The translations under genes and the position numbers were made by a program. A stretch of DNA of 64,000 nucleotides, taken from contig JBHLKM010000014.1 in the NCBI GenBank assembly GCA_048886685.1, forward strand, positions 32,001 through 96,000. The letters run 5' to 3'. Source of the stretch: Candidatus Hodarchaeota archaeon (GTDB lineage: Archaea > Asgardarchaeota > Lokiarchaeia > Sigyniarchaeales > SOKP01). Positions 1 to 64,000 of the stretch are shown in pieces (position 1 is the first letter of the stretch; every line of letters begins with the position of its first letter). The notes beneath the pieces were generated by a model that saw only the letters and a list, made by a program, of their open reading frames with translations, was not told the origin of the DNA and did not search any database.

Positions 1-30
1 TATAATAAAAATAATTGAATAAAATAAATT

Positions 31-726
31 GTGATTCCAGTGGGAGAAGAAAAAAAAACTTTAAGCGCTCTTGATGAAACAATTCAAGCTGCTGAATCAA
101 GTTTCAAAGAATTTATTGAGGTGTTAGAGACTTCAAGAAATGCCTTATTAAAACTCGAGAGCGATAAAGAAGAGCTTAGTAAAGAGAAAGAAAAACTCGA
201 AGAAGAAAAAAAATATTTAGAACAAGAAAAAGGTTCTTTAGAAAATGAAAAGCAACAGTTAGAAAAAGATAAAAAGAAATTAGAAGAAGAAACGAAGAAA
301 CTGGAAATTGAAAAACAAGAAAGGGATCAAAAAATTGGTTCACTCACGGAAGAACAAATGAAATTATTAGACGAATATCAAAAAGTCAAAGTCGAATTAT
401 CAAAATTTATGAAAGCTGCGGAGGAAGCAGAAAGCGCAGAATATAATTTTGAGAGAGTTAGGGCTTTACTTTCTATTTATACAGTCTTGGTTTCGGATAT
501 ATGGTCTGGACAGGCTCATTATCGAATTTTATTAACACTCCATGGAGATAAAGAAGTAATGACAAGAGATGAGTTAAAAACAACATTAGGTATAGGGGGT
601 GCTTTCGTATTACATTCTGTGCAGGAGTTAGCCAAAGTAGGATTAGTAGAATATGATATGGATACTAATACCGTAAAATTAAAAGAACGTTTATTCCCAA
701 AAAAGGCATTAGAGGAAAAAAAGTAA
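31..726 (+). CDS. Coiled-coil protein with C-terminal winged-helix-like domain
   Basis: 231 aa ORF; eight heptads L-x-x-[ED]-K/T-x-x; C-terminal YRILLTLH..MTRDELKTTLG..VQELAKVGLVEYD wHTH-like pattern. Confidence 0.75.
   Translation: MIPVGEEKKTLSALDETIQAAESSFKEFIEVLETSRNALLKLESDKEELSKEKEKLEEEKKYLEQEKGSLENEKQQLEKDKKKLEEETKKLEIEKQERDQKIGSLTEEQMKLLDEYQKVKVELSKFMKAAEEAESAEYNFERVRALLSIYTVLVSDIWSGQAHYRILLTLHGDKEVMTRDELKTTLGIGGAFVLHSVQELAKVGLVEYDMDTNTVKLKERLFPKKALEEKK
154..321 (+). repeat. Coding 21-bp/7-aa tandem heptad repeat (8 units)
   Basis: LESDKEE LSKEKEK LEEEKKY LEQEKGS LENEKQQ LEKDKKK LEEETKK LEIEKQE. Confidence 0.8.
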
Positions 727-750
727 CATTTCTGATAATTTAGTATATTT

Positions 751-1800
751 TTATTTAGTTATAACCATCTCGTGGAGTGTTACTCCTTTTTCTGAGTGAA
801 GTTTCCCATCAATGCGTATATTAAGTTGAAATTTAGAATTTAACCGAAAATAACCAGGTTTTAATCTTAAGAGATTTTTTGCTAAGAAACGTGTTACGGG
901 GCCTAATTCATAAAGTAAATTATCAGCATCAATGATCTCTTGAACTTGGAGGATAATTTCACCACGACTATCAAAATTAAACTTTAAAACTTTCGGATAT
1001 TTATTTCCAGCTCTTTCATTATATTCAAAATCGTTTTGAAACAGTTCATATTCACCTGTACTAAGGATTGCCTTTTCATTTTTAGCTATCATAAACACCT
1101 GTATTGGATAATTATCCATTTTTTTATTACATTTTATATAAGCAAAAATGACCGTAAAATTATCAGAATATATTCTTCCCCAATACCAATAATCAATTAT
1201 CAATGCAAAATTAAAATTTAACCAATTATGGTCATGATATCCTATACCTTTTACTATGATAGTCTCATTGTTAACTTTAATAGTTCCTTCAACATCTGCT
1301 CGAGGTAGAGCAACAGCCCAACCAAATTGATTTGATTTCCCGAATTCGATATAGCCTTCTCCGGGCTTCCAGCCCTGAACTTTGGCAGTATATTTTAAAT
1401 GAAGCCCATAATTACCTTCATCTAAAAAAATTTCATACTTAGGAAATTCCTTGTTAGAATAATCCACTTTTATGTAATTTTCACCAATTTGTACATCAGC
1501 TATATCTTGGGAAGCTCTAAGATCAGAATGAAGATAATCGATTACTTTCTGTATTTTCTCTCCATTGGGCTTATAGATCGTTATCTCTACCCCTGTTTTC
1601 CCTGTTCGTTCGTGCTTTGCGCGAAAAAATCCTACGACTGTATATCCATTATCAAGACGTGCATCAAAATACCACCATTCTCTTGTTCCTTTCTTATTCA
1701 TATCGATGTGTAATGCATCGTCTTTTGGTTTGATTGGAATAATTTGACCGTCCTTTCTACCTGGTCCTAACCAGGATTCTTTGATTTTTGTACCCATCAC
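751..1800 (-). CDS. CrtC/AttH-like (carotenoid 1,2-hydratase / lipocalin-like) protein
   Basis: EWWYFDA and GYHDHNW motifs, WYWGR. Confidence 0.75.
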   Translation of the reverse strand: MMGTKIKESWLGPGRKDGQIIPIKPKDDALHIDMNKKGTREWWYFDARLDNGYTVVGFFRAKHERTGKTGVEITIYKPNGEKIQKVIDYLHSDLRASQDIADVQIGENYIKVDYSNKEFPKYEIFLDEGNYGLHLKYTAKVQGWKPGEGYIEFGKSNQFGWAVALPRADVEGTIKVNNETIIVKGIGYHDHNWLNFNFALIIDYWYWGRIYSDNFTVIFAYIKCNKKMDNYPIQVFMIAKNEKAILSTGEYELFQNDFEYNERAGNKYPKVLKFNFDSRGEIILQVQEIIDADNLLYELGPVTRFLAKNLLRLKPGYFRLNSKFQLNIRIDGKLHSEKGVTLHEMVITK

Positions 1801-1835
1801 AATTTAATCTCATAATTATTTTAATAACGTAAAAT

Positions 1836-2252
1836 CTACTCATCATAATTTGTTAAGAACTTAATTCCTTGCAATAATATAAGCAATTTTCTGATTCCAC
1901 GCATTTTTATTTTACGTATTAACCATTTTTTTGCAACTCCGAAGAGTGAAAGCCGATTCATAACAATAGCAAGGAAAGTTTGGGTATCCATCTGTAAAAA
2001 TGCATCCCAACCTACATTTCGCTTTTTTAAATTTTCTTTTGGTTTATTGGGAATGCTCTCAACTCTTATTATTCCCTTATCAATTATAATAATTGCTGCA
2101 TGGTTTAAGTTTAAAGCATTTAAGAGAATTTTAACTTGAAGATTAGCAAACTTCTCTTGAAATTTCTTGTTTTCATTTAAAGGCATTAAGATGCTATTGA
2201 TTAGAATTGCGAAACCCCTAATTTTTTTATTTTCTTGGCTTGATTTTACCAT
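1836..2252 (-). CDS. SCP2 sterol/lipid-binding-like protein
   Basis: 138 aa; IDKGIIRV..DAFLQMDTQTFLAI..KIKMRG resembles the SCP2 pattern. Confidence 0.6.
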   Translation of the reverse strand: MVKSSQENKKIRGFAILINSILMPLNENKKFQEKFANLQVKILLNALNLNHAAIIIIDKGIIRVESIPNKPKENLKKRNVGWDAFLQMDTQTFLAIVMNRLSLFGVAKKWLIRKIKMRGIRKLLILLQGIKFLTNYDE

Positions 2253-2304
2253 GTGAATTCTCCTAATCTCTTTGTTTTTATCCGTTTCAACTTTTTTTTT
2301 ACCT

Positions 2305-3069
2305 TTATTGATGCTTTAGAAACATTAAGATCTCATTCTTAAATTGTTGATCGATGACAACTGAGAGATGATCCTTGTTAGGTATTCTTACCAATTGAGC
2401 ACCAGGTATTGCATTTGCGAGTTTTTGATCACTTTTGACGTATGGATCGTCATTTTCACCGTTTATTATGAGGACTGGGATGTCAACATCAGCCAACCCA
2501 ACACCTCCGAGCTGAATAGGATATCCCTCAGACCACATTTGAAGGGCTGACAAGGCAAGTGCCTCACGGTCGTTATTTGGGTTTAAATCGACATAAGCTC
2601 GGAAAGCACGTCCGAAGTGATTAGTAATATGTGAAGGATCCTTTGCTCGTAATGCGTCAGCTATGAAGCGTGCATCCTTGCTTTCTTCAGTCTCATCTCC
2701 AATACCACCCATGATCACAGATGTCAATCTCTCTCTTTTATGCCCTAGCAGGTGAGTCGCCATGAAAGCACCCATGGAATAACCAAAGAGATCAGCTTTA
2801 GCAATATTAAGATGATCCATAACACATAAAACATCTCGGGCCATAATGCTATAACTATAGATCTTTTGATCGTATGGTTTATCACTCTGACCATGACCTC
2901 TGCAATCTAATGCAATCACTCTTCTTATCGACAGGAGATCTTTCACCCAACCTGTGTCCACCCAATTCTGCTTCAAATCTGTCCCCCAACCATGTATTAA
3001 TACAATCGGTTTACCTTTACCAAAAGTCTCGTAATAGATCTGTAAACCCTCTGAAATTGTATATGGCAT
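2305..3069 (-). CDS. Alpha/beta hydrolase
   Basis: HGWG oxyanion motif, DCRGHGQS, GYSMG nucleophile elbow, C-terminal DH. Confidence 0.9.
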   Translation of the reverse strand: MPYTISEGLQIYYETFGKGKPIVLIHGWGTDLKQNWVDTGWVKDLLSIRRVIALDCRGHGQSDKPYDQKIYSYSIMARDVLCVMDHLNIAKADLFGYSMGAFMATHLLGHKRERLTSVIMGGIGDETEESKDARFIADALRAKDPSHITNHFGRAFRAYVDLNPNNDREALALSALQMWSEGYPIQLGGVGLADVDIPVLIINGENDDPYVKSDQKLANAIPGAQLVRIPNKDHLSVVIDQQFKNEILMFLKHQ

Positions 3070-3086
3070 TATTATTTTACACCTTA

Positions 3087-4664
3087 TTATTTATTTAATT
3101 CCTTTAAACTTGAAATATAATATCCACTATCAGATATATTATTAGGATCGAATACTTCTTTTATTTTTCTCAACCATATATGATAATTTGACATGTGGGG
3201 ACCAAAAAGTTCATGCATTCGGTTTCCTTCAACAAAAAAGGGCGCACCAAGATGCTTTAGCAAATCCATTTGATTACTTTTTTCCATGTATTCAGCCATT
3301 CCTTCAACACTCTTCTTATCAGTTTGATCAAACATAGTGGGGGCTTCCATATGAAAATAGTGTCCTGATTCATATGAACTCATCCATGTACCCTCTCCAA
3401 AATCATTTGCAATTACTCCTTTTTTAAGGAACTCCTGCTTTAAAGAGATATTCGATTTTGCACTTCGAAGGCATACATTTGCACTATCAGCAACACCTTT
3501 AGAAGACTGAAATCCTCCGGTTGCAATAAAACCATGTAAGCCTAAATTTGAACGAAGGGCCTCAGCATAAAAAATTGGATTGGGGGTATAGAACCTTCCG
3601 ATAATATTTTCTAAGTTTAATTCTTCTAGTAAGAAATCCATTACTTTCTGTTTATATTCAAATTCTCGTTTTGTACGAGCAGCTATTAATACTACTAACG
3701 GAGTTTTCATTCTCCCGATAACTATTTTATCCATCAAGCTCTCAATTGAATTGGAAAATATTGCCATAACAGCGAAACCAGATAAAAAACTACACATAAA
3801 TGATATTTCTTCCTCTTCAACTCTCAACATTGTAGATTCAAGCTTTTTAAAATTTCCACAATCCATAACATATAATTTCATGAAATCTGGGATGTCAAAA
3901 TCATAATTTGGTGAATATCCTTTAAGCTTAAAATCTGTTTTACAAGGATATGGAAACAATTTTACCGCAACTTTAGTGAATACTCCGAGTCCCGATTTTG
4001 TGCCCGCCCATCCTCTCATAACTCCTCTTAATGATGGACCAGGTCCATCTCCATGGAACCAATCAGGATTGTTTTTTAGACCATATGATCCTAGTTTCAT
4101 AATCTCCCCATCAGGTAATACCCATTCTACAGCTAAAACATTTCTTGCACTATGTCCTGTAGAAGGAGATGTAAATCCCGGACCGTTCATCGATGTAGCA
4201 CTGGCAAGGGGAGACACTTGAGGTCCTGCTCCAGGCATGTGGCAGGTGAGATTAAATTTCATTATTTCGACTTGAAGCTGGGCTCCACTAACATATGGTT
4301 CAATAACAGAATAAAGGTTTTTCTCATCAATTTTAACAATTCTATTCATTCGACGAAGATCTATAATAATAGAATTATCGGAAGAAGGCTGATTCCAAGG
4401 TCCTAATCCAGTAGATTGTGCCTTAAATTTTATATCATGATTATTACATAATTTTACTATGTTTTGGACTTCTTCTGTAGATGATGGTAACACAACTGCT
4501 TTGGGTGTTGGTGAGAATGGGATTGGTTCTTTACCGTCCATATAATTAAATATTTCCATACACCAATTATAGGCATACACATTAGTGATAACTTCTCCAT
4601 CATTAATGTTTTCCACTCCAACCACTGCTTCAAATTCTTTAAGAATCTCCTCCTCCAATACCAT
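3087..4664 (-). CDS. FAD-binding oxidoreductase (GlcD/VAO-type)
   Basis: PKAVVLPSSTEEVQ, DLRRMNRI, C-terminal IKEVFDPNNI. Confidence 0.85.
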   Translation of the reverse strand: MVLEEEILKEFEAVVGVENINDGEVITNVYAYNWCMEIFNYMDGKEPIPFSPTPKAVVLPSSTEEVQNIVKLCNNHDIKFKAQSTGLGPWNQPSSDNSIIIDLRRMNRIVKIDEKNLYSVIEPYVSGAQLQVEIMKFNLTCHMPGAGPQVSPLASATSMNGPGFTSPSTGHSARNVLAVEWVLPDGEIMKLGSYGLKNNPDWFHGDGPGPSLRGVMRGWAGTKSGLGVFTKVAVKLFPYPCKTDFKLKGYSPNYDFDIPDFMKLYVMDCGNFKKLESTMLRVEEEEISFMCSFLSGFAVMAIFSNSIESLMDKIVIGRMKTPLVVLIAARTKREFEYKQKVMDFLLEELNLENIIGRFYTPNPIFYAEALRSNLGLHGFIATGGFQSSKGVADSANVCLRSAKSNISLKQEFLKKGVIANDFGEGTWMSSYESGHYFHMEAPTMFDQTDKKSVEGMAEYMEKSNQMDLLKHLGAPFFVEGNRMHELFGPHMSNYHIWLRKIKEVFDPNNISDSGYYISSLKELNK

Positions 4665-5969
4665 TTATGTAACCTCCATTGATGATTCTTTAACAGTTTT
4701 AGATGGTGAACTAAGTGTCATTAATAATAACTCACTAATATCGTAGAATCTTAAACTAGAACCTTTTTCATTTATTCCATCTTTTAAGTTTGTGGAACAA
4801 AAAGGGCATGCTGAAGAGATTGTATCTGCTCCAGTGTCTTCGGCTTCTTCAATCCGAGTTTTTGCTGTTTTAGTAGCAAATTCTGGAAATGCTGATTTTA
4901 CTCCACCCCCCGCACCGCAACAGTATGAAAATTCTTTATTCCTTTCCATCTCGACAAGTTTTAATCCCGGGATTTTCTTTAGAACTTCTCTTGGAGCTTC
5001 ATATATGCCATATGTTCCACATCTTTTAGGTTTTTCAGGCATATTAATAGATACTAAAGGTATTAATTCTAAAACATCTCCCTCCCAACCATCATATATT
5101 TCTGAATTACGCCCTAAATGACAAGGATCATGATATGTCACAGTATAAGGAACTTGGTTATTTAATTGCAGTTTAGAACCTGTGATCAATTCATTAAATA
5201 ATTCAGTTGTGTGAAATATTTTGAAATTGTAGCCCTTTTCTAAAGGATAATATACCTTAAAAGTATTATAACAACCTGCACAACTAAAAACAACAGTCTC
5301 AATTCCAGCCTTTTCAATGATATCAATATTTTTGGTTAATTGTTCTACAAATGAAATTTTATCTCCAGTTCTTAGAACAGGACTTCCACAACAAAATTCA
5401 TTTCCATCAAGAATTTTAAATGTATAATTAGCAGCATTCAATACACGAGCAGTAGCTATTGCTATTTCTTTTCTCCTATAAGAAGAAGTGCATCCTACGA
5501 AATATAGTGTCTTTGCATTAGGATCAATCTCGATATCTTTAGGGAGCCAATCTATTCTTTTTGAATGTGGTTCATTATAGGGATTATGATTGTTCTTCAC
5601 AGCTTCAATATATTGTTGATGTTTTGGCATTGGTCCATAACCCATTGAAACTAGCTTTTCTCTGAGTTTACTTATAATTTCAAGCGGTTCTAAAGTGTTT
5701 AAGAATTTACACGACACTGCACATCCTCCACATTCGGTACATTTATATACAATATCCCGTATTTCTTTGGAGGGTTTTACTCTTCCCATTTCTAAAGCTA
5801 GGGCTAAAACAATCCGCCCACCACCACTATATGCATGATAATTAAATAGATCTATAGATGGGCAAATTGTTGCGTATTTTTGGCTTTTAATTTGTAGTTG
5901 TGGAATCCACTTACATATTGAGCAGCGGAGACAGCGTTGTATCATTTGCTGATATTCTTGTTCTTTCAC
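4665..5969 (-). CDS. Fe-S oxidoreductase with CCG domains (HdrD/GlcF-like)
   Basis: CxxCxxC motifs, FVGC, CCG, YHDPCHLGR, CCGAGGG, ACPFC; abuts the FAD oxidoreductase. Confidence 0.9.
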   Translation of the reverse strand: MKEQEYQQMIQRCLRCSICKWIPQLQIKSQKYATICPSIDLFNYHAYSGGGRIVLALALEMGRVKPSKEIRDIVYKCTECGGCAVSCKFLNTLEPLEIISKLREKLVSMGYGPMPKHQQYIEAVKNNHNPYNEPHSKRIDWLPKDIEIDPNAKTLYFVGCTSSYRRKEIAIATARVLNAANYTFKILDGNEFCCGSPVLRTGDKISFVEQLTKNIDIIEKAGIETVVFSCAGCYNTFKVYYPLEKGYNFKIFHTTELFNELITGSKLQLNNQVPYTVTYHDPCHLGRNSEIYDGWEGDVLELIPLVSINMPEKPKRCGTYGIYEAPREVLKKIPGLKLVEMERNKEFSYCCGAGGGVKSAFPEFATKTAKTRIEEAEDTGADTISSACPFCSTNLKDGINEKGSSLRFYDISELLLMTLSSPSKTVKESSMEVT

Positions 5970-6145
5970 TGAGGTAGAAACTCCCTAAAATTTCTCAGAG
6001 ATCAATAATTTTAATTAGAAAATTACTCAAATTTAATGAAATTAGTAATTATTAATTGAATAAAACTGTATCTATTAACTATTTCAAATACAATTTTTGA
6101 ATATTTTCTAATTTAAGATGAGATAGAGATAAAAAATTAAGAAAT

Positions 6146-7018
6146 CTATTCGATTTCTAATAATTGCTCCCAATATTTTTTTATATCCCACTCTTTGTTT
6201 GCCTGAATTTTTGACGCGATTTTGCTAAGAACATCTCGAATCATTTTCGATTGTAGGTAATGAGAATTGGGAGTTATTGCACAAAGCATAAACGTTCCTG
6301 CTTCATCTTGCGAATTAAATTTCATTTTATCGACTAATGCATAAGCGTCTACTAAATCTCTAACTACTCTGAGTGTAAATTGACTTGATTCTGACAATTC
6401 CTCGAATTTATACATTTTTATTAATGTAGAATATAATTGAGATGTAAGTTCTTTGAGATTAAGTAAAGGAATTTCGTTTTTAGGATAATAATCATTTAAA
6501 ATTGGCTTAGGTTCACTTTTCCATGTCATATGGAAGATGTAAAAGAAATCAGCTCTATGATGTCTCTTTAGAGATGGTTCCTCATATTTCAATATCTCTT
6601 TTAATTCTTCTTGTAAAATCTTGGAATCTTCAGTAATTTTGATGTTTTTCTTAATTGTCTTTTTGATTCTTTTTAACAATTCTTTAGCTTTAAAAGGTTT
6701 TGTAATGTAATCATCTGCTCCAAGCATTTTACCAAATCTTACATCATCAGGTTCAGCTTTGCCTGATAAAAAGTAGAAAGGAATCCTTGACCAATCGGAA
6801 TTTTCTGCTACCTTCATGTAGAAATCATAACCATCCATTTTTGGCATTAAGATATCACTTATGATAAGATCTGGTAGAGATTCAATATTTGAGAGAATTT
6901 CTAGTCCTTCTTTCCCGTCAGAAGCAGAAATTAATTTAAAATCATTCATTTCCATGAATATTTTTAAATTTTGGACAAGAACATCATCATCTTCGACTAA
7001 AAAGACAGTATGTTCCAT
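6146..7018 (-). CDS. Response regulator: receiver domain plus uncharacterised C-terminal domain
   Basis: LVEDD, DILMPKMDG (phospho-Asp), ADDYITKPF. Confidence 0.9.
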   Translation of the reverse strand: MEHTVFLVEDDDVLVQNLKIFMEMNDFKLISASDGKEGLEILSNIESLPDLIISDILMPKMDGYDFYMKVAENSDWSRIPFYFLSGKAEPDDVRFGKMLGADDYITKPFKAKELLKRIKKTIKKNIKITEDSKILQEELKEILKYEEPSLKRHHRADFFYIFHMTWKSEPKPILNDYYPKNEIPLLNLKELTSQLYSTLIKMYKFEELSESSQFTLRVVRDLVDAYALVDKMKFNSQDEAGTFMLCAITPNSHYLQSKMIRDVLSKIASKIQANKEWDIKKYWEQLLEIE

Positions 7019-7147
7019 AATTAATAACCTTGTTACTTAAAAGTGCAATATTAAGACTCCTCTATAATAAAAGAATAGATATTTAATATTTATGAAAATG
7101 AAAATCTTTTAAATCCTTATATTAAAAATTATAATTAGAGCTTCAAA

Positions 7148-8608
7148 TTAATCGTCAAAACATAAAACTCCGGGATTTAATATATTATTAGGGTCAAATA
7201 TCTTTTTTACCTTTTTTAAAGCAGTTTGTGTTGAATTCCTATGTCTTTTGAACACTTCTTCTGCCCATAAACCATAAGGCCGATTGAAAAAAGCACCCTT
7301 TTCCATGAGTTTAACACTGAGATCCATATATTTTCCCTTTACAATTTCTAATGGCTTATCTTTAGGATCATAATAAATGTCAAATTCGCAATGGTAAGAC
7401 GTTCCTTGATTTATAGCTTGGATATAAACTCCAAGATCTTCAGACACTTCCATTTCTACCAAATGTATATATTCAGAAATCTTTTCATAATTCGCAATAA
7501 AGAAAATATCTTGAAAGCTTCCTTTTAATCTACATCTCCATGGATTGGAAGTTGAGTTTTTTAAAGCATAAATAATTTCACTCTCACTTATAACACTTTC
7601 CTTTTTCAAATAGTCAAGTTCAAGGTCACTCAAAATATCATTTAAATCTCCATTTTGATATGCAATTTTATCATTTGCCAATTTACCGCGACCTGCTAAA
7701 ATAAATATTAAGTTCCATTTAGACAAAGAATTAATTAATTCTAAGATATCCTCAGATACTTGTTTAACCAAACAAGCTAAATTGATATTATTTAAAATTA
7801 ACAATTCATCACCTAACCTGAATTTTAATAATTCATGTTGAAGTTTCAATAAATCTAAAATGTCTTCTGCTTGAAAATGGACAACTTTTTGAACTGTAGG
7901 CATTAGTTCTAACTTAAGAGTAGCCCATGTTACAATTCCTAAACTACCTTGAGCACCTTGTATTAATCTAAAGGGACTAAATTGAGTCGGCCCCATTGGA
8001 TTTGCCTGTGCTTGCCCAGTTTTTCTTTGTTGCTTTATTGTTCCAGGACCCGCAGCAGTGCCCGTTCTAAAAAGATCTCCTGTCCCAAATACTACTTCAG
8101 TGCACAATAAAGGATCAGAACTATCCCATTGATACCGAGGGATTGTCGTTGGCACTCTTTCTAATGCTGCCATAAGAACAGATTTACCATCTCTAGGATA
8201 AAGAGGTTGTAAAAGCCTCAAACCTTTTTTTTCGAGGATTGGAATTAATTGACCAAATGATACTCCGGGTTCCACCATTATGACTCTATTCTTCCTATCG
8301 ATGCTGAGGATTCTGTTCATCCTGGAAAGATCAATTATTATAGAATTGTCTCTTAATGGAATAGTATCTCCATGATAACGTATAGGTGAACTTGAACTTA
8401 TCGGAATAACTGAAAATCCCAGTTCATTTGCTAATTTTAATATTTGTTCGATTTGTTTAGTCTTATTTAACCAAACAATATAATTTGGTATTTTTCCTTC
8501 AACAAAACTTAAATCTGTAGAATAGCTTTCTAATAACTCTGATTCATTTGATATGAATTTCGAACCACAGATTTTGACTAGTTTTTGGTATATCAGTTCT
8601 TCACTCAT
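7148..8608 (-). CDS. FAD-binding oxidoreductase (GlcD/VAO-type), second paralogue
   Basis: DLSRMNRI, VEPGV, GAQGSLGIVT, KKIFDPNNILNPG. Confidence 0.85.
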   Translation of the reverse strand: MSEELIYQKLVKICGSKFISNESELLESYSTDLSFVEGKIPNYIVWLNKTKQIEQILKLANELGFSVIPISSSSPIRYHGDTIPLRDNSIIIDLSRMNRILSIDRKNRVIMVEPGVSFGQLIPILEKKGLRLLQPLYPRDGKSVLMAALERVPTTIPRYQWDSSDPLLCTEVVFGTGDLFRTGTAAGPGTIKQQRKTGQAQANPMGPTQFSPFRLIQGAQGSLGIVTWATLKLELMPTVQKVVHFQAEDILDLLKLQHELLKFRLGDELLILNNINLACLVKQVSEDILELINSLSKWNLIFILAGRGKLANDKIAYQNGDLNDILSDLELDYLKKESVISESEIIYALKNSTSNPWRCRLKGSFQDIFFIANYEKISEYIHLVEMEVSEDLGVYIQAINQGTSYHCEFDIYYDPKDKPLEIVKGKYMDLSVKLMEKGAFFNRPYGLWAEEVFKRHRNSTQTALKKVKKIFDPNNILNPGVLCFDD

Positions 8609-8755
8609 GATAAGTTTTCTTTTATTAAAACTTCTTGCTACGTAAAATATTTCAATCTATTAAGATATTGTCAAAAAAAGACTAAATTTTATATAATTGG
8701 AAGACACTATTTAACAATTATATTTCTAATAAGAATTAAAAAAAATGAAATTCAA

Positions 8756-10165
8756 ATGATTAAATATGATATAATAATTGTGGGTGCTGGACCAGGAGGT
8801 TCTGTTGCTGCGAAAACTGCTGCAGAAAAAGGTCTAAAGACCGTTTTTTTTGAGCGCGGTCGTAAGCCTGGTGAAAAAAACTCTTCAGGGTGCGGATTGG
8901 GGCCAAGAATGTTCAGAGATTTTCCTGAAATGATGAAAGATTTAACATCAGAGAAATGCCCTTCTATGCGTGCGGGAGTTGCGGCTCGAAATTATTTTGT
9001 TAATAAAGATGACATCGTTGCAGGATATATCATGGCCCGTCCAACTGAGTCTGTATCATATGAGCCAGCAAAAAGTTGGATTACGATGAACGTGTATCGT
9101 AGTGAGTTTGATCCTTGGATTGCTAAATTTGCAACGGATGCAGGAGCAGAGCTAAAAACTTCTACGTTGATTGTAGATTTATTAAAAGAGAATGGAAAGG
9201 TGTCTGGTGTCATTGACGATAAAGGTGAGAAGTATAAGGCACCTATAGTTATTGGTGCAGATGGTGCCGTCTCAACTGTTGCACAGAAATCAGGATTAAG
9301 ATCCAAATGGTCTCAAAATCAAGTAACACTTACTCTTCAATATGATTTTCATGCCCCTTCAGAAAAAATTGATGACATTATGGGTGATGAGACTCTTGCT
9401 GTATGGTGGGGCTCAACATTTCCAGCATCTTATCAGGTTTTTTTTAATGATGGGTTTCACCAAGGTTTGGGGAATTGGATGACATGGTGGGATAAGAATC
9501 CATTGTACTACTTAAATAGAGTTATAAATTTAAAATATTATAAAAGATTACTAAGAATTCTTGAAGCTAAACAACGCGAGCTTCAAGCACATTTACTTCC
9601 TTGGTTAGATTATCCTTACAATACCCATACTGATGGAATTATTTTGATTGGTGATGCCGGGGGTTTTCCCTGTCCCCTCGAAGCAGAAGGTATATATCCC
9701 GCTATGGTAACAGGTAAAATTGCTGCAGAAGTAGCAGCTGAAGCAACATCATCTGGGGATTTTACAAAAGATTCATTAAAAAAGTTTGATAAAAAATGGA
9801 AAAATACAAGTATCGGGGAAGAATTTGAAGCAGGGAGTGAGTTATGGAATATTTGGAAGGCGTTACCTTTTAGCCCAAATGAAACAATGTCATGGTTTGT
9901 ACCGATGATTATGGAGATTTTTGGGGGAATATTCGATTGGTCTCAACCACATGCTAAGCGAGTTAGACAAATAGTAGGCCATGTGAGATCATATATGCCA
10001 AAAGCAACACCTTTCATAATGAAGTATGTATTTCCATTAGTCGCAAAGATTTTTGAGGAAGATTTAGATAAACTTATGGATCCAAAGAAAATTATGAAAG
10101 TTCTACCTAAAGTTTTAGACATGCTTCCTCAAAAAAATAAGAGGAGAGGTGGTCAAGCGAAATGA
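8756..10165 (+). CDS. FAD-dependent oxidoreductase, geranylgeranyl reductase/FixC family
   Basis: YDIIIVGAGPGG, IGADG, GDAGG..P..AEGI; start moved to ATG 8756 because the track start overlaps the divergent gene. Confidence 0.88.
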   Translation: MIKYDIIIVGAGPGGSVAAKTAAEKGLKTVFFERGRKPGEKNSSGCGLGPRMFRDFPEMMKDLTSEKCPSMRAGVAARNYFVNKDDIVAGYIMARPTESVSYEPAKSWITMNVYRSEFDPWIAKFATDAGAELKTSTLIVDLLKENGKVSGVIDDKGEKYKAPIVIGADGAVSTVAQKSGLRSKWSQNQVTLTLQYDFHAPSEKIDDIMGDETLAVWWGSTFPASYQVFFNDGFHQGLGNWMTWWDKNPLYYLNRVINLKYYKRLLRILEAKQRELQAHLLPWLDYPYNTHTDGIILIGDAGGFPCPLEAEGIYPAMVTGKIAAEVAAEATSSGDFTKDSLKKFDKKWKNTSIGEEFEAGSELWNIWKALPFSPNETMSWFVPMIMEIFGGIFDWSQPHAKRVRQIVGHVRSYMPKATPFIMKYVFPLVAKIFEEDLDKLMDPKKIMKVLPKVLDMLPQKNKRRGGQAK

Positions 10166-10431
10166 AAATTGACATTGAAAGTCTAACTAAAAGAATTCCT
10201 GGAACTGGAGATTTTATTTCAATTGACCATCTAAAATGTAACAATTGTGATAGTTGTTTATCTGTATGTATAATGAGTCTATGGCGAAAAAAAGAGGGAA
10301 AAATATATATTGTTGAAGATTATCGATCAAAGTGCCTAGAATGTGCTGCTTGTTTCCAAGTATGTGATGCTGGTGCGATAATGTTTAGATATCCTGCTGG
10401 AGGCACGGGTATTGTAATTGAAAAAGGATAA
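10162..10431 (+). CDS. FixX-like ferredoxin
   Basis: CNNCDSCLSVC and CLECAACFQVC, YPAGGTG; 4-bp ATGA overlap with the upstream gene. Confidence 0.85.
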   Translation: MKIDIESLTKRIPGTGDFISIDHLKCNNCDSCLSVCIMSLWRKKEGKIYIVEDYRSKCLECAACFQVCDAGAIMFRYPAGGTGIVIEKG

Positions 10432-10459
10432 ATAAGGAAAACCAAAAAAGAAAAAATCT

Positions 10460-11341
10460 TTATATCTTAATGTTCAACTTATTCTTTAATTCTTTATATC
10501 TTGATCGAAGTGTAACTTCTGTCACCCCAATCGAACTTACTATTTGTTGCTGAGTGATTTCTAAATCTTTAATCCTACATGCTAAATAGATTGCTCCAGC
10601 ACATAATCCCTTTGGGTCTTTTCCACTGATTGAAAAATTAGAAATATAAGTTTTTAAAATTTTTTTTGTTAAAACCTCAATTTCCGAATCTAATTCCAAG
10701 TCTGAAATATATCGTGGAACAAGTGCTATTGGATCGGTTGACTGGGTTTTAAAGTTCAATTCACGTGTTAATACACTGATACACCTTCTTACATCTTTGG
10801 CTGTGACTGAAGCTTCTTTTAAAATTTCTTGAAGGGTTCTGGGGATATCCTTTTTTCTGCAAGCTAAGTATAAACAGGCAGCAACCATAGCATTTATTGA
10901 TCTCCCACGAAGTAATTTTCTTTTAAAAGCTTCAATATATAACCGCATAGCTTCTTCTCTAACATGATTAGGTAAATTAATATTACTGCTTATTCTTTTT
11001 AATTCAGTAGACGCAATTAATAAATTCCGCTTTTGCCAAGTTATTCGTGTATTCCACTTTGCAGCTCTTTTTAAATCAGGATTAGTTATTTTATTTTTAT
11101 CTATTACTGTACTTAAACCCATATCAGGCAATAAAATTGAAATTGGAGCTCCTGTTTGCTCTCGGTTATTTTTCTCTTGATTAGTGTAAGCTCTTTTCCC
11201 ACTGTGATAATTATCAACTAATCGCTCATTAATTATTAAACCGCATTGTCCACATACAGTTTCTCCTTTCTTCTCAATAAAAATAATTGAACCCCCACAT
11301 TCAGGGCATAAATTTGATTTTTTACTTATATTTACTACCAT
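10460..11341 (-). CDS. tfb: Transcription initiation factor IIB (TFB) paralogue
   Basis: CPECGG..CGQCG Zn ribbon, LLRGRSI, PRTLQEI, GKDPKG, GVTEVTLRSRYKEL. Confidence 0.95.
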   Translation of the reverse strand: MVVNISKKSNLCPECGGSIIFIEKKGETVCGQCGLIINERLVDNYHSGKRAYTNQEKNNREQTGAPISILLPDMGLSTVIDKNKITNPDLKRAAKWNTRITWQKRNLLIASTELKRISSNINLPNHVREEAMRLYIEAFKRKLLRGRSINAMVAACLYLACRKKDIPRTLQEILKEASVTAKDVRRCISVLTRELNFKTQSTDPIALVPRYISDLELDSEIEVLTKKILKTYISNFSISGKDPKGLCAGAIYLACRIKDLEITQQQIVSSIGVTEVTLRSRYKELKNKLNIKI

Positions 11342-11375
11342 TCCTACAATTCTAACTCCTTAATTTTAATATTTT

Positions 11376-12404
11376 TTACATACCTATTGCTTGTAATTTT
11401 ACTAACAATTCCTTTTGGTTTTTATCTAATTTTTTTGGAACTTTTATTTTAATTTTAATAAATAAATTACCTCTTTGTTCTGAATTAATTTTATAAAATC
11501 CTTGATTTTTTAACCTTAGTAATGATGATTCATTAGTTCCTGGAGGAATTGATACATTCAAAGTTTTTTCTATCCCTTTTACTTGAATTTTTCCACCAAA
11601 TACAGCAGTGGTAAAGGGTACTTCTTGATCAATATAAATATCATCATTTTTTCTTTCAAAAATTGGATGCTTTTTAATATGTATTGCTATATATAGATCA
11701 CCAGGGATTCCTCCATTCTCCCCAAGCATTCCTTTTCCTTTTAGACGTAATTTTTGATCGTCTTTAATTCCTCTTGGAATATTTACATTCAAATTTTTAA
11801 TTTGTCCAGATACTGGATCTTTATACTGAACTTTTTTCTTGCCACCATAAAATGCATCCATAAAATCGATTTCCATATCATATCTTAAATCATCTCCTTC
11901 TCTTGGATAATTACCGAAAGGGGATGATCTTGCTCTTGTACTTCCTCCTCCTCTTCTATTAAAAACATCAAAAATATCTCCTAAATCATTAAAAAAATCA
12001 AAACCCTCATTGCCACCTCCCGAATTTCTATCATTACCGAAAATCTCACTAAAATCAAATCCCCCAGGTGAACCAGATGTAGAATAGTAATATGTTGTTC
12101 CATCTGGACTTCGATATGTTCTTCCTCCCCCAGTATTACCAAAACCTCCAGGACCACCAGGCCATTGTTGATATGATGATGGATCTCCTTCCACAACACC
12201 GAACTTATCATACATTTCTCTCTTCTTATCATCACTCAAAATACTATAGGCTTCGTTGATTTCTTTAAATTTATCTCCTGATTTAGGTTCATCGGGATTA
12301 ACGTCTGGATGATACTTACGAGCCATTTTTCGGAATGCTCTTTTAATTTCTTCTTTTGAAGCATTCTTTGTTATTCCTAATACTTTATAATAATCCTTAG
12401 CCAT
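11376..12404 (-). CDS. dnaJ: J-domain chaperone, class II (no Zn finger)
   Basis: DYYKVLG, HPD, G/F-rich region with DIF, C-terminal domain; no CxxCxGxG repeats. Confidence 0.93.
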
Positions 12405-12480
12405 CTTTTAACCCCTTTTTTAATATTATTCGTGTTAATTTTAATTAAAATAAATAAAAAAATGAAAAAAAAATTCAGAT

Positions 12481-14391
12481 TTATTCATACTCAGCATCCA
12501 CTACATCGTCTTGACCAGTTGCTCTCCTGAATTGCTCTTCTTCGATTTCATCTTGAGATCTTCCTTGGTATCCATAGTTAGCTCCGCCTGGCATATCTCC
12601 CATACCCCCGGGTGGTGTTCCTTGATAGGCTCCTTGAGTAGGTCCTTTTTGTTGTCCATAGATTCTTGCCGATACTTCATGTAATGATCTTTGTAATGCT
12701 TCAATTGCACTCTTTATCCTTCCTACATCATCAGATTCCATTGCGCTTCTTAAATCAGAAATCTTATCAAGGATATTTGATTTCAAATCTCCAATGACAG
12801 CTTCATTTTCTTTTAGTAGTTTTTCAGTTTGATAAATCAATGCTTCTCCTTGATTCTTAGACTCTGTAAGTTCCTTAAATTTCCTATCCTCTTCAGCATT
12901 TCTTTCAGCTTCACGAACTTTCTGCTCAATTTCATCATCAGACATCTTAGTTGATGCCGTAATCGTTATTGACTGACTTTTACCAGTACCAAGATCTTTT
13001 GCTGAAACATTTAAAATTCCATTTTGGTCGATATCAAATGATACTTCTATCTGTGGTACTCCCCTTGGTGCAGGTGGAATTCCAGTTAAATGAAATCTAC
13101 CTAATGTAATATTATCACTTGCACGTGGTCTCTCACCTTGTAATACATGGATTTCTACTGCTGGTTGATTATCTGCTGCTGTAGAGAATATTTGAGTCTT
13201 GTTCGTAGGAATCGTAGTGTTTCTTTCAATTAATTTTGTGAAAACAGAACCTAATGTTTCAACCCCTAATGATAATGGTGTCACATCTAGTAATAGTAAA
13301 TCTTCAACTTCACCAGTTAATACTCCACCCTGAACTGAAGCACCCATCGCAACACATTCCATTGGATCAATGCTACGTTCTGGTGCTTTACCTAGCAAAT
13401 CTTCGAATTTCTTCTGGATTACCGGCATTCTGGTAGGTCCACCTACTAAAATAATTTTATCAATTTGACCTCTTGCTATTCCCGCATCTCTTAAAGCCTT
13501 TAAAATTGGTGCGTCCAATCTCCTTAAAACTGGATCAATTAATTGCTCTAATTTAGCCCTTGTAAGTGTCATATTAAGATGTTTTGGACCATCACTTGTA
13601 GCTGTTATGTAAGGTAAATTAATATCCGTTGATACTGATGTTGATAATTCAATTTTAGCTTTTTCGGCTGCTTCACGAACTCTTTGTAATGCCATCGAAT
13701 CGCTTTTTAAATTAACTCCTTGTTCCTTTTGAAATTCTGATACTAAGAAATCTACTAAGATTTTATCCATATCAGTACCACCTAACTGCGTATCACCTGC
13801 AGTTGAGATTACCTCAAATACTTGATTATCCATCTCCATGATTGTGACATCAAATGTTCCACCACCTAAATCCAATACAGCAATTTTTAAGCTCACATTT
13901 TTCTTATCCAATCCATAAGCTACTGCTGCGGCTGTTGGTTCGTTAATTAAACGCTTTACATTTAATCCCGCGATCCTTCCCGCATCTTTAGTAGCCTGTC
14001 TTTGATTATCATTAAAGTAAGCTGGAACTGTGATTATTGCTTCAGTAACTTCTTCTCCTAAATATGCACTCGCATCTTCCTTAATTTTCCTAAGGATCAT
14101 AGCTGAAATCTCTTGAGGTGTATAGTCTTTACCATCTATTTTTACTGTATAACTTGTTCCCATTTTTCGCTTTATTGCTGTAATCGTACGATCTGGATTT
14201 GAGATTGCCTGCCTTCTTGCTGGTTCTCCTATAAGTCTTTGTCCATCCTTAGTAAATGCAACCACTGATGGAAAAGCCTTACCTCCTAATGTTAACCCTT
14301 CCGCACTTGGAATTATTGTTGGTTTCCCACCAATTAATACCGCTGCTGCTGAGTTTGAAGTTCCTAAGTCAATTCCTATTATTTTTCCCAT
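12481..14391 (-). CDS. dnaK: Hsp70 chaperone DnaK
   Basis: [37 protein letters not shown]. Confidence 0.98.
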
Positions 14392-14410
14392 ATTACATCA
14401 CTCCTTTCTT

Positions 14411-15178
14411 TTAAATTTTAATTTTTTTATCTTGAATTATTTCTGTTTTTTCGTTTAAATTTTGTAATTTTGATTTCTTGGAAATCTTGACCTTCGCAGG
14501 TCTTAAAACCTTGTTATTTAAGAAATAACCTTTATCTAATACTTCTATTATTGTATTCTCAGGGAGATCATCTCGTTCCTCCTCGACCATTAAAGCTTCG
14601 TGCTTATATGGATCAAACTTCTGACCCTCTGAATCCATCCGTCGAACCCCTTCCTCATCCATTACTTTCTCGAAATTTTTGACGATGATTTCAAATCCTT
14701 TCTGGATTCCTTCCGCACCGTCAAGCATCTTTAAAAGATTCAAAGCACGTATGAGGTCATCGTAATGACTGACTAACTTCTTTAATAATCCCTCTAAAAC
14801 ATATTGTTTGTAATTTGAGTTTTCACGTTCTTGACGTTTCTTGTAATTGTCAAAATCTGCTCGAATCTGTAAGAGTGAACGCAAGAATTTTTCTTTTTCT
14901 TCCTCTAATTCCTTAAACTTTCGTGCATCCTCCTTCATGTCGTCAAGTTCTTTCATCAATTGATCATTCCACGTCTTTACTTTCTTGTGGTCTTCAACCA
15001 AGGCCTCATATTTTTCTGCTTTTGCCTTAAGTGTTTGATATTCTTTTTCTGTGATTGATACATTTTCTGATGATCTCTGTCGACCGTTAGATCCACGACC
15101 ATTAATAAATGTGTCAAAAAAATCCTCAAACATCATTGATCCTGCATCTCCCTTCTCTCTTCTTGACATATACATCAT
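14411..15178 (-). CDS. grpE: Nucleotide exchange factor GrpE with N-terminal extension
   Basis: ADFDNYKKR, FDPYKHEA, KGYFLNNKVLRPAKV; directly upstream of dnaK. Confidence 0.93.
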   Translation of the reverse strand: MMYMSRREKGDAGSMMFEDFFDTFINGRGSNGRQRSSENVSITEKEYQTLKAKAEKYEALVEDHKKVKTWNDQLMKELDDMKEDARKFKELEEEKEKFLRSLLQIRADFDNYKKRQERENSNYKQYVLEGLLKKLVSHYDDLIRALNLLKMLDGAEGIQKGFEIIVKNFEKVMDEEGVRRMDSEGQKFDPYKHEALMVEEERDDLPENTIIEVLDKGYFLNNKVLRPAKVKISKKSKLQNLNEKTEIIQDKKIKI

Positions 15179-15458
15179 TTTTTAATTTTTTAATTATTTA
15201 AACTCTTTTTTTTTAATTTTTTTTTTGTTAGGAAATGTTTATTGTCAACCGCAACTTTACAAATCTTAATATAACAATATGAACTTACTTATATAAAGGT
15301 TTGGTTTTTGTAAAATAAGAGGAAAAGGAGTTAATAAAAATTGAATGAGGTTTTAACAAAAATTCCCTCTTAAATAAATAGTGGTCATATAAAAAAGAAG
15401 AAATTTTTACTAAAGATGCTAACTTTTAATTTTCAAGGATATTAGGAGTATTTTAACT

Positions 15459-15938
15459 ATGGAAAAAAAAGCTATTCAAGATTTTTATTCTGAGCAAATG
15501 AGCCAGTGTTATGGGTGTGGGAGACTAAATGATTCTGGTTTGAAATTAAAGAGTATTTGGAACGAAGAAGAGGAAACTAGTATTGCTACTTTCAAACCTA
15601 AATCATATTATATATCATTCCCAGGTTTTGTAAATGGTGGTTTAATAGCTTCCTTAATTGACTGTCACGGTACTGGAACTGCCGCCGCCGCAGCTTACAA
15701 AGCTGAGGGACGAAAAATGGGAACAGAACCAGAATTAAGATATGTAACTGCCTCTCTTCATGTGGATTTTTTAAAACCTACACCAATCGATGAAGAATTG
15801 ACATTAATTGCGAATGTAAAAGAAATTAAAGGCAGAAAAGTTGTAACTAAGGTGAAAGTATTTGCTGCTGAAGTGTTATGTGCCCAAGGAGAAGTTGTTG
15901 CAGTTAAGATTCCAGATTATATGATTTTTCAGAAATAG
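15459..15938 (+). CDS. PaaI-family hotdog thioesterase
   Basis: CYGCG, NGGLIASLIDCH, VTASLHVDFLKPTP. Confidence 0.88.
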   Translation: MEKKAIQDFYSEQMSQCYGCGRLNDSGLKLKSIWNEEEETSIATFKPKSYYISFPGFVNGGLIASLIDCHGTGTAAAAAYKAEGRKMGTEPELRYVTASLHVDFLKPTPIDEELTLIANVKEIKGRKVVTKVKVFAAEVLCAQGEVVAVKIPDYMIFQK

Positions 15939-15949
15939 TTCAATAAAAT

Positions 15950-17179
15950 TTAAAGATCTAGTTTGTTGTAAATTTCTCTTTGTATAAGATACCTTAGAAT
16001 TTCTGCAGTTCCACCCCCAATTTGAGCTATTCTTACATCTCTATAATATCTTTCAAGCGGGAATTCTTTAGTGTATCCTATTCCTCCGACAACTTGGAGT
16101 GCATCACTGACGATTTTTACAGCATTATCACTTACAAGACATTTTGCTGCTGCTGCTTCCTTGGTAGCTAGTAATTTTTCATCAATCATTCTAGCAGCCC
16201 TAAGAAGCATCAATCTCCCTGCTTCGATGTTCATATACATTTCAGCTATTTTAAAACTAATTCCTTCGAATTGTCTAAGTTCCTTTTTGAATTGTTTACG
16301 TAATGATGAGTATTTAATAGCGATTTCAAAAGCCGAACGAGAAATACCTAAATACTGACTACCAACGAATACTCGCTCTGCATCAAGTCCGTATAACATA
16401 ACATTAACGCCTTCATTTTCATTCCCAATCAGGTTTTCTACAGGAACTTCACAATTATGGAATTTTAGATGAGAATTCACGCATCCTCTGCGACCCATCA
16501 ACTCGAAATCTTTTACTACCTCAAACCCCGGCGTGTCGGTTGGGAATACAATAGCACTTATACCTTCTCTTGGGTGTACATTAGGATTTGTGATACAGTA
16601 AAGAAGAATATATTTTGCTACACTACCATTTGTAATGAATCTTTTCTCTCCATTGATTATGTAATTATCACCTTTCCTTACAGCAGATGTACGTATCCCT
16701 CCAACTGCGTCACTTCCTGCGGTTGGTTCTGTAATACCTAAAGCCCCAAGAGCAGATCCGTTCATTATAGGTTTTAGAAATTTTTCATGCTGCTCATTTG
16801 TCCCAAAATGAATAATAGGAACCCCAAAAAGATTACAGCTACATCCATATATAACAGCAGTTGGATAATGAACTGCGGAAAGTTCTTCCCCAAATATCAT
16901 TCTATATACTGTGCCTTTTCCGAATCCCCCAATTTCTTTTGGAAATGCCAAAGGAAAATATCTATCTGCCAATTTACGTATAAGTTTTAAGGTTAATTCT
17001 ACATTATGCTCTCGATCAATTTGTGCAACATAAGGGTCAATTTCGTTTTTGGCATATTCTCTAATTTCTTGACGAAATTCGTTTTCTTCATCAGTAAACA
17101 TAAAAAGGCTACCTGGAGTCATACTCTCTCCATATTTAAAATTAAGATCTTCAAAATTAATATGTCCGTCTTTACTCAT
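15950..17179 (-). CDS. Acyl-CoA dehydrogenase
   Basis: ITEPTAGSD, NGEKRFITN, RKQF, GGIGY, ERYYRD; start set at ATG 17179 (MSKDG). Confidence 0.93.
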   Translation of the reverse strand: MSKDGHINFEDLNFKYGESMTPGSLFMFTDEENEFRQEIREYAKNEIDPYVAQIDREHNVELTLKLIRKLADRYFPLAFPKEIGGFGKGTVYRMIFGEELSAVHYPTAVIYGCSCNLFGVPIIHFGTNEQHEKFLKPIMNGSALGALGITEPTAGSDAVGGIRTSAVRKGDNYIINGEKRFITNGSVAKYILLYCITNPNVHPREGISAIVFPTDTPGFEVVKDFELMGRRGCVNSHLKFHNCEVPVENLIGNENEGVNVMLYGLDAERVFVGSQYLGISRSAFEIAIKYSSLRKQFKKELRQFEGISFKIAEMYMNIEAGRLMLLRAARMIDEKLLATKEAAAAKCLVSDNAVKIVSDALQVVGGIGYTKEFPLERYYRDVRIAQIGGGTAEILRYLIQREIYNKLDL

Positions 17180-17404
17180 AAGCTCCACCGATGAGTTTCT
17201 AAGAAATATATGAAATATTAATAGATTATATAAATAAAATTCCAAAATAAAATTATTTGATCGAATTAGTTGGTATTAGAAATAGAACCTGAATCGAATT
17301 CATTTTATATATTCTTATAAATATATATCCTATCGGAATCAATTCTGAAGCAAAAGATATCCCTAAAGGTACTTTAGTTGGACTGATAATTATATATTAG
17401 ACTG

Positions 17405-18055
17405 TTAAAATTGAAGATCTTCAGGATAAGGATAGCTCTTAAATGATCCTTTTTTTTTTGAATGCTTTTTAACTTCATCGCCATAAATCCATTCTAAATG
17501 TTGTTTGTATTCATTCACAGGACCACTAAGACAGAAAAAGTCTGGTGGAAGTTTATCAGGACCTGCCATCCCAGCACAGAGATATAAACCTTTCCGAATC
17601 TTTCTAACTTCATCAGTCATATCAATTATCCCACCATCATTCTTAAAAGAAGCATATTTTAATTGAAATGTAGGCTTCCCATCGATTAGTGATTCACTTA
17701 TACCTGTACGGAAACGCATATGCTGTTCTTCTTTTCCATCAATTTTCCATCGATTGTATCCTTCTCCTCTTGGCTCTAGTTTATTCGAATAAGGAGTAAA
17801 AGCTTTTCCTAACCAGTATCCTTTTTCAGTATCATAGAGCCACCATTTTGAAATTTTTTCGTTTTTTTCTGATATAAACCCTACCATAGCGCTATCATAT
17901 TCTCCATCCATTTCCTCAAAATCTGCTGATGGCAATGATTTATACAAGTCCATAATTTCTTGGAAACTAAGCTCTTTTATCTTTTCTATGGCCAAATCTT
18001 TAACAGAAATTTCTTCATGATGAGTCATTTTAAACACCATACTTAATAATTTCAT
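17405..18055 (-). CDS. Conserved hypothetical protein
   Basis: Protein-like 216 aa ORF (WLGKAF, GYNR, DEVRKI..GLYL); co-oriented with the upstream flavodoxin-ferredoxin gene; start may be ATG 18028. Confidence 0.65.
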   Translation of the reverse strand: MKLLSMVFKMTHHEEISVKDLAIEKIKELSFQEIMDLYKSLPSADFEEMDGEYDSAMVGFISEKNEKISKWWLYDTEKGYWLGKAFTPYSNKLEPRGEGYNRWKIDGKEEQHMRFRTGISESLIDGKPTFQLKYASFKNDGGIIDMTDEVRKIRKGLYLCAGMAGPDKLPPDFFCLSGPVNEYKQHLEWIYGDEVKKHSKKKGSFKSYPYPEDLQF

Positions 18056-18062
18056 CTAATAA

Positions 18063-18923
18063 TTAAATAATTTTTTCATAATCAACATAAGGACGAAATA
18101 TTCCTTGTTCTTCTGCCTTTTTCAATTCTTGGACATATAATTTTAAGTTTCCTTTCGAACCAACTCTCATTAATTTCCAATCAGTTTCAATTGCTTCTTC
18201 AGGACAGGCTTTTTGACAATATCCACAGAAAATACACGTTTCTTTTTGAATTTCAGGGGGATTTGCTTCGACATCGATAGCATTAGTGGGGCAATTTTCT
18301 TGACAAGTGAGACATTTTGTACAAATATCCTCGTTTATTTCAAATTTAGGAAAAATTCTTCTCAAAATATCTAAAGTTAAAGTCTTTGATTGTTTTGCCC
18401 ACCATGTATCCTCAATTAAATTAAATTTGGGAATCAGATCTATTTCTCCATTTTTAACCCTTAAACTAACGTTGCATATACTCCTACCAAAATCTAATGC
18501 TTCTTGAAGTTCAGTTTCGTCTGGATGTTTTATAGTATGCATAATTTCAGGATAGAATTGTAGTGATGATGCTGAATATGAGTCAAAATTACCTATTACT
18601 AAGTATTCATTTTTGCTTAATTCTTCTTTCATATAATAAAATGTATTACCAATTACACTTCCATGGGTGCAGAATATAAAACAATTCATATCATCCCCTT
18701 TTTGCATTTTTTGAATAAAATTCTTAACATTGATCGGTTCTCTATAATAAAAAGTTGGAGTACCAATACCTATTAAATCGTACTTATTCAGATTTATATT
18801 TTCAGCCTTTTTCATTTCAATTATATCGCAATTATTATCGCTATTTAAAATACCTTCTTGAATTTTAAACGCTATTTTTTCTGTTCCACCCGTTTGAGAG
18901 AAATAAATCAACAAGACATTCAT
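18063..18923 (-). CDS. Flavodoxin-ferredoxin fusion (EFR1-like)
   Basis: YFSQTGGT flavodoxin motif plus two CxxCxxCxxxCP motifs. Confidence 0.88.
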   Translation of the reverse strand: MNVLLIYFSQTGGTEKIAFKIQEGILNSDNNCDIIEMKKAENINLNKYDLIGIGTPTFYYREPINVKNFIQKMQKGDDMNCFIFCTHGSVIGNTFYYMKEELSKNEYLVIGNFDSYSASSLQFYPEIMHTIKHPDETELQEALDFGRSICNVSLRVKNGEIDLIPKFNLIEDTWWAKQSKTLTLDILRRIFPKFEINEDICTKCLTCQENCPTNAIDVEANPPEIQKETCIFCGYCQKACPEEAIETDWKLMRVGSKGNLKLYVQELKKAEEQGIFRPYVDYEKII

Positions 18924-19120
18924 TAATCTTACCCTTTGAAGATATTAAATATAATATGATAATAATTCTTTCTGAGATATAAATTATCATAAATAGGAAA
19001 AATAGGATATTAGAATAAAAATCTAATTTTAGTCTCGAAGTTTGTGGAAAGTTCGCAAAATAAAACTATAATATAGACTTTGATCTACCATTATTTAGCA
19101 CAATCGGAAGTGATAATAAA

Positions 19121-19522
19121 ATGGTAGTTAGTTCACAATTCAAAAATAAAGGTTTTCATGACATACTTATATGTGGAATTTGCCATGGAGAAATAACGCA
19201 GGAAGCCGCAATTTTCCAGGAAGGGCTTCATTTTGGTGTTATTTGCTCTGAATGCTTTGTTAATAATTCGGAAAATGATATTGAGCTAATGTCTAACATG
19301 TTTTTAGCCTTTGGTGGCTTTTTTGGTATGTTAAGGGATCCTGATTATTCTATCTATGAGATGTTAAAGGATTTAATTGGGAAGATTCATGATAATAAAA
19401 AATCAATAACATCAGTAGAAATGAAAATTAGGCTACTCCATATTGCCTTACTACACGGAATTACTCCACGGGAGTTTGCTGAGTTAGATAATGGCCTCTT
19501 AAAGTTTATGTACCAGTTCTAA
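19121..19522 (+). CDS. Small Zn-finger-containing hypothetical protein
   Basis: CGIC..CSEC; GTGAT Shine-Dalgarno-like sequence upstream. Confidence 0.7.
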   Translation: MVVSSQFKNKGFHDILICGICHGEITQEAAIFQEGLHFGVICSECFVNNSENDIELMSNMFLAFGGFFGMLRDPDYSIYEMLKDLIGKIHDNKKSITSVEMKIRLLHIALLHGITPREFAELDNGLLKFMYQF

Positions 19523-19549
19523 CAACCAGATGGCTAAAGGAGGTAAAAA

Positions 19550-19723
19550 ATGGTAAATTTTCACGCACTTCAGGAATCTTTTGCATGTAGATATCGTCAT
19601 TGTAGTAAATGTGAGGTAAAATTAGATATTTCTAATGATGAGGAAGTGGTATGCACTTTATGTGGCGAAACTTTTTGTTCTTGCTGTATATATTTACATC
19701 AGAAGAATTGTTATGGGATATAA
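19550..19723 (+). CDS. 57-aa Cys/His zinc-finger microprotein (not in ORF track)
   Basis: AGGAGGT upstream; MVNFHALQESFACRYRHCSKCEVKLDISNDEEVVCTLCGETFCSCCIYLHQKNCYGI. Confidence 0.8.
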   Translation: MVNFHALQESFACRYRHCSKCEVKLDISNDEEVVCTLCGETFCSCCIYLHQKNCYGI

Positions 19724-19771
19724 AGACCATTAAGGTCAAAAAATTTTGTAAAGAGATTCTCCATTATCTTA

Positions 19772-19996
19772 CTATATTTTCAACTTGAGACGATTATTAT
19801 AATTAATTCTTCTTCGCCGCCGGTAAGGTCTCTCAGGTCTTTTTAAAAAGCATTCGGGGCAATATGGGATGATAAACGGGTCTTCCCATAGATTATAAGC
19901 TGTTTCCATCGATAATGTTGGATTATCTCTTAAAAATATTTGAAAAGGTATTAATTTCCCACAATCTCCACATTCTCTAGTTTTTCCTGATTCCAT
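19772..19996 (-). CDS. Small Zn-finger protein (RxCxxCGK...W...CxxC), Arg-rich tail
   Basis: RECGDCGK..NLWEDPFIIPYCPECF; same pattern as 32974..33171. Confidence 0.75.
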   Translation of the reverse strand: MESGKTRECGDCGKLIPFQIFLRDNPTLSMETAYNLWEDPFIIPYCPECFLKRPERPYRRRRRINYNNRLKLKI

Positions 19997-20117
19997 TTAT
20001 GTACACATAAGATATTTATAATTTACTTAGTAGGAGTAGAAAAAATAAAACCCTAGGAGAGTTAGCATTTTTTAAAAAATATTATGTATTTAAGACTTGC
20101 TAGAAAATAAGGATGAA

Positions 20118-21887
20118 TTAGAATTTTATAGTACCATTCATAAGATTTTGATATTTTTTTTTATCTAATATTTTATAAATGTTTGAGGTAGAGTCCCAGA
20201 AATAAATTTTATCCTTTATTTTATTGATATCATATCCTTCTTTTTTGAAGTTTACTTTTCTTAATTTATGAGTTCCTGTAAAATCTAGTTTATCCTTAAT
20301 GCGGAGAAAAACTGGGATTGAATATTTTGGAAGGTTTTCACTTAAGAATTGGGAAAACTTATTTAGATCAAGTGGAATTTCATTGCCTAATATTATTGAA
20401 ACCATACCTGCCCTTCCTTCTGAATTCGGAATTTCAACACCATATACAGTACACATTTCAATATTATCAAAACCATTTATGATCGATTCGACCTCTAAGG
20501 TTGATACATTTTCTCCTTTCCACCTAAAAGTATCTCCGAATCTATCCGCAAAAGAAACCCAGTTATTATCATGAAGAGTGACTAAGTCACCTGTATTGAA
20601 ATAAACATCTCCTTCCTCAAGAACATCCCTAAGAACTCTTGTCTTAGTTTTCTCTTTATCTTTATAACCTAGAAAGTTTGAGGTTTCTGCTATCTTAACT
20701 AACATCATGCCAGTTTCTCCAGGTTTACATTCAATATATTGGTCATTCTCATCTTTGATAAAGTCGCCCCTTTCTTCATCAATTTTCACTATAACAATTG
20801 TTCCCGCAACAGTTATTCTACCTATCATTCCAGGTACCTCTTCAATATTGAATAGACCTCCAGCACCATCTGTTGCTCCATAAAACTCTAAAAGATGGTC
20901 AATATGAAAACGGGATTTAAATTTATTCCATATATCTTTCCGGAGTCCTAAACCTAACATTTTTTTAAGTGTAGTATTTTCTACATATTCAGATTCAGGT
21001 CTATTAAGAAGATATCTCGGTAATTCTCCTATGTAAAGGACGCAAGTGGCACCATATTTTTTGATATCCTTCCAGAATTCTGATGCTGAAAATCGCTTTC
21101 TTATTGCAAAAGCGCAACCTCCATTTATAACACTACCCCATCCATTAACCATTGCGTGTGAGTGATATAGAGGTAAGGGACAATAAAGTACATCGTTTAT
21201 GGTTAGTTGAAATGCTAAATATCCAAATGGATTGAGAAGTCGTACGTTATTCTGTAAGGCTGCTTTTGGAAGCCCTGTTGTTCCAGAAGTGAATATATAC
21301 ATGGCCATATCACTTAAATATGAATTATAGGTTGTTTTAGGATTAACCGTAGAAACCAATTCTAATTCTTTACGCAAATCGACATAATTATGTTTAATTT
21401 CGTTAGGATTGTTGATAACATATATATTATTTTCATTGATCTTAAGTTCTTCAAAAACCTCGTTAAAGGCAGGCAAGCTATCCCCGCCAATAACTATCAG
21501 TTTTGGCTCGCTAATTCTAAATGCATGAATTAGAGCCTTCTTTCTTTGATTTACATTAATTAGAGAAACGATACCTTGTATTTTATTAATACCTATCGTA
21601 ATAAAAAGAAATTCGGGAGAATTTTCCATCATCATTGCAATTATATCACCAGGATTATTCCCAATTTTGAGAAAATAATTGGCAATTTTATTGCTTTCCT
21701 TATTTAAAGCTTGCCAAGTCCATGAAAGATCCTTATATAATAAAGCAGTTCTATTAGGAATATTTTCAGCATGTTGTTCTATTAAAATTCCTGGGCTCCG
21801 ATTCGGATTTTTGATCACCTCTTCAATTATTTGATTAAGCCTTTCAAGGTAATCTGCTTCTTTTTTTGTTAATTGAGTTTCTTCCAT
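20118..21887 (-). CDS. Long-chain acyl-CoA synthetase (FATP-like)
   Basis: YIFTSGTTGLPKA, LPLYH, YIGELPRYL, DRFGDTFRWKGENVST. Confidence 0.93.
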   Translation of the reverse strand: MEETQLTKKEADYLERLNQIIEEVIKNPNRSPGILIEQHAENIPNRTALLYKDLSWTWQALNKESNKIANYFLKIGNNPGDIIAMMMENSPEFLFITIGINKIQGIVSLINVNQRKKALIHAFRISEPKLIVIGGDSLPAFNEVFEELKINENNIYVINNPNEIKHNYVDLRKELELVSTVNPKTTYNSYLSDMAMYIFTSGTTGLPKAALQNNVRLLNPFGYLAFQLTINDVLYCPLPLYHSHAMVNGWGSVINGGCAFAIRKRFSASEFWKDIKKYGATCVLYIGELPRYLLNRPESEYVENTTLKKMLGLGLRKDIWNKFKSRFHIDHLLEFYGATDGAGGLFNIEEVPGMIGRITVAGTIVIVKIDEERGDFIKDENDQYIECKPGETGMMLVKIAETSNFLGYKDKEKTKTRVLRDVLEEGDVYFNTGDLVTLHDNNWVSFADRFGDTFRWKGENVSTLEVESIINGFDNIEMCTVYGVEIPNSEGRAGMVSIILGNEIPLDLNKFSQFLSENLPKYSIPVFLRIKDKLDFTGTHKLRKVNFKKEGYDINKIKDKIYFWDSTSNIYKILDKKKYQNLMNGTIKF

Positions 21888-22087
21888 ACATTTTATCCTT
21901 AATAATTTTATTGAAAACGATTTTCAATTTGATATTGAGTACAATAATATTAGTTATATTGATATATAAATATTCTAGACATAAACTTCAAGATTTCTAA
22001 TTGAGACAGTATTGGGCTTAGATCAAGATTAATTTAATATTCAGCAATAAAGATAAAAAATTTTAAATTTGAAAGACATTACCATTT

Positions 22088-22663
22088 ATGATTTTAAGAA
22101 TTGATCATGTTTCTTTAGCGGTTAAAGATTACGATAAAGCTGTCGAATTTTTTACAAAAATTCTTGGAGCTGTTTCACAGTATAACGGTACAGATAATCA
22201 TCTAAAGTACTATTGGGAGACTTTTGCCTTAGGAGATCTTTCTCGGTTTGAAATAATAAAGCCAACCGGAAAAGGTAGTTTTCTAGAAAACTTTTTGAAG
22301 GATAAAGAAGGGGGCATACATCATCTTGTCTTACAGACACCGGATATTAATATGACAAGAGAAATTCTTGAAAAAAATAATATCCCTTACTTTGGATTCC
22401 AAAATTATGGAGAAAGGTGGAAAGAACTTTTCATTCATCCAAAAGATGCTTTTGGGGTTTTACTCCAGATTGCGGAATTTAAGGCTTCTGATTGGCTATC
22501 TCCGTCTTATAGTATGCCTGAAGATCAAAAATGGTCTGTAGTAAGAAAAAATAATGAATATATTCTCACTTTTTCTCATCCAGGTGGAGGGAAAGTAAAA
22601 ATAAGCTTAAATAGAGAAGAAGTTAATGAGTTAATTGAAGATCTTAATAAATTGTTAGAATAA
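22088..22663 (+). CDS. VOC-family protein (methylmalonyl-CoA epimerase-like) with C-terminal extension
   Basis: IDHVSLAVKD, GGIHH, FIHPKDAFGVLLQIAE. Confidence 0.85.
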   Translation: MILRIDHVSLAVKDYDKAVEFFTKILGAVSQYNGTDNHLKYYWETFALGDLSRFEIIKPTGKGSFLENFLKDKEGGIHHLVLQTPDINMTREILEKNNIPYFGFQNYGERWKELFIHPKDAFGVLLQIAEFKASDWLSPSYSMPEDQKWSVVRKNNEYILTFSHPGGGKVKISLNREEVNELIEDLNKLLE

Positions 22664-22677
22664 ATTTTCTCTAATTT

Positions 22678-23565
22678 TCATTCCGTGAGTTTTTCTTTTA
22701 TCTGAACAACTAATTTTTCAGCTTCCTCAGAATCAGTTATAAATTCAATTTCATTAGGAGATGTTATTCCTACTCCTAGTTCTACTGCTCTTTTAATTTG
22801 TTCTTGCTCAAAGATTGGACCTTTTGTTACTTCAGGAGTGGTACCAAGAATTCGTAATAGTGCAACTCCAACAGCATCAATTGCAACTTTATCTGTACCC
22901 GCAACAAAGACATTTGCATCTTTACGGGTACCTTCCATTGGTCCACGATCTACGAAAGCTATAATGCCGTCCATAATGATCAAGTCAGGTTTATATACAG
23001 CATTAATTTCACCAATCATTTTCCTTTGATTCTTTGAAGAATGCAATTCCCCCATATATTTTTTATGCACTAATCCTACGGCGTTCTTAAGTGATAAGGT
23101 AAAGTGACCCCCATACATATGAGTCTTTAAGCAACAAGTTTCAACGATGCATTCCGCATCATCATAAATTTTAGCAAACAGGAATCCATCTTTCCAATGA
23201 CAATCTTCAGTTTTTTTAAGGACATATTCATCATCAGAAATATCAGTTAAATCAACGATCTTAAAACCTAATTCGTCTGCTAATGCATATAATCCTTTTT
23301 TCTCAAACGTCTCAGATGTTTTGGCAGGACCACTCCGTTCTGCAACTGTAATAGACTTTGCACCCATTTCTTTCATTTTAATAAGAATTTGTTTGACGGT
23401 ATCCATTGAACTTGATGCGGGGGGTGGATCAGCAGTATTAAAATTTGGTTTGAATACCACATTTTTATCTTTAATGGGATTAATTCCTAATAGCTCTAAT
23501 GATTTATTTACTCCGTCAATATGATTGTTCGTACAAATAATTGCGACTTTAGTCATATTAATCAC
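22678..23565 (-). CDS. DUF362-family protein
   Basis: VVFKPNF, LKTH, TLSLKN.VG, PDLIIMDG, D.VAID. Confidence 0.85.
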   Translation of the reverse strand: MINMTKVAIICTNNHIDGVNKSLELLGINPIKDKNVVFKPNFNTADPPPASSSMDTVKQILIKMKEMGAKSITVAERSGPAKTSETFEKKGLYALADELGFKIVDLTDISDDEYVLKKTEDCHWKDGFLFAKIYDDAECIVETCCLKTHMYGGHFTLSLKNAVGLVHKKYMGELHSSKNQRKMIGEINAVYKPDLIIMDGIIAFVDRGPMEGTRKDANVFVAGTDKVAIDAVGVALLRILGTTPEVTKGPIFEQEQIKRAVELGVGITSPNEIEFITDSEEAEKLVVQIKEKLTE

Positions 23566-23721
23566 CTCACATTAGATAATAAATTGTAAGTAGGAATTTA
23601 AGATTTGCTCATTTAAAAATTAAGAATTTAACTACCCAGTTAAATACCCAAATCTTGAATTTTATGAAATAAAAAATACATTAGAAAATAAGAACTATTT
23701 TTTTAATTCCTGCTATTATTA

Positions 23722-24372
23722 CTAAAACTGAAATCCACATCCAGGACAAAATTTAGAGGTATAATCAACTTTAAATCCACACCTAGGACAATAGTTAAGG
23801 GCTCCTAAATTCTGGGTTTTTTGTATTTCATGTGTAGGAAGTTTTTTATGAGGAATGATAATTTTATCCTTTGGTCTTATTAAAAGATAATCCATAATAT
23901 TTGTAGTTATTATAATTTTATTAAATATAAATCCTAGAATCGTCAAGCTTGCGCCTGATATTGCTCCGGTTACGCCAAAATCTATAATAGCATAGTCTAA
24001 AACTTTATAGCCCTCAGGTACGAAATAACCATCCCCAAAATTATCAACATAGATAATCCAAAATAACGTTCCTGAAATTATTAGTAAGGGATATAAAACC
24101 CAGGTTTTATTTTCATCATTAAAAGATTTTTTCTCAGTCCTAACAATATTTGCAGAGTATACTAATTTAATTCCACTTATTAGAATCAACATACCAATAA
24201 TTATGCCGATAATTAAGATATCAAGCTTTTCAGTATTGAATGATAATCCATCAAAATCTTCTAATCCCCAAATCCAATAATAATAGATATTAGGATATGT
24301 GGGGAGGTATATTGCAGAGCTAAAAATCGTAATAATACATAGGATTCCTCCCACCAATGGGATAAAAAACAT
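23722..24372 (-). CDS. Membrane protein with C-terminal zinc ribbon
   Basis: About 4 hydrophobic segments; CPRCG..CPGCG. Confidence 0.75.
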   Translation of the reverse strand: MFFIPLVGGILCIITIFSSAIYLPTYPNIYYYWIWGLEDFDGLSFNTEKLDILIIGIIIGMLILISGIKLVYSANIVRTEKKSFNDENKTWVLYPLLIISGTLFWIIYVDNFGDGYFVPEGYKVLDYAIIDFGVTGAISGASLTILGFIFNKIIITTNIMDYLLIRPKDKIIIPHKKLPTHEIQKTQNLGALNYCPRCGFKVDYTSKFCPGCGFQF

Positions 24373-24423
24373 ATTGCTTTTTTCTATTCTTTCTATATCT
24401 AATCACTTATAACTTTGTTTTAT

Positions 24424-25068
24424 TCACACATAAGGTTGTATAGGAATGAGTATATATAATATTTGCACAAAGAATAAACAGCTAAAAGTCAAAAAAAACC
24501 TATTATTTAAGTAAATTGCATATAGGAATATTATTATTATCGCTGCTAATTGAAGACAAAGAGATAATATTTCTAAAGCTAAAGCATAATCATTAAAATC
24601 AAATAAAGCTTCAATATCATTTTGATATATGAAATATTGCATCAAGGAATGAACTGTCAGCCTTAAAACACCTCCAACAATTATAAGAATTGGTGTGTAT
24701 ATCAACATTTTCTTGTAAAAATCTATATTTTTATAGAAGAAAATTAGAAAAGCAACTCCGACAATTATAAAGATGGAATTAGGTAAAATAATATATAATA
24801 TTAACACTATTGAAAAAAATGTTAATTTATCCGACTCTGATGTTATGCTAATCCCAGTAGGTATGAAGAATCTTGTAATGTACCATAAGATACTTATAAT
24901 TCCAGCAATAAATAAACTATTCAAAAATCTAGGGGCATCTTCTTCTCCTTTTAAAAAATGACTTCCAGCAACTAAAGAACCACTCTGAATGATCCATAAC
25001 ACTGTAATAATGACAAAAAAATAATTATAATCAAAATATGAAAAGGTTATTGTCATGAATAAGATCAA
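24424..25068 (-). CDS. Hypothetical polytopic membrane protein
   Basis: About 6 hydrophobic segments. Confidence 0.65.
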   Translation of the reverse strand: MILFMTITFSYFDYNYFFVIITVLWIIQSGSLVAGSHFLKGEEDAPRFLNSLFIAGIISILWYITRFFIPTGISITSESDKLTFFSIVLILYIILPNSIFIIVGVAFLIFFYKNIDFYKKMLIYTPILIIVGGVLRLTVHSLMQYFIYQNDIEALFDFNDYALALEILSLCLQLAAIIIIFLYAIYLNNRFFLTFSCLFFVQILYILIPIQPYV

Positions 25069-25212
25069 AATTTTTTTTTACTTATTCTATAAAGAAATAT
25101 ATTTCACTCTATCAGAAGAAATTAAAACGCTATTATTTATAAACTATTAATACAAAATTTTTATCCCTCAAATAATTCTCAAAAATAGAAGATCTCTATA
25201 AGACAATTAATA

Positions 25213-26496
25213 ATGTATGAGGAGCAAAAAATAAGAAATCGCTGGATTGTTGTCATTGGAGCGATCATGATCCAATTAGCGTTAGGGACGATTTATTCTT
25301 GGGGAACACTTACTGTATTTATTAGTCCGTATTTAAGTGAAATTAAAGAGGTAACTGTTTTTATTTTTGGTATTGGGTTATTATCGTTTGCAGTAACCAT
25401 GATTTTTGCTGGTCAATTACAACAAAGATATGGCCCAAGGAATATCGCTATTCTTGGAGGTGTTCTAATGGGAGGTGGTGTTATATTATCAGCATTCATG
25501 ACCACATTTATCGGTTTGCTCATCACATACGGTATTATTTTTGGGGCAGGAATAGGATTTGGATATGTGTGTCCTATAGCTTCCGCAGGTAAATGGTTCC
25601 CGGATAAAAAAGGTTTCATAAATGGGATTGCTGTTGCAGGGTTTGGAGCCGGATCATTTATTTTTAATTATGTAATAAAAGCATTAGCAAATCCTACAAA
25701 TCTTGAAACAGATCATCCAAATTTCGAACCGACTATTTCTAATAACATTCCTCTAATGTTTATTATTCTGGGAATGATATATTTAATCCTAATAATTGGT
25801 GGAGCGTTCACTTTAAGTAATCCTCCTGAAGGTTGGAAACCAGAAGGTTGGATTCCTCCAGCTCCTTCTGAGAAAAGTGGTATTTCAGGATTTGAATTTG
25901 AACGTAGTCAAACGATAAAAACACCTCAATTTTGGATGCTTTGGGCTACATTTATATTAAGTGCGATTTCTGGGTTGATGGTGATAGGATCGTATGCAGC
26001 CTTTGCAAAGACAGTAGATGCAAGTGACAATTTCATTTATACTATTGGAACAGCTGATTTTGTATTAATTGGAAGTTTAGCTGCGCTATTTAATGGTTTA
26101 GGAAGAATAATATGGGGAAAGATGGCGGATATTATAATATACAAAAGAGCGATGTTATTGATGTTTATTACACAGTCAATACTATTGTTTATATACTTTA
26201 CAACAAATATTAATGAGATTTATTTCCTAATAATGACGTGTGCTATTTATTTCTGCTTCGGAGGCAATTTTAGTTTATTTCCTACTGCTACTACTGACAT
26301 ATTCGGTTCAAAAAATTTAGGACCTAATTATGGTATGGTGTTCACAGCATATGGTATTGCTGGATTTATAGGGGCAACAATGGTAAGTGCTTTTGTTTCA
26401 ATATTTGGAAGTTATTTAATACTTTTTATAGTTATGGGACTAATGTCAGTTGGAGCTGCGATTATTGCATTTCTAATTAAACCACCAGAACGTTAA
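25213..26496 (+). CDS. MFS transporter, oxalate/formate antiporter-like
   Basis: About 12 TM; G..YSW, KWFPDKKG, NGLGRIIWG, FGSKNLGPNYG. Confidence 0.9.
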   Translation: MYEEQKIRNRWIVVIGAIMIQLALGTIYSWGTLTVFISPYLSEIKEVTVFIFGIGLLSFAVTMIFAGQLQQRYGPRNIAILGGVLMGGGVILSAFMTTFIGLLITYGIIFGAGIGFGYVCPIASAGKWFPDKKGFINGIAVAGFGAGSFIFNYVIKALANPTNLETDHPNFEPTISNNIPLMFIILGMIYLILIIGGAFTLSNPPEGWKPEGWIPPAPSEKSGISGFEFERSQTIKTPQFWMLWATFILSAISGLMVIGSYAAFAKTVDASDNFIYTIGTADFVLIGSLAALFNGLGRIIWGKMADIIIYKRAMLLMFITQSILLFIYFTTNINEIYFLIMTCAIYFCFGGNFSLFPTATTDIFGSKNLGPNYGMVFTAYGIAGFIGATMVSAFVSIFGSYLILFIVMGLMSVGAAIIAFLIKPPER

Positions 26497-26512
26497 ACTA
26501 AGAAAAGATAAA

Positions 26513-27676
26513 CTAGAATTTTCTAATACCATCTATTTCAGAAAATTCCTCTTCCGTGAAAAAATCTTTCTCGGATGGCGGATAATGTATAATCTCATTT
26601 CCGTCATTATTAAATTGTTTTACAAATTCTCGTCCATCCTTATCAATATAGACTTTTCCTGAATTAATCAGCATATTATAAAGTTCTTTTCTTTTTTTAG
26701 GATCAGCAACACAGATGAAATTACAGTTCCCACATCTGGGATTTGTATTGGAAAATGGACGAAGTCCTACATTTTCAAGTACTCCCACATTAGCAAAGGA
26801 TTTTGCAATTGTCTGGTTGAATTTTCGAATATTCTCAGGTGTATCCTTATCTGACAAAATTTTCATAAAGAGGTTCCTTCGAAAGTCACTGTTCCGCCAC
26901 TCTTCTTCTGGAATATTTTTCAAACTTACATGACCAGGAGTCCAAGTACTCCAAGAACCATCCTCAGAAAGCCCATACCACCCAGCACAGCCTATTCCAC
27001 ATTGAGAAAAGGTACCTCTTTTTGCATAGATTTCTTTAAATCCACCAATAATTACTGGTTGCATATCTTCTTGTTCATTTTCAGAAAAATATCCTGTTGT
27101 ACATACTTTAGTGCAGATTTTACATTTATTACAATAATTTTTTTCAGCCATTGGGTCTGGTTCAAGAGGTGCTGTAGTCAATACTCCACCCAGGTAAAGA
27201 GATCCCCCATATTCTTTTGTTACTAAATTTCCTGACCATCCTAGATGACCTAATCCTGCGGCTACAGCTCCATACCTCAATGAAAAGTCAGGATATCGTA
27301 TATCTCCCATAATATAGTCAGGAATATCTTCCCTTGGCCTATATTTCGCATTTGGTATCACTGGAAATGCTATGTAATCTGAATTTTTTTCGATGAATTC
27401 TGAGATAATTAAAGCTGTTCTCCATGAACCAGCATATCCAATCTGCTGTGCTTTTTTAATACTCATTCTTTCTTTCTTTGCAAAATAATTCTCAAGTGCT
27501 TCAATAGGATTTGGATATGCCCATATTATACAGCTCTGGCTACCTGGTAAACAATAATCCATATTTCCAGATGGAGGTGCCTCTTTTAGGCGTTCTTGGC
27601 TACCAACTCCTATTAATTTTGCACCCTCATTAAACGCAATTTGCTTTATTTTATCTTTAAGCTCTTTTAGATTCAT
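26513..27676 (-). CDS. QueG/reductive-dehalogenase-like cobalamin Fe-S protein
   Basis: AVAAGLGHLGWSG, LGGVLT..PLEPD, CNKCKICTKVC, CGNCNFIC. Confidence 0.75.
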   Translation of the reverse strand: MNLKELKDKIKQIAFNEGAKLIGVGSQERLKEAPPSGNMDYCLPGSQSCIIWAYPNPIEALENYFAKKERMSIKKAQQIGYAGSWRTALIISEFIEKNSDYIAFPVIPNAKYRPREDIPDYIMGDIRYPDFSLRYGAVAAGLGHLGWSGNLVTKEYGGSLYLGGVLTTAPLEPDPMAEKNYCNKCKICTKVCTTGYFSENEQEDMQPVIIGGFKEIYAKRGTFSQCGIGCAGWYGLSEDGSWSTWTPGHVSLKNIPEEEWRNSDFRRNLFMKILSDKDTPENIRKFNQTIAKSFANVGVLENVGLRPFSNTNPRCGNCNFICVADPKKRKELYNMLINSGKVYIDKDGREFVKQFNNDGNEIIHYPPSEKDFFTEEEFSEIDGIRKF

Positions 27677-27803
27677 AAATATCAGAGACGAATATCAGTT
27701 TTTTATGTTAAATATTTATTTTCTTAAGATTTTTAATTTTTTGCTTAATTTGAGTATATATTGTGATTAAATTCTATTTCAATATTTAGGTGGATAAATT
27801 TAT

Positions 27804-28970
27804 ATGAATCCTATATCAAAAAGTCTAGATTTTTTTCAAGAATCTGTAATTAGAGAAATGACGAGGAAAGCTATCGAAAATAATGCGATCAACCTTTCTC
27901 AGGGAATGCCGGATTTTTCCCCTCCTTTAGAACTTATAAAAGGTATAGAAATAGGAATTGAGGAAGAGGAGCATCAATACTCGGTTACATATGGTAGAGT
28001 TGATTTACGAGAAAAAATAGCTAGGAAACTTCAAGACTACAATAAAATAATAGTTGATCCCTATAATGAAATTACAATAACATGTGGTGCCAGTGAAGCA
28101 ATTGCTTCAAGCATCTTTGCCATTACAAATCCAGGAGATGAGATTTTAATTCTTGAGCCTTGGTATGAAAATTATGTTCCAATAACATATCTAGCTCAAG
28201 GCAAACCTGTTTTTGTCTCTTTAGCAGAAGATACTTATAATGTTGATGAGGAACGATTAAAAAATAGCATTACGAGAAACACCAAAGCGATAATTGTAAA
28301 TTCACCTCATAATCCTACTGGCAAGGTATTCTCTTCAGAAGACTTCAAAACAATCTCAGACTTGTGTATAGACTATGATATCGTCGCAATAACAGATGAG
28401 ATATATGAATATATTTTATTTGACAACCTAAAACATCAAAGTATTGGTAGTTTTGACTCTATGCATGAAAAAACCATCACGGTTAGTGGTTTTAGTAAAA
28501 CATTTTCAGTAACAGGATGGAGGATTGGTTATGTAGCAGCAAATAAAGAGTTGATGGAAGGTATCAGAAAAGTTCATGATTACCTTACTGTTTGTGCTCC
28601 CTCATTATTGCAATATGCATCGTTAAATGCTTTTACTTTAGATTCTTCATATTTCAATAACCTTAGGAATAGATATCAAACGAATCGAGACTATTTTTAT
28701 AACCAACTTACAAAAATAGGAATGCAGGTGTTTAAACCAGAAGGTGCTTATTATATGTTTGCTAATATTTCTCAATTTGGCATGGATGATTTAGAATTTT
28801 CAGATTTTTTAGTAAAAGATGAGGGTGTTGCGGTGGTTCCAGGATCCAGTTTTTATGATGGTAAATATAAAAATAGAAATCCGGGATCTGATTATGTTAG
28901 GTTTTCAATTTCACAAAAATTAGAAACATTAAAACAAGCTATAGTGCGAATTGAGACAAAACTAATTTGA
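27804..28970 (+). CDS. PLP-dependent aminotransferase class I/II
   Basis: INLSQGMPD, NSPHNPTG, DEIYE, SKTFSVTGWRIG. Confidence 0.95.
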   Translation: MNPISKSLDFFQESVIREMTRKAIENNAINLSQGMPDFSPPLELIKGIEIGIEEEEHQYSVTYGRVDLREKIARKLQDYNKIIVDPYNEITITCGASEAIASSIFAITNPGDEILILEPWYENYVPITYLAQGKPVFVSLAEDTYNVDEERLKNSITRNTKAIIVNSPHNPTGKVFSSEDFKTISDLCIDYDIVAITDEIYEYILFDNLKHQSIGSFDSMHEKTITVSGFSKTFSVTGWRIGYVAANKELMEGIRKVHDYLTVCAPSLLQYASLNAFTLDSSYFNNLRNRYQTNRDYFYNQLTKIGMQVFKPEGAYYMFANISQFGMDDLEFSDFLVKDEGVAVVPGSSFYDGKYKNRNPGSDYVRFSISQKLETLKQAIVRIETKLI

Positions 28971-29020
28971 AAATTAAGTGTCTATTCTTATTTTTATAAA
29001 TTCCTATTATTTAATCTCAT

Positions 29021-29161
29021 ATGCCAGAAGAGGCAATTAATAACAAGCAAAATTATAGAGTTATAATATATCATGGTCACCTCCACAAAATTCCTATAGA
29101 TGAGAACACAGAAGAATTTCAAGAGAAAAAACTGGTTTTAAAAGAAGAGTCAATTAAATGA
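29021..29161 (+). CDS. Candidate 46-aa leaderless small protein (not in ORF track)
   Basis: MPEEAINNKQNYRVIIYHGHLHKIPIDENTEEFQEKKLVLKEESIK; TTTATAAA about 25 nt upstream. Confidence 0.4.
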   Translation: MPEEAINNKQNYRVIIYHGHLHKIPIDENTEEFQEKKLVLKEESIK

Positions 29162-29240
29162 TACAATTTATAAAAAATCTCATTATCTTTTTATATATTA
29201 GAAGAACCTAATAAATTAATCATTTTTATCTCTAAATTGA

Positions 29241-29810
29241 TTGTATATGGATATGAATAAATCAAGGAAAAGAGAAATTAAAGGAAATCTCTTAAGTCCT
29301 TTACCAGTTGTTTTGGTAGGCGCTCTGGTTAATAAAAAACCGAATTACCTTGTGATAGGATATATATGTCCTTTCGACTTCGGGAGATATATATTCTTTA
29401 GTCTATACAAGAAGCGGTACACTAGGATTGGTATTCATGAAAATATGACTTTTAGTGTAAATGTCCCAAATGAAGATATTTTAGCTGAAACAGATATTTG
29501 TGGCAGCAAGTCTGGTCATGATTTCGATAAATCTTCAATCTTTAACACTTTTTATGGAGAATTACAAACGGCTCCTATGATAAGCGAATGTCCTGTGAAC
29601 ATAGAGTGTAGAGTAGCTGAAATTCTCGATTACGACCCTAATGAAGGTATCATAGGTGAAGTTATTAAATCATATGCAAATCCTCATTGCTTAACGGGTG
29701 ATAAACTAGATTGGAGAAAAATTCATCCTATTATATGGGCAACGGGAGGTGATTTTAATTATTATCAACTTGGTAAAAGAATTGTACCAGAAGAAGTTGA
29801 AAAGGATTAA
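29241..29810 (+). CDS. Flavin reductase-like (flavoredoxin family) protein
   Basis: PLPVVLVG, FSVNVP, CGSKSG, APMISECPVNIEC. Confidence 0.88.
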   Translation: MYMDMNKSRKREIKGNLLSPLPVVLVGALVNKKPNYLVIGYICPFDFGRYIFFSLYKKRYTRIGIHENMTFSVNVPNEDILAETDICGSKSGHDFDKSSIFNTFYGELQTAPMISECPVNIECRVAEILDYDPNEGIIGEVIKSYANPHCLTGDKLDWRKIHPIIWATGGDFNYYQLGKRIVPEEVEKD

Positions 29811-29871
29811 ATGACATCTTTCATTTTTTGGGATTATTAAAATTGATTATAAACATATGAGGATTTTTTAA

Positions 29872-30375
29872 ATGGGTGAAAGCGAGCAGATTAAATTGTT
29901 AAAGGACAGAAGAAGTATAAGAAGTTATGAATCAAAGCCTATTGATGATGATATTTTAACTAATATTCTTGATACAGCTAGATGGTGTATGAGTGCTAGA
30001 AATAGGCAACCATGGACTTTTTACGTCATTAGAAATAGAGAATTAATTGAAAAAATTGCTAAGGAATGCACTACTGGCCCTTTTGCTTCAGGAGCACCTC
30101 TATTGATAGCAATTGTTGGAGACAAGGAATTATCGCCAAATTGGTATCTTCATGATACATGTTTTGTTTCATTACAATTAGCTTTAGCTGCGTGGTCATA
30201 TGGTATTGGAACATGCTGGATTGGTAGGATAAACCGAGATAATGTAAAAAGTCTACTAAATCTTAAAGAAAGTGATGATTTATTAACTGTTCTTCCATTA
30301 GGATATCCAAAGGGAGCAATCCCTAAGCCAAGGCCTCGAAAACCATTAGAAGAAATCGTTAAATATATAGATTAA
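29872..30375 (+). CDS. Nitroreductase family protein
   Basis: RRSIRSY, SARNRQPW, GIGTCWIG, LGYP. Confidence 0.92.
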   Translation: MGESEQIKLLKDRRSIRSYESKPIDDDILTNILDTARWCMSARNRQPWTFYVIRNRELIEKIAKECTTGPFASGAPLLIAIVGDKELSPNWYLHDTCFVSLQLALAAWSYGIGTCWIGRINRDNVKSLLNLKESDDLLTVLPLGYPKGAIPKPRPRKPLEEIVKYID

Positions 30376-30462
30376 TTCTTATTTCAACATCTTTTTTTTC
30401 AAAACTTCTAAGTAGAAGTAGTGTAAGCATTATAAATCGATAAATCCTATTAATAATGAAAA

Positions 30463-31449
30463 TTAATATTTTTTCAAAATTTCATTAAACACTGATTCTT
30501 CAATATTACCGCCACTTATCACCGCTACTACATTTTTACTTAGGAACTTTTGTTTTTTCTCGAGGATATGAGCAACGACCGTGGCTCCAGCCCCTTCAAC
30601 GATTTGACCTTCATTCTCCCACAAAAGGTAGATTGCTTTTTCAACACTATCCTCCTTTACCAACACAATCTCATCTACACATTTTTTTATTATCTCAAAA
30701 GTAATGGCATCAGATTCAAGCCCACCTAACAGTCCCTCTGCTATAGTATTAAATTCTTCGATGTCTACGATTTTACCAACTTTCCAAGATTCATACATAG
30801 TTGAGGCTCCTTTAGTTTGAACACCAATTATTTCAATATTTGGATTTAGGGATTTAGCAGTGAAAGCGATTCCAGAGATTAAGCCGCCCCCTCCGATGGG
30901 GACAATTATTATATCTACATTTTTAAGATCCTTATAAATTTCAAGAGCTATTGTTCCCTGACCCGTTATAATATTAATATCATTATACGGACTAATATAA
31001 GTTATATTCTCTTTTATAGACAAGTTCCTTGCTTTTGTCTCAATTTCATTGAAGTCTCCTTCTTGAATGATAGATACATCGTATTTTTTGATTTTATTTA
31101 ATTTAACTTCAGAAATATTAATAGGAACTACGATTTTAGCAGGGATTCCTAAATGTTGTGCTGCTAATCCTATTCCTTGAGCGTGATTTCCCGATGAGGC
31201 TGTAATAATTCCATGTATCTTTTCATTGGAACTCAACTGTAACATACGGTTTAAGGCTCCACGAATTTTAAAAGCATTAGTGAGTTGTAAATTTTCCAAC
31301 TTCAAATAAACATTACTATGACATAATTTACTAAAATATCCTGAATGAATGAGAGGAGTTTTTCTAATAAATCCTTTAATCTTTTGATGAGCTTTTTTAA
31401 TTGCTTCTAAAGTTAAATCATTCATTTTTATATTTCCTAATCTCTTCAA
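30463..31449 (-). CDS. Threonine/serine dehydratase (no ACT domain)
   Basis: KLENLQLTNAFKIRGA, SSGNHAQG, GGGGLISG, SGGN. Confidence 0.92.
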   Translation of the reverse strand: MKRLGNIKMNDLTLEAIKKAHQKIKGFIRKTPLIHSGYFSKLCHSNVYLKLENLQLTNAFKIRGALNRMLQLSSNEKIHGIITASSGNHAQGIGLAAQHLGIPAKIVVPINISEVKLNKIKKYDVSIIQEGDFNEIETKARNLSIKENITYISPYNDINIITGQGTIALEIYKDLKNVDIIIVPIGGGGLISGIAFTAKSLNPNIEIIGVQTKGASTMYESWKVGKIVDIEEFNTIAEGLLGGLESDAITFEIIKKCVDEIVLVKEDSVEKAIYLLWENEGQIVEGAGATVVAHILEKKQKFLSKNVVAVISGGNIEESVFNEILKKY

Positions 31450-31548
31450 TTTCTAAATTAACATCATTTTAGATAGTATTTTTATTAGAATCAAATTATT
31501 TAAGAATGGATTTAATAATAATGATATCACATAAAAAAAAATAACAAT

Positions 31549-32334
31549 ATGTTAGATAAGATATGGAATCTTCGTGATTATGTTTAAAAAATTGAAGATA
31601 CTAAAGAGGAAATAATAAATCACTTAAAATCCATTAAAGATCTGGATGATTCAACTAGAAATATATGGACTGCTGACGTTAAGGAATTTTTCCATAATGC
31701 TGTTTCTGCTTGGGAAGTACTTACAGCGATTACAGAAGGGGAACCTGATTTGAAAAACGTTGACAATTCAAAAAGTTTCTTATGTGCTGCCAGAAATCGC
31801 CTTTCTCAAATAATGAGTGAACTCAAAATGTTTCATAGTAAAGAACCGTCAATTCTTATTGAAAAGATTAAAACAGCTTTTAAAGAATGTTGGGACTCGT
31901 TTTGGATTGTTTTTAAGAGTTTATTACCTGAAAAAGAATTTGTGAAGCCTAAAAAAAGAGTGATTAAAGTATCTGATTTAGAATATCACCTTCCTTGTTC
32001 TGTATGTAGTAAAATTGCTGTTAAATTTAAAATTGGTTATAGAAGATTAGATGAAAAGGAATCTCTTGTGTTTAGGGGGATTACACTTGAAACCTCCTTA
32101 AAAGTTGAATTAGCAGAGATATTATTTAAGATTTTACAGAAAAAGAACCTTTTAGGCGTTCATAATTTCATGCAAAAATATCATTCATTTGAAGGAGTGG
32201 ATACATATTGCCCTGAATGTGATGAGATTTATTGTTGGGAGCATTAAAATGCAAGAGAAGAATATGATGATGGATTTTATGATTTTAATTATGGTGAATG
32301 CCCAAAGGGTCATATAAGAATGATTGATGATTGA
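31549..32334 (+). pseudogene. Interrupted gene for a Cys/His (zinc-binding) hypothetical protein
   Basis: One frame from ATG 31549 to TGA 32334 with in-frame TAA at 31585 and 32245; continues ...YCPECDEIYCWEH*NAREEYDDGFYDFNYGECPKGHIRMIDD. Confidence 0.75.
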
Positions 32335-32417
32335 ATAATTGATTCTAATAATAAAGTTAAAATCTTGTCAATCCCTTAACTTATCAAGTTTCTATAAAAA
32401 TACTGAGAGATCTTATA

Positions 32418-32933
32418 ATGGAATTTTATGAAGTAGTTAGGAAAAGGAGAAGCTATCGAGTTTTTAAACCAGATATGCCTGAAAAAGAAAAAGTTGACAG
32501 AATTTTAGAATCAGCCCGTTTAGCGCCAACTTGGGCCAATTCACAATGCGTTTCATATATTGTGGTTCAAGAACCAGAGAATGTTAAGGCAGTTTGGCAA
32601 GCAGTAGGACAAAGGCAAAAATTTACTGAAGCACCTATGTTCATAGTAGGAATAGTTTCTGAGAAAACTTCTGGAACTAATTTGAATGGTGAAAAGTACT
32701 ATGGTGTAGATTTTGGTATTTGCTTTGAACATCTAATATTAGCTGCAACAGCTGAAGGCTTAGCAACATGCTGGATTGGATGGTTTAATGAAAGGAAAGT
32801 TAAAGAAGTATTAAATATTCCAGATAAATACAAGGTAATGGGCCTAACACCACTGGGGTATCCCGTGAAATCTAAAGGTGAAATTACCGATCGTAAACCT
32901 TTGGAGAAAATAGTACATTATGAAAAATTCTAA
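32418..32933 (+). CDS. Nitroreductase family protein
   Basis: KRRSYR, APTWANSQ, GLATCWIG, LGYP. Confidence 0.92.
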   Translation: MEFYEVVRKRRSYRVFKPDMPEKEKVDRILESARLAPTWANSQCVSYIVVQEPENVKAVWQAVGQRQKFTEAPMFIVGIVSEKTSGTNLNGEKYYGVDFGICFEHLILAATAEGLATCWIGWFNERKVKEVLNIPDKYKVMGLTPLGYPVKSKGEITDRKPLEKIVHYEKF

Positions 32934-32973
32934 CATAGATCTTTTTTTTATTTATTTTTAAGGTAAGACTAAT

Positions 32974-33171
32974 TTGAGAGAACGAGAGTGCTTTAAGTGT
33001 GGAAAAGTACTGGATTATGATAGTTTTATTAAAAATGTCAATCCAAATGACATCGAAAAATTAACAAATATTTGGAATAGTGATCATGTAGAATTTTTCT
33101 GTTGCCGATGTTACAGCTTCAAGATTAAGTACCAACCCCACAACGATATAGAAGATTTTTCTTATTATTAA
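32974..33171 (+). CDS. Small Zn-finger protein (RxCxxCGK...W...CCxC)
   Basis: RECFKCGK..NIWNSDHVEFFCCRCY; TTG start with AAGGT upstream; same pattern as 19772..19996. Confidence 0.75.
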   Translation: MRERECFKCGKVLDYDSFIKNVNPNDIEKLTNIWNSDHVEFFCCRCYSFKIKYQPHNDIEDFSYY

Positions 33172-33196
33172 CATTTTGTTGTATTGAAAAAAAATA

Positions 33197-33604
33197 TTAG
33201 TTTTCCTTGAGTTCTTTTAGTAGTTCTTCTAATATTTGTATAACACGCTCTTTTTGTGTATATAATGCATTGGGATAATTATAACTAAATGTACGCCAGT
33301 ATGGTCGCTTATGACCGATTTTAAATTTAACTCCTTTCATAGAGGTCATATAAGAGTTCTCATCAATCTTAGTAGCTATTTGATCAGCAATAATGTACCA
33401 ATGAAATTTCGTTTTTCTAGCTGCTCCCGAATTTCTTGGAGCAGGTGTTAATCTTGTTTTAAGACTGTCAAAGGTAAAGATCCATTTGTCAGGAGCTTTT
33501 TTAGTTTCAAACCATTTTCCATTATTATAATTCCAAGAATGAGAGCCTCCAACTTTCATTCCTGAATAAATTTTTTTATCGTGAATCTTAAGAGTATCAT
33601 ACAT
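33197..33604 (-). CDS. Conserved hypothetical protein (aromatic/basic)
   Basis: YSGMKVGGSHSWNY..HWYIIADQ..KIGHKR; protein-like. Confidence 0.7.
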   Translation of the reverse strand: MYDTLKIHDKKIYSGMKVGGSHSWNYNNGKWFETKKAPDKWIFTFDSLKTRLTPAPRNSGAARKTKFHWYIIADQIATKIDENSYMTSMKGVKFKIGHKRPYWRTFSYNYPNALYTQKERVIQILEELLKELKEN

Positions 33605-33771
33605 TTTAGTTTTTTAATTACAATACTTTTATTAAAAAATCATGAATCACAAAAATAACACTGTTTATATACCTTTAAAGACTCATGATTTTTTATTTAC
33701 CCCTGAATTTGATTTATACGTGAATCTCTAAACAAAATTAATAAGTAAAAATTTTGAATTAAAAAATTGAA

Positions 33772-34209
33772 TTATTTGGTACGCCACTCATACTTTTTTG
33801 GGCCAGTAAATAGTAGAAAGAGAGCAACGATTAATATTGGTATTCCACCCCACCAAGTGAAAATTTCAAGAATTATAAACCAAAAAAGCATCCATGGAAA
33901 TCTAAAGTTTCCCAACTCAATAACCCAATCTAATAGAAAATCCCAATCTTTATCGGCACATTTATCAGAAAATTTTGGTTTAATAATGGCATATGATATT
34001 ACAATTGTAATCACACCACCGATGATCATAAAAATAAAACCCTCAATGCCAATTCCTAATAAAAAAGTGCCAACAACTGTTGCTCCATAAAATCCCCATA
34101 TAAAAGAGCTAATTCCGCTTATAATTCCGATGATCCATGCCCATTTCCCCAGATCAGAAACAAATTTTTCGTATTTTGACCAATTGGGGTTTCCTTCTTC
34201 AATTCCCAT
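33772..34209 (-). CDS. Hypothetical membrane protein
   Basis: 3-4 hydrophobic segments, FPWMLFW; GAGGAT upstream. Confidence 0.7.
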   Translation of the reverse strand: MGIEEGNPNWSKYEKFVSDLGKWAWIIGIISGISSFIWGFYGATVVGTFLLGIGIEGFIFMIIGGVITIVISYAIIKPKFSDKCADKDWDFLLDWVIELGNFRFPWMLFWFIILEIFTWWGGIPILIVALFLLFTGPKKYEWRTK

Positions 34210-34355
34210 ATTCTTATCCTCTTTTTTCTATAACAATCTTAAAAAATTAGATATGATATATTAAGCACACAAATATTTAAAGAATGTTAAGGAATAGGCA
34301 TGATAGGGAAATTTAATTAACTTTTAATTTTGAGTTTGTTGAAAAAATAGTTCCT

Positions 34356-35813
34356 TTAAGATCGTGGTTCTAATATCTCTCCTACGTAATAAAAGCCAAC
34401 TAAATTACCCCTCCTTTCAAATTTCCTTGAGACCAATAAGATAATTACATGTTCATTTTCGTCAAGCAAATTAATACCAACAGCGTGCTTTACTGATTGT
34501 TCTATTATTTCTTCAGCATCCATATGGAAAAAATCAATATTTTCTATATGGACTGGTTGTACTCCCCAAACAAGCCCTAATTCACGTGCGGTCCTCTTTA
34601 AAGGCGTAATTGCGACAATCGGTAATGGAGGACGATATTTAGCTATCATTCGTGCACCATACCCTCTCCGTGTAATAACAAGAATTTTCCCCCTGAAATT
34701 TAACTCTTGCATTTCTTCTGCTAAAGCATGAATCGCGTGTCCTAAAGTCTGTGTGTGGGTAAGTCTATCAGAATCAAATTCATCTGGAACTCTCCGTGGC
34801 ATATTTTCAGTTGCTGTTTTAGCAATTTGATTCATATATTGTACAGCATTGATAGGAAACTTGCCTACTGCCGTTTCACCTGAGAGCATTACAGCATCAC
34901 TCCCATCAAAAACCGCATTAAATACATCATTAGCTTCAGCTCGAGTAGGGATAGGTGCGTTAATCATAGATTCGAGCATTTGAGTTGCGACAATGACAGG
35001 TTTTCCTTCCTTATTACATTTGTAAATCATATCTTTTTGTTTTAAAGGCACTTTATCAGGATCAATTTCTACACCTAAATCACCTCGAGCTACCATTATT
35101 CCATCACTTACTTCTAGTATGGCATCAAAATTATCTAAAGCAATGGGTCTTTCAATTTTAGAAATGAGTTTAATATTATCATTTCCATGATTTTCAAGTA
35201 TTCTTTTCACATGAAGTATATCACTACTATCTGAAACAAAAGAAATTGCTACGTATTCTGGATCTAACTCAGCAATAAGTTCTAAATCTTTAATATCTTT
35301 TTCTGTGGGAACTCTTTGCTGTAATTCGCCTGATGGAATATTAACTCCCTTTCTATTGCTAATCATTCCACCAGCTAAGACTTCTCCAATAATATGATCT
35401 TCTAGCTTATTTTTTACTCTAATCTTGATAATCCCATCATTTACAAAAAATATATCCCCAACTCTCATAATGTTCAAAAATCCATCTAATGGTATTGAGA
35501 ATTGATCTTGATCTCCTTCAATCTCTTTCTCAAAAACTTTAACTTCTTGTCCAATGTTTAAATTATAGGCTTTTTCATCTTTAAACACCCCAACTCTAAT
35601 TTTTGGGCCTTGAATATCGGCTAAAATTCCCACATAATCATCTATTCCTCTAATTTTTTTAATTAATTCTCTTTTTTCGTCATGTGTACCATGCGAGAAG
35701 TTTAAACGGAATATATCTACCCCTGCTTCAGTTAATTTTTTTAACATTTGTTTAGAGCTGGAGGCTGGTCCAAGGGTACTGACAATTTTAACTGTGTTCT
35801 CCCTTAGTGACAT
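34356..35813 (-). CDS. pyk: Pyruvate kinase
   Basis: TLGPAS, RLNFSHG, DIQGPKIR, MVARGDLGVE, ATQMLESM, MLSGETA. Confidence 0.98.
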   Translation of the reverse strand: MSLRENTVKIVSTLGPASSSKQMLKKLTEAGVDIFRLNFSHGTHDEKRELIKKIRGIDDYVGILADIQGPKIRVGVFKDEKAYNLNIGQEVKVFEKEIEGDQDQFSIPLDGFLNIMRVGDIFFVNDGIIKIRVKNKLEDHIIGEVLAGGMISNRKGVNIPSGELQQRVPTEKDIKDLELIAELDPEYVAISFVSDSSDILHVKRILENHGNDNIKLISKIERPIALDNFDAILEVSDGIMVARGDLGVEIDPDKVPLKQKDMIYKCNKEGKPVIVATQMLESMINAPIPTRAEANDVFNAVFDGSDAVMLSGETAVGKFPINAVQYMNQIAKTATENMPRRVPDEFDSDRLTHTQTLGHAIHALAEEMQELNFRGKILVITRRGYGARMIAKYRPPLPIVAITPLKRTARELGLVWGVQPVHIENIDFFHMDAEEIIEQSVKHAVGINLLDENEHVIILLVSRKFERRGNLVGFYYVGEILEPRS

Positions 35814-35898
35814 TTTTGCTCATTTCCTTGATTTTGTAAATTAAATAACTTTGGGATATAAAAATAATTAATAATATTATTGTATTTATACTTAAAAA

Positions 35899-36369
35899 TT
35901 ATTCATTTTCTACAAGTTTCTTTATTTTTATTAATTTTTCTCGGAAATCTTTTCTAAATGCTTTTAAAATTTCAATAGAATTGCTATAGTCTTTTGGACT
36001 TTTGATTTCTTTCATAGAAAGTAATTGAGTTCTTAATGTCTTAGGATAAATGGAATATTGAATTAATTTTAAATCATTTTTAATAGCGAATCCTTTCGCA
36101 AGCTGAACAAGTAAATCAGAGCTATTAGCCGCTAGTGTAATTGCTAAAAAATATCGCAGTTTTGGTTGTTTTAAATGACTTTTTACGATAATAAAATAAA
36201 ATCTCTTAATAAATTCGTTCATATCATATATAGATTTTACTGGTAAAGAAATAAGCGTATTATCAATGAGCTCAGCTATTGGTGCTCTTTTTCCTCTAAC
36301 TTTTTTAATATCCTTGATTATTTCGCTTTCAATAAAGGATTTTAATTCTATTTCACTGATGATTGGCAT
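35899..36369 (-). CDS. Hypothetical protein
   Basis: 156 aa ORF upstream of and co-oriented with pyk. Confidence 0.65.
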   Translation of the reverse strand: MPIISEIELKSFIESEIIKDIKKVRGKRAPIAELIDNTLISLPVKSIYDMNEFIKRFYFIIVKSHLKQPKLRYFLAITLAANSSDLLVQLAKGFAIKNDLKLIQYSIYPKTLRTQLLSMKEIKSPKDYSNSIEILKAFRKDFREKLIKIKKLVENE

Positions 36370-36802
36370 ATTTTTTTCATAAAATCTATATCTTAATTAT
36401 TTTATTAAAACTTCTTTTTAATTAAAAAATAGACAGTTTTCTTTAAATGCTTTAAATATAAAGTTCAAATTTAAATAGATCTACCCATAGCACCTTTTTT
36501 TTAAATTAAACTAAAGATTTAAATAGTTCCTTTTGTTTAATATAGATGGCACCGACGTTAAAAGAAAATTCTCTATTAAAGGGTTCAGAGTAATACAAAG
36601 CGCATCAACAGTTTCTATAATTAAGGATTTTATCCATTTCAAAATCTAGCAGAATTAAAAAAAATATTGTTGTAAAAATATGGAAATAATCCCAGCAGTA
36701 AAAAAAAATCATATAGCAATACAAAAGTTTATCGATTGGGATAAATGTAAGAACATGTTTTATAACAACATATATTTAGACAAGTGGAAACTAGTAATAA
36801 AA

Positions 36803-36892
36803 ATGCCACTCATTCCAAGAGAAGACTCTGATGAAGATATTAAAATAAAAAAGTTCGACCTTGAGAAGTACACTTATTTATGCTCTTACTGA
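36803..36892 (+). CDS. Candidate 29-aa peptide (3' part of track ORF 36680..36892)
   Basis: MPLIPREDSDEDIKIKKFDLEKYTYLCSY; TATATTTA about 25-30 nt upstream of ATG 36803. Confidence 0.3.
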   Translation: MPLIPREDSDEDIKIKKFDLEKYTYLCSY

Positions 36893-37030
36893 TTTATTCC
36901 TTGGATTTTTCCTTTTTATCTTTAATATATCATTCCAGCACTTAAAACACATGTATGAACTTCCGTCTTCTCCTAAGACTAAATCTTTGGTAGATCGAAT
37001 CATTCCGCAAATATTACATTTGTTCAACAT
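36878..37030 (-). CDS. 50-aa CxxC..CxxC zinc-finger microprotein (not in ORF track)
   Basis: MLNKCNICGMIRSTKDLVLGEDGSSYMCFKCWNDILKIKRKNPRNKSVRA; starts about 30 nt after the upstream co-oriented stop. Confidence 0.6.
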   Translation of the reverse strand: MLNKCNICGMIRSTKDLVLGEDGSSYMCFKCWNDILKIKRKNPRNKSVRA

Positions 37031-37059
37031 AACTAGTTTTTGACCTTAATGAAAGTATA

Positions 37060-37695
37060 TTAATCAAATTTTATCCAGGTTCTCAATGCTGTATATTTTT
37101 GTAGCTTTTCTGTAGCAGATTCAATTTCTTCCTGAGTCATGAAATATTTTTTGATTCCTTGTCTCTTGAGATCTTCAATTTTTTTATCAATAACATTCAT
37201 TATCTTATTTGAAAGTTTTTTTGTATATTTAGCACTTCTATCTTTAAGAGTCCTATCATTAATTTCAAGAGATTTTAATTCATCAATATATCCTTGTTTA
37301 TCCAGATTATCTAATTTATACTGTAAAAAACTCATGCTTAGCTCACGTAATTGTAATGCTGCATTCACAATATGACCATGATCTCCATATCTGCCTGTGA
37401 ATACTTGGATCGTATCCCAAATAATTATAATCATAATAAATAAAGCGATTATATCTGCGAAAAGGAGATATACTCTAAATTCTGTAAAATTATTAGAAAA
37501 TGCCGTAAAAATTAATGAAATTGCTGCAATAAAGCTTAAAATTAATAGAACTAATAGTTTGATTTTCCTACTCTTCTCAGATTTATCCCAAAGTATAGTA
37601 TGTGTTGCTTCCAAGTCGATTGATCTATTATAACTGACTTTAATTTTAGCTATTGAAAGCTCTTTAAGTTCTTCTAACTCACTTTCCATCTTCAT
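37060..37695 (-). CDS. Two-TM protein, SLATT-like
   Basis: N-terminal helix with H, TM hairpin, then H...A.QLRE helical tail. Confidence 0.55.
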   Translation of the reverse strand: MKMESELEELKELSIAKIKVSYNRSIDLEATHTILWDKSEKSRKIKLLVLLILSFIAAISLIFTAFSNNFTEFRVYLLFADIIALFIMIIIIWDTIQVFTGRYGDHGHIVNAALQLRELSMSFLQYKLDNLDKQGYIDELKSLEINDRTLKDRSAKYTKKLSNKIMNVIDKKIEDLKRQGIKKYFMTQEEIESATEKLQKYTALRTWIKFD

Positions 37696-37862
37696 ACACT
37701 CATATTTCGTGTGGTGTTAGATATCTATTCGAAATAATATTGATTGATATTATTTATTATAAAGATCTATCAGTTTTCTATTAATAATTTTAACTAAGAA
37801 CCATATAATAATATAATAAATCTATTTCAAATTATAGTTTTATAAAGAGGTAAAAAGCCAAT

Positions 37863-38861
37863 ATGGATATTGGAAATATTGAATCAGGGAATGCTATGGT
37901 GAAAGTTCTGACTACCAATGAAGTAAGCCTTACTATTTTACCCAAAATGAACCTAATAGATAAAGTTAAATATCCTGGTGCTGTTGCAATTAGAGCTAAA
38001 GGAGAACATGGTTTATCTATAATGATTAAAATTGTTGACAGAGAACAGCCTAAATACATTTTAATTGACACAGGAGGTCCAGCTGGAACTATTATAGAGA
38101 ACTGTAAACTGTTTAATATTAATTTGAGTGAAGTTGATAAAATGGTATTAACTCATGGGCATTTCGATCATTTCGGTAGTCTACCAAATGTGATTCCTTT
38201 ATTAAAAGAAGGTTGTGAATTTTACTTGAGTCCTCTCTGTTATGAACAATTCTTTATAGCTGTAAAAAAAACAGGAGAAATTGTTCCTGCTGATAAGTTA
38301 GCGATAGCGTTGAAAGAAGAAAAAGATACATTTGCCATGAGTAGAAAATTACCACCATTAAATAAAAACATGATTACTAATTTAGCAGATAAATATGGAG
38401 TAAAATTAATTGAAACTAATGAACCTATTAAGTTATATGATGGGATAATTACTAGTGGAGAAATTGAGTTGATTGATGAAAGTGAATTGACACCAGGTGT
38501 GTATATAATGAAAAGTCAAAAGGAATTTAAAGAACATAGCTTTAGAGATGAAATCTCGGTTTATATAAACATTAAGGATAAGGGCTTAGTGATTCTTACT
38601 GGATGTGGTCATTGTGGTATAGTAAATATTATTAAACATGCTCAAAAAATAACAGGAATCGACAAAATCTATGCTGTAATAGGAGGATTTCATGAAGAAT
38701 GGAATTCAGAGGAGAAAATTGAGAAAAAAGTTGATTACATTGAACGATTAAGTCCAAGTATTGTTAGCGGAATGCATTGTACTGGCTTCAATTTTAATAA
38801 AGTAATGGCTCGTCATCCCTCTCACACAATAGGAGTAACAGGGACAGAATTTCATTTGTAA
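37863..38861 (+). CDS. Metallo-beta-lactamase-fold hydrolase
   Basis: EHGLS, DTG, THGHFDHFG, TGCGHCG, GGFH, HCTG. Confidence 0.9.
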   Translation: MDIGNIESGNAMVKVLTTNEVSLTILPKMNLIDKVKYPGAVAIRAKGEHGLSIMIKIVDREQPKYILIDTGGPAGTIIENCKLFNINLSEVDKMVLTHGHFDHFGSLPNVIPLLKEGCEFYLSPLCYEQFFIAVKKTGEIVPADKLAIALKEEKDTFAMSRKLPPLNKNMITNLADKYGVKLIETNEPIKLYDGIITSGEIELIDESELTPGVYIMKSQKEFKEHSFRDEISVYINIKDKGLVILTGCGHCGIVNIIKHAQKITGIDKIYAVIGGFHEEWNSEEKIEKKVDYIERLSPSIVSGMHCTGFNFNKVMARHPSHTIGVTGTEFHL

Positions 38862-38916
38862 AATTTAAATAAGAATTTAAGAAAAAAAATTAATATTATT
38901 TACTATATTCTTTTTT

Positions 38917-39699
38917 TTAATCTCTAAAACCATAATATACGTTTATAAGGAGCAACAAAATACCCCGTAAGGTTAATTCAATCCCATATTGAGTTAAAGA
39001 TATTATTTGATAATCAATATCAAATGTGTAGAAAAATAACGCTGTAGTAATAGTAATTAACATAATTATAGATATTAGGCTTTTTCCTGTACTTTTCCAC
39101 CAACTTGGTTCTTTATGCATTAAATTTTCAATAATCTCAACATCGCTAAGAGAAGCATCCATACCAGCAATTTGTTCTCTCAGATTTTTTTTTTCTCTGG
39201 CTTTAGCAATGGATCTAAATAAAGCACCTATCATAAAAAGACCAACTATTAGTAAGATATCGGCAAGAGTATTTGTTATTTGAAAAGTAATATCTGGCAA
39301 CACAAATATTAAAACTTGAATAATCACAAGCATTACAACTAATAAAATTCTTACTGTATACTTCGGTAAATATAGTGGCTTTTTTTCCTTTTTCAAATCT
39401 ATGGTTTTTAAATCTGTAGATTTTAGCTCATCGATAATTTTTTTAATATTTTCTTCAGAACTCTTCCTTGCTTCAAAGTAAAAAGCTATTACAATAAATA
39501 TTGCATTAATAATCAATGGTGGGATAGGTTCGCCAGTTAGTAAATATCCAAAAGGAAAAGACACAATCATGAGAGTAATCAATGCACGAACAGTACCACG
39601 TGGCATTCCAAGAGGTTCGCCCTCAATTTTTCCATCTTGGGAAAACCTGTTTAGTAAAATCCAAAATAATATAATTCCACCTAAAATCCATGAAATCAT
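38917..39699 (-). CDS. Membrane protein with internal duplication
   Basis: PLGMPRGTVRAL.. and PLYLPKYTVRIL.. each precede a TM hairpin. Confidence 0.75.
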   Translation of the reverse strand: MISWILGGIILFWILLNRFSQDGKIEGEPLGMPRGTVRALITLMIVSFPFGYLLTGEPIPPLIINAIFIVIAFYFEARKSSEENIKKIIDELKSTDLKTIDLKKEKKPLYLPKYTVRILLVVMLVIIQVLIFVLPDITFQITNTLADILLIVGLFMIGALFRSIAKAREKKNLREQIAGMDASLSDVEIIENLMHKEPSWWKSTGKSLISIIMLITITTALFFYTFDIDYQIISLTQYGIELTLRGILLLLINVYYGFRD

Positions 39700-39878
39700 A
39701 ATAAGTAAACCTAAAAAATCTAAATATAAATAAATTTGCTATATTTAATATATATCTCTTGTTTCTAAACATTCGATTTCAAGTATTTTACTTATTTAAA
39801 GTGGGAGGAAATAGTTTCGATATTTAAATTATTTCACCTATGAATATGTCTCATAAAATCCTTTCAAGAAGATTAGAA

Positions 39879-41678
39879 TTATGTTGGAATGATTATTTTT
39901 GAATCTAAATCACCAAATTTACCATCTATTATTTTTTTATATGCTGATTTAGTGAAAGAGACGTAATTCTTTGATCCAGAATCCCAAAGCAACATATCTT
40001 CTTTAATCATATCAATATCATACGCTTCACGCTTAAGAGTAATTTTCTTTATTTTATATGGTCCTGTGATTTCAAGTTCATCACAGAATCGAATAAAGAT
40101 GGGAATCGAGTATCCAGGTAAGACCTCACGGACAAATTGAGAAAACTTATTTATCTCAAATTTAATTGATGAATTTAACTTAATTGCAGCCATACCTGCT
40201 TTACCCTCGGTATTTGGGATTGCAACGCCGTAGACTGCTGACATTTGAATAGCGGGAAAAGAGTTTAAAATTGATTCTACTTCTGTTGTAGATACATTTT
40301 CTGATTTCCATCGAAATGTATCGCCAAATCTATCAGCAAAGGAGACCCAGAGATCATCATGAAGTTTTAGCATATCTCCCGTATTGAAATAGCTATCATT
40401 CTTTCTAAAAACATCATGCAAAATTTTTTTCTGAGTTTTTTCTTTATCTTTATACCCAGTAAAGAAGCTCCGTTTTTCTAATTTGAACATAGCCATTCCA
40501 ATATCGCCAGCTTTACATTTAATGCAATATCCCCTCTCATTTCTGAAGAATTCACCTGTTTCAGGATCAACCTTCGCTAAAGCGAGCCCTGCCATTGAAT
40601 GTCGTCCTACCATTCCGGGTATTTCGTCAGCATTGAAAAGAGTTCTATGACCTTCAGTCAAACCATAAAATTCATAAATATGATCAATTTTAAATCGTTC
40701 CTTAAATTGCTCCCAAATTTCTTTTCGAAGACCTATACCAACCATTTTTTTTAGCGTATGGTTTTTTTCAAGTTCTGAAGGAGGTTGATTAAGAAGATAT
40801 CTCGGAATTTCTCCTACGTATATCATAAATGTAATTTTATATTTATGAATATCTTTCCAAAATTCAGAAGCAGAAAATCTTGTTCTTAAAACAGCAGTTG
40901 CTCCTAAAAGAAGAGTTATCGGCCAAGTGACCCCTATTGCAAAATTATGGTAGAGTGGAGTATTGATATAAATAACATCCTCTGGCGTTAAATTGGCAAG
41001 AGCAGGTCCTAAAATATATCCTTGAGTGAAAATTTTGAAATTCTGCATTATTACTGCCTTAGGAAGTCCTGTTGTTCCCGAAGTAAATATATATAATGCA
41101 GTTTCACGTAAAATTGAATTATTTGAAGTAGGGGGATTAAACCTTGAAATTGATGAGAGCTTGTCTGATAAATCCACATAATCGTGCTTAATATTCTTAG
41201 GGTTGTTAATAATAAAAATATTTTCGTTCTTATAAGGTAAATTACTAGCAATTTCGTTGAAAAAAGGTAAATTTTTTCCATCTAAAATGACGAATTTTGA
41301 ATCTACGATAGTAAAAGAATGCTTGAGTGCCTGTCTTCTCTGATTAAAATTTATTAAAGCACTAATCCCTTGAATCTTGTTTATTCCTATTGTAGAAAAG
41401 AGATATTCTGGACAATTTTCTAACATAAGTGCTACAGTTTCACCTGGATTCAAACCTAAATCCAGGAAAAAATTGGAATATCGGTTGCTTTCTTCATTAA
41501 GCGTTTGCCAAGTCCAAGAGTCATCTTTATAATGGAGAGCTATATGATTTGGTTTTTCTTTTGCTAGATTTTCAGCAAGAGTCCCTAATCCTTGATTTGG
41601 ATTTTGTTGTACACTTAGCATACCTTGTCCGAATCTCTCGTAAACCTCTGCTTCTTTTTCAGTATAGTTTGGAGACAT
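39879..41678 (-). CDS. Long-chain acyl-CoA synthetase (FATP-like), paralogue of 20118..21887
   Basis: YIFTSGTTGLPKA, YVGEIPRYL, DRFGDTFRWKSENVST. Confidence 0.93.
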   Translation of the reverse strand: MSPNYTEKEAEVYERFGQGMLSVQQNPNQGLGTLAENLAKEKPNHIALHYKDDSWTWQTLNEESNRYSNFFLDLGLNPGETVALMLENCPEYLFSTIGINKIQGISALINFNQRRQALKHSFTIVDSKFVILDGKNLPFFNEIASNLPYKNENIFIINNPKNIKHDYVDLSDKLSSISRFNPPTSNNSILRETALYIFTSGTTGLPKAVIMQNFKIFTQGYILGPALANLTPEDVIYINTPLYHNFAIGVTWPITLLLGATAVLRTRFSASEFWKDIHKYKITFMIYVGEIPRYLLNQPPSELEKNHTLKKMVGIGLRKEIWEQFKERFKIDHIYEFYGLTEGHRTLFNADEIPGMVGRHSMAGLALAKVDPETGEFFRNERGYCIKCKAGDIGMAMFKLEKRSFFTGYKDKEKTQKKILHDVFRKNDSYFNTGDMLKLHDDLWVSFADRFGDTFRWKSENVSTTEVESILNSFPAIQMSAVYGVAIPNTEGKAGMAAIKLNSSIKFEINKFSQFVREVLPGYSIPIFIRFCDELEITGPYKIKKITLKREAYDIDMIKEDMLLWDSGSKNYVSFTKSAYKKIIDGKFGDLDSKIIIPT

Positions 41679-41869
41679 ATAATTTCCTTACTATAATCTT
41701 ACCAATAAATTTTGGTTAAATTTTTTGAATTAAATTCATATATCTCATTTCAGTATTTATATTTTTTTGTATAAGACCAATCTTACAAGAAATATTTCCC
41801 GAGAAATTCAATAGCATAATAAATTTTAACCATATACGATTAGAAAGGGATAATATCTTCTTAAAATGC

Positions 41870-42766
41870 TCAGATCAGTGCCGCCATATCTTTCACATTT
41901 TGAGCGATTCTCATGATACTTTTAATTTTCTCTTTATCTTCATAATCCAAGTTACTCAATAACTTATTTGCTTTATCGAATAGTACATCTTTTTTTATCC
42001 ACACAATAAATGCTAATTTATCGTCTTTCTGTAAAAATGCATTCATGACTTCATTAAAATATTGTTGGGTTTCTTTATAAAGATCTAATACCTTCCCATT
42101 CAAACGAAGCTCTTTCAATATTTCCCCAATTTCCTCTATTTTTTCACAGAACATACGATAATCCATTGCTTCAAGAGGTGTAAATTCACTGGTTGACGAT
42201 ATATAAATTCCTGTTCTGAGATAAGTTCTAATGTGAATGACTAATATAAAATAGAAGTTTCGTAATTGCTCGAAATTATCGTTTAAATCCTCAAATGATT
42301 TGTTTTCTAAATCCTCGAACATATTTACAACTAGATATAACAATCGTTGGATCAGTTTTTTAGTGGGGATCTCTTTGTACCCAAAATTTTGAACGATTAT
42401 TTTTTGTTCAGTTTCCTCGATAATTTCTGTGTTTGGGAGTCTATTGACATATCTTCTAATAAATTTCCTTAAGCTTTTATTTATTTCCCTTTCTGAAATT
42501 ATGGTTATCTTTCTTTCTCCTGCCAAACTTTTCTTTAGTAGTTCCCAGATAACGTATTGATCAGCTTCTAATATGATTTCATCTTGTATAACTTCACCTA
42601 CTTCTTGCATTTTTGGCATAACTAATAATGTGCCATCATTTCGAATTTCCATACCGATTGATTCACCAGCATCTAATTCATAATTCTCTGTCCATTTTTT
42701 CGGCAGGCTTACTACTAACGAACCCCCTATTTTCTGTATTTTTCGATAAAATCTTTCCATAATCAA
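41870..42766 (-). CDS. AbrB-PhoU domain transcriptional regulator
   Basis: RKIQKIGGSLVVSLPKKW AbrB N-terminus; EKIEEIGE and RIAQNVKDMA PhoU-like helices. Confidence 0.85.
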   Translation of the reverse strand: MIMERFYRKIQKIGGSLVVSLPKKWTENYELDAGESIGMEIRNDGTLLVMPKMQEVGEVIQDEIILEADQYVIWELLKKSLAGERKITIISEREINKSLRKFIRRYVNRLPNTEIIEETEQKIIVQNFGYKEIPTKKLIQRLLYLVVNMFEDLENKSFEDLNDNFEQLRNFYFILVIHIRTYLRTGIYISSTSEFTPLEAMDYRMFCEKIEEIGEILKELRLNGKVLDLYKETQQYFNEVMNAFLQKDDKLAFIVWIKKDVLFDKANKLLSNLDYEDKEKIKSIMRIAQNVKDMAALI

Positions 42767-42787
42767 TATATAAGATGAATTAATATT

Positions 42788-42848
42788 ATTTATACTTTTT
42801 TATTGTGTATATATATTTTATACCATAGATTTATACGGGAATTTATAC
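42788..42848. promoter_or_regulatory. Four TTTATAC direct repeats in the divergent promoter region
   Basis: TTTATAC at 42789, 42817, 42830 and 42842. Confidence 0.5.
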
Positions 42849-42892
42849 ATCTTCATATTAGAAAAAAAAGAGAAAAAATGTGATTAAAAAAA

Positions 42893-43033
42893 ATGTCATT
42901 ATTTAATATATTTCGACCGGAAAAGGGTAAAAAGAAGTTAGAAGAGCTCAAAGTAACGCTCCAAATTAATCCAGAATATTATAAGGAGCTAAAAATGCTT
43001 AGATTAAAGAGAGACGCTAACCCATATTTCTAA
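42893..43033 (+). CDS. 46-aa small protein, copy 1 (not in ORF track)
   Basis: MSLFNIFRPEKGKKKLEELKVTLQINPEYYKELKMLRLKRDANPYF; GTGAT upstream; paralogue at 44172. Confidence 0.85.
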   Translation: MSLFNIFRPEKGKKKLEELKVTLQINPEYYKELKMLRLKRDANPYF

Positions 43034-43075
43034 AATATTTTTTCCTACTATTTTTAATTTCCTTGTTTAAAACAG

Positions 43076-43738
43076 TTATAAAATTATTTCCATTTCATAT
43101 CTCCTTTCTTCAATGATTTCAGGAAGCGATTCAAAATTGTTTAAACTCAAATCTAAATATTGTAGAGATTTTAGCTTTGCGAAGGAATCTGGAAGGGAAG
43201 ACAGTTGGTTGCTTCTTAATATTAATTCTTGAAGCGATGTAAGGTTCCCTATAGATTCGGGCAATTCTGTTAATTTGTTTCCATTTAAATTAAGATATTT
43301 AAGATTTTTATAATCACCGATGAAATCTGGAAGCCTGATTAATTTCGCGTCTACTATAAAAAGAGCTTCAAGCAATCGTAATTCTTTAAAAGAGTCTGGT
43401 ACTGTTTTTAAGGCGTGGTATAGATGAAAATTTAAATAGAGCTTTTTTAAAAACTTAAAATTAGCGATAATCTCTGGAAATGATACTAAATCACATGTTC
43501 TGCATTCAACATCAAACTTTATGCATTCCTCGCATACAGAAGGGTCCGTTAGTCCGATCAAATCGACATGGTGAGATTTAACGGTGAATAACTGAGGATA
43601 ATAACACCACCCATCACATAAAGAGAATTTCTCAACTAACGAGATACCATCGTCATAGTTCCTTTCTAACTTTTTTAGAGCTCGTACTTCCTCTTCAACA
43701 ATATCTGCTCCTTGAAATTTTGCCACCGAATAAGTCAT
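43076..43738 (-). CDS. Leucine-rich repeat protein with Cys-rich N-terminal region
   Basis: LxxLxLxxNxLxxLP repeats (LPESIGNLTSLQELILRSNQL); CDGWC and CEEC..CRTC. Confidence 0.9.
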   Translation of the reverse strand: MTYSVAKFQGADIVEEEVRALKKLERNYDDGISLVEKFSLCDGWCYYPQLFTVKSHHVDLIGLTDPSVCEECIKFDVECRTCDLVSFPEIIANFKFLKKLYLNFHLYHALKTVPDSFKELRLLEALFIVDAKLIRLPDFIGDYKNLKYLNLNGNKLTELPESIGNLTSLQELILRSNQLSSLPDSFAKLKSLQYLDLSLNNFESLPEIIEERRYEMEIIL

Positions 43739-43742
43739 TTTT

Positions 43743-43768
43743 GTTCACAAGGTTTTTCGTTCACAAGG
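43743..43768. repeat. Tandem duplication of GTTCACAAGG just upstream of the LRR start
   Basis: GTTCACAAGG at 43743 and 43759 (16-bp period). Confidence 0.8.
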
Positions 43769-43930
43769 ATTTTTGATGTTATTTTGTTATACATAGAAAA
43801 TAACCTATATAAATTTAAAGACTATTAGCGAACAGTGATTCGTGAAATTATGGAAATTAACATTTGTGAAAAACTAATACTATAATTCAAGAAAAAAGAT
43901 TGAAAAAAAAAATTGATAATAGATAGAACG

Positions 43931-43951
43931 GATCATATAATTTATATGATC
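43931..43951. promoter_or_regulatory. Perfect 10-1-10 inverted repeat, candidate operator
   Basis: GATCATATAA-T-TTATATGATC. Confidence 0.5.
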
Positions 43952-44171
43952 TGGCACCCACTTTATTATTAGAATATATGATATTTTAATTTTGATCCTA
44001 TATTATAAATATATTTAATTGATATTCTCATATTGTAAAAAGAATATATATGAAAATGATCATTCAGATTTTCATATTAGTACTAATTCCTGATCATTAT
44101 TCGATATATATTTATACATGATTTTATATTTATGTAACGTAGATAAAAAATAGAAGAAGTGATAAAATAAG

Positions 44172-44312
44172 ATGATATTATTCGATTTTTTTAGGCCAGA
44201 AAGAAATAAAAAGAAGTTAGAAGAACTCAAAAAAACGCTTCAAATTAATCCGGAATATTATAAGGAACTAAAAACACTTAAATTAAAAAGAGATGCTAAT
44301 CCATATATGTAA
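44172..44312 (+). CDS. 46-aa small protein, copy 2 (not in ORF track)
   Basis: MILFDFFRPERNKKKLEELKKTLQINPEYYKELKTLKLKRDANPYM; GTGAT upstream; 37/46 identical to copy 1. Confidence 0.85.
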   Translation: MILFDFFRPERNKKKLEELKKTLQINPEYYKELKTLKLKRDANPYM

Positions 44313-44424
44313 AATATTTTTTTTCTTACTATTTTTGATTTACTATTTTAAAACATAACTATGATTATTTTGAAAATAGTCTCGATATTCAAAATTACAG
44401 AATAAAATAGAAAATAAAAAAACT

Positions 44425-45720
44425 TTAAAGTTTCTCAAAAATATGTATACACATTGCTGCTTCTCCAGGGCCCAAATTGCCTCCTCCATTATGAGCAAGA
44501 GCTATTTTAGCGTCTTTAACTTGCCTTTCTCCAGCTTCTCCACGCAATTGTGCTACCAATTCATACATCTGTGCAACACCGGAAGCACCTATAGGATGTC
44601 CACGAGCTAACAACCCCCCGCTAGGATTAACAGCCACTTTTCCATCGAGTTGAGTAGCCCCACTTTCTGCAAATGGACCACCTTGCCCTTCAGGGCAGAA
44701 ACCTAACCCTTCAGTAATATGAAGTTCTGCATAAGCAGTTGCATCATGAACCTCTGCTACGTCAATATCTTCTGGATCAAGACCAGCTGTTTTATAAGCA
44801 ATATCAGATGCGATTTTTATTCCGTTAAATGGTTGACGTGAGCCAGATCGTAAGACTGAAGCCCGTACTAAAATTGCTCTATCTCTAAGACTTGGATTGT
44901 CATTTAAAAATTCCTCAGAACAAACTATTGCAGCTGCTGAACCATCTCCAGTAGGAGCACACATGGCTCTTGTTAGAGGATATGCCACAACATAATCTTC
45001 CATAACCTGTTCAACGGTTTGAGGGAATGTATACTGAGCTAATGGATTCATCGTAGAATTATTATGATTTTTTGCTGCAATAACAGCAATTTGACGTTGA
45101 GTAGTTCCGTACCTCTTCATGTGAGCTCGAGCACCCATTGCATAGAAATCCATAAAAATTGAATGATCTTTCTTTTTTGGCTTTTCTCCTCCCTCCTTCG
45201 TATCTTTTGCTTTCTCCTTAGCTGCTTGTTTGTTTCCCTCTTCAATTTGTTTTTTCAACTGACCAATCATTTTAAGAGTGTCCTCAACATCGGTCCCTGC
45301 GATAAATCCGGACATTGCACCCATTCCCGGTATCCCGCCGGATCTCACAACAGGAGGTTTGTCAAAATACATTTTTTCTGTTCCCACCGCTAAAGCAACG
45401 TTATAAACACCTGCTTTAACTGACAACCAAGCATTATGAAATGCACTACTTCCACCTGCGCATGCATTTTCTACATTCGTAATGGGTATTTTATCAATAC
45501 CATGGGTACTTAGTGCAACTTGCCCTCGAATACAATGCTGATATTCTGACTGACCCCAACCCGAATTACTAAACCAGGCTGCTTCTAAATCACCTTTACT
45601 CAAACCACAATCCTTTAGGGCATCCTCAACAGATTCACCAGTCATACTTTTCATAGTCCTTCCTGGAAGCTTCGCAAACCGAATCATCCCTACACCTATA
45701 ATATAAACATTTTCGCTCAT
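44425..45720 (-). CDS. Thiolase-family protein (SCP-x type)
   Basis: VENACAGG, AEVHDA, NPSGGLLARGHPIGASG. Confidence 0.92.
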   Translation of the reverse strand: MSENVYIIGVGMIRFAKLPGRTMKSMTGESVEDALKDCGLSKGDLEAAWFSNSGWGQSEYQHCIRGQVALSTHGIDKIPITNVENACAGGSSAFHNAWLSVKAGVYNVALAVGTEKMYFDKPPVVRSGGIPGMGAMSGFIAGTDVEDTLKMIGQLKKQIEEGNKQAAKEKAKDTKEGGEKPKKKDHSIFMDFYAMGARAHMKRYGTTQRQIAVIAAKNHNNSTMNPLAQYTFPQTVEQVMEDYVVAYPLTRAMCAPTGDGSAAAIVCSEEFLNDNPSLRDRAILVRASVLRSGSRQPFNGIKIASDIAYKTAGLDPEDIDVAEVHDATAYAELHITEGLGFCPEGQGGPFAESGATQLDGKVAVNPSGGLLARGHPIGASGVAQMYELVAQLRGEAGERQVKDAKIALAHNGGGNLGPGEAAMCIHIFEKL

Positions 45721-45990
45721 GTAGTAGTTTCACTTTTTACAGTACTTTGTCTACCAAAATTAACGAGAAAATAAGAATCTTCTCTTTAAATAACTTAAGG
45801 ATGTTTGTAAAATTGAAAATAAATAATTATGAATCCATTTAAATTCGTACTCAACTCTGTTTAACAATTCTATATTAGAATATAATCTACTTACTCTTTA
45901 AAATTCAACAAATTCATAAATTGTAATGCTCTTTATTACAAAATATAATAGAATATTATAAATTTAATTGCAGGTAAGCTTCAGATTTTT

Positions 45991-46965
45991 ATGTATGGAG
46001 AATTAATGGCAATTCTCACTGTCTTGTCTTTTGCACTTTCATTTGTATTAGCGAGACGGATAGAAAAGCATTTTACTCCAATTTTTCAAAATACTGTACG
46101 TTCATTAGTAGGTTTAATCACCTTTTTTACAATATCCTTAGCATTTGGTATTTTAACAAGACTTTCTTTACTTCCCATAATAGTTAGTTTCATGTTAATG
46201 TTAAGTATTCTATTCAACGTAATTTTGGGAGATACTGCATATCTTCACAGTCAGAAAATTTTGGGACCTGCTAAAGCTCTTGCTATAGCAAATACAAATC
46301 CCTTTTTTACCTTCTTATTTGCAGCTATGTTTTTAAGTAGACCAATTACTAATCAAATGATTCTTTCGGGGATTTTAATCGGGATCGGAGTAATTATCCT
46401 AAATAAAAGGAAGGAGAGCAATTTAAAAAGAGATATTGTAAATTCAACAACTCAACTCAGTCCATATGAAAGTGAGTTAAACAGAGAAATCTCAATAAGG
46501 GTTAGAAAAACAACAAAGGGACTGTTTTGGGCTCTTTTTGCATCTATTTCATGGGCAATTGGCTTGGCATTATCAGATTATTCTTTCAATCAAGCTAATA
46601 AGGAATTGGGATTAGGAATACTAAGCACGATGTTAGCAATGGTAATAAGGTTTTTGTTTGCTTCAGTATTATTAAGTAGCATCGCGTATATTGAGGGTCG
46701 AAATAAATCGTCTAATAAGTTGCCGAGAAATCGAAGTATTTGGGGTATCTTGATTTTATCAGCTATATTTAGTTATTCATTAGGGAGTATTTTCTTTGGA
46801 GAAGCTGTTCATAGAGTTGGTGCATCATTCATGGCTTTAATCTCCACAGCGTTGCCTTTATTTACAATTCCTTTTTCCTATATTATTAATAAAGAAACAT
46901 TATCAAAAGAGGGTTATATAGGGGTTACAATTACCATTCTTGGAGTAGTATTGATAGTTCTTTAG
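45991..46965 (+). CDS. DMT/EamA family transporter
   Basis: About 10 TM in two repeats. Confidence 0.85.
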   Translation: MYGELMAILTVLSFALSFVLARRIEKHFTPIFQNTVRSLVGLITFFTISLAFGILTRLSLLPIIVSFMLMLSILFNVILGDTAYLHSQKILGPAKALAIANTNPFFTFLFAAMFLSRPITNQMILSGILIGIGVIILNKRKESNLKRDIVNSTTQLSPYESELNREISIRVRKTTKGLFWALFASISWAIGLALSDYSFNQANKELGLGILSTMLAMVIRFLFASVLLSSIAYIEGRNKSSNKLPRNRSIWGILILSAIFSYSLGSIFFGEAVHRVGASFMALISTALPLFTIPFSYIINKETLSKEGYIGVTITILGVVLIVL

Positions 46966-47085
46966 GATTTTATCGATTTCCAATAATATCATTATTGCAC
47001 GTTCTTTCAGAATAAAACCTAGAAATAGAAATATTAGAAATAGAAATGTAAAAAAAAATTTTAATATTTAATAAAAACTAATAAT

Positions 47086-47598
47086 TTAACAACATCCATC
47101 ATGGGCGTTGCTATGATCGTGTTCACATCCACAACCACATGCGGTAGGTGGATCGGGCTCGCAATCAGTTTCAATAATTTTAATTTTAAAATTTAGAACT
47201 TTACCTGCCATCGGATGATTTAAATCGATAACTACCATATCCTCTTCAATTAACTTTATTGATGCGGGCATCTGACCTTGCGGGCCCATAACCATCAGCA
47301 TTAAACCAGGTTGAAGATCAACTCCCTTAGGAAATTGAGCTTTTGGAACACTTTGAGTCATTCCTTCCTTGCGTTCACCATATGCTTCGGAGGGTTCAAG
47401 TCTGATGGAATACTCATCACCAAGGTTCTTATTTATTACCGAATTATCGAATCCATTAATAAGTTGCCCCGCTCCTACTTGGAATTTTAAGGGAGCACCT
47501 CCATTCATTTGTGTGCTATCAAAAACAGTTCCATCATCAAAAGTCCCTTCGTATTCGACTTTTATCCATTCTCCTTTTTTTACAGCCATCTTTATCAA
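47086..47598 (-). CDS. slyD: FKBP-type peptidyl-prolyl isomerase, SlyD-like with Cys/His tail
   Basis: YEGTFDDGTVFDS, GAGQLINGF, DLNHPMAGKVLNF, tail CGCGCEHDHSNAHDGCC. Confidence 0.9.
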   Translation of the reverse strand: MIKMAVKKGEWIKVEYEGTFDDGTVFDSTQMNGGAPLKFQVGAGQLINGFDNSVINKNLGDEYSIRLEPSEAYGERKEGMTQSVPKAQFPKGVDLQPGLMLMVMGPQGQMPASIKLIEEDMVVIDLNHPMAGKVLNFKIKIIETDCEPDPPTACGCGCEHDHSNAHDGCC

Positions 47599-47771
47599 AT
47601 TTTAACTTTATTATAAAAATAATAAATTCATGACTTATGAGTTAATTGATTATAATTTAGTAATTGTTATGACACAGAATTACTAAATATTTAAAACAAA
47701 TCAGGAATATTAGAACCTTATAATTATATAGAGTTTACTATTATAATTTCTAAAAAAGGGATGCATTTTCA

Positions 47772-48614
47772 ATGAGTATTGAGCTACCAGAAGCATATAT
47801 ACTTACTGAACAAATGAACCAGGAACTTATAGGAAAACAGATTAAGTCTTATGATCTTTATGATTATGAACGACTTCAGAAAATTGGTTTTTTAAATAAG
47901 AATATTAAAGAATTTGATCTCCTTATAAAATGTAAAATTACATCGATCATCACAAGAGGAAATCTGATTCGTGTTATTTTGGATAATGATGTGAACCTTT
48001 TAATTAGCCCAGAATATGGTGGGAGGGTAATATACCATAGGGATAACAAACCACTTCCAGATAAATTCCATTTGAAAATCGAGTTTACTGATAATACAAT
48101 ATTAACAGTAAGGCTCACAGGGATGGGTCTTATTTATATCGCTAAAAACAGCGATTTAGAACATTCATATCTATATAAACGTGATTTTTCTGATGTTTTA
48201 TCTCCTCTCGATGATAATTTTACTTCTACTCACTTCTCAAAATTACTTGATACTATGAAAAGAGGAATCAAATCTATTCTTGTTGGGAAAGATGCTATGC
48301 TTGTCGGCTTGTCCAACAGTGCGTTTCAAGATATAATATATAGAGCTAAACTTTACCCAAAAATAAAAGGTTCCGATTTAGATGAACACCAAAAAAGGGC
48401 ACTTTTCGATTCTGTCAAAACAGTTGTAAATGAAAGAATTAGATTGGGGGGTAAATATCAGTTTGTTGATTTATTTGGAAATAAAGGTCAGTATATTCCT
48501 GCTATGGGACCTAATATGAAGGGAAAAACATGTTCAGATTGTGGTTCAGATATAGAGAAACTTAGTGTAGGAGGAGGGCAAGTCTATTATTGTCCTCAAT
48601 GTCAAGAAGAATAG
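47772..48614 (+). CDS. Fpg/Nei-family DNA glycosylase-like protein
   Basis: ELPE N-terminus, H2TH-like GLSNSAFQDIIYRAKLYP, C-terminal CxxC..CPQCQ finger. Confidence 0.85.
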   Translation: MSIELPEAYILTEQMNQELIGKQIKSYDLYDYERLQKIGFLNKNIKEFDLLIKCKITSIITRGNLIRVILDNDVNLLISPEYGGRVIYHRDNKPLPDKFHLKIEFTDNTILTVRLTGMGLIYIAKNSDLEHSYLYKRDFSDVLSPLDDNFTSTHFSKLLDTMKRGIKSILVGKDAMLVGLSNSAFQDIIYRAKLYPKIKGSDLDEHQKRALFDSVKTVVNERIRLGGKYQFVDLFGNKGQYIPAMGPNMKGKTCSDCGSDIEKLSVGGGQVYYCPQCQEE

Positions 48615-48641
48615 ATCTTTAATATTTCATTAACTGAAGAC

Positions 48642-49160
48642 TCAACAGGGAGAATCTATCTCATCTTCAAGTAAAGCTCGTAAGAGTTGAATTTTCCCAT
48701 AATGTAGTGCTGTATGTGAAGCAGTTATGAAAAGCCAATGAGCCACATTTTTTACATCTTCTCCTGTTTCAACTACCGAATAAAACTCTTCACTATTAAG
48801 TGAAGATATAAACTTCTGACTTTCATGACGGACTTCAGTAGCCCATTTTATTACATTTTGTACTGAATCTATAGATTTGCGGATTTCTTCGATTCGCCAC
48901 CAATCTGTACCAAAAATCTCATATTCTGGAGGTATAATAGGACCTTCAATTTTTTGAATAATTCTCCCTATATGAGTTCGTTCTCGATGAGCTATATGTC
49001 CTATATGCCATATTATTGGTAATTTCTTAGGATCGGGAATCCAAAATAATTGTTCATCAGATAAACCGTCAATTAATGATATATAATGTGAATACCAAAA
49101 GCCCTCTCTTGTCTTAACATTACCAAACATCCATAAAGCAACTTTTTTTAGTTCTGGCAT
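48642..49160 (-). CDS. DinB-family protein
   Basis: WHIGHIA..E, C-terminal HTALHYGKI. Confidence 0.85.
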   Translation of the reverse strand: MPELKKVALWMFGNVKTREGFWYSHYISLIDGLSDEQLFWIPDPKKLPIIWHIGHIAHRERTHIGRIIQKIEGPIIPPEYEIFGTDWWRIEEIRKSIDSVQNVIKWATEVRHESQKFISSLNSEEFYSVVETGEDVKNVAHWLFITASHTALHYGKIQLLRALLEDEIDSPC

Positions 49161-49173
49161 TGATTCTTTATCC

Positions 49174-49761
49174 TCACGAATTTTTTATAGCTTTTAATCC
49201 TGAATTGTAAGCTTTTTTCAGTAAATTATCATTGTTTTTTACTTCACCTCGACGATTAAATCCTGGTGCGAGTACAGTTTCAACTAAATCAATACTCAAG
49301 TAATTTAAAACATCTGTGAGAAGACCGGTTGTGTGTCGTGCGTACCTCTCATGCCCTCCACCTAGGGGTATAACTATAATTACACGTTTTCCTTTAAATG
49401 ATTGATGCTTTGGGTGATACCATCTATCCAAAAAGGTTTTAAATTGCGCTGTCGGGCCCCACCAATAAATAGGGGTGCCTAAAACCCATAACTCACTTTG
49501 TTCCATCTTATCTAGTAGGGTTGGCATATCATCTTTATGCATGCAATTCCCCGTCTTGTAACAGCTATTACATGCCTGACAGGGATTAATTTTTAATTCA
49601 TTTAAAATTATTTTTTCTGTGAGAGCTCCAGCTTCTTTTGCTCCCATCAAAACTTCATCTACTAGAATTTCAGTGTTTCCACCTCTTCGTGGGCTACCAA
49701 CGATTCCTAACACATTTATTTGGGATATTATTATTACCTCGAAATTTTGGTTAAGATACAA
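49174..49761 (-). CDS. Iron-sulfur flavoprotein / flavodoxin family
   Basis: GSPRRGGNT, CQACNSC..C, GTPIYW, KTFLDR; start uncertain. Confidence 0.9.
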   Translation of the reverse strand: MYLNQNFEVIIISQINVLGIVGSPRRGGNTEILVDEVLMGAKEAGALTEKIILNELKINPCQACNSCYKTGNCMHKDDMPTLLDKMEQSELWVLGTPIYWWGPTAQFKTFLDRWYHPKHQSFKGKRVIIVIPLGGGHERYARHTTGLLTDVLNYLSIDLVETVLAPGFNRRGEVKNNDNLLKKAYNSGLKAIKNS

Positions 49762-49866
49762 TTAAAATAAATAAGTATTATGAGAGATAAATAGATATAA
49801 GAATTTTAATATTAGCAGCTAAATAGCAAAGAACAGGGTTATAAAAATAGAAAAAAAATTAATTAA

Positions 49867-50814
49867 TCATGAAATATCACGTTTTTTCAAGTATAGTGCT
49901 CCCGCAACTAAAAATATAACTGCAATCACGATTAAATATATCAATGAAACCACAGGATCATAGTAATTAGTTCTTTCATAATCGCTACCCCCACCTTCCC
50001 AATCAATTGTAGTAATACCAAACATCCAGAAAATAAAGCCAAAATAATCTAAAATATTAGGGACAAAACTTTCTCCTATCAATAAAAAGATGTTAGCAAA
50101 ATGATATCCGATGTCGAAATTATATAATAAATATTTTTCATACCAATTATCACCAAATAATAGCAAAGGTTTAAACATCATCATAACTAGAAACGAAAAA
50201 ATGACTAAAGCAAGCGGGAGAAGTAAGACATTTCTTGACCTTTTAAAAATCGACGAAAATCCCATTGTTATTCCTCCAAAATACAATGTAATAACTAAAG
50301 AATAGAGAAAGAAGATCCCTAAATATTCACCAATGTCGCTAAATGGATATTTTATTACTGCGAATAAGGTTATAATTGATAAACTTAGAAAACTTATTAC
50401 TATCCCAAATATACAAAGAGCGATAAATTTACTCACGACTATTCTTGTTCGATTTATCGGTTTACTTACTAAAAACAACAATGTTCCTGTTCTTAATTCT
50501 TCAGAAATTAAGGGTCCTGCAGCACTTATTATAATAATTGGAAACATTATAGCAAAATTGTAATACCATGTAGTAAATCCTAATAATTGTACTAAATATT
50601 CATCACCAGAAAGTCTTCCAGGTGGCGTGAAAGCTAATATCAACGTAGGAACTAGCACTAGGAAGAAAACTGACATGATAATTCTTTTTATTGTCAGTAA
50701 ATCAAATATTAATGTTTTTTTAATTAATACTACTGCAGGTGTTGAGCTTATCCCGGGATAAGGTTTCGATTCTCTAAATTTCTGTTTAATTGGATTGGAT
50801 TCGGTAGTATTCAT
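49867..50814 (-). CDS. ABC-2 type transporter permease
   Basis: ISEELRTGTLLFLVSKPINR, C-terminal KKRDI; about 6 TM. Confidence 0.88.
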   Translation of the reverse strand: MNTTESNPIKQKFRESKPYPGISSTPAVVLIKKTLIFDLLTIKRIIMSVFFLVLVPTLILAFTPPGRLSGDEYLVQLLGFTTWYYNFAIMFPIIIISAAGPLISEELRTGTLLFLVSKPINRTRIVVSKFIALCIFGIVISFLSLSIITLFAVIKYPFSDIGEYLGIFFLYSLVITLYFGGITMGFSSIFKRSRNVLLLPLALVIFSFLVMMMFKPLLLFGDNWYEKYLLYNFDIGYHFANIFLLIGESFVPNILDYFGFIFWMFGITTIDWEGGGSDYERTNYYDPVVSLIYLIVIAVIFLVAGALYLKKRDIS

Positions 50815-51803
50815 TCATTCTTCACCTCCTCTTCCATTATTTCGATAAAAATATCCTGCAATGACGTTTCTGGCTGATGAAATTCTCGCAAAATCACATC
50901 ATTATCAATAATCATTTTAGGAATAGCCTTCTGAAGCATTTCGACATCTTTTGACAATATATGTATTTTTTTGTCATTCTCGTCAATCCAAGTATTAGTA
51001 ATAAAATCCTTCTCATTTAATTGTTGAAGTACCTTTTCATTTGCGCTTGTATCTAAAATAATAATGTTGCGACCTCCTTTGATAGAATGCATTTTTTTAA
51101 TATTTTTGATAGTATCCGTTAAAACTATTTTTCCTTTGTTGATCATCGTAACGTTTACGCACATTTGCTCTATTTCAGATAAAATGTGGCTTGATACAAA
51201 AACGCTCACTTCCTTTGATAATGCTTTAATATCATTTATAATATTTTTTCGTCCAATAGGATCTAAGTTCGATGTTGGTTCGTCTAATATTAATATCTCA
51301 GGTTCATGTATGAGGGCTGCTGCAATACCTATTCGTTGTTTCATTCCTTCAGAATATTTTTCAATTCTTCTTTCTCGAGCTCCTAATAATTCTAATTTTT
51401 CTAGTAATTCAAGAGTTTTTTTCTTAGCTTTATGTCTTCTCAATCCACTTAGTTCTCCTATATAATTTAAATATTGTTCTCCACTCATATTGTCATAAAA
51501 TGCGGGATCCTGAGGTAGAAAACCTATTATTCGGCGAGCTCTTATGGAGCCAGCACCTTCACCTCTAATCTTTGCTTTACCATCTGTAATTGAGATTGCT
51601 CCTATTAACATGTTTATTGTTGACGTTTTTCCGGCACCGTTTGGACCTAAAAAACCATGAACTCCCGGTTCCATGGAAATATCAATTTTATTCACTGCCT
51701 TTACGCTGCCTTCTCCTCTTCCATAAATCTTTGTCAGTTTATGAGTCCAAATTTCTGGTATTGAAGATTTTTCTTCAATCAATTTTTTACACCTAAATTT
51801 CAA
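50811..51803 (-). CDS. ABC transporter ATP-binding protein
   Basis: GPNGAGKT, YSEGMKQR signature, ILDEPT, SSH; start uncertain. Confidence 0.95.
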   Translation of the reverse strand: MKFRCKKLIEEKSSIPEIWTHKLTKIYGRGEGSVKAVNKIDISMEPGVHGFLGPNGAGKTSTINMLIGAISITDGKAKIRGEGAGSIRARRIIGFLPQDPAFYDNMSGEQYLNYIGELSGLRRHKAKKKTLELLEKLELLGARERRIEKYSEGMKQRIGIAAALIHEPEILILDEPTSNLDPIGRKNIINDIKALSKEVSVFVSSHILSEIEQMCVNVTMINKGKIVLTDTIKNIKKMHSIKGGRNIIILDTSANEKVLQQLNEKDFITNTWIDENDKKIHILSKDVEMLQKAIPKMIIDNDVILREFHQPETSLQDIFIEIMEEEVKNE

Positions 51804-52047
51804 AATTTAAAATGGATTATTCGTATGGTTTTTTAATATACGTTATATTAAATGTTTTCTGATTTACAATTTAGTCAAGATAATTGATATTTATACTAGC
51901 AATGAAAATTCTGCTCATAGTTCGTTTTTCGAGCTAATCTTAAGTCTTTACTAAGTGAATATGTTTTTTTTGTCTTTTATGAAAGATTTTTAAAAATTTT
52001 TATAAGATGATATCTGACTTTTTGATGAGCCATTATAAAACTTTTCA

Positions 52048-52743
52048 CTAGAAATCAAAGAGGAAGCCTTTTCCCTTTTTGCCAACAACTTTAACTATTC
52101 CCATTTTTCTTAAGCAATAACTCATTTTTTGGGCTAATCTTAATGGTTTATTAAGTGTGAATGCCAATTCCATATTTGTATATGGAGTTCTCAGATTGAT
52201 AGGCTTTAACATTAGAAAATCAATCGGTGTGCAAAATAGCTTTCTTTCAAATACTTTCAATAATTTTCTATCATAGATATTCCAATTTTTTCTCCTCCAA
52301 GTTCCCACACTATTAATTTTTCGAATTTCTTCTATTTGAATTAATGCAACTTCAATAGTAAAATTCATTTTTGGGACAAGGTGAGGAATTCTAATTAGTT
52401 CCTCAAATATATCACAATAAGTTCCATGTTTTGGAGAATTTCTCATGGAAATTGCCTTATTTCTTATTGGATCCATTTTAACTATTAATTTATCTTGCAC
52501 TATGGGATAAACTAGCTTAACATCATAATTTTCAGTAAGTATTTCAAGCTTTTTCTTAATTGATGCAAAATTACTTGTTTGAATTTCAATCAAGAGGTTT
52601 TCTCGTACAATATCTATAATATATCCATCAACAGGCTCTTCAAGTTTGTCTCCCGGTTCTCTATACCATTGTTTTAAGGCAGCATGCAGTGAACTTTCTT
52701 TTAAGATCCCTATAGAAGTGGATTGTATCTTCTTTTCTTCCAT
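52048..52743 (-). CDS. PD-(D/E)XK-like nuclease-fold hypothetical protein
   Basis: ESSLHAALK..E..VDGYIIDI..IEIQT; start set at ATG 52743. Confidence 0.65.
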   Translation of the reverse strand: MEEKKIQSTSIGILKESSLHAALKQWYREPGDKLEEPVDGYIIDIVRENLLIEIQTSNFASIKKKLEILTENYDVKLVYPIVQDKLIVKMDPIRNKAISMRNSPKHGTYCDIFEELIRIPHLVPKMNFTIEVALIQIEEIRKINSVGTWRRKNWNIYDRKLLKVFERKLFCTPIDFLMLKPINLRTPYTNMELAFTLNKPLRLAQKMSYCLRKMGIVKVVGKKGKGFLFDF

Positions 52744-52924
52744 TATAAATTTTTTAATTAAGTATAGAAATTTAAGTAAAAAACTTATAATATATATTAA
52801 AAAAGGCAATAATATTGAGAGATTATTGATTTATCACTAAAATGAGAGAGGTTTTTTCCTTATCTCAGGTACATACCAAGTGATTATCCATGGTTTTTTA
52901 ATCTAAAAGCTTATCTATTGATTC

Positions 52925-53740
52925 CTATAAGCCAATTAAATCCTTTAATTTATTAAATTCATCTTCTTGAACCTTCTCCATTTCAGTTTTTTCAAAGTCC
53001 AGGTCTTTATTCCAATTCATCTTTTTTAATTCTTCATCGATCATCAACCCAAGTTCAGATATATAATAACTTTTAGCAGGTGAAAATTCTTTATAAAATC
53101 CCTTTTTCTTTAGTTCGGTGAAAAACTGCCATCCTTTCCCATTAGTACATTTATTTAAGTAATTAAGGATTTTTTTGTGAATGATCCCTTCATTGTCTTC
53201 AGTTCTTTTATTAAAAATAATTTCTTTATCATTCCGTATATAAAGTAGAAAATCATGAAGTGGATCATTCTGCTGTTTCTCTTGTAATTCTCCAACTACA
53301 TTATTATAGTCTTCCTTTTCGATCTCCATGGTATCTAGTTCCCCTATTGACTGTTTAGCAAATTCAATGCAAGCGCGTAGTTTTTCTTCGTAATCTTCGC
53401 ATCCTTCTTCTGGAGTTATGTTTTCTGTTAGTTCTATAAGTTCATTTTTCTTTCTTTTCCTTCTCCAAATCTCCACTTTTAGAAAATCTATCTTTTCTTG
53501 ATACTTTTCATAAAAATAATTCTCAAATTTATCAAGATAAAAGATATAGGTTTTTACAGCTTTCTTATCAATTATTAAACCATTATCTATTAGGGATCGA
53601 ATTTCAGCATATTTTCTATTAATATCTCCTAAAAACACCGAAGTTCTCTTGGTAGATCTCTTAAAATAACTAATTAATTCAATATTTTTTATATTATCAT
53701 TAAATACCATCTCTATTCGGTGTTCAAGAGATTCTTCCAT
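52925..53740 (-). CDS. Hypothetical protein
   Basis: 271 aa charged, helical ORF; no motif recognised. Confidence 0.6.
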   Translation of the reverse strand: MEESLEHRIEMVFNDNIKNIELISYFKRSTKRTSVFLGDINRKYAEIRSLIDNGLIIDKKAVKTYIFYLDKFENYFYEKYQEKIDFLKVEIWRRKRKKNELIELTENITPEEGCEDYEEKLRACIEFAKQSIGELDTMEIEKEDYNNVVGELQEKQQNDPLHDFLLYIRNDKEIIFNKRTEDNEGIIHKKILNYLNKCTNGKGWQFFTELKKKGFYKEFSPAKSYYISELGLMIDEELKKMNWNKDLDFEKTEMEKVQEDEFNKLKDLIGL

Positions 53741-53982
53741 AATCGATCGTATAGTAACATTTCAGATTAAAAAATATTATTTAATTCGATAGTTTTTGCA
53801 CGTATAAGGATCCTAAACATACAAAAATATAATTGAATTTATTCAAAAATTGAAAATATATGTATTTGATTCATATCCCTCATCTGTTCTATTTTAGATT
53901 ACCCAAGGATTTAACATTTTTTTGCGATAGAGAAATAAAAGAAAAAAAATAAATAAAGATAAATAAAAAATATGGTGATTTT

Positions 53983-54468
53983 ATGAGCGAACAAATAATA
54001 AAAGATCTATCGAGCGGCATTAAAGGTGTTTTAACTCACTTAGAACCAATGAAAGCAGTTAAAGATTTGACTCCAGATAATGCCAGAAAAAAACCTGAAA
54101 ATAAATATCATTCTTGTTGGGAATTATTGCATCATACTGTTTATTGGCAAGATATTTTACTTAAGAATCTTGAAGGGAAAATTATAGATTGGAGCAAAAT
54201 CAGTAATGAGGACAATTGGCCTTCTGATGAATATTTAAGTAAAGATGAAAATTTCATAGAGCTTGTTAAAAAGTTTAACAAAAATCTCGAAATCGCAGCT
54301 TCGAAGCTCGAGAAAATTGATCTTATGAAAAGTATCAAAATTGGACCAGAGCGAACTCCAGATGTGACCTATTTTAGGTTATTTTTGGTTTTCCTTCAAC
54401 ATACATCTTATCATTTAGGGCAAATGGTTACCACTAGAAAGTTTTTAGGAGATTGGAAAGAGGATTAA
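53983..54468 (+). CDS. DinB-family protein
   Basis: HSCWELLHH, HTSYHLGQM; GGTGA upstream. Confidence 0.88.
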   Translation: MSEQIIKDLSSGIKGVLTHLEPMKAVKDLTPDNARKKPENKYHSCWELLHHTVYWQDILLKNLEGKIIDWSKISNEDNWPSDEYLSKDENFIELVKKFNKNLEIAASKLEKIDLMKSIKIGPERTPDVTYFRLFLVFLQHTSYHLGQMVTTRKFLGDWKED

Positions 54469-54540
54469 AGATAGTTTAAACGTGAGTCGATTAAGGTGCC
54501 GAAAAAATCGAAGTACACTCCAATGATATCTTTTGTCAAA

Positions 54541-55989
54541 CTAATTACCTCCTAAATCAACTGGTTTATAGGTCATCATAGATTCATTGCCACGTTCTAT
54601 GTAAAAAAATTCAGCTTTTTCAGGTTTGAGCTTTTCTTTTAAATATCGAATAACCTGTAATCCTTTAGTAAACTCATCACAAATAAAAATATCTATGCTA
54701 ATATAACCGTGTTCCGGCCAAGTATGAATTGCTGCATGACTAGTTTCCAATACAGCAATAGCACTATACCCAAATGGTTGATAATTATGATGATAAATAT
54801 CAAGTACTGTTAGATTGGCTGATAGCAGTGAATTTATAAATATTTTTTGGATTAAATCATTGTTTAATAGTGTTTTTTGCTGTATAAAGCGTAATTCTCC
54901 AATAAAATGAAACCCAACAGGGAGAAATGGAGGTTTAGATTTCTTTTTTACTTCAGAGGTATAAATAGGACCAGAAGCGAATCTAAATTTATATTTAGAT
55001 CCGGGATCTGCTACAGTTTGTAAGTAGTAAAGATGAGAAAATTGTCCAATAATGCTAGCACCTTTATAATGATTGAAATCGGGAAGCATTTCTGTTATTA
55101 TAAATCCATGATCCAATATTGATAGCTGCAATTTTTGCATTTCATTTGGAGGTTTATTCCCAAAACTGAGAACACATTTTTTTCCAACAATGGGATAATT
55201 TTTATTATTTATCGTGATATTCGATTTTAATACTTGCTTTGCTCTTTTTAAGAACAATCTTAAACCTTCATTAGTATATGGTGGATCCATTACAGCTATA
55301 TCATATTTATTAAGGATATTTTTAGGGATAGGTTCTCTTAAATCATGATGGAGAACATTGAAATTATTTAAAGAGAGTTTCCTTGCAGTTTTTGAAAGAA
55401 AATTTAAAACTCTATCATCTATATCCACTACTGTAATTTCATTTGCTAATTTTGTCATTCCAACCGCCAAAGAAATGAAATCATCATCCCCTAAAAAAAT
55501 GATTCCTCTTCCCTCAATGTCTCCTTTTTTTAGTAAATACAGTGTTTTCTTAACTACTGTTGAAAAGTCTGCGTGAGATTGATCAAGAGCAAATTCTGGT
55601 GATGGTCGATTATCAAGATAATTTTTTATATTATTTAAATAAGAAAATTCATCAGATAATAATATATTCACTAAAAATTCTTTTATGATATTTTCAAAAT
55701 TCCCGGGTAGAGGATCATAATCGAATTTTAAATTCAGATTCGATTTTACCCACTCTCTCCCTTTTTGGCCAAGTAAATTTCTTCTCTCAATAATATCGGC
55801 TTTAACTAACTCATTCCTGACGGCAGCAAGCGAAGGAATTGCAATTCCTGTTTTTTGAGCCACCTTTTTATTTTTTAGAGAGGGAAATCGATACATTGTT
55901 AGAAGAATTGATCGAACACCTTCAATACCTTCGCTTAACTGTGCTCTCTCAGCGATTAATGTAAGTAACTTCTCTATTTCTAAATCCAT
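54541..55989 (-). CDS. Fusion: wHTH + branched-chain polyamine synthase (BpsA-like) + S-adenosylmethionine decarboxylase (SpeD-like)
   Basis: RP..DQ, GDIEG, FLGDDD, DID, DLREP, DPPYT (BpsA pattern); C-terminal GFH..PFGYS..LETSHAAIHTWPEHG..DIFIC (AdoMetDC pattern); start set at ATG 55989. Confidence 0.88.
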   Translation of the reverse strand: MDLEIEKLLTLIAERAQLSEGIEGVRSILLTMYRFPSLKNKKVAQKTGIAIPSLAAVRNELVKADIIERRNLLGQKGREWVKSNLNLKFDYDPLPGNFENIIKEFLVNILLSDEFSYLNNIKNYLDNRPSPEFALDQSHADFSTVVKKTLYLLKKGDIEGRGIIFLGDDDFISLAVGMTKLANEITVVDIDDRVLNFLSKTARKLSLNNFNVLHHDLREPIPKNILNKYDIAVMDPPYTNEGLRLFLKRAKQVLKSNITINNKNYPIVGKKCVLSFGNKPPNEMQKLQLSILDHGFIITEMLPDFNHYKGASIIGQFSHLYYLQTVADPGSKYKFRFASGPIYTSEVKKKSKPPFLPVGFHFIGELRFIQQKTLLNNDLIQKIFINSLLSANLTVLDIYHHNYQPFGYSAIAVLETSHAAIHTWPEHGYISIDIFICDEFTKGLQVIRYLKEKLKPEKAEFFYIERGNESMMTYKPVDLGGN

Positions 55990-56031
55990 TGTATAATAAT
56001 TATACAATTTACAATAATAATATTATACAAT
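55988..56031. promoter_or_regulatory. Perfect 10-1-10 palindrome at the fusion gene start plus a third half-site
   Basis: ATTGTATAAT-A-ATTATACAAT (55988-56008); extra ATTATACAAT at 56022-56031. Confidence 0.55.
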
Positions 56032-56184
56032 TATGATCAATTTAGATCTTTACTATAAAACTCTTTTTATGTTAGGAATATCACTAAGAATTTGTGTACT
56101 TATTCCAAGTAAAACACGTTGCTTAGCAAACATTTACAGGACAGCATAGATTTATAACTAAATTTTTATTAGAAAAAGAAATTT

Positions 56185-57027
56185 ATGGGGAGAATTAAAT
56201 TGGTACAAATTAAAATGGGATTCTTATTAGATCCATATAATTTTAAGAGGATTAAACAAAAATTCCGAAACTTCGAAGATTCTGAAGAAATTGAAAATAT
56301 AAAAGTAGATTCGTTATTAAAATTTAATGAAAAAAAAATGGGAATTTTAAGAATTCAAAATTATGAGAATTTTTATTTATGTGATTGTCTAATACAAACT
56401 AAAAAGAAAGAATCTGGTGATTATAATTATTATCTTAATAAAGCATATAATCCTGATAGAAATGAAATAATTAATTTTAAAGCTATCCTAAAATATTTTC
56501 AAATCTTTATATCTAAAAGTAATGGATTAATCTTTTTTTCTAACACTAATCTCCCAAACCAAGTAATATGTAAAAATTTTCTCTCTTTTCTAATTCATGG
56601 TTTAAGGTTAACTGATTACGGGAAACCTAAATTATTTGAATTTCCTCAGAATAAACTAAATAAATTGAAAAATATCTTAGTTGCTAATGGATATAAGGAA
56701 CATCGTGTAAGATTTTCTGATGCTACAAAAAAAATGGATGTATTTGGCGATTTACATGATGATCTTGAAGTTGAAGAATGGTGTGATATAAAACCTGATT
56801 ATAAATTCCTAGCTTATGAAGTACCCGATATTGGAATTGAATATTTTGGATTCCCAATAAAAACAACTAAATATTTTTATATTTTTCATAGTTTTGATAG
56901 AAAAAGTAAACATCAACAAATCTTTAATTTCTTAATAAAGATGAAAGATCATCTTGATGAAGCATTAGATAAAAAAATTGAAAAATTTCTATATCCAGTA
57001 ATTTATAAAAGAATTGATTCCTATTAG
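56185..57027 (+). CDS. Hypothetical protein
   Basis: 280 aa ORF, very AT-rich; no motif recognised. Confidence 0.6.
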   Translation: MGRIKLVQIKMGFLLDPYNFKRIKQKFRNFEDSEEIENIKVDSLLKFNEKKMGILRIQNYENFYLCDCLIQTKKKESGDYNYYLNKAYNPDRNEIINFKAILKYFQIFISKSNGLIFFSNTNLPNQVICKNFLSFLIHGLRLTDYGKPKLFEFPQNKLNKLKNILVANGYKEHRVRFSDATKKMDVFGDLHDDLEVEEWCDIKPDYKFLAYEVPDIGIEYFGFPIKTTKYFYIFHSFDRKSKHQQIFNFLIKMKDHLDEALDKKIEKFLYPVIYKRIDSY

Positions 57028-57154
57028 ATTTTTTTTTTAATCTGATTAAATTCAACATCAACTTATTGTATTAATAGTAGATTTGTTAATATTTACTATA
57101 GAGATATGATACTCTGTTTTTATTTATAAAGGTTAAATTTAATTAATTAATAGA

Positions 57155-58039
57155 ATGTTAAATGGAAGAACCATTGAGAGTTTTGATGAGTTTAAATCTG
57201 TTTTTTATTATAATTTATCTGAGATCTATGGTACTCATGATTGGATTGCTGATAGAGCAATTCATATCCTTTATAAACACCTTCCAGATGACCCATTGAT
57301 AAGCTCAATCTATAATAATATAAATCATATGCAAGTGTATTATTTGTATGGGACAGAACTACCAGATCACCTAACAAATCCTTTTAAGTCTATTAATATC
57401 ACAACAGATTATGGAAATAAATTATCAGAAGATGATTTTTATAAAGGTCACAGTGTAGTTATGCTTCCAAATGGTTGTATCAGTAGAAGAAGCAAACGTT
57501 TATTTAATTCTGTTGAATCAATTACAAAAGCTTTTATTGAAAATAGTATTACAGTTAAGGATTATCAAGCTACTGCATTATATTTAGGTTTTATTAGTCA
57601 TTTAATTGGAGATGCTTGTTATATACATCATGTCTATGAAGCTCCTGATGAATCAATAAGACAACGAACCAAAGGTGAAATCTTAAAGAGAACCAGGAAT
57701 CCCCCCGAGGAGATTTTATGGCCAAATTCAAAATCAATAAAAAATCATGAATTAGCTAAAAATGAATTTAATGGACAAATGTATTCATTGGAAGACATTC
57801 TTTTTTATTGTGTTTGGCATACTTTCTTTGGGAAACCACATAGATGCGGTGCATTTCAAAATATTATCATTCCTGATTGGAAATGGTATTCAACTATTAA
57901 AATCCAAGAGATAGATAAGTTAAGAGATTCAATTTTATACAAAAAATGGTGGGATGGTATTGAGGTTCACCTCAATATGGCCATTTTTTATACTGCTGCT
58001 GCTATAAATAGTTTAAGATGTTTAAGTAAAAGTTTTTAG
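57155..58039 (+). CDS. Zinc-dependent phospholipase C / S1-P1 nuclease-like protein
   Basis: GTHDWIA, YGTELPD, H, LGFISHLIGD...HH metal-ligand pattern. Confidence 0.7.
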   Translation: MLNGRTIESFDEFKSVFYYNLSEIYGTHDWIADRAIHILYKHLPDDPLISSIYNNINHMQVYYLYGTELPDHLTNPFKSINITTDYGNKLSEDDFYKGHSVVMLPNGCISRRSKRLFNSVESITKAFIENSITVKDYQATALYLGFISHLIGDACYIHHVYEAPDESIRQRTKGEILKRTRNPPEEILWPNSKSIKNHELAKNEFNGQMYSLEDILFYCVWHTFFGKPHRCGAFQNIIIPDWKWYSTIKIQEIDKLRDSILYKKWWDGIEVHLNMAIFYTAAAINSLRCLSKSF

Positions 58040-58088
58040 CTTTTTAAAATAATTTTTACGATAATAGATATATTTAAATATGAATTGA

Positions 58089-58124
58089 TCTTATATTCTC
58101 ATATGGGATGGTCTCATATAAGAC
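58089..58124. promoter_or_regulatory. Repeated quasi-palindromic boxes upstream of padR, candidate operator
   Basis: TCTTATAT (58089), TCTCATATGGGA (58097), GTCTCATATAAGAC (58111). Confidence 0.5.
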
Positions 58125-58154
58125 TATATTATATAACTAATTATTCATAATAAA

Positions 58155-58733
58155 ATGTCAACACAAGAAAAGAATTCTGCTAAAATTTCGCTAAATCATG
58201 CGGAATTCATTGTTCTAGGATTGATCGCTGAGCTTCCTAGTCATGCATATAATATCAATAAAAGAATCGAAGAACGTGGAATGAGAAACTGGACTAGAAT
58301 AGGTAGATCTTCAATTTATCGAGTAATTAAGAATCTAGAAAAAAAAGGATTAACGAATAAATGGCTAGAAGAAGTTGATAATAGAACCCTAAAGGTTTAT
58401 AACATAACGGAAAAAGGCTCTATAGTTTTAAAAGAAAAGATTTTTAATACTATAAAAGAATTTATTGGAAGAAATGATGAGGATTTCTATGTTGCGTTTT
58501 CTATGCTTCCAATTTTAACAGAAGAGCAACAAATTGAGGCATTTACAAACTCTTTAAACAGAATTATTAAGCATAAAAAGGAACTGGAAGACATGCTGGA
58601 GGAGAATTCAAAGATGCCTTTAAATGTTAGAGGTTTATTCTTACATCCCATTAAAATCTTAGGAACAGATATAGAGTTCTTAAATTGGGTGTTAGATAAA
58701 ATCAAAAATGGAGAGGGTAAAAATAAGCAATAA
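58155..58733 (+). CDS. PadR-family transcriptional regulator
   Basis: VLGLIAE.P.HAY.I, SSIYRVIKNLEKKG, KVYNITEKG. Confidence 0.9.
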   Translation: MSTQEKNSAKISLNHAEFIVLGLIAELPSHAYNINKRIEERGMRNWTRIGRSSIYRVIKNLEKKGLTNKWLEEVDNRTLKVYNITEKGSIVLKEKIFNTIKEFIGRNDEDFYVAFSMLPILTEEQQIEAFTNSLNRIIKHKKELEDMLEENSKMPLNVRGLFLHPIKILGTDIEFLNWVLDKIKNGEGKNKQ

Positions 58734-59856
58734 ATGTATGGTAAAGAACTTTATGCATAGGGTTGGGTTTCATTGTGAATCATCATCTATGAGAGATCTT
58801 TTTGAGTTTTATGGTTTTTCCATGTCGGAAGCGATGGCGTTTGGATTAGATGCTACAATGGGATTCGGTTTTTTTGATACCAAGAATAGCGTATCTTTTA
58901 TCCCCGAGTCAGATGTTGCCTTCTTCCTTGGAGGTAAACAAGGAACTATAGAGCCAAACTCATTAGCATGTCGACTATTAGGAATCACATTAAGAAAACA
59001 ATCTTTCACTAGTGCTGATAAAGCATGGGAAGAGTCGAAAAAATTGATTAACCAAGCTATTCCATTGATTCTTCAAATTGATTTAGCATATTTACCATAT
59101 TTCGAAGGAGAAGGAGAGATTCATTTTGGTGGTCATGCAATAACTTTAGCAGGATATGATGAGGGAAATGGAATTGCTTATGTAGGCGACTCGGAATTTG
59201 ATGGATTTCAAAAGGTTACAATCGAACAACTAAAGAAAGGTCGAAGTTCCGAATATGGCCCTAAATTCATGCGCCCAAATAACACTCAATTTTCTATGAA
59301 AAGAAGACCAGATGGAAAACGTCCTCCCCTAGCTGCAGCTGTTAAGGTCGCAATCCAAAAAGTAGTAAGCAATATGCTACGTCCCTCAGTAACCAATAAT
59401 GGGGTTCAAGGTCTGAAATTGTTCGCATCTTCAATACCTCATTGGGAAGAAAAATTAAAAGGGGAAGCAAAAGATCCTGAAGGAAAAAGGATTTCTCGTT
59501 CAAGGTTAATGTTTGAATTATTATATGGCTATATTGAAACATGGGGAACTGGGGGTGCCTCCTTTAGGAATTTATATAAAGAATATCTTGAGGAATTATT
59601 GACTCATCCAGAGTTAAAAGAAGGTCCAAAAGCATGGACTATTGATGATTTCAAGATTCTCGAAGATTGTATTCCCGTTATTACCGATTCAGCTAAAAAT
59701 TGGACATTGTTAGCAGAGACTTTAAATGATGCTGCAAAAGAACACAAAGATGATTGCTTAGAGCATGTGGATTTAATTGAATTACAAAGAATAACTCTTA
59801 ATATTCTCTTTAAGGAGGAGGAATTGTTTAAAAAATTATCAAAAATAAAAATATAA
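58708..59856 (+). CDS. BtrH-like (papain-fold Cys-His) protein with DUF4872-like C-terminus
   Basis: GFHCESSS, SEAMAFGL, LPYF, HFGGHAITLAGYD, GTGGASFRNLY; alternative start 58738. Confidence 0.8.
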   Translation: MERVKISNKCMVKNFMHRVGFHCESSSMRDLFEFYGFSMSEAMAFGLDATMGFGFFDTKNSVSFIPESDVAFFLGGKQGTIEPNSLACRLLGITLRKQSFTSADKAWEESKKLINQAIPLILQIDLAYLPYFEGEGEIHFGGHAITLAGYDEGNGIAYVGDSEFDGFQKVTIEQLKKGRSSEYGPKFMRPNNTQFSMKRRPDGKRPPLAAAVKVAIQKVVSNMLRPSVTNNGVQGLKLFASSIPHWEEKLKGEAKDPEGKRISRSRLMFELLYGYIETWGTGGASFRNLYKEYLEELLTHPELKEGPKAWTIDDFKILEDCIPVITDSAKNWTLLAETLNDAAKEHKDDCLEHVDLIELQRITLNILFKEEELFKKLSKIKI

Positions 59857-59867
59857 AGGGATTGTAA

Positions 59868-60296
59868 ATGGTAGAAAACAATTTAGCAGCCCCATGTGGA
59901 ATATATTGTGGGATGTGCCGTCAATACCTTGCCTTGAAAAAGGAGTTATTAGAGGAAAAAGGTCTTAAATGGGGTTGTAAAGGTTGTCGAATCCGACATA
60001 AAAATTGTACTTTTATTAGAAGAGATTGTCCTTCACTAAGAAAAAATGAAATAGATTTTTGTTATGAGTGTGAAAAATTCACTTGCCAAAACTTAAAAAA
60101 AATAGAAAAAATATACAGAGAACGATATTCTGTAAATTTAATTGAAAATTTAAAAAGAATTAAAGAGATTGGAGTCGAAAAGTGGCTCCAAGAGCAAAAA
60201 GAGCTCTATACATGCCCCGAATGTGGGGGTGAAATTTGTATCCACGATGTAGAATGTTACGATTGTGGTAATAAAATTAATCCAAATATAAAATAA
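59868..60296 (+). CDS. DUF3795-like Cys-rich protein
   Basis: APCGIYCGMC, CKGCR, FCYECEKF.C, CPECGG..CYDCG. Confidence 0.8.
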   Translation: MVENNLAAPCGIYCGMCRQYLALKKELLEEKGLKWGCKGCRIRHKNCTFIRRDCPSLRKNEIDFCYECEKFTCQNLKKIEKIYRERYSVNLIENLKRIKEIGVEKWLQEQKELYTCPECGGEICIHDVECYDCGNKINPNIK

Positions 60297-60312
60297 AGGG
60301 AATGAAGAGTAA

Positions 60313-60984
60313 ATGACTGAAGAAATATTAAAAGAACTAGATGCTGATGGGCTTCGATCAGTTTTTCTCAGATATACAAGAAAAGCATTTGAAAGTATTC
60401 CTGAGATTGACAAACCTCGTATACTTGACATTGGATGTGGTACCGGAATGCCCACATTAGAGTTGGCAAGGTTAAGTAATGGTGAGATAACTGGAATTGA
60501 CATTGACCAGGGATTTTTGGATAAATTAAATCTTAAGATTAAAGAAAAAGGTCTTTCAGACAGGATAGAAGTGTATAATCGTTCAGTATACGACACTAAA
60601 TTTGAGGATGAAACGTTTGATATCATTTGGGAGGAAGGAGTCATACATTTGCTTGATCTCAAGAAAGCCTTAACAGAATGTAATAGGATTTTAAAACTAA
60701 ATGGGTTTATGATTTCAGGTGAAGCAACTAACTGGGCAGATCAGAAGCTCAAACATTTTCCTAATTTTGGCTTTAAACTTTTCAAACAAATACCATGGGA
60801 GAAAGAATGTTGGTGGACTGAATATTATGCCCCATTGGAAAAGAAAATTAATCAGTTAAGCAAGAAATATGATAACCTAGAAAAAATTAAAGAAATTCAA
60901 CGCCATGTAACGGAAATAGAGATGGTTAAAAAAAATCCTGCGGGATTTGATTGTATAACTTATATAATGCAAAAAATCAAATAG
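60313..60984 (+). CDS. Class I SAM-dependent methyltransferase
   Basis: ILDIGCGTG, GIDID, FDIIWEEG. Confidence 0.92.
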   Translation: MTEEILKELDADGLRSVFLRYTRKAFESIPEIDKPRILDIGCGTGMPTLELARLSNGEITGIDIDQGFLDKLNLKIKEKGLSDRIEVYNRSVYDTKFEDETFDIIWEEGVIHLLDLKKALTECNRILKLNGFMISGEATNWADQKLKHFPNFGFKLFKQIPWEKECWWTEYYAPLEKKINQLSKKYDNLEKIKEIQRHVTEIEMVKKNPAGFDCITYIMQKIK

Positions 60985-61004
60985 AGAAAGAAATGAGTTA
61001 AAGA

Positions 61005-63503
61005 ATGGATGAAATTAAAGTTATTGGAGCAAGGATCCATAATCTTAAAAATATTAATGTTAATATCCCTAAGGGAAAAATAATCCTTATTACGGGAGTC
61101 TCAGGCTCGGGTAAATCTAGTTTAGCATTCGATATTATATTTGATGAAGGAATGAATAGATATCTTCAATCAATTGGCTTTCCCCCTAAATTTGAGGATG
61201 AAAAACCGTTTGATATGATTGAAGGATTAAGCCCAACGGTTGCAGTGGAGCAGAGAACCACACGAATCTTTAATCCTCGTTCTACTGTTGGAACAAAAAC
61301 AGGAATTTATGGGCTACTAAGAATGCTCTATGCTACTGAAGGTGTATTGATCTGTCCTATTTGTAAAGAGCCTGTTAATGAAAATTTGGAATGTGATATA
61401 TGCGGTATGGTCATAGAAAGAAAGCAAATTAAACATTTCTCATTTAATGAGCCCTCCGGCATGTGTCTGAATTGTAAAGGGAGAGGCTATACATTACATA
61501 TTACCGAAGAGATGATAGTTCAGGATTATAATCGAAATCTCATACAGATCACTAAAGCAGGTTCAGCAGTTTTCGCGGATCAAATTCGATTTGTTGAGCA
61601 ATTACCAAGCTTCTATAATTTTAATATTAACACACCTTTTAAGGATTTGCCTGAAGATGTTAAACAAGTCTTTCTATATGGGAGTGGGAAAAAACTTAAG
61701 TTTCAGTGGGAATCTAAAACTTTTAGTGGAGAATTGGAACGTGTGTTTGAAGGAATTATTCCACATATTAAAAGAGCTTTAATTGAAAGTAAGAGTGCAT
61801 ATAGAAGAAATAAAATCCATAAAAATTTCATGGCAAAACAAAAATGTGAGGAATGTGAAGGATATAGAATAAATGATCAAGCGAAAGAGATAAAAATTGG
61901 AGATAAACACATAGGAGAACTCGCAATGATGACTATTGATGAATTGATAGATTTCTTAGAAAATATGGATGAAGGGCATGTAAAAAGCCCTCAGGGTAAA
62001 TCAATGTTAGATAGTTTATTAGAAAGTTTAAAAAGGATGATTAATGTTGGTCTTTCTTATCTACACCTACATCGTTCCTTACCTACATTGAGTGGTGGGG
62101 AACTTCAGCGATTAGCTCTCATGACTCATTTAGATAGTGGTCTTGACTCGCTTATTTATATATTAGATGAACCCAGTATGAGTTTACATGAAAGAGAAAA
62201 GGAATCATTAATTAAAATATTAAAAAAGCTGAGAGATTTAGGAAATACAGTCATAATTGTTGAGCATGATAAGCATTTTATAAATATTGCTGATGAAATA
62301 ATCGATATTGGTCCAGGTGCAGGTGCGAATGGTGGTGAAATAGTATATCAAGGTTCACTTGGGGGGATCCAAAAAGTAGAAGAGTCATACACCGGTCAAT
62401 TTTTAGCTGGAAATATTAAATTACCTGAAAAATCGATTGAAGACCGCAAAAAAATTGATCAAGATACTAAATTCCTAACAATTAGAAGTGCTAAAACAAA
62501 TAACCTAAAGAATATTGAGGTAAAAATTCCATTGGGAATGATGATAGGGATTGCTGGTCTTTCTGGATCTGGGAAAAGTTCTCTCATATTAGATACTCTC
62601 GTTCCATTAATAACACCTTATTTCAAGAGGGGTGCCGATTTACCACAAAAGAAAACTGATAACAATGAGGACAGTGAGGAAAATGCAGAGGATCTTCTAG
62701 AATATTCTGGTGTTATAGAAGGATGGGATAATATTGATGGGATTATTGTAGTTAATCAAAAACCAATCTCTAGGGTAAGAACTTCCACACCTTGTTCTTT
62801 TATTAGTATCTGGGATAAAATACGGAATTTATTTGCAAAAACACAAGAAGCAAAGAAGAGAAAATACAAAGCAGGACATTTTTCTTATAATTCTGAAAGT
62901 GGGAGGTGCCCTTCTTGTAAAGGTACTGGTGAAACAGATCTACAAATATCATTTCTTAGCAGTTTTACAATCCCTTGTAGAGAATGTAAAGGTTTGAGGT
63001 ATAAACCAGAAATCTTGGAGGTGACTTATAAAGGTAAAACAATTTCAGAGGTGTTAGGTATGACGGTAAGTGAAGCATTAGGCTTTTTTAAATCTCAACC
63101 TAATATATCGAAAGTGCTAAAAATTCTTGATAAGATTGGCATGGGTTATATCACACTTGGACAGTCTGCTCCAACATTAAGTGGTGGTGAAGCACAACGA
63201 GTTAAGTTAGCAAAAGAATTAGGAAAAGCGCGTAAAGGAAATTACTTATATATCTTGGACGAACCTACAGTTGGTTTATCTTTCTACGATGCGGTAAAAC
63301 TAATGGAGTTGCTTGAACAATTGGTACAAGAAGGAAATAGTGTAATCATCATTGAACATGATCCAGATATTCTTGAATACACAGACTATATAATAGAATT
63401 AGGTCCAGAGGGAGGCCCAAAAGGAGGAGAAGTAATTGCGATTGGAACTCCCGAAGAAATTAAAAAAAATAAAAATTCTAAAACGGGTATTTATTTAAAT
63501 TAA
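61005..63503 (+). CDS. UvrA-like ABC ATPase lacking the UvrB-binding domain (UvrA2/DrrC-like)
   Basis: GARIHNLKN, two Walker A motifs (GxSGSGKS), two LSGGE signatures, Zn-binding CxxC pairs; 832 aa. Confidence 0.9.
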   Translation: MDEIKVIGARIHNLKNINVNIPKGKIILITGVSGSGKSSLAFDIIFDEGMNRYLQSIGFPPKFEDEKPFDMIEGLSPTVAVEQRTTRIFNPRSTVGTKTGIYGLLRMLYATEGVLICPICKEPVNENLECDICGMVIERKQIKHFSFNEPSGMCLNCKGRGYTLHITEEMIVQDYNRNLIQITKAGSAVFADQIRFVEQLPSFYNFNINTPFKDLPEDVKQVFLYGSGKKLKFQWESKTFSGELERVFEGIIPHIKRALIESKSAYRRNKIHKNFMAKQKCEECEGYRINDQAKEIKIGDKHIGELAMMTIDELIDFLENMDEGHVKSPQGKSMLDSLLESLKRMINVGLSYLHLHRSLPTLSGGELQRLALMTHLDSGLDSLIYILDEPSMSLHEREKESLIKILKKLRDLGNTVIIVEHDKHFINIADEIIDIGPGAGANGGEIVYQGSLGGIQKVEESYTGQFLAGNIKLPEKSIEDRKKIDQDTKFLTIRSAKTNNLKNIEVKIPLGMMIGIAGLSGSGKSSLILDTLVPLITPYFKRGADLPQKKTDNNEDSEENAEDLLEYSGVIEGWDNIDGIIVVNQKPISRVRTSTPCSFISIWDKIRNLFAKTQEAKKRKYKAGHFSYNSESGRCPSCKGTGETDLQISFLSSFTIPCRECKGLRYKPEILEVTYKGKTISEVLGMTVSEALGFFKSQPNISKVLKILDKIGMGYITLGQSAPTLSGGEAQRVKLAKELGKARKGNYLYILDEPTVGLSFYDAVKLMELLEQLVQEGNSVIIIEHDPDILEYTDYIIELGPEGGPKGGEVIAIGTPEEIKKNKNSKTGIYLN

Positions 63504-63588
63504 AATTTATGTATTTTGAATAACATTTAAGGTAATATCATTAAAAATTAGCAAGATAGAAAAATCGTTTTAGGAAATATTGATTTCG

Positions 63589-64000
63589 ATGCAAATAAAG
63601 ATTAAAGGAGCAAGAGAAAATAACTTAAAGAATATCGATGTAACATTTACTGATGGGTTAACTGTTGTTACTGGAATTTCTGGCTCAGGAAAATCATCTC
63701 TTGTTTTCGATACATTATATCATGAGTCCAATCGTCGATTAATAGAATTATTCGGTTATAGTCGTAAATGGTCAGCTCAGAGATCTTCTTATAAACTTGC
63801 TCCTGCTAAGGTTGGATCGATAATCGGGTTAGGACCCGCAGTTGCTGTAGGTCAAAATTTACTTAATAGAAATCCAAATTCTACATTAGCTACGGCATCA
63901 GGGTTACACCCTTTATTTAGATTACTCTATGCAAGGTTTGGGGTAAGAAAGTGCCCTAAATGCGGGGCCAATATAACCATCCTTACTCAAGATGAAATAA
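63589..64000 (+). CDS. Second UvrA-like ATPase, 5' part (runs off the window; not in ORF track)
   Basis: MQIKIKGARENNLKNIDV..TGISGSGKSSLVFDTLY..NPNSTLAT..RLLYARFG..CPKCG. Confidence 0.9.
   Translation, partial: MQIKIKGARENNLKNIDVTFTDGLTVVTGISGSGKSSLVFDTLYHESNRRLIELFGYSRKWSAQRSSYKLAPAKVGSIIGLGPAVAVGQNLLNRNPNSTLATASGLHPLFRLLYARFGVRKCPKCGANITILTQDEI

Follow-up and report, generated by a model that had tools for sequence, protein, structure and literature searches.

The locus

The window, by which we mean the whole 64,000-nt stretch of DNA analysed here, carries two open reading frames of 46 codons on its forward strand. They bracket an opposite-strand LRR gene, and the first of them lies head-to-head with the gene of an AbrB-PhoU-type regulator, from which it is separated by a spacer rich in TTTATAC repeats. 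The features considered in this work are the following.

41870..42760, minus strand: gene for a 296-aa regulator, with an AbrB/MazE-type N-terminal domain, an alpha/beta linker and a PhoU-fold six-helix bundle without RxxERxxD[RH]
42789..42848, no strand assigned: four TTTATAC repeats (42789, 42817, 42830, 42842) in the divergent spacer, a candidate operator/promoter array
42880..42884, plus strand: GTGAT Shine-Dalgarno-like site of copy 1
42893..43033, plus strand: micro-gene copy 1, 46 aa
43034..43075, plus strand: T-rich terminator-like tail of copy 1
43076..43738, minus strand: LRR gene, 220 aa, apparently a lineage-specific passenger between the copies
43892..44171, plus strand: conserved element upstream of copy 2, with a palindrome at 43931-43951, TGATCA at 44057 and 44091 and TTTATAC at 44111
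44159..44163, plus strand: GTGAT Shine-Dalgarno-like site of copy 2
44172..44312, plus strand: micro-gene copy 2, 46 aa, an old tandem duplicate whose coding part seems to have been homogenised with that of copy 1
44313..44350, plus strand: T-rich terminator-like tail of copy 2
44425..45720, minus strand: thiolase-domain gene, convergent on copy 2, a frequent but not universal neighbour

Coding evidence and translation signals

The two reading frames had been described in a first-pass annotation as a duplicated micro-gene under protein-level selection, and the observations behind that description hold. Both copies encode 46 aa and share 37 of 46 residues, exactly ten of the identical residues being specified by differing codons. 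Differences between the copies at codon positions 1, 2 and 3 number 7/6/14, and dN and dS amount to 0.14 and 0.86 by the NG86 method, or to 0.14 and 0.39 by LWL85; at the DNA level, the repeat shared by the two copies is about 250 nt long, with 79% identity. The upstream GTGAT, 8 nt before each ATG, is complementary to the 3' end of the 16S rRNA of the same genome (GGATCACCTCCT, contig C33). Across the family, GTGA precedes 17 of 18 loci; the share is 8% among long genes and 1.9% among intergenic ATGs. Similar T-rich tails do follow both copies, and a T6 run occurs within 40 nt after the gene at 15 of the 18 family loci, compared to 24% of long genes.

The dN/dS comparison that had been asked for beforehand gave a ratio well removed from 1: among 14 coding sequences, dN was lower than dS in all 61 unsaturated pairs (median dN/dS 0.24), 30 further pairs being saturated at synonymous sites. 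The other five reading frames are closed in all 14 sequences, and starts and stops are conserved across the 46-mer homologues. A search for a longer gene of which the micro-genes might be a fragment, admittedly a weak search, yielded no match among proteins of 99-2000 aa. Judged from their sequences, the two reading frames almost certainly encode a real 46-aa protein, and the earlier notion of a real microprotein family is borne out by purifying selection and by 54 homologue clusters. The label of unannotated genes, on the other hand, is only partly deserved, because homologues do appear in gene-caller output, under the name of hypothetical proteins.

Members and distribution of the family

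Among the 54 homologue clusters retrieved by profile search, 36 are of exactly 46 aa. In the family alignment L19 and N26 are invariant, and L23, P27, Y29 and K37 nearly so. The NPY-hydrophobic ending noted in the first-pass annotation is present in both window copies but is lineage-specific, the family consensus ending in K-A-Y-hydrophobic. A profile search of 398 genomes of the phylum recovered the 46-mer in 12, every one of them from the window's own genus, a figure to be read as not found in the remaining genomes, rather than as absence from them; the genomes compared are kin, and counts over them are not independent. Named homologues belong mostly to Lokiarchaeota or Promethearchaeota, with a few in Thorarchaeota. 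Three extended homologues of 56-60 aa are orphans, with no AbrB-PhoU-type regulator within the flanks retrieved, and one extended homologue is located in GCA_000986845.1, which we take to be Lokiarchaeum GC14_75.

The 46-mer had no informative match in Pfam, NCBIfam, PADLOC, the PDB (by sequence), the ESM Atlas or Rfam; structure searches with Foldseek and VIA-align likewise returned nothing informative (best Z 4.1), and no description of the microprotein family was found in the literature searched. Two further observations were made at related loci. In another genus (L065-L069), the slot holds a weak homologue of 50-54 aa together with a basic ORF of 40-41 aa, and loci with a 42-43-aa variant (L042:2710-2937, L124:3723-3950) contain a conserved 75-aa gene that is convergent on the regulator.

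The head-to-head regulator and its candidate operator

Synteny with AbrB-PhoU genes was a check suggested at the outset: the regulator stands head-to-head with the 46-mer in all 11 assessable genomes, the assembly of the twelfth containing only a copy 2 located at the end of a contig. Six further assembly loci show the same layout, and the 46-mer-linked regulators form a single clade (support 100/98). In the window regulator the N-terminal domain is of the AbrB/MazE type (Pfam E 9e-7), and the six-helix bundle aligns with that of PhoU structure 1t72 over 165 residues (Z 18.5, rmsd 2.8). In PhoU, the motif RxxERxxD[RH] has been proposed to bind phosphate (PMC12301784); it occurs in none of the 54 non-canonical regulator rows and is kept in both canonical paralogues. 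In its AbrB/MazE-type domain and PhoU bundle, the neighbour of the 46-mer resembles archaeal AbrB-PhoU regulators and also PhoU of bacteria (PDB 1t72, 2i0m, 1xwm), but it departs from the canonical proteins in lacking this motif and in facing a micro-gene. The canonical AbrB-PhoU paralogue of the same genome (G000 C3, 338 aa) retains RxxERxxDH and lends itself as a natural control for its degenerate counterpart.

The 126-bp divergent spacer contains four TTTATAC repeats against 0.06 expected, in a count made post hoc, and the position of one copy is kept in most regulator loci. We infer that the array is the operator of the regulator, although TATA boxes could explain part of the repeats. A genome search for three-repeat TTTATAC arrays gave no convincing further regulon members, and scans for sigma-70 promoters and stem-loops were uninformative. 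The PhoU-type regulator had also been put forward as a partner of the microprotein; what is supported of this proposal is a genetic link, through synteny and the candidate operator, to a putative binding partner. A type II toxin-antitoxin system with a MazE/AbrB antitoxin was rejected, given that all loci are head-to-head and no co-directional two-gene operon was seen; MazE/doc-partner matches fell far below the cut-off.

Other regulator subclades (L018-L035, L070-L091) have different micro-genes in the slot, some of 50-94 aa with the pattern W..S..YY.LNP.KF.FG and others of 50-57 aa with YGS.GKKYLYLY; in many cases a UbiA prenyltransferase gene comes next. At L029 (G020:C313:300-1187) a regulator copy is broken by one TGA, and its partner is a 37-aa ORF with FNPRY.

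The LRR gene and other neighbours

The two micro-genes do bracket an opposite-strand LRR gene, as first described, and the 46-mer might be the partner of its product. The LRR gene is convergent to copy 1 in the window, and a different LRR gene is likewise convergent to the single copy it adjoins in G016 and G108, but the similarity between the window LRR and those of G016 and G108 is at repeat level only. No LRR gene lies between the copies at the double-copy loci of G024, L122 and L126, just an LRR remnant is left in L075, where both micro-genes are intact, and the gene is absent at most loci. The gene is, on the evidence of gene order, a lineage-specific passenger and not a conserved partner, and an LRR partnership, already largely refuted by synteny, strikes us as exceedingly unlikely. 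Elsewhere in the window, a 70-aa ORF at 36680-36892 (plus strand) without a Pfam match is kept in L126 and L128 and has a paralogue on contig C25, and L038 and L039 contain a gene resembling it in the vicinity of orphan 46-mer homologues.

Duplication history

The 280-nt element upstream of copy 2 is common to all copy-2 loci, and a paralogue of it precedes an unrelated gene on contig C7. Upstream sequences of matching copies across genomes are 80-88% identical for copy 1 and 68-86% for copy 2, as opposed to 64-70% between copies within a genome. In the coding parts this relationship is often reversed, with 81% identity within the window genome and 91% within G099, and 71-72% between their matching copies. 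The pattern fits an old tandem duplication followed by gene conversion of the coding parts. Because the coding parts would have been converted, the dN/dS of the window pair presumably reflects divergence since conversion. On contig C7 (G000 C7:29660-30091; L045:2660-3092), a 230-nt leader separates the paralogous element from an uncharacterised 199-aa gene after it; the leader contains an inverted repeat (TATTCCGAGT / ACTCGGAATA), and an Rfam search returned no match.

A permuted superfamily of microproteins

When the 46-mer profile was run against the small ORFs of the same genome, dispersed paralogues came to light on contigs C12, C11, C9, C7 and C10, bringing the superfamily to about nine members in the window genome if one includes a further C9 gene, in tandem, that was identified solely through its motif. 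The sister branch comprises at least 429 further clusters, with up to nine matches per genome, and, like the 46-mers, was found in one Lokiarchaeia family only among the 398 genomes searched. Homology between the two branches is indicated by hhalign (78-85%, E ~1e-5), with a score of 28.6 against a maximum of 15 for shuffled sequences, and the match rises to 91% when residues 1-9 of the 46-mer are moved to the C-terminal end. Two motifs are common to both branches: helix-NPxY[FY]xE-helix and S-x-[FY]-[ND]-hydrophobic-F-R. The latter is found at opposite termini, as S-K-[FY]-[ND]-hydrophobic-F-R-x-[FY] at the C-terminus of the sister branch and as S-L-F-[ND]-I-F-R-P at the N-terminus of the 46-mers. 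Scored with the sister tail profile, in a test designed post hoc, the 46-mer N-termini outscore all 3036 proteome N-termini, none of which reaches their median score. To judge by these profile comparisons, a larger NPxY[FY] microprotein superfamily, reported here for the first time, includes the 46-mers as a branch that has undergone circular permutation.

The two branches carry opposite net charges (about +4 in the 46-mers, median -5 in the sister branch) and retain the aromatic motifs. Many sister genes face double-wHTH-TPR regulators beside Rab-like GTPases, and some paralogues stand alone; a GTPase signature is present at 9 of 18 sister loci and at none of 24 46-mer loci. In G011 and G107, a sister gene of 82-87 aa occupies the 46-mer slot, opposite regulators nested within the 46-mer clade. 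This gene shares 57% identity with a relative from a wHTH-TPR/GTPase locus, and in G011 it lies behind the same TTTATAC repeat array. The replacement is a single event, and promoter capture without functional equivalence may account for it. The closest known relatives are the NPRYFEE microproteins of Lokiarchaeial wHTH-TPR/Rab-like GTPase modules, which have a homologous core, the F[ND]IFR motif and the head-to-head regulator layout of the 46-mer; the 46-mer differs from them in being permuted, in being basic instead of acidic, in its association with an AbrB-PhoU regulator and in lacking a GTPase signature.

Several paralogous loci deserve separate mention. Three tandem NPxY-type micro-genes (58, 84-87 and 81 aa) have a wHTH-TPR regulator on one side and Rab-like GTPases on the other at G000 C9:118545-119955 (L104:1546-2956). 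A promoter motif, TCTAAGACTC-N-AGTT-N-TTAAACTATATA, is common to four sister micro-genes (G000 C7:70400, C9:120050, C10:25153 and C11:41566) and had no convincing match elsewhere in that genome. The paralogue closest to the 46-mers, of 70 aa, is encoded at G000 C12:62309-62521 on the minus strand (L099), near phosphomannomutase-like and UvrC-like genes (names given by inspection), and has an orthologue in L058.

Proposed mechanism and alternative explanations

We propose, from comparative sequence data and at slightly less than an even chance, that the 46-mers are regulated two-motif effector peptides binding a protein target common to the whole superfamily. The regulator is probably bound at the TTTATAC array, with copy 1 under its control, and copy 2 would be driven by the second upstream element; with separate upstream elements, the same peptide would therefore be made under two conditions. 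An AlphaFold2 model of the 46-mer has a short helix at residues 3-6, a helix at 9-25, an N-P turn and a helix at 29-42, with a pTM of 0.45. The non-globular peptide would probably fold upon binding, its two aromatic motifs docking on a larger conserved protein common to the superfamily and modulating it; N-P may be conserved merely as a helix cap. The 46-mer would hence be a regulated effector or adaptor, and not the private ligand of one regulator. Both aromatic motifs survive permutation, charge reversal and regulator switches, which would argue for one common target, with the regulators setting timing only. The neighbours vary by branch (thiolase, UbiA, GTPases, succinyl-CoA synthetase), and no pathway emerges from them. 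Cyanobacterial AtpTheta and the Methanosarcina proteins sP26 and sP36 are stand-alone, regulated helical proteins of less than about 70 aa that bind larger complexes. The 46-mer is likewise small and stand-alone, is predicted to be helical and would be regulated and act by binding a larger partner, but no sequence or fold relationship was found with AtpTheta (named in PMC9241938) or sP26/sP36, and its family is multi-copy, permuting and under several unrelated regulators.

The main rival to a common target is a cognate feedback ligand: acting as co-repressor or anti-repressor, the peptide would attach to the degenerate PhoU bundle of its cognate regulator, and peptide sensing would take the place of phosphate sensing. 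This would agree with the lack of RxxERxxD[RH] in all non-canonical regulators and its retention by the canonical paralogue of the genome, with the presence of some small ORF in the same slot in most regulator subclades, and with the alteration of one and the same helix, CEKIEEIG to SEKIVE[LI]A, in the two partner-swapped regulators. Yet both motifs are retained in paralogues that stand alone or beside unrelated wHTH-TPR regulators, the three extended orphans have no such regulator in the flanks retrieved, and homology of the clade-B slot peptides (W..S..YY.LNP.KF.FG) to the 46-mers was not established (hhalign P 0.04-0.07), all of which leaves a feedback ligand rather unlikely. In RRNPP systems, a small peptide gene adjoins its regulator and is often divergent from it. 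That arrangement is seen here, but the regulator combines AbrB with a PhoU fold and has no TPR match, for which reason an RRNPP HTH-TPR receptor was rejected, and neither a signal peptide nor a hydrophobic segment was evident on inspection.

Other readings concern the peptide itself. HbYX-like docking of its C-terminal tail in the alpha-ring pockets of the 20S proteasome, raised as a speculation in the first-pass annotation, calls for a hydrophobic P3, Tyr in position P2 and a P1 of any kind (PMC8907193), and this strict form fails in the window copies, which end in P-Y-F and P-Y-M. Only 6 of 54 proteins conform to it, or 28 if Ala/Gly are allowed, and eight members end in Tyr. Nonetheless, Tyr/Phe is found among the last three positions in 52 of the 54, the penultimate residue being Y in 34 and F in 6 (background for Y, 4%), a clade with a 10-residue extension still ends in L-Y-[IF], which keeps the reading alive, Gly-Tyr-Leu is accepted as HbYX in archaeal PbaB (PMC3605417), and the genome encodes two 20S alpha subunits. 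The penultimate Tyr/Phe is what most family members share with the HbYX activators PAN and PbaB; the differences are a P3 that is mostly Ala, Pro or Gly, no known oligomeric scaffold, and a K-[AV]-Y that is internal both in the sister branch and in the C12 paralogue, with 9-16 more residues after it, so that the Tyr is older than its terminal position. We regard proteasome docking as very unlikely. A free TPR helix-B/turn/helix-A fragment, completing or capping TPR scaffolds such as the wHTH-TPR regulators in trans, appears highly improbable: six TPR proteins do match residues 7-36 (E 5e-6 to 8e-4), several sister genes adjoin TPR proteins, and the turn positions agree (hydrophobic 24 in 53/53, Pro 32 in 52/53), but the defining small residues do not (A20 0/53, A27 3/53, G8 0/53), nor does Y11 (0/53), and none of 48 members has a Pfam TPR match at E<=0.1. 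As to a compact antiparallel hairpin fold of the TPR kind, the 46-aa model has a pTM of 0.45 and its best structural match a Z of 4.1. Just as doubtful is a short amphipathic membrane anchor in the portable terminal motif, by which the peptide would hold a partner at the membrane. The motif invariably stands at a terminus, whichever of the two it is, the median hydrophobic moment over 46-mer residues 2-9 is 0.61 (near the 90th percentile for the proteome) and lipid-metabolism neighbours are common; against this, the median moment of the sister motif is just 0.34, and the motif, 7-8 residues long, is conserved in sequence (N/D, F, R) as in a protein-binding motif. PIP-box, MIM1, WH2 and PTB-ligand readings were dropped by eye for misfits at key positions.

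Significance

To our knowledge, almost nothing has been learnt about regulation in Asgard archaea, nor have their small proteins been catalogued. The superfamily is lineage-specific, multi-copy and not described before; being found in one Lokiarchaeia family among 398 genomes, it speaks of lineage innovation and provides no evidence on eukaryote origins. One permuted peptide family joins two regulator systems, and a degenerate PhoU-type regulator gains a candidate operator and a candidate target gene. The peptides are also short, synthesizable baits with built-in controls in their two motifs and two branches. More generally, one may envisage a peptide switchboard, quite improbable as it now seems, in which two-motif microproteins, interchangeable among themselves, would each answer to a sensor-regulator of its own (degenerate AbrB-PhoU, wHTH-TPR together with Rab-like GTPases, and others) and all act on one conserved machine. 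These peptides would be prokaryotic short-linear-motif regulators of that machine if it were a eukaryote-signature protein, be it a small-GTPase system, an adaptor of the trafficking type or the proteasome.

What the first reader, a model, noticed from the sequence alone, without database searches (positions are those of the whole stretch)
54541..55989. Branched-chain polyamine synthase fused to its own SAM decarboxylase (wHTH-BpsA-SpeD)
Seen: one uninterrupted ORF with an N-terminal HTH-like segment, a full BpsA-type aminopropyltransferase pattern (DQ..GDIEG..FLGDDD..DID..DLR.P..DPP) and, in the last ~125 aa, a pyruvoyl AdoMetDC pattern (SH..IHTWPE..DIFxC). Known: BpsA uses decarboxylated SAM to make N4-branched polyamines and is characterised from (hyper)thermophiles. 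AdoMetDC makes that donor after self-cleavage at Ser. The fusions I know join AdoMetDC N-terminally to spermidine-synthase-type enzymes, not C-terminally to BpsA. Inference: a self-supplying branched-polyamine enzyme in a probable Asgard archaeon. After autocleavage the beta chain would stay attached to BpsA. The residue before the scissile Ser is Thr (LET-SH), not the usual Glu, so processing or substrate could differ; AdoMetDC homologues acting on Arg or Orn are known.
Basis: partly seen in the sequence, partly recalled or inferred. Interest (0 to 1): 0.85.

Follow-up and report, generated by a model that had tools for sequence, protein, structure and literature searches.

The report
BpsA-like aminopropyltransferase fused to SAM decarboxylase
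An Asgard archaeon makes, as one protein, the enzyme that produces an aminopropyl donor and an enzyme that should spend it; the fusion is real, common and undescribed, but the second enzyme is probably not the heat-adapted branched-polyamine synthase it resembles, and its product is untested.

Summary
Confirmed: one minus-strand ORF (55989-54541, 482 aa) joins a BpsA-family domain (Pfam 151 bits) to a C-terminal pyruvoyl AdoMetDC (TIGR03330 above cut-off). The 'wHTH' is BpsA's own N-terminal domain, not a third partner. The fusion occurs in 56 of 125 genomes of this Lokiarchaeia family, in other Asgard lineages and, independently, in Vagococcus, Enterococcus and Erysipelothrix. I found no paper on it; this scan noted it before on other DNA. 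The decarboxylase keeps all processing residues and the AdoMetDC proline; Thr before Ser is family-wide and occurs in processed enzymes. The transferase belongs to a large 'DPPY' subfamily found in mesophiles. It keeps the donor site but lacks BpsA's acidic polyamine pocket, the Trp-Tyr316 loop and most of the acidic carrier tail, so 'branched-polyamine synthase' is not supported (about 20%). SpeD pairs with it where SpeE is missing (48 of 56 fusion genomes; 15 of 17 Bacillota). Best reading: a self-supplying aminopropyltransferase (about 80%), most likely making a linear triamine (about 40%); an anionic acceptor such as a lipid head group is about 25%.

The parts
54541..55989 (-). Whole gene, 482 aa BpsA-like/SpeD fusion (P0001)
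55729..55989 (-). Residues 1-87, winged-helix N-terminal domain native to the BpsA fold; lacks the CxxC site that follows it in canonical BpsA
55012..55653 (-). Residues 113-326, Rossmann-fold aminopropyltransferase domain of the DPPY subfamily
55480..55491 (-). GDDD motif (167-170), equal to Tk-BpsA G157-D160, which positions the dcSAM aminopropyl group; invariant in 120 homologues
55276..55287 (-). DPPY motif (235-238); canonical BpsA has DPP[E/D]
54949..54969 (-). Residues 341-347 (PIYTSEV), remnant of the acidic carrier tail; only Glu346 is acidic; low-confidence, probably flexible
54586..54921 (-). Residues 357-468, class 1b pyruvoyl AdoMetDC (SpeD) domain with Ser409, His422, Trp424, Pro425, Glu426 and Cys437
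54739..54741 (-). Ser417 codon, predicted self-cleavage and pyruvoyl site (T416/S417)

Best explanation
A self-supplying aminopropyltransferase. The C-terminal SpeD domain cleaves itself at T416/S417 into a 47 kDa transferase-plus-beta chain and a 7.7 kDa pyruvoyl alpha chain, and decarboxylates SAM (inferred, about 80%). The BpsA-like domain binds the dcSAM through its conserved DQ, GDDD and DPP residues and transfers the aminopropyl group (inferred, about 85%), perhaps relaying it on the single remaining tail Glu346. Its acceptor pocket is smaller and less acidic than BpsA's, so the product is probably not N4-bis(aminopropyl)spermidine. The most likely single acceptor class is a short amine this genome can make (agmatine, putrescine or homospermidine), giving a linear aminopropylated polyamine without SpeE (about 40%). 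Shown: domain content, motif conservation, phyletic coupling. Inferred: every activity.
For: Donor-site residues invariant in 120 of 120 close and nearly all 243 subfamily sequences. SpeD processing residues S417, H422 and C437 (T. maritima S63, H68, C83) are kept, as are both prolines of the conserved core. The fused domain is the only SpeD found in the genome. In 149 Lokiarchaeia genomes SpeD occurs in 68, of which 67 carry a DPPY-type gene, while SpeE occurs in 9; 48 of 56 fusion genomes have no SpeE found. NspC was not found in 22 Asgard genomes. In Bacillota, SpeE passed cut-off in 2 of 17 genomes where speD adjoins or is fused to the gene, against 33 of 33 where it does not. SpeD fused to this subfamily several times independently. 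The genome has a separate pyruvoyl arginine decarboxylase and an agmatinase-like gene, so the fused SpeD is not needed for that step.
Against: No activity was measured. The subfamily co-exists with SpeE in 33 of 33 other Bacillota and in this genome, which is redundant if it is only a spermidine synthase. A Lys/Arg at position 279 in 217 of 243 members fits a polycation poorly. Neighbours in other lineages point to lipid or acyl-carrier chemistry. Coupling to SpeD shows donor use, not the acceptor. The genomes are related and partly incomplete, and three Bacillota genomes were only partly scored.
Confidence: 0.45

Rival explanations
1. Same self-supplying chemistry, but the acceptor is not a polyamine: an anionic group (phosphate or carboxylate), for example an archaeal phospholipid or its precursor, receives the aminopropyl group.
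For: Three acidic features of BpsA are replaced: DPP[E/D] becomes DPPY, the E259 loop acid is deleted with K/R nearby in 217 of 243, and the tail acids are reduced. Sister fusions in the same Asgard clade sit in lipid gene clusters: inositol-1-phosphate synthase, UbiA, fusion, CTP_transf_1 in 8 loci, and fusion plus phosphatidylserine decarboxylase, with a CDP-alcohol transferase in two of three cases. About 24 of 80 Bacillota loci read BpsA-like, GNAT, FkbH-like HAD, usually followed by an acyl carrier protein. BpsA chemistry already forms aminopropyl esters.
Against: None of these lipid genes was seen beside 26 fusion loci of this Loki family (mostly 1.5 kb flanks). Phosphatidylserine decarboxylase was not found in 0/47 and 0/40 genomes of the two main fusion-bearing genera. 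The 8 Ino1-UbiA loci are one genus, so not independent. I know of no such archaeal lipid (own knowledge).
Confidence: 0.25
2. One reading: a true branched-chain polyamine synthase making N4-aminopropylspermidine or N4-bis(aminopropyl)spermidine in a non-thermophile.
For: BpsA is the closest solved fold over residues 2-337. Equivalents of Tk D159, D160, D225 and Y290 are kept, and one tail Glu is conserved (119 of 120).
Against: Separate clade from canonical BpsA. The E259 equivalent is absent, the roughly 20-residue loop bearing Trp-Tyr316 is deleted, and the five-acid carrier cluster is reduced to one acid. Most carriers have no recognisable spermidine source. In the five genomes tested, reverse gyrase was found with canonical BpsA (2 of 2) and not in the three DPPY-type genomes. 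Branched polyamines are reported from thermophiles.
Confidence: 0.2
3. The SpeD-like domain is not an AdoMetDC: it decarboxylates ornithine or arginine, decarboxylates an aminocarboxypropyl adduct made first from SAM (as in microcin C maturation, own knowledge), or fails to process.
For: Thr at -1 is shared with SpeDC ornithine decarboxylases. Canonical Glu at -1 is absent in all 120 close homologues.
Against: The SpeDC Gln, Phe and Tyr positions hold Ala412, Thr423 and Ser431; HTWPE is intact. Sister fusions of the same SpeD clade read E-S, then S-S, then T-S, a simple drift. The genome has PdaD already and would otherwise lack dcSAM for two aminopropyltransferase-like genes.
Confidence: 0.1

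Closest known systems
BpsA, N4-bis(aminopropyl)spermidine synthase (EC 2.5.1.128; T. kodakarensis TK1691, PDB 5xnc; T. thermophilus 6j27; Pfam PF01861)
   Same: Fold including the N-terminal winged helix; DQ, GDDD, DxD, DPP and FNxY donor-site motifs.
   Different: DPPY instead of DPP[E/D]; E259 loop acid lost, Lys nearby; Trp-Tyr316 loop deleted; acidic tail reduced to one Glu and internal; no CxxC; fused SpeD; host lacks reverse gyrase.
Class 1b AdoMetDC/SpeD (T. maritima TM0655, PDB 1tlu; TIGR03330)
   Same: Above family cut-off; S55, S63, H68, W70, E72 and C83 equivalents kept, F49 as Tyr.
   Different: Thr rather than Glu before the scissile Ser; beta chain carries a 356-residue N-terminal extension.
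AdoMetDC-aminopropyltransferase fusions of Ca. Pelagibacter (PMC11107197)
   Same: Donor-making and donor-using enzymes in one chain; AdoMetDC half shown functional.
   Different: There SpeD is N-terminal and the partner is SpeE-type; here SpeD is C-terminal and the partner is BpsA-like.
SpeDC/SpeDA neofunctionalised ornithine and arginine decarboxylases (PMC10407285)
   Same: T-S cleavage junction, as in SpeDC.
   Different: Three of four SpeDC diagnostics absent; prolines that SpeDA tends to lose are present.

Membership tests
[quoted passage not shown] | PF01861 domain and BpsA fold | tested here: met
   150.6 bits; Z 25-27 to 2qm3, 5xnc, 6j27
[quoted passage not shown] | GDDD motif (D159/D160), D225, Y290 | tested here: met
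   D168-D170, D235, Y308 invariant
[quoted passage not shown] | Acceptor-activating E259 and Y316 | tested here: not met
   By sequence alignment: acid deleted, N278/K279 in its place; loop with Trp-Tyr316 deleted
[quoted passage not shown] | C-terminal acidic carrier cluster (five acids in Tk-BpsA) | tested here: not met
   IYTSE against LYDDEE; one Glu left and no free C-terminus. The cluster is also shorter in some canonical-type Asgard proteins, so this test alone is soft.
[quoted passage not shown] | Groups with characterised BpsA in a tree | tested here: not met
   Lies in a clade of 175 DPPY-type sequences (FastTree support 0.90) apart from DPPE/D proteins; Tk-BpsA represented by a close Asgard proxy
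[quoted passage not shown] | Makes N4-branched polyamines by a ping-pong mechanism | not testable with these tools
   Needs enzymology
Class 1b AdoMetDC (SpeD) | Family HMM above cut-off | tested here: met
   TIGR03330 98.1 vs 75.65; PF02675 98.1 vs 25
Class 1b AdoMetDC (SpeD) | Processing residues Ser, His, Cys and the diagnostic Pro | tested here: met
   S417, H422, C437; P405 and P425 both invariant (the paper's figure was not visible, so both candidates were checked)
Class 1b AdoMetDC (SpeD) | Glu at -1 (E-S-H) | tested here: not met
   Thr in 118 of 120, Ser in 2; not required for processing in SpeDC
Class 1b AdoMetDC (SpeD) | Self-cleavage and SAM decarboxylation | not testable with these tools
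   Needs expression and assay
SpeDC ornithine decarboxylase | Diagnostic Gln, Thr, Phe, Tyr | tested here: not met
   Only Thr; positions inferred from the validated sequences in Fig. S5 of PMC10407285

The most novel reading that the evidence does not exclude
The DPPY subfamily is a widespread, unrecognised class of aminopropyltransferase acting on a non-polyamine anionic acceptor, and in Asgard archaea the fusion makes an aminopropylated membrane lipid head group that has not been described.
Probability: 0.2. Interest if true: 0.85.

Novelty: new variant of a known kind. Interest (0 to 1): 0.55.

Why it matters
A 2026 review states that bpsA orthologues are strikingly restricted to thermophiles and mentions neither Asgard archaea nor fusions (PMC12979288). 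Here BpsA_C proteins occur in 188 of 398 Asgard genomes and in many ordinary Bacillota, mostly as a divergent subfamily annotated as branched-polyamine synthases on no evidence I could find. In most Lokiarchaeia that make dcSAM at all, including P. syntrophicum MK-D1 (unfused genes, no SpeE or NspC found), this is the only recognisable dcSAM consumer. It therefore bears on how relatives of the eukaryotic host make polyamines or modify lipids. Fusions in culturable Vagococcus, Enterococcus and Erysipelothrix, and ordinary E. coli deletion strains, make it directly testable. The fusion itself, two consecutive pathway enzymes joined, has precedent.

Tried and rejected
Assembly artefact or one-off: rejected. 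wHTH as a separately acquired regulator: rejected, it is part of the BpsA fold. Palindrome over the start codon as an autoregulatory operator: present, but not conserved upstream of 25 related fusions, and 37 of 600 AT-rich 100-mers of this genome have an arm as long. Fusion as the essential spermidine source for hypusination: DHS is in 147 of 149 genomes but SpeD in 68, so the gene looks dispensable. Fusion built from MK-D1-type parts: not supported, those genes lie in other branches of both trees. A search for standalone close relatives of the SpeD domain returned only short pieces of the same family, mostly on short contigs. Growth temperature from composition was inconclusive (IVYWREL 54 C, confounded by 31% GC). 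The IQ-TREE run timed out, so trees are FastTree only. Okada 2014 and the T. maritima complex paper were not held. No complex prediction was run.

Full report
Observation. The gene is on the minus strand, 55989 to 54541, 482 aa. Pfam places BpsA_C at 118-333 (150.6 bits) and AdoMet_dc at 361-467 (98.1 bits). NCBIfam TIGR03330 passes its cut-off, and the best PDB matches are T. kodakarensis BpsA and T. maritima SpeD. An AlphaFold2 model (mean pLDDT 80, pTM 0.50) shows three compact units with low-confidence linkers at 87-102 and 329-349. Structural alignment covers residues 2-337 with solved BpsA, so the winged helix belongs to BpsA and the protein is a two-enzyme fusion.

Distribution. The best 120 homologues all carry both domains, and the named ones are almost all labelled Promethearchaeota or Lokiarchaeota. 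In 149 genomes of the class, 56 of 125 in the window's family carry the fusion; sister families carry a BpsA-like gene and a separate SpeD. These include Promethearchaeum syntrophicum and Ca. Harpocratesius repetitus. More distant fusions occur in Hodarchaeales-, Heimdall- and Odin-labelled proteins and in Vagococcus fluvialis, Erysipelothrix and Enterococcus. Trees of the two domains broadly agree on one Asgard fusion clade (support 0.92 in the SpeD tree, 0.75 in the transferase tree), apart from the Bacillota fusions, so the fusion arose several times. Across the phylum, 188 of 398 genomes have a BpsA_C protein.

The decarboxylase half. Equivalents of T. maritima S55, S63, H68, W70, E72 and C83 are kept, and F49 is Tyr. 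The -1 residue is Thr in 118 of 120 homologues; the -2 Glu of this protein is not conserved (Lys in 86). PMC10407285 gives four residues diagnostic of SpeD-derived ornithine decarboxylases and a proline that separates AdoMetDC from arginine decarboxylases. Its supplement shows validated, processed ornithine decarboxylases with an E-T-S junction. Thr therefore need not block cleavage, and the other three diagnostics are absent here. Within the Asgard clade the junction runs E-S, S-S, T-S. This is the only SpeD found in the genome, which also has a pyruvoyl arginine decarboxylase and an agmatinase-like gene. I put true AdoMetDC activity at about 80% (inference). Cleavage would give 47.4 and 7.7 kDa chains.

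The transferase half. Canonical BpsA also exists in Asgard archaea: one (E 4e-116 to 5xnc) lies in a speD-agmatinase-bpsA-speE cluster, and the two such genomes tested have reverse gyrase, which G000, G092 and MK-D1 lack. The window's protein is not of that type. It falls in a clade of 175 DPPY-motif sequences. Against the mechanism summarised in PMC12979288, it keeps D159, D160, D225 and Y290 equivalents. It lacks the E259 acid, with Lys or Arg nearby in 217 of 243 subfamily members. It lacks the roughly 20-residue loop carrying Trp-Tyr316, and keeps one of five carrier acids. These mappings come from sequence alignment; I matched the tail by pattern because the review's numbering differs by two from the PDB chain. 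The donor site is conserved and the acceptor site is remodelled, so it works like BpsA on the donor side but should not be filed as a branched-polyamine synthase.

What it is coupled to. In Lokiarchaeia, 67 of 68 genomes with SpeD have a DPPY-type gene, while SpeE is in 9 of 149, and NspC was found in none of 22 Asgard genomes tested. Among 80 Bacillota loci (mostly mesophilic Clostridium, Tissierella and Paenibacillus), 16 have speD directly downstream and 2 are fused. SpeE passed cut-off in 2 of 17 such genomes tested and in 33 of 33 others. This supports dcSAM use. It does not identify the acceptor: the gene may replace SpeE, or may simply carry its own donor supply where no speDE exists. 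Kin are not independent, and three genomes were only partly scored.

Acceptor. For a linear polyamine: agmatine and putrescine are available here, no other spermidine route is found in most carriers, and the branched-product pocket is gone. For a non-polyamine: acidic pocket residues are replaced, the gene co-exists with SpeE, and sister fusions sit in lipid gene clusters, while Paenibacillus copies precede GNAT, FkbH-like and acyl carrier genes. The Loki genera with this fusion show no such neighbours, and no phosphatidylserine decarboxylase was found in them. My odds: linear polyamine about 40%, anionic or lipid acceptor about 25%, branched polyamine about 20%, decarboxylase not an AdoMetDC about 10%. 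The best-explanation confidence of 0.45 allows for unlisted short amines.

Novelty. Searches of the held literature found no description of the fusion or the subfamily; subscription papers are not covered. Known fusions put SpeD N-terminal to a SpeE-type enzyme. This scan has noted the same fusion in other genomes, and one earlier follow-up also concluded that the transferase is not thermophile BpsA. I had recorded that reading before seeing those notes, and they are not independent evidence. Verdict: a real, widespread, uncharacterised variant of a known kind; interest 0.55.

Noticed in passing
G000:C22:34481-36501 (L001:6482-8502): A second, very divergent BpsA-like gene directly upstream of speE. 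The two are found on one contig in 8 of 149 Lokiarchaeia genomes (adjacent in all five inspected) with no speD found beside them.
   Followed up: partly
L067-L070 (Asgard family f18): Standalone SpeD directly upstream of a DPPY-type gene has Thr in place of the pyruvoyl-forming Ser (KE-TH) in all four loci: either a non-pyruvoyl cofactor or an inactive enzyme.
   Followed up: no
L051, L078-L083, L091, L092; L090 unfused: Conserved cluster inositol-1-phosphate synthase, UbiA, BpsA-like/SpeD fusion, CTP_transf_1 in one Asgard genus; the first two also precede an unfused copy in another family.
   Followed up: partly
L053, L055, L098: Fusion followed by phosphatidylserine decarboxylase, and in two cases a CDP-alcohol phosphatidyltransferase.
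   Followed up: partly
L114, L121, L122, L128, L133, L151 and others: Operon BpsA-like, GNAT, FkbH-like HAD, acyl carrier protein in about 24 of 80 Bacillota loci; product unknown.
   Followed up: partly
L071-L077 (Asgard family f13): DPPY-type proteins without an intact GDDD (GDSD in L073) sit head to head with a PLP-dependent Orn/DAP/Arg decarboxylase-family gene.
   Followed up: no
window 55988-56031: AT-rich inverted repeat (arm 10) over the start codon; not conserved in relatives and near background frequency.
   Followed up: yes
G000:C12:106662-108451 and G000:C3:318169-320004: Two deoxyhypusine synthase homologues, one next to an agmatinase-like gene and one head to head with pyruvoyl arginine decarboxylase; one may make homospermidine.
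   Followed up: partly
P0194, P0201, P0202, P0217, P0220, P0221: A separate clade of BpsA-like/SpeD fusions whose SpeD domain lacks the usual SH..H motif, possibly degenerate.
   Followed up: no
G051:C11:402639-402870: Only broken N-terminal pieces of the fusion gene were found, suggesting a pseudogene in one genome.
   Followed up: no
window 61005-63999: Two tandem UvrA-like ABC ATPase genes, judged from the translations only.
   Followed up: no
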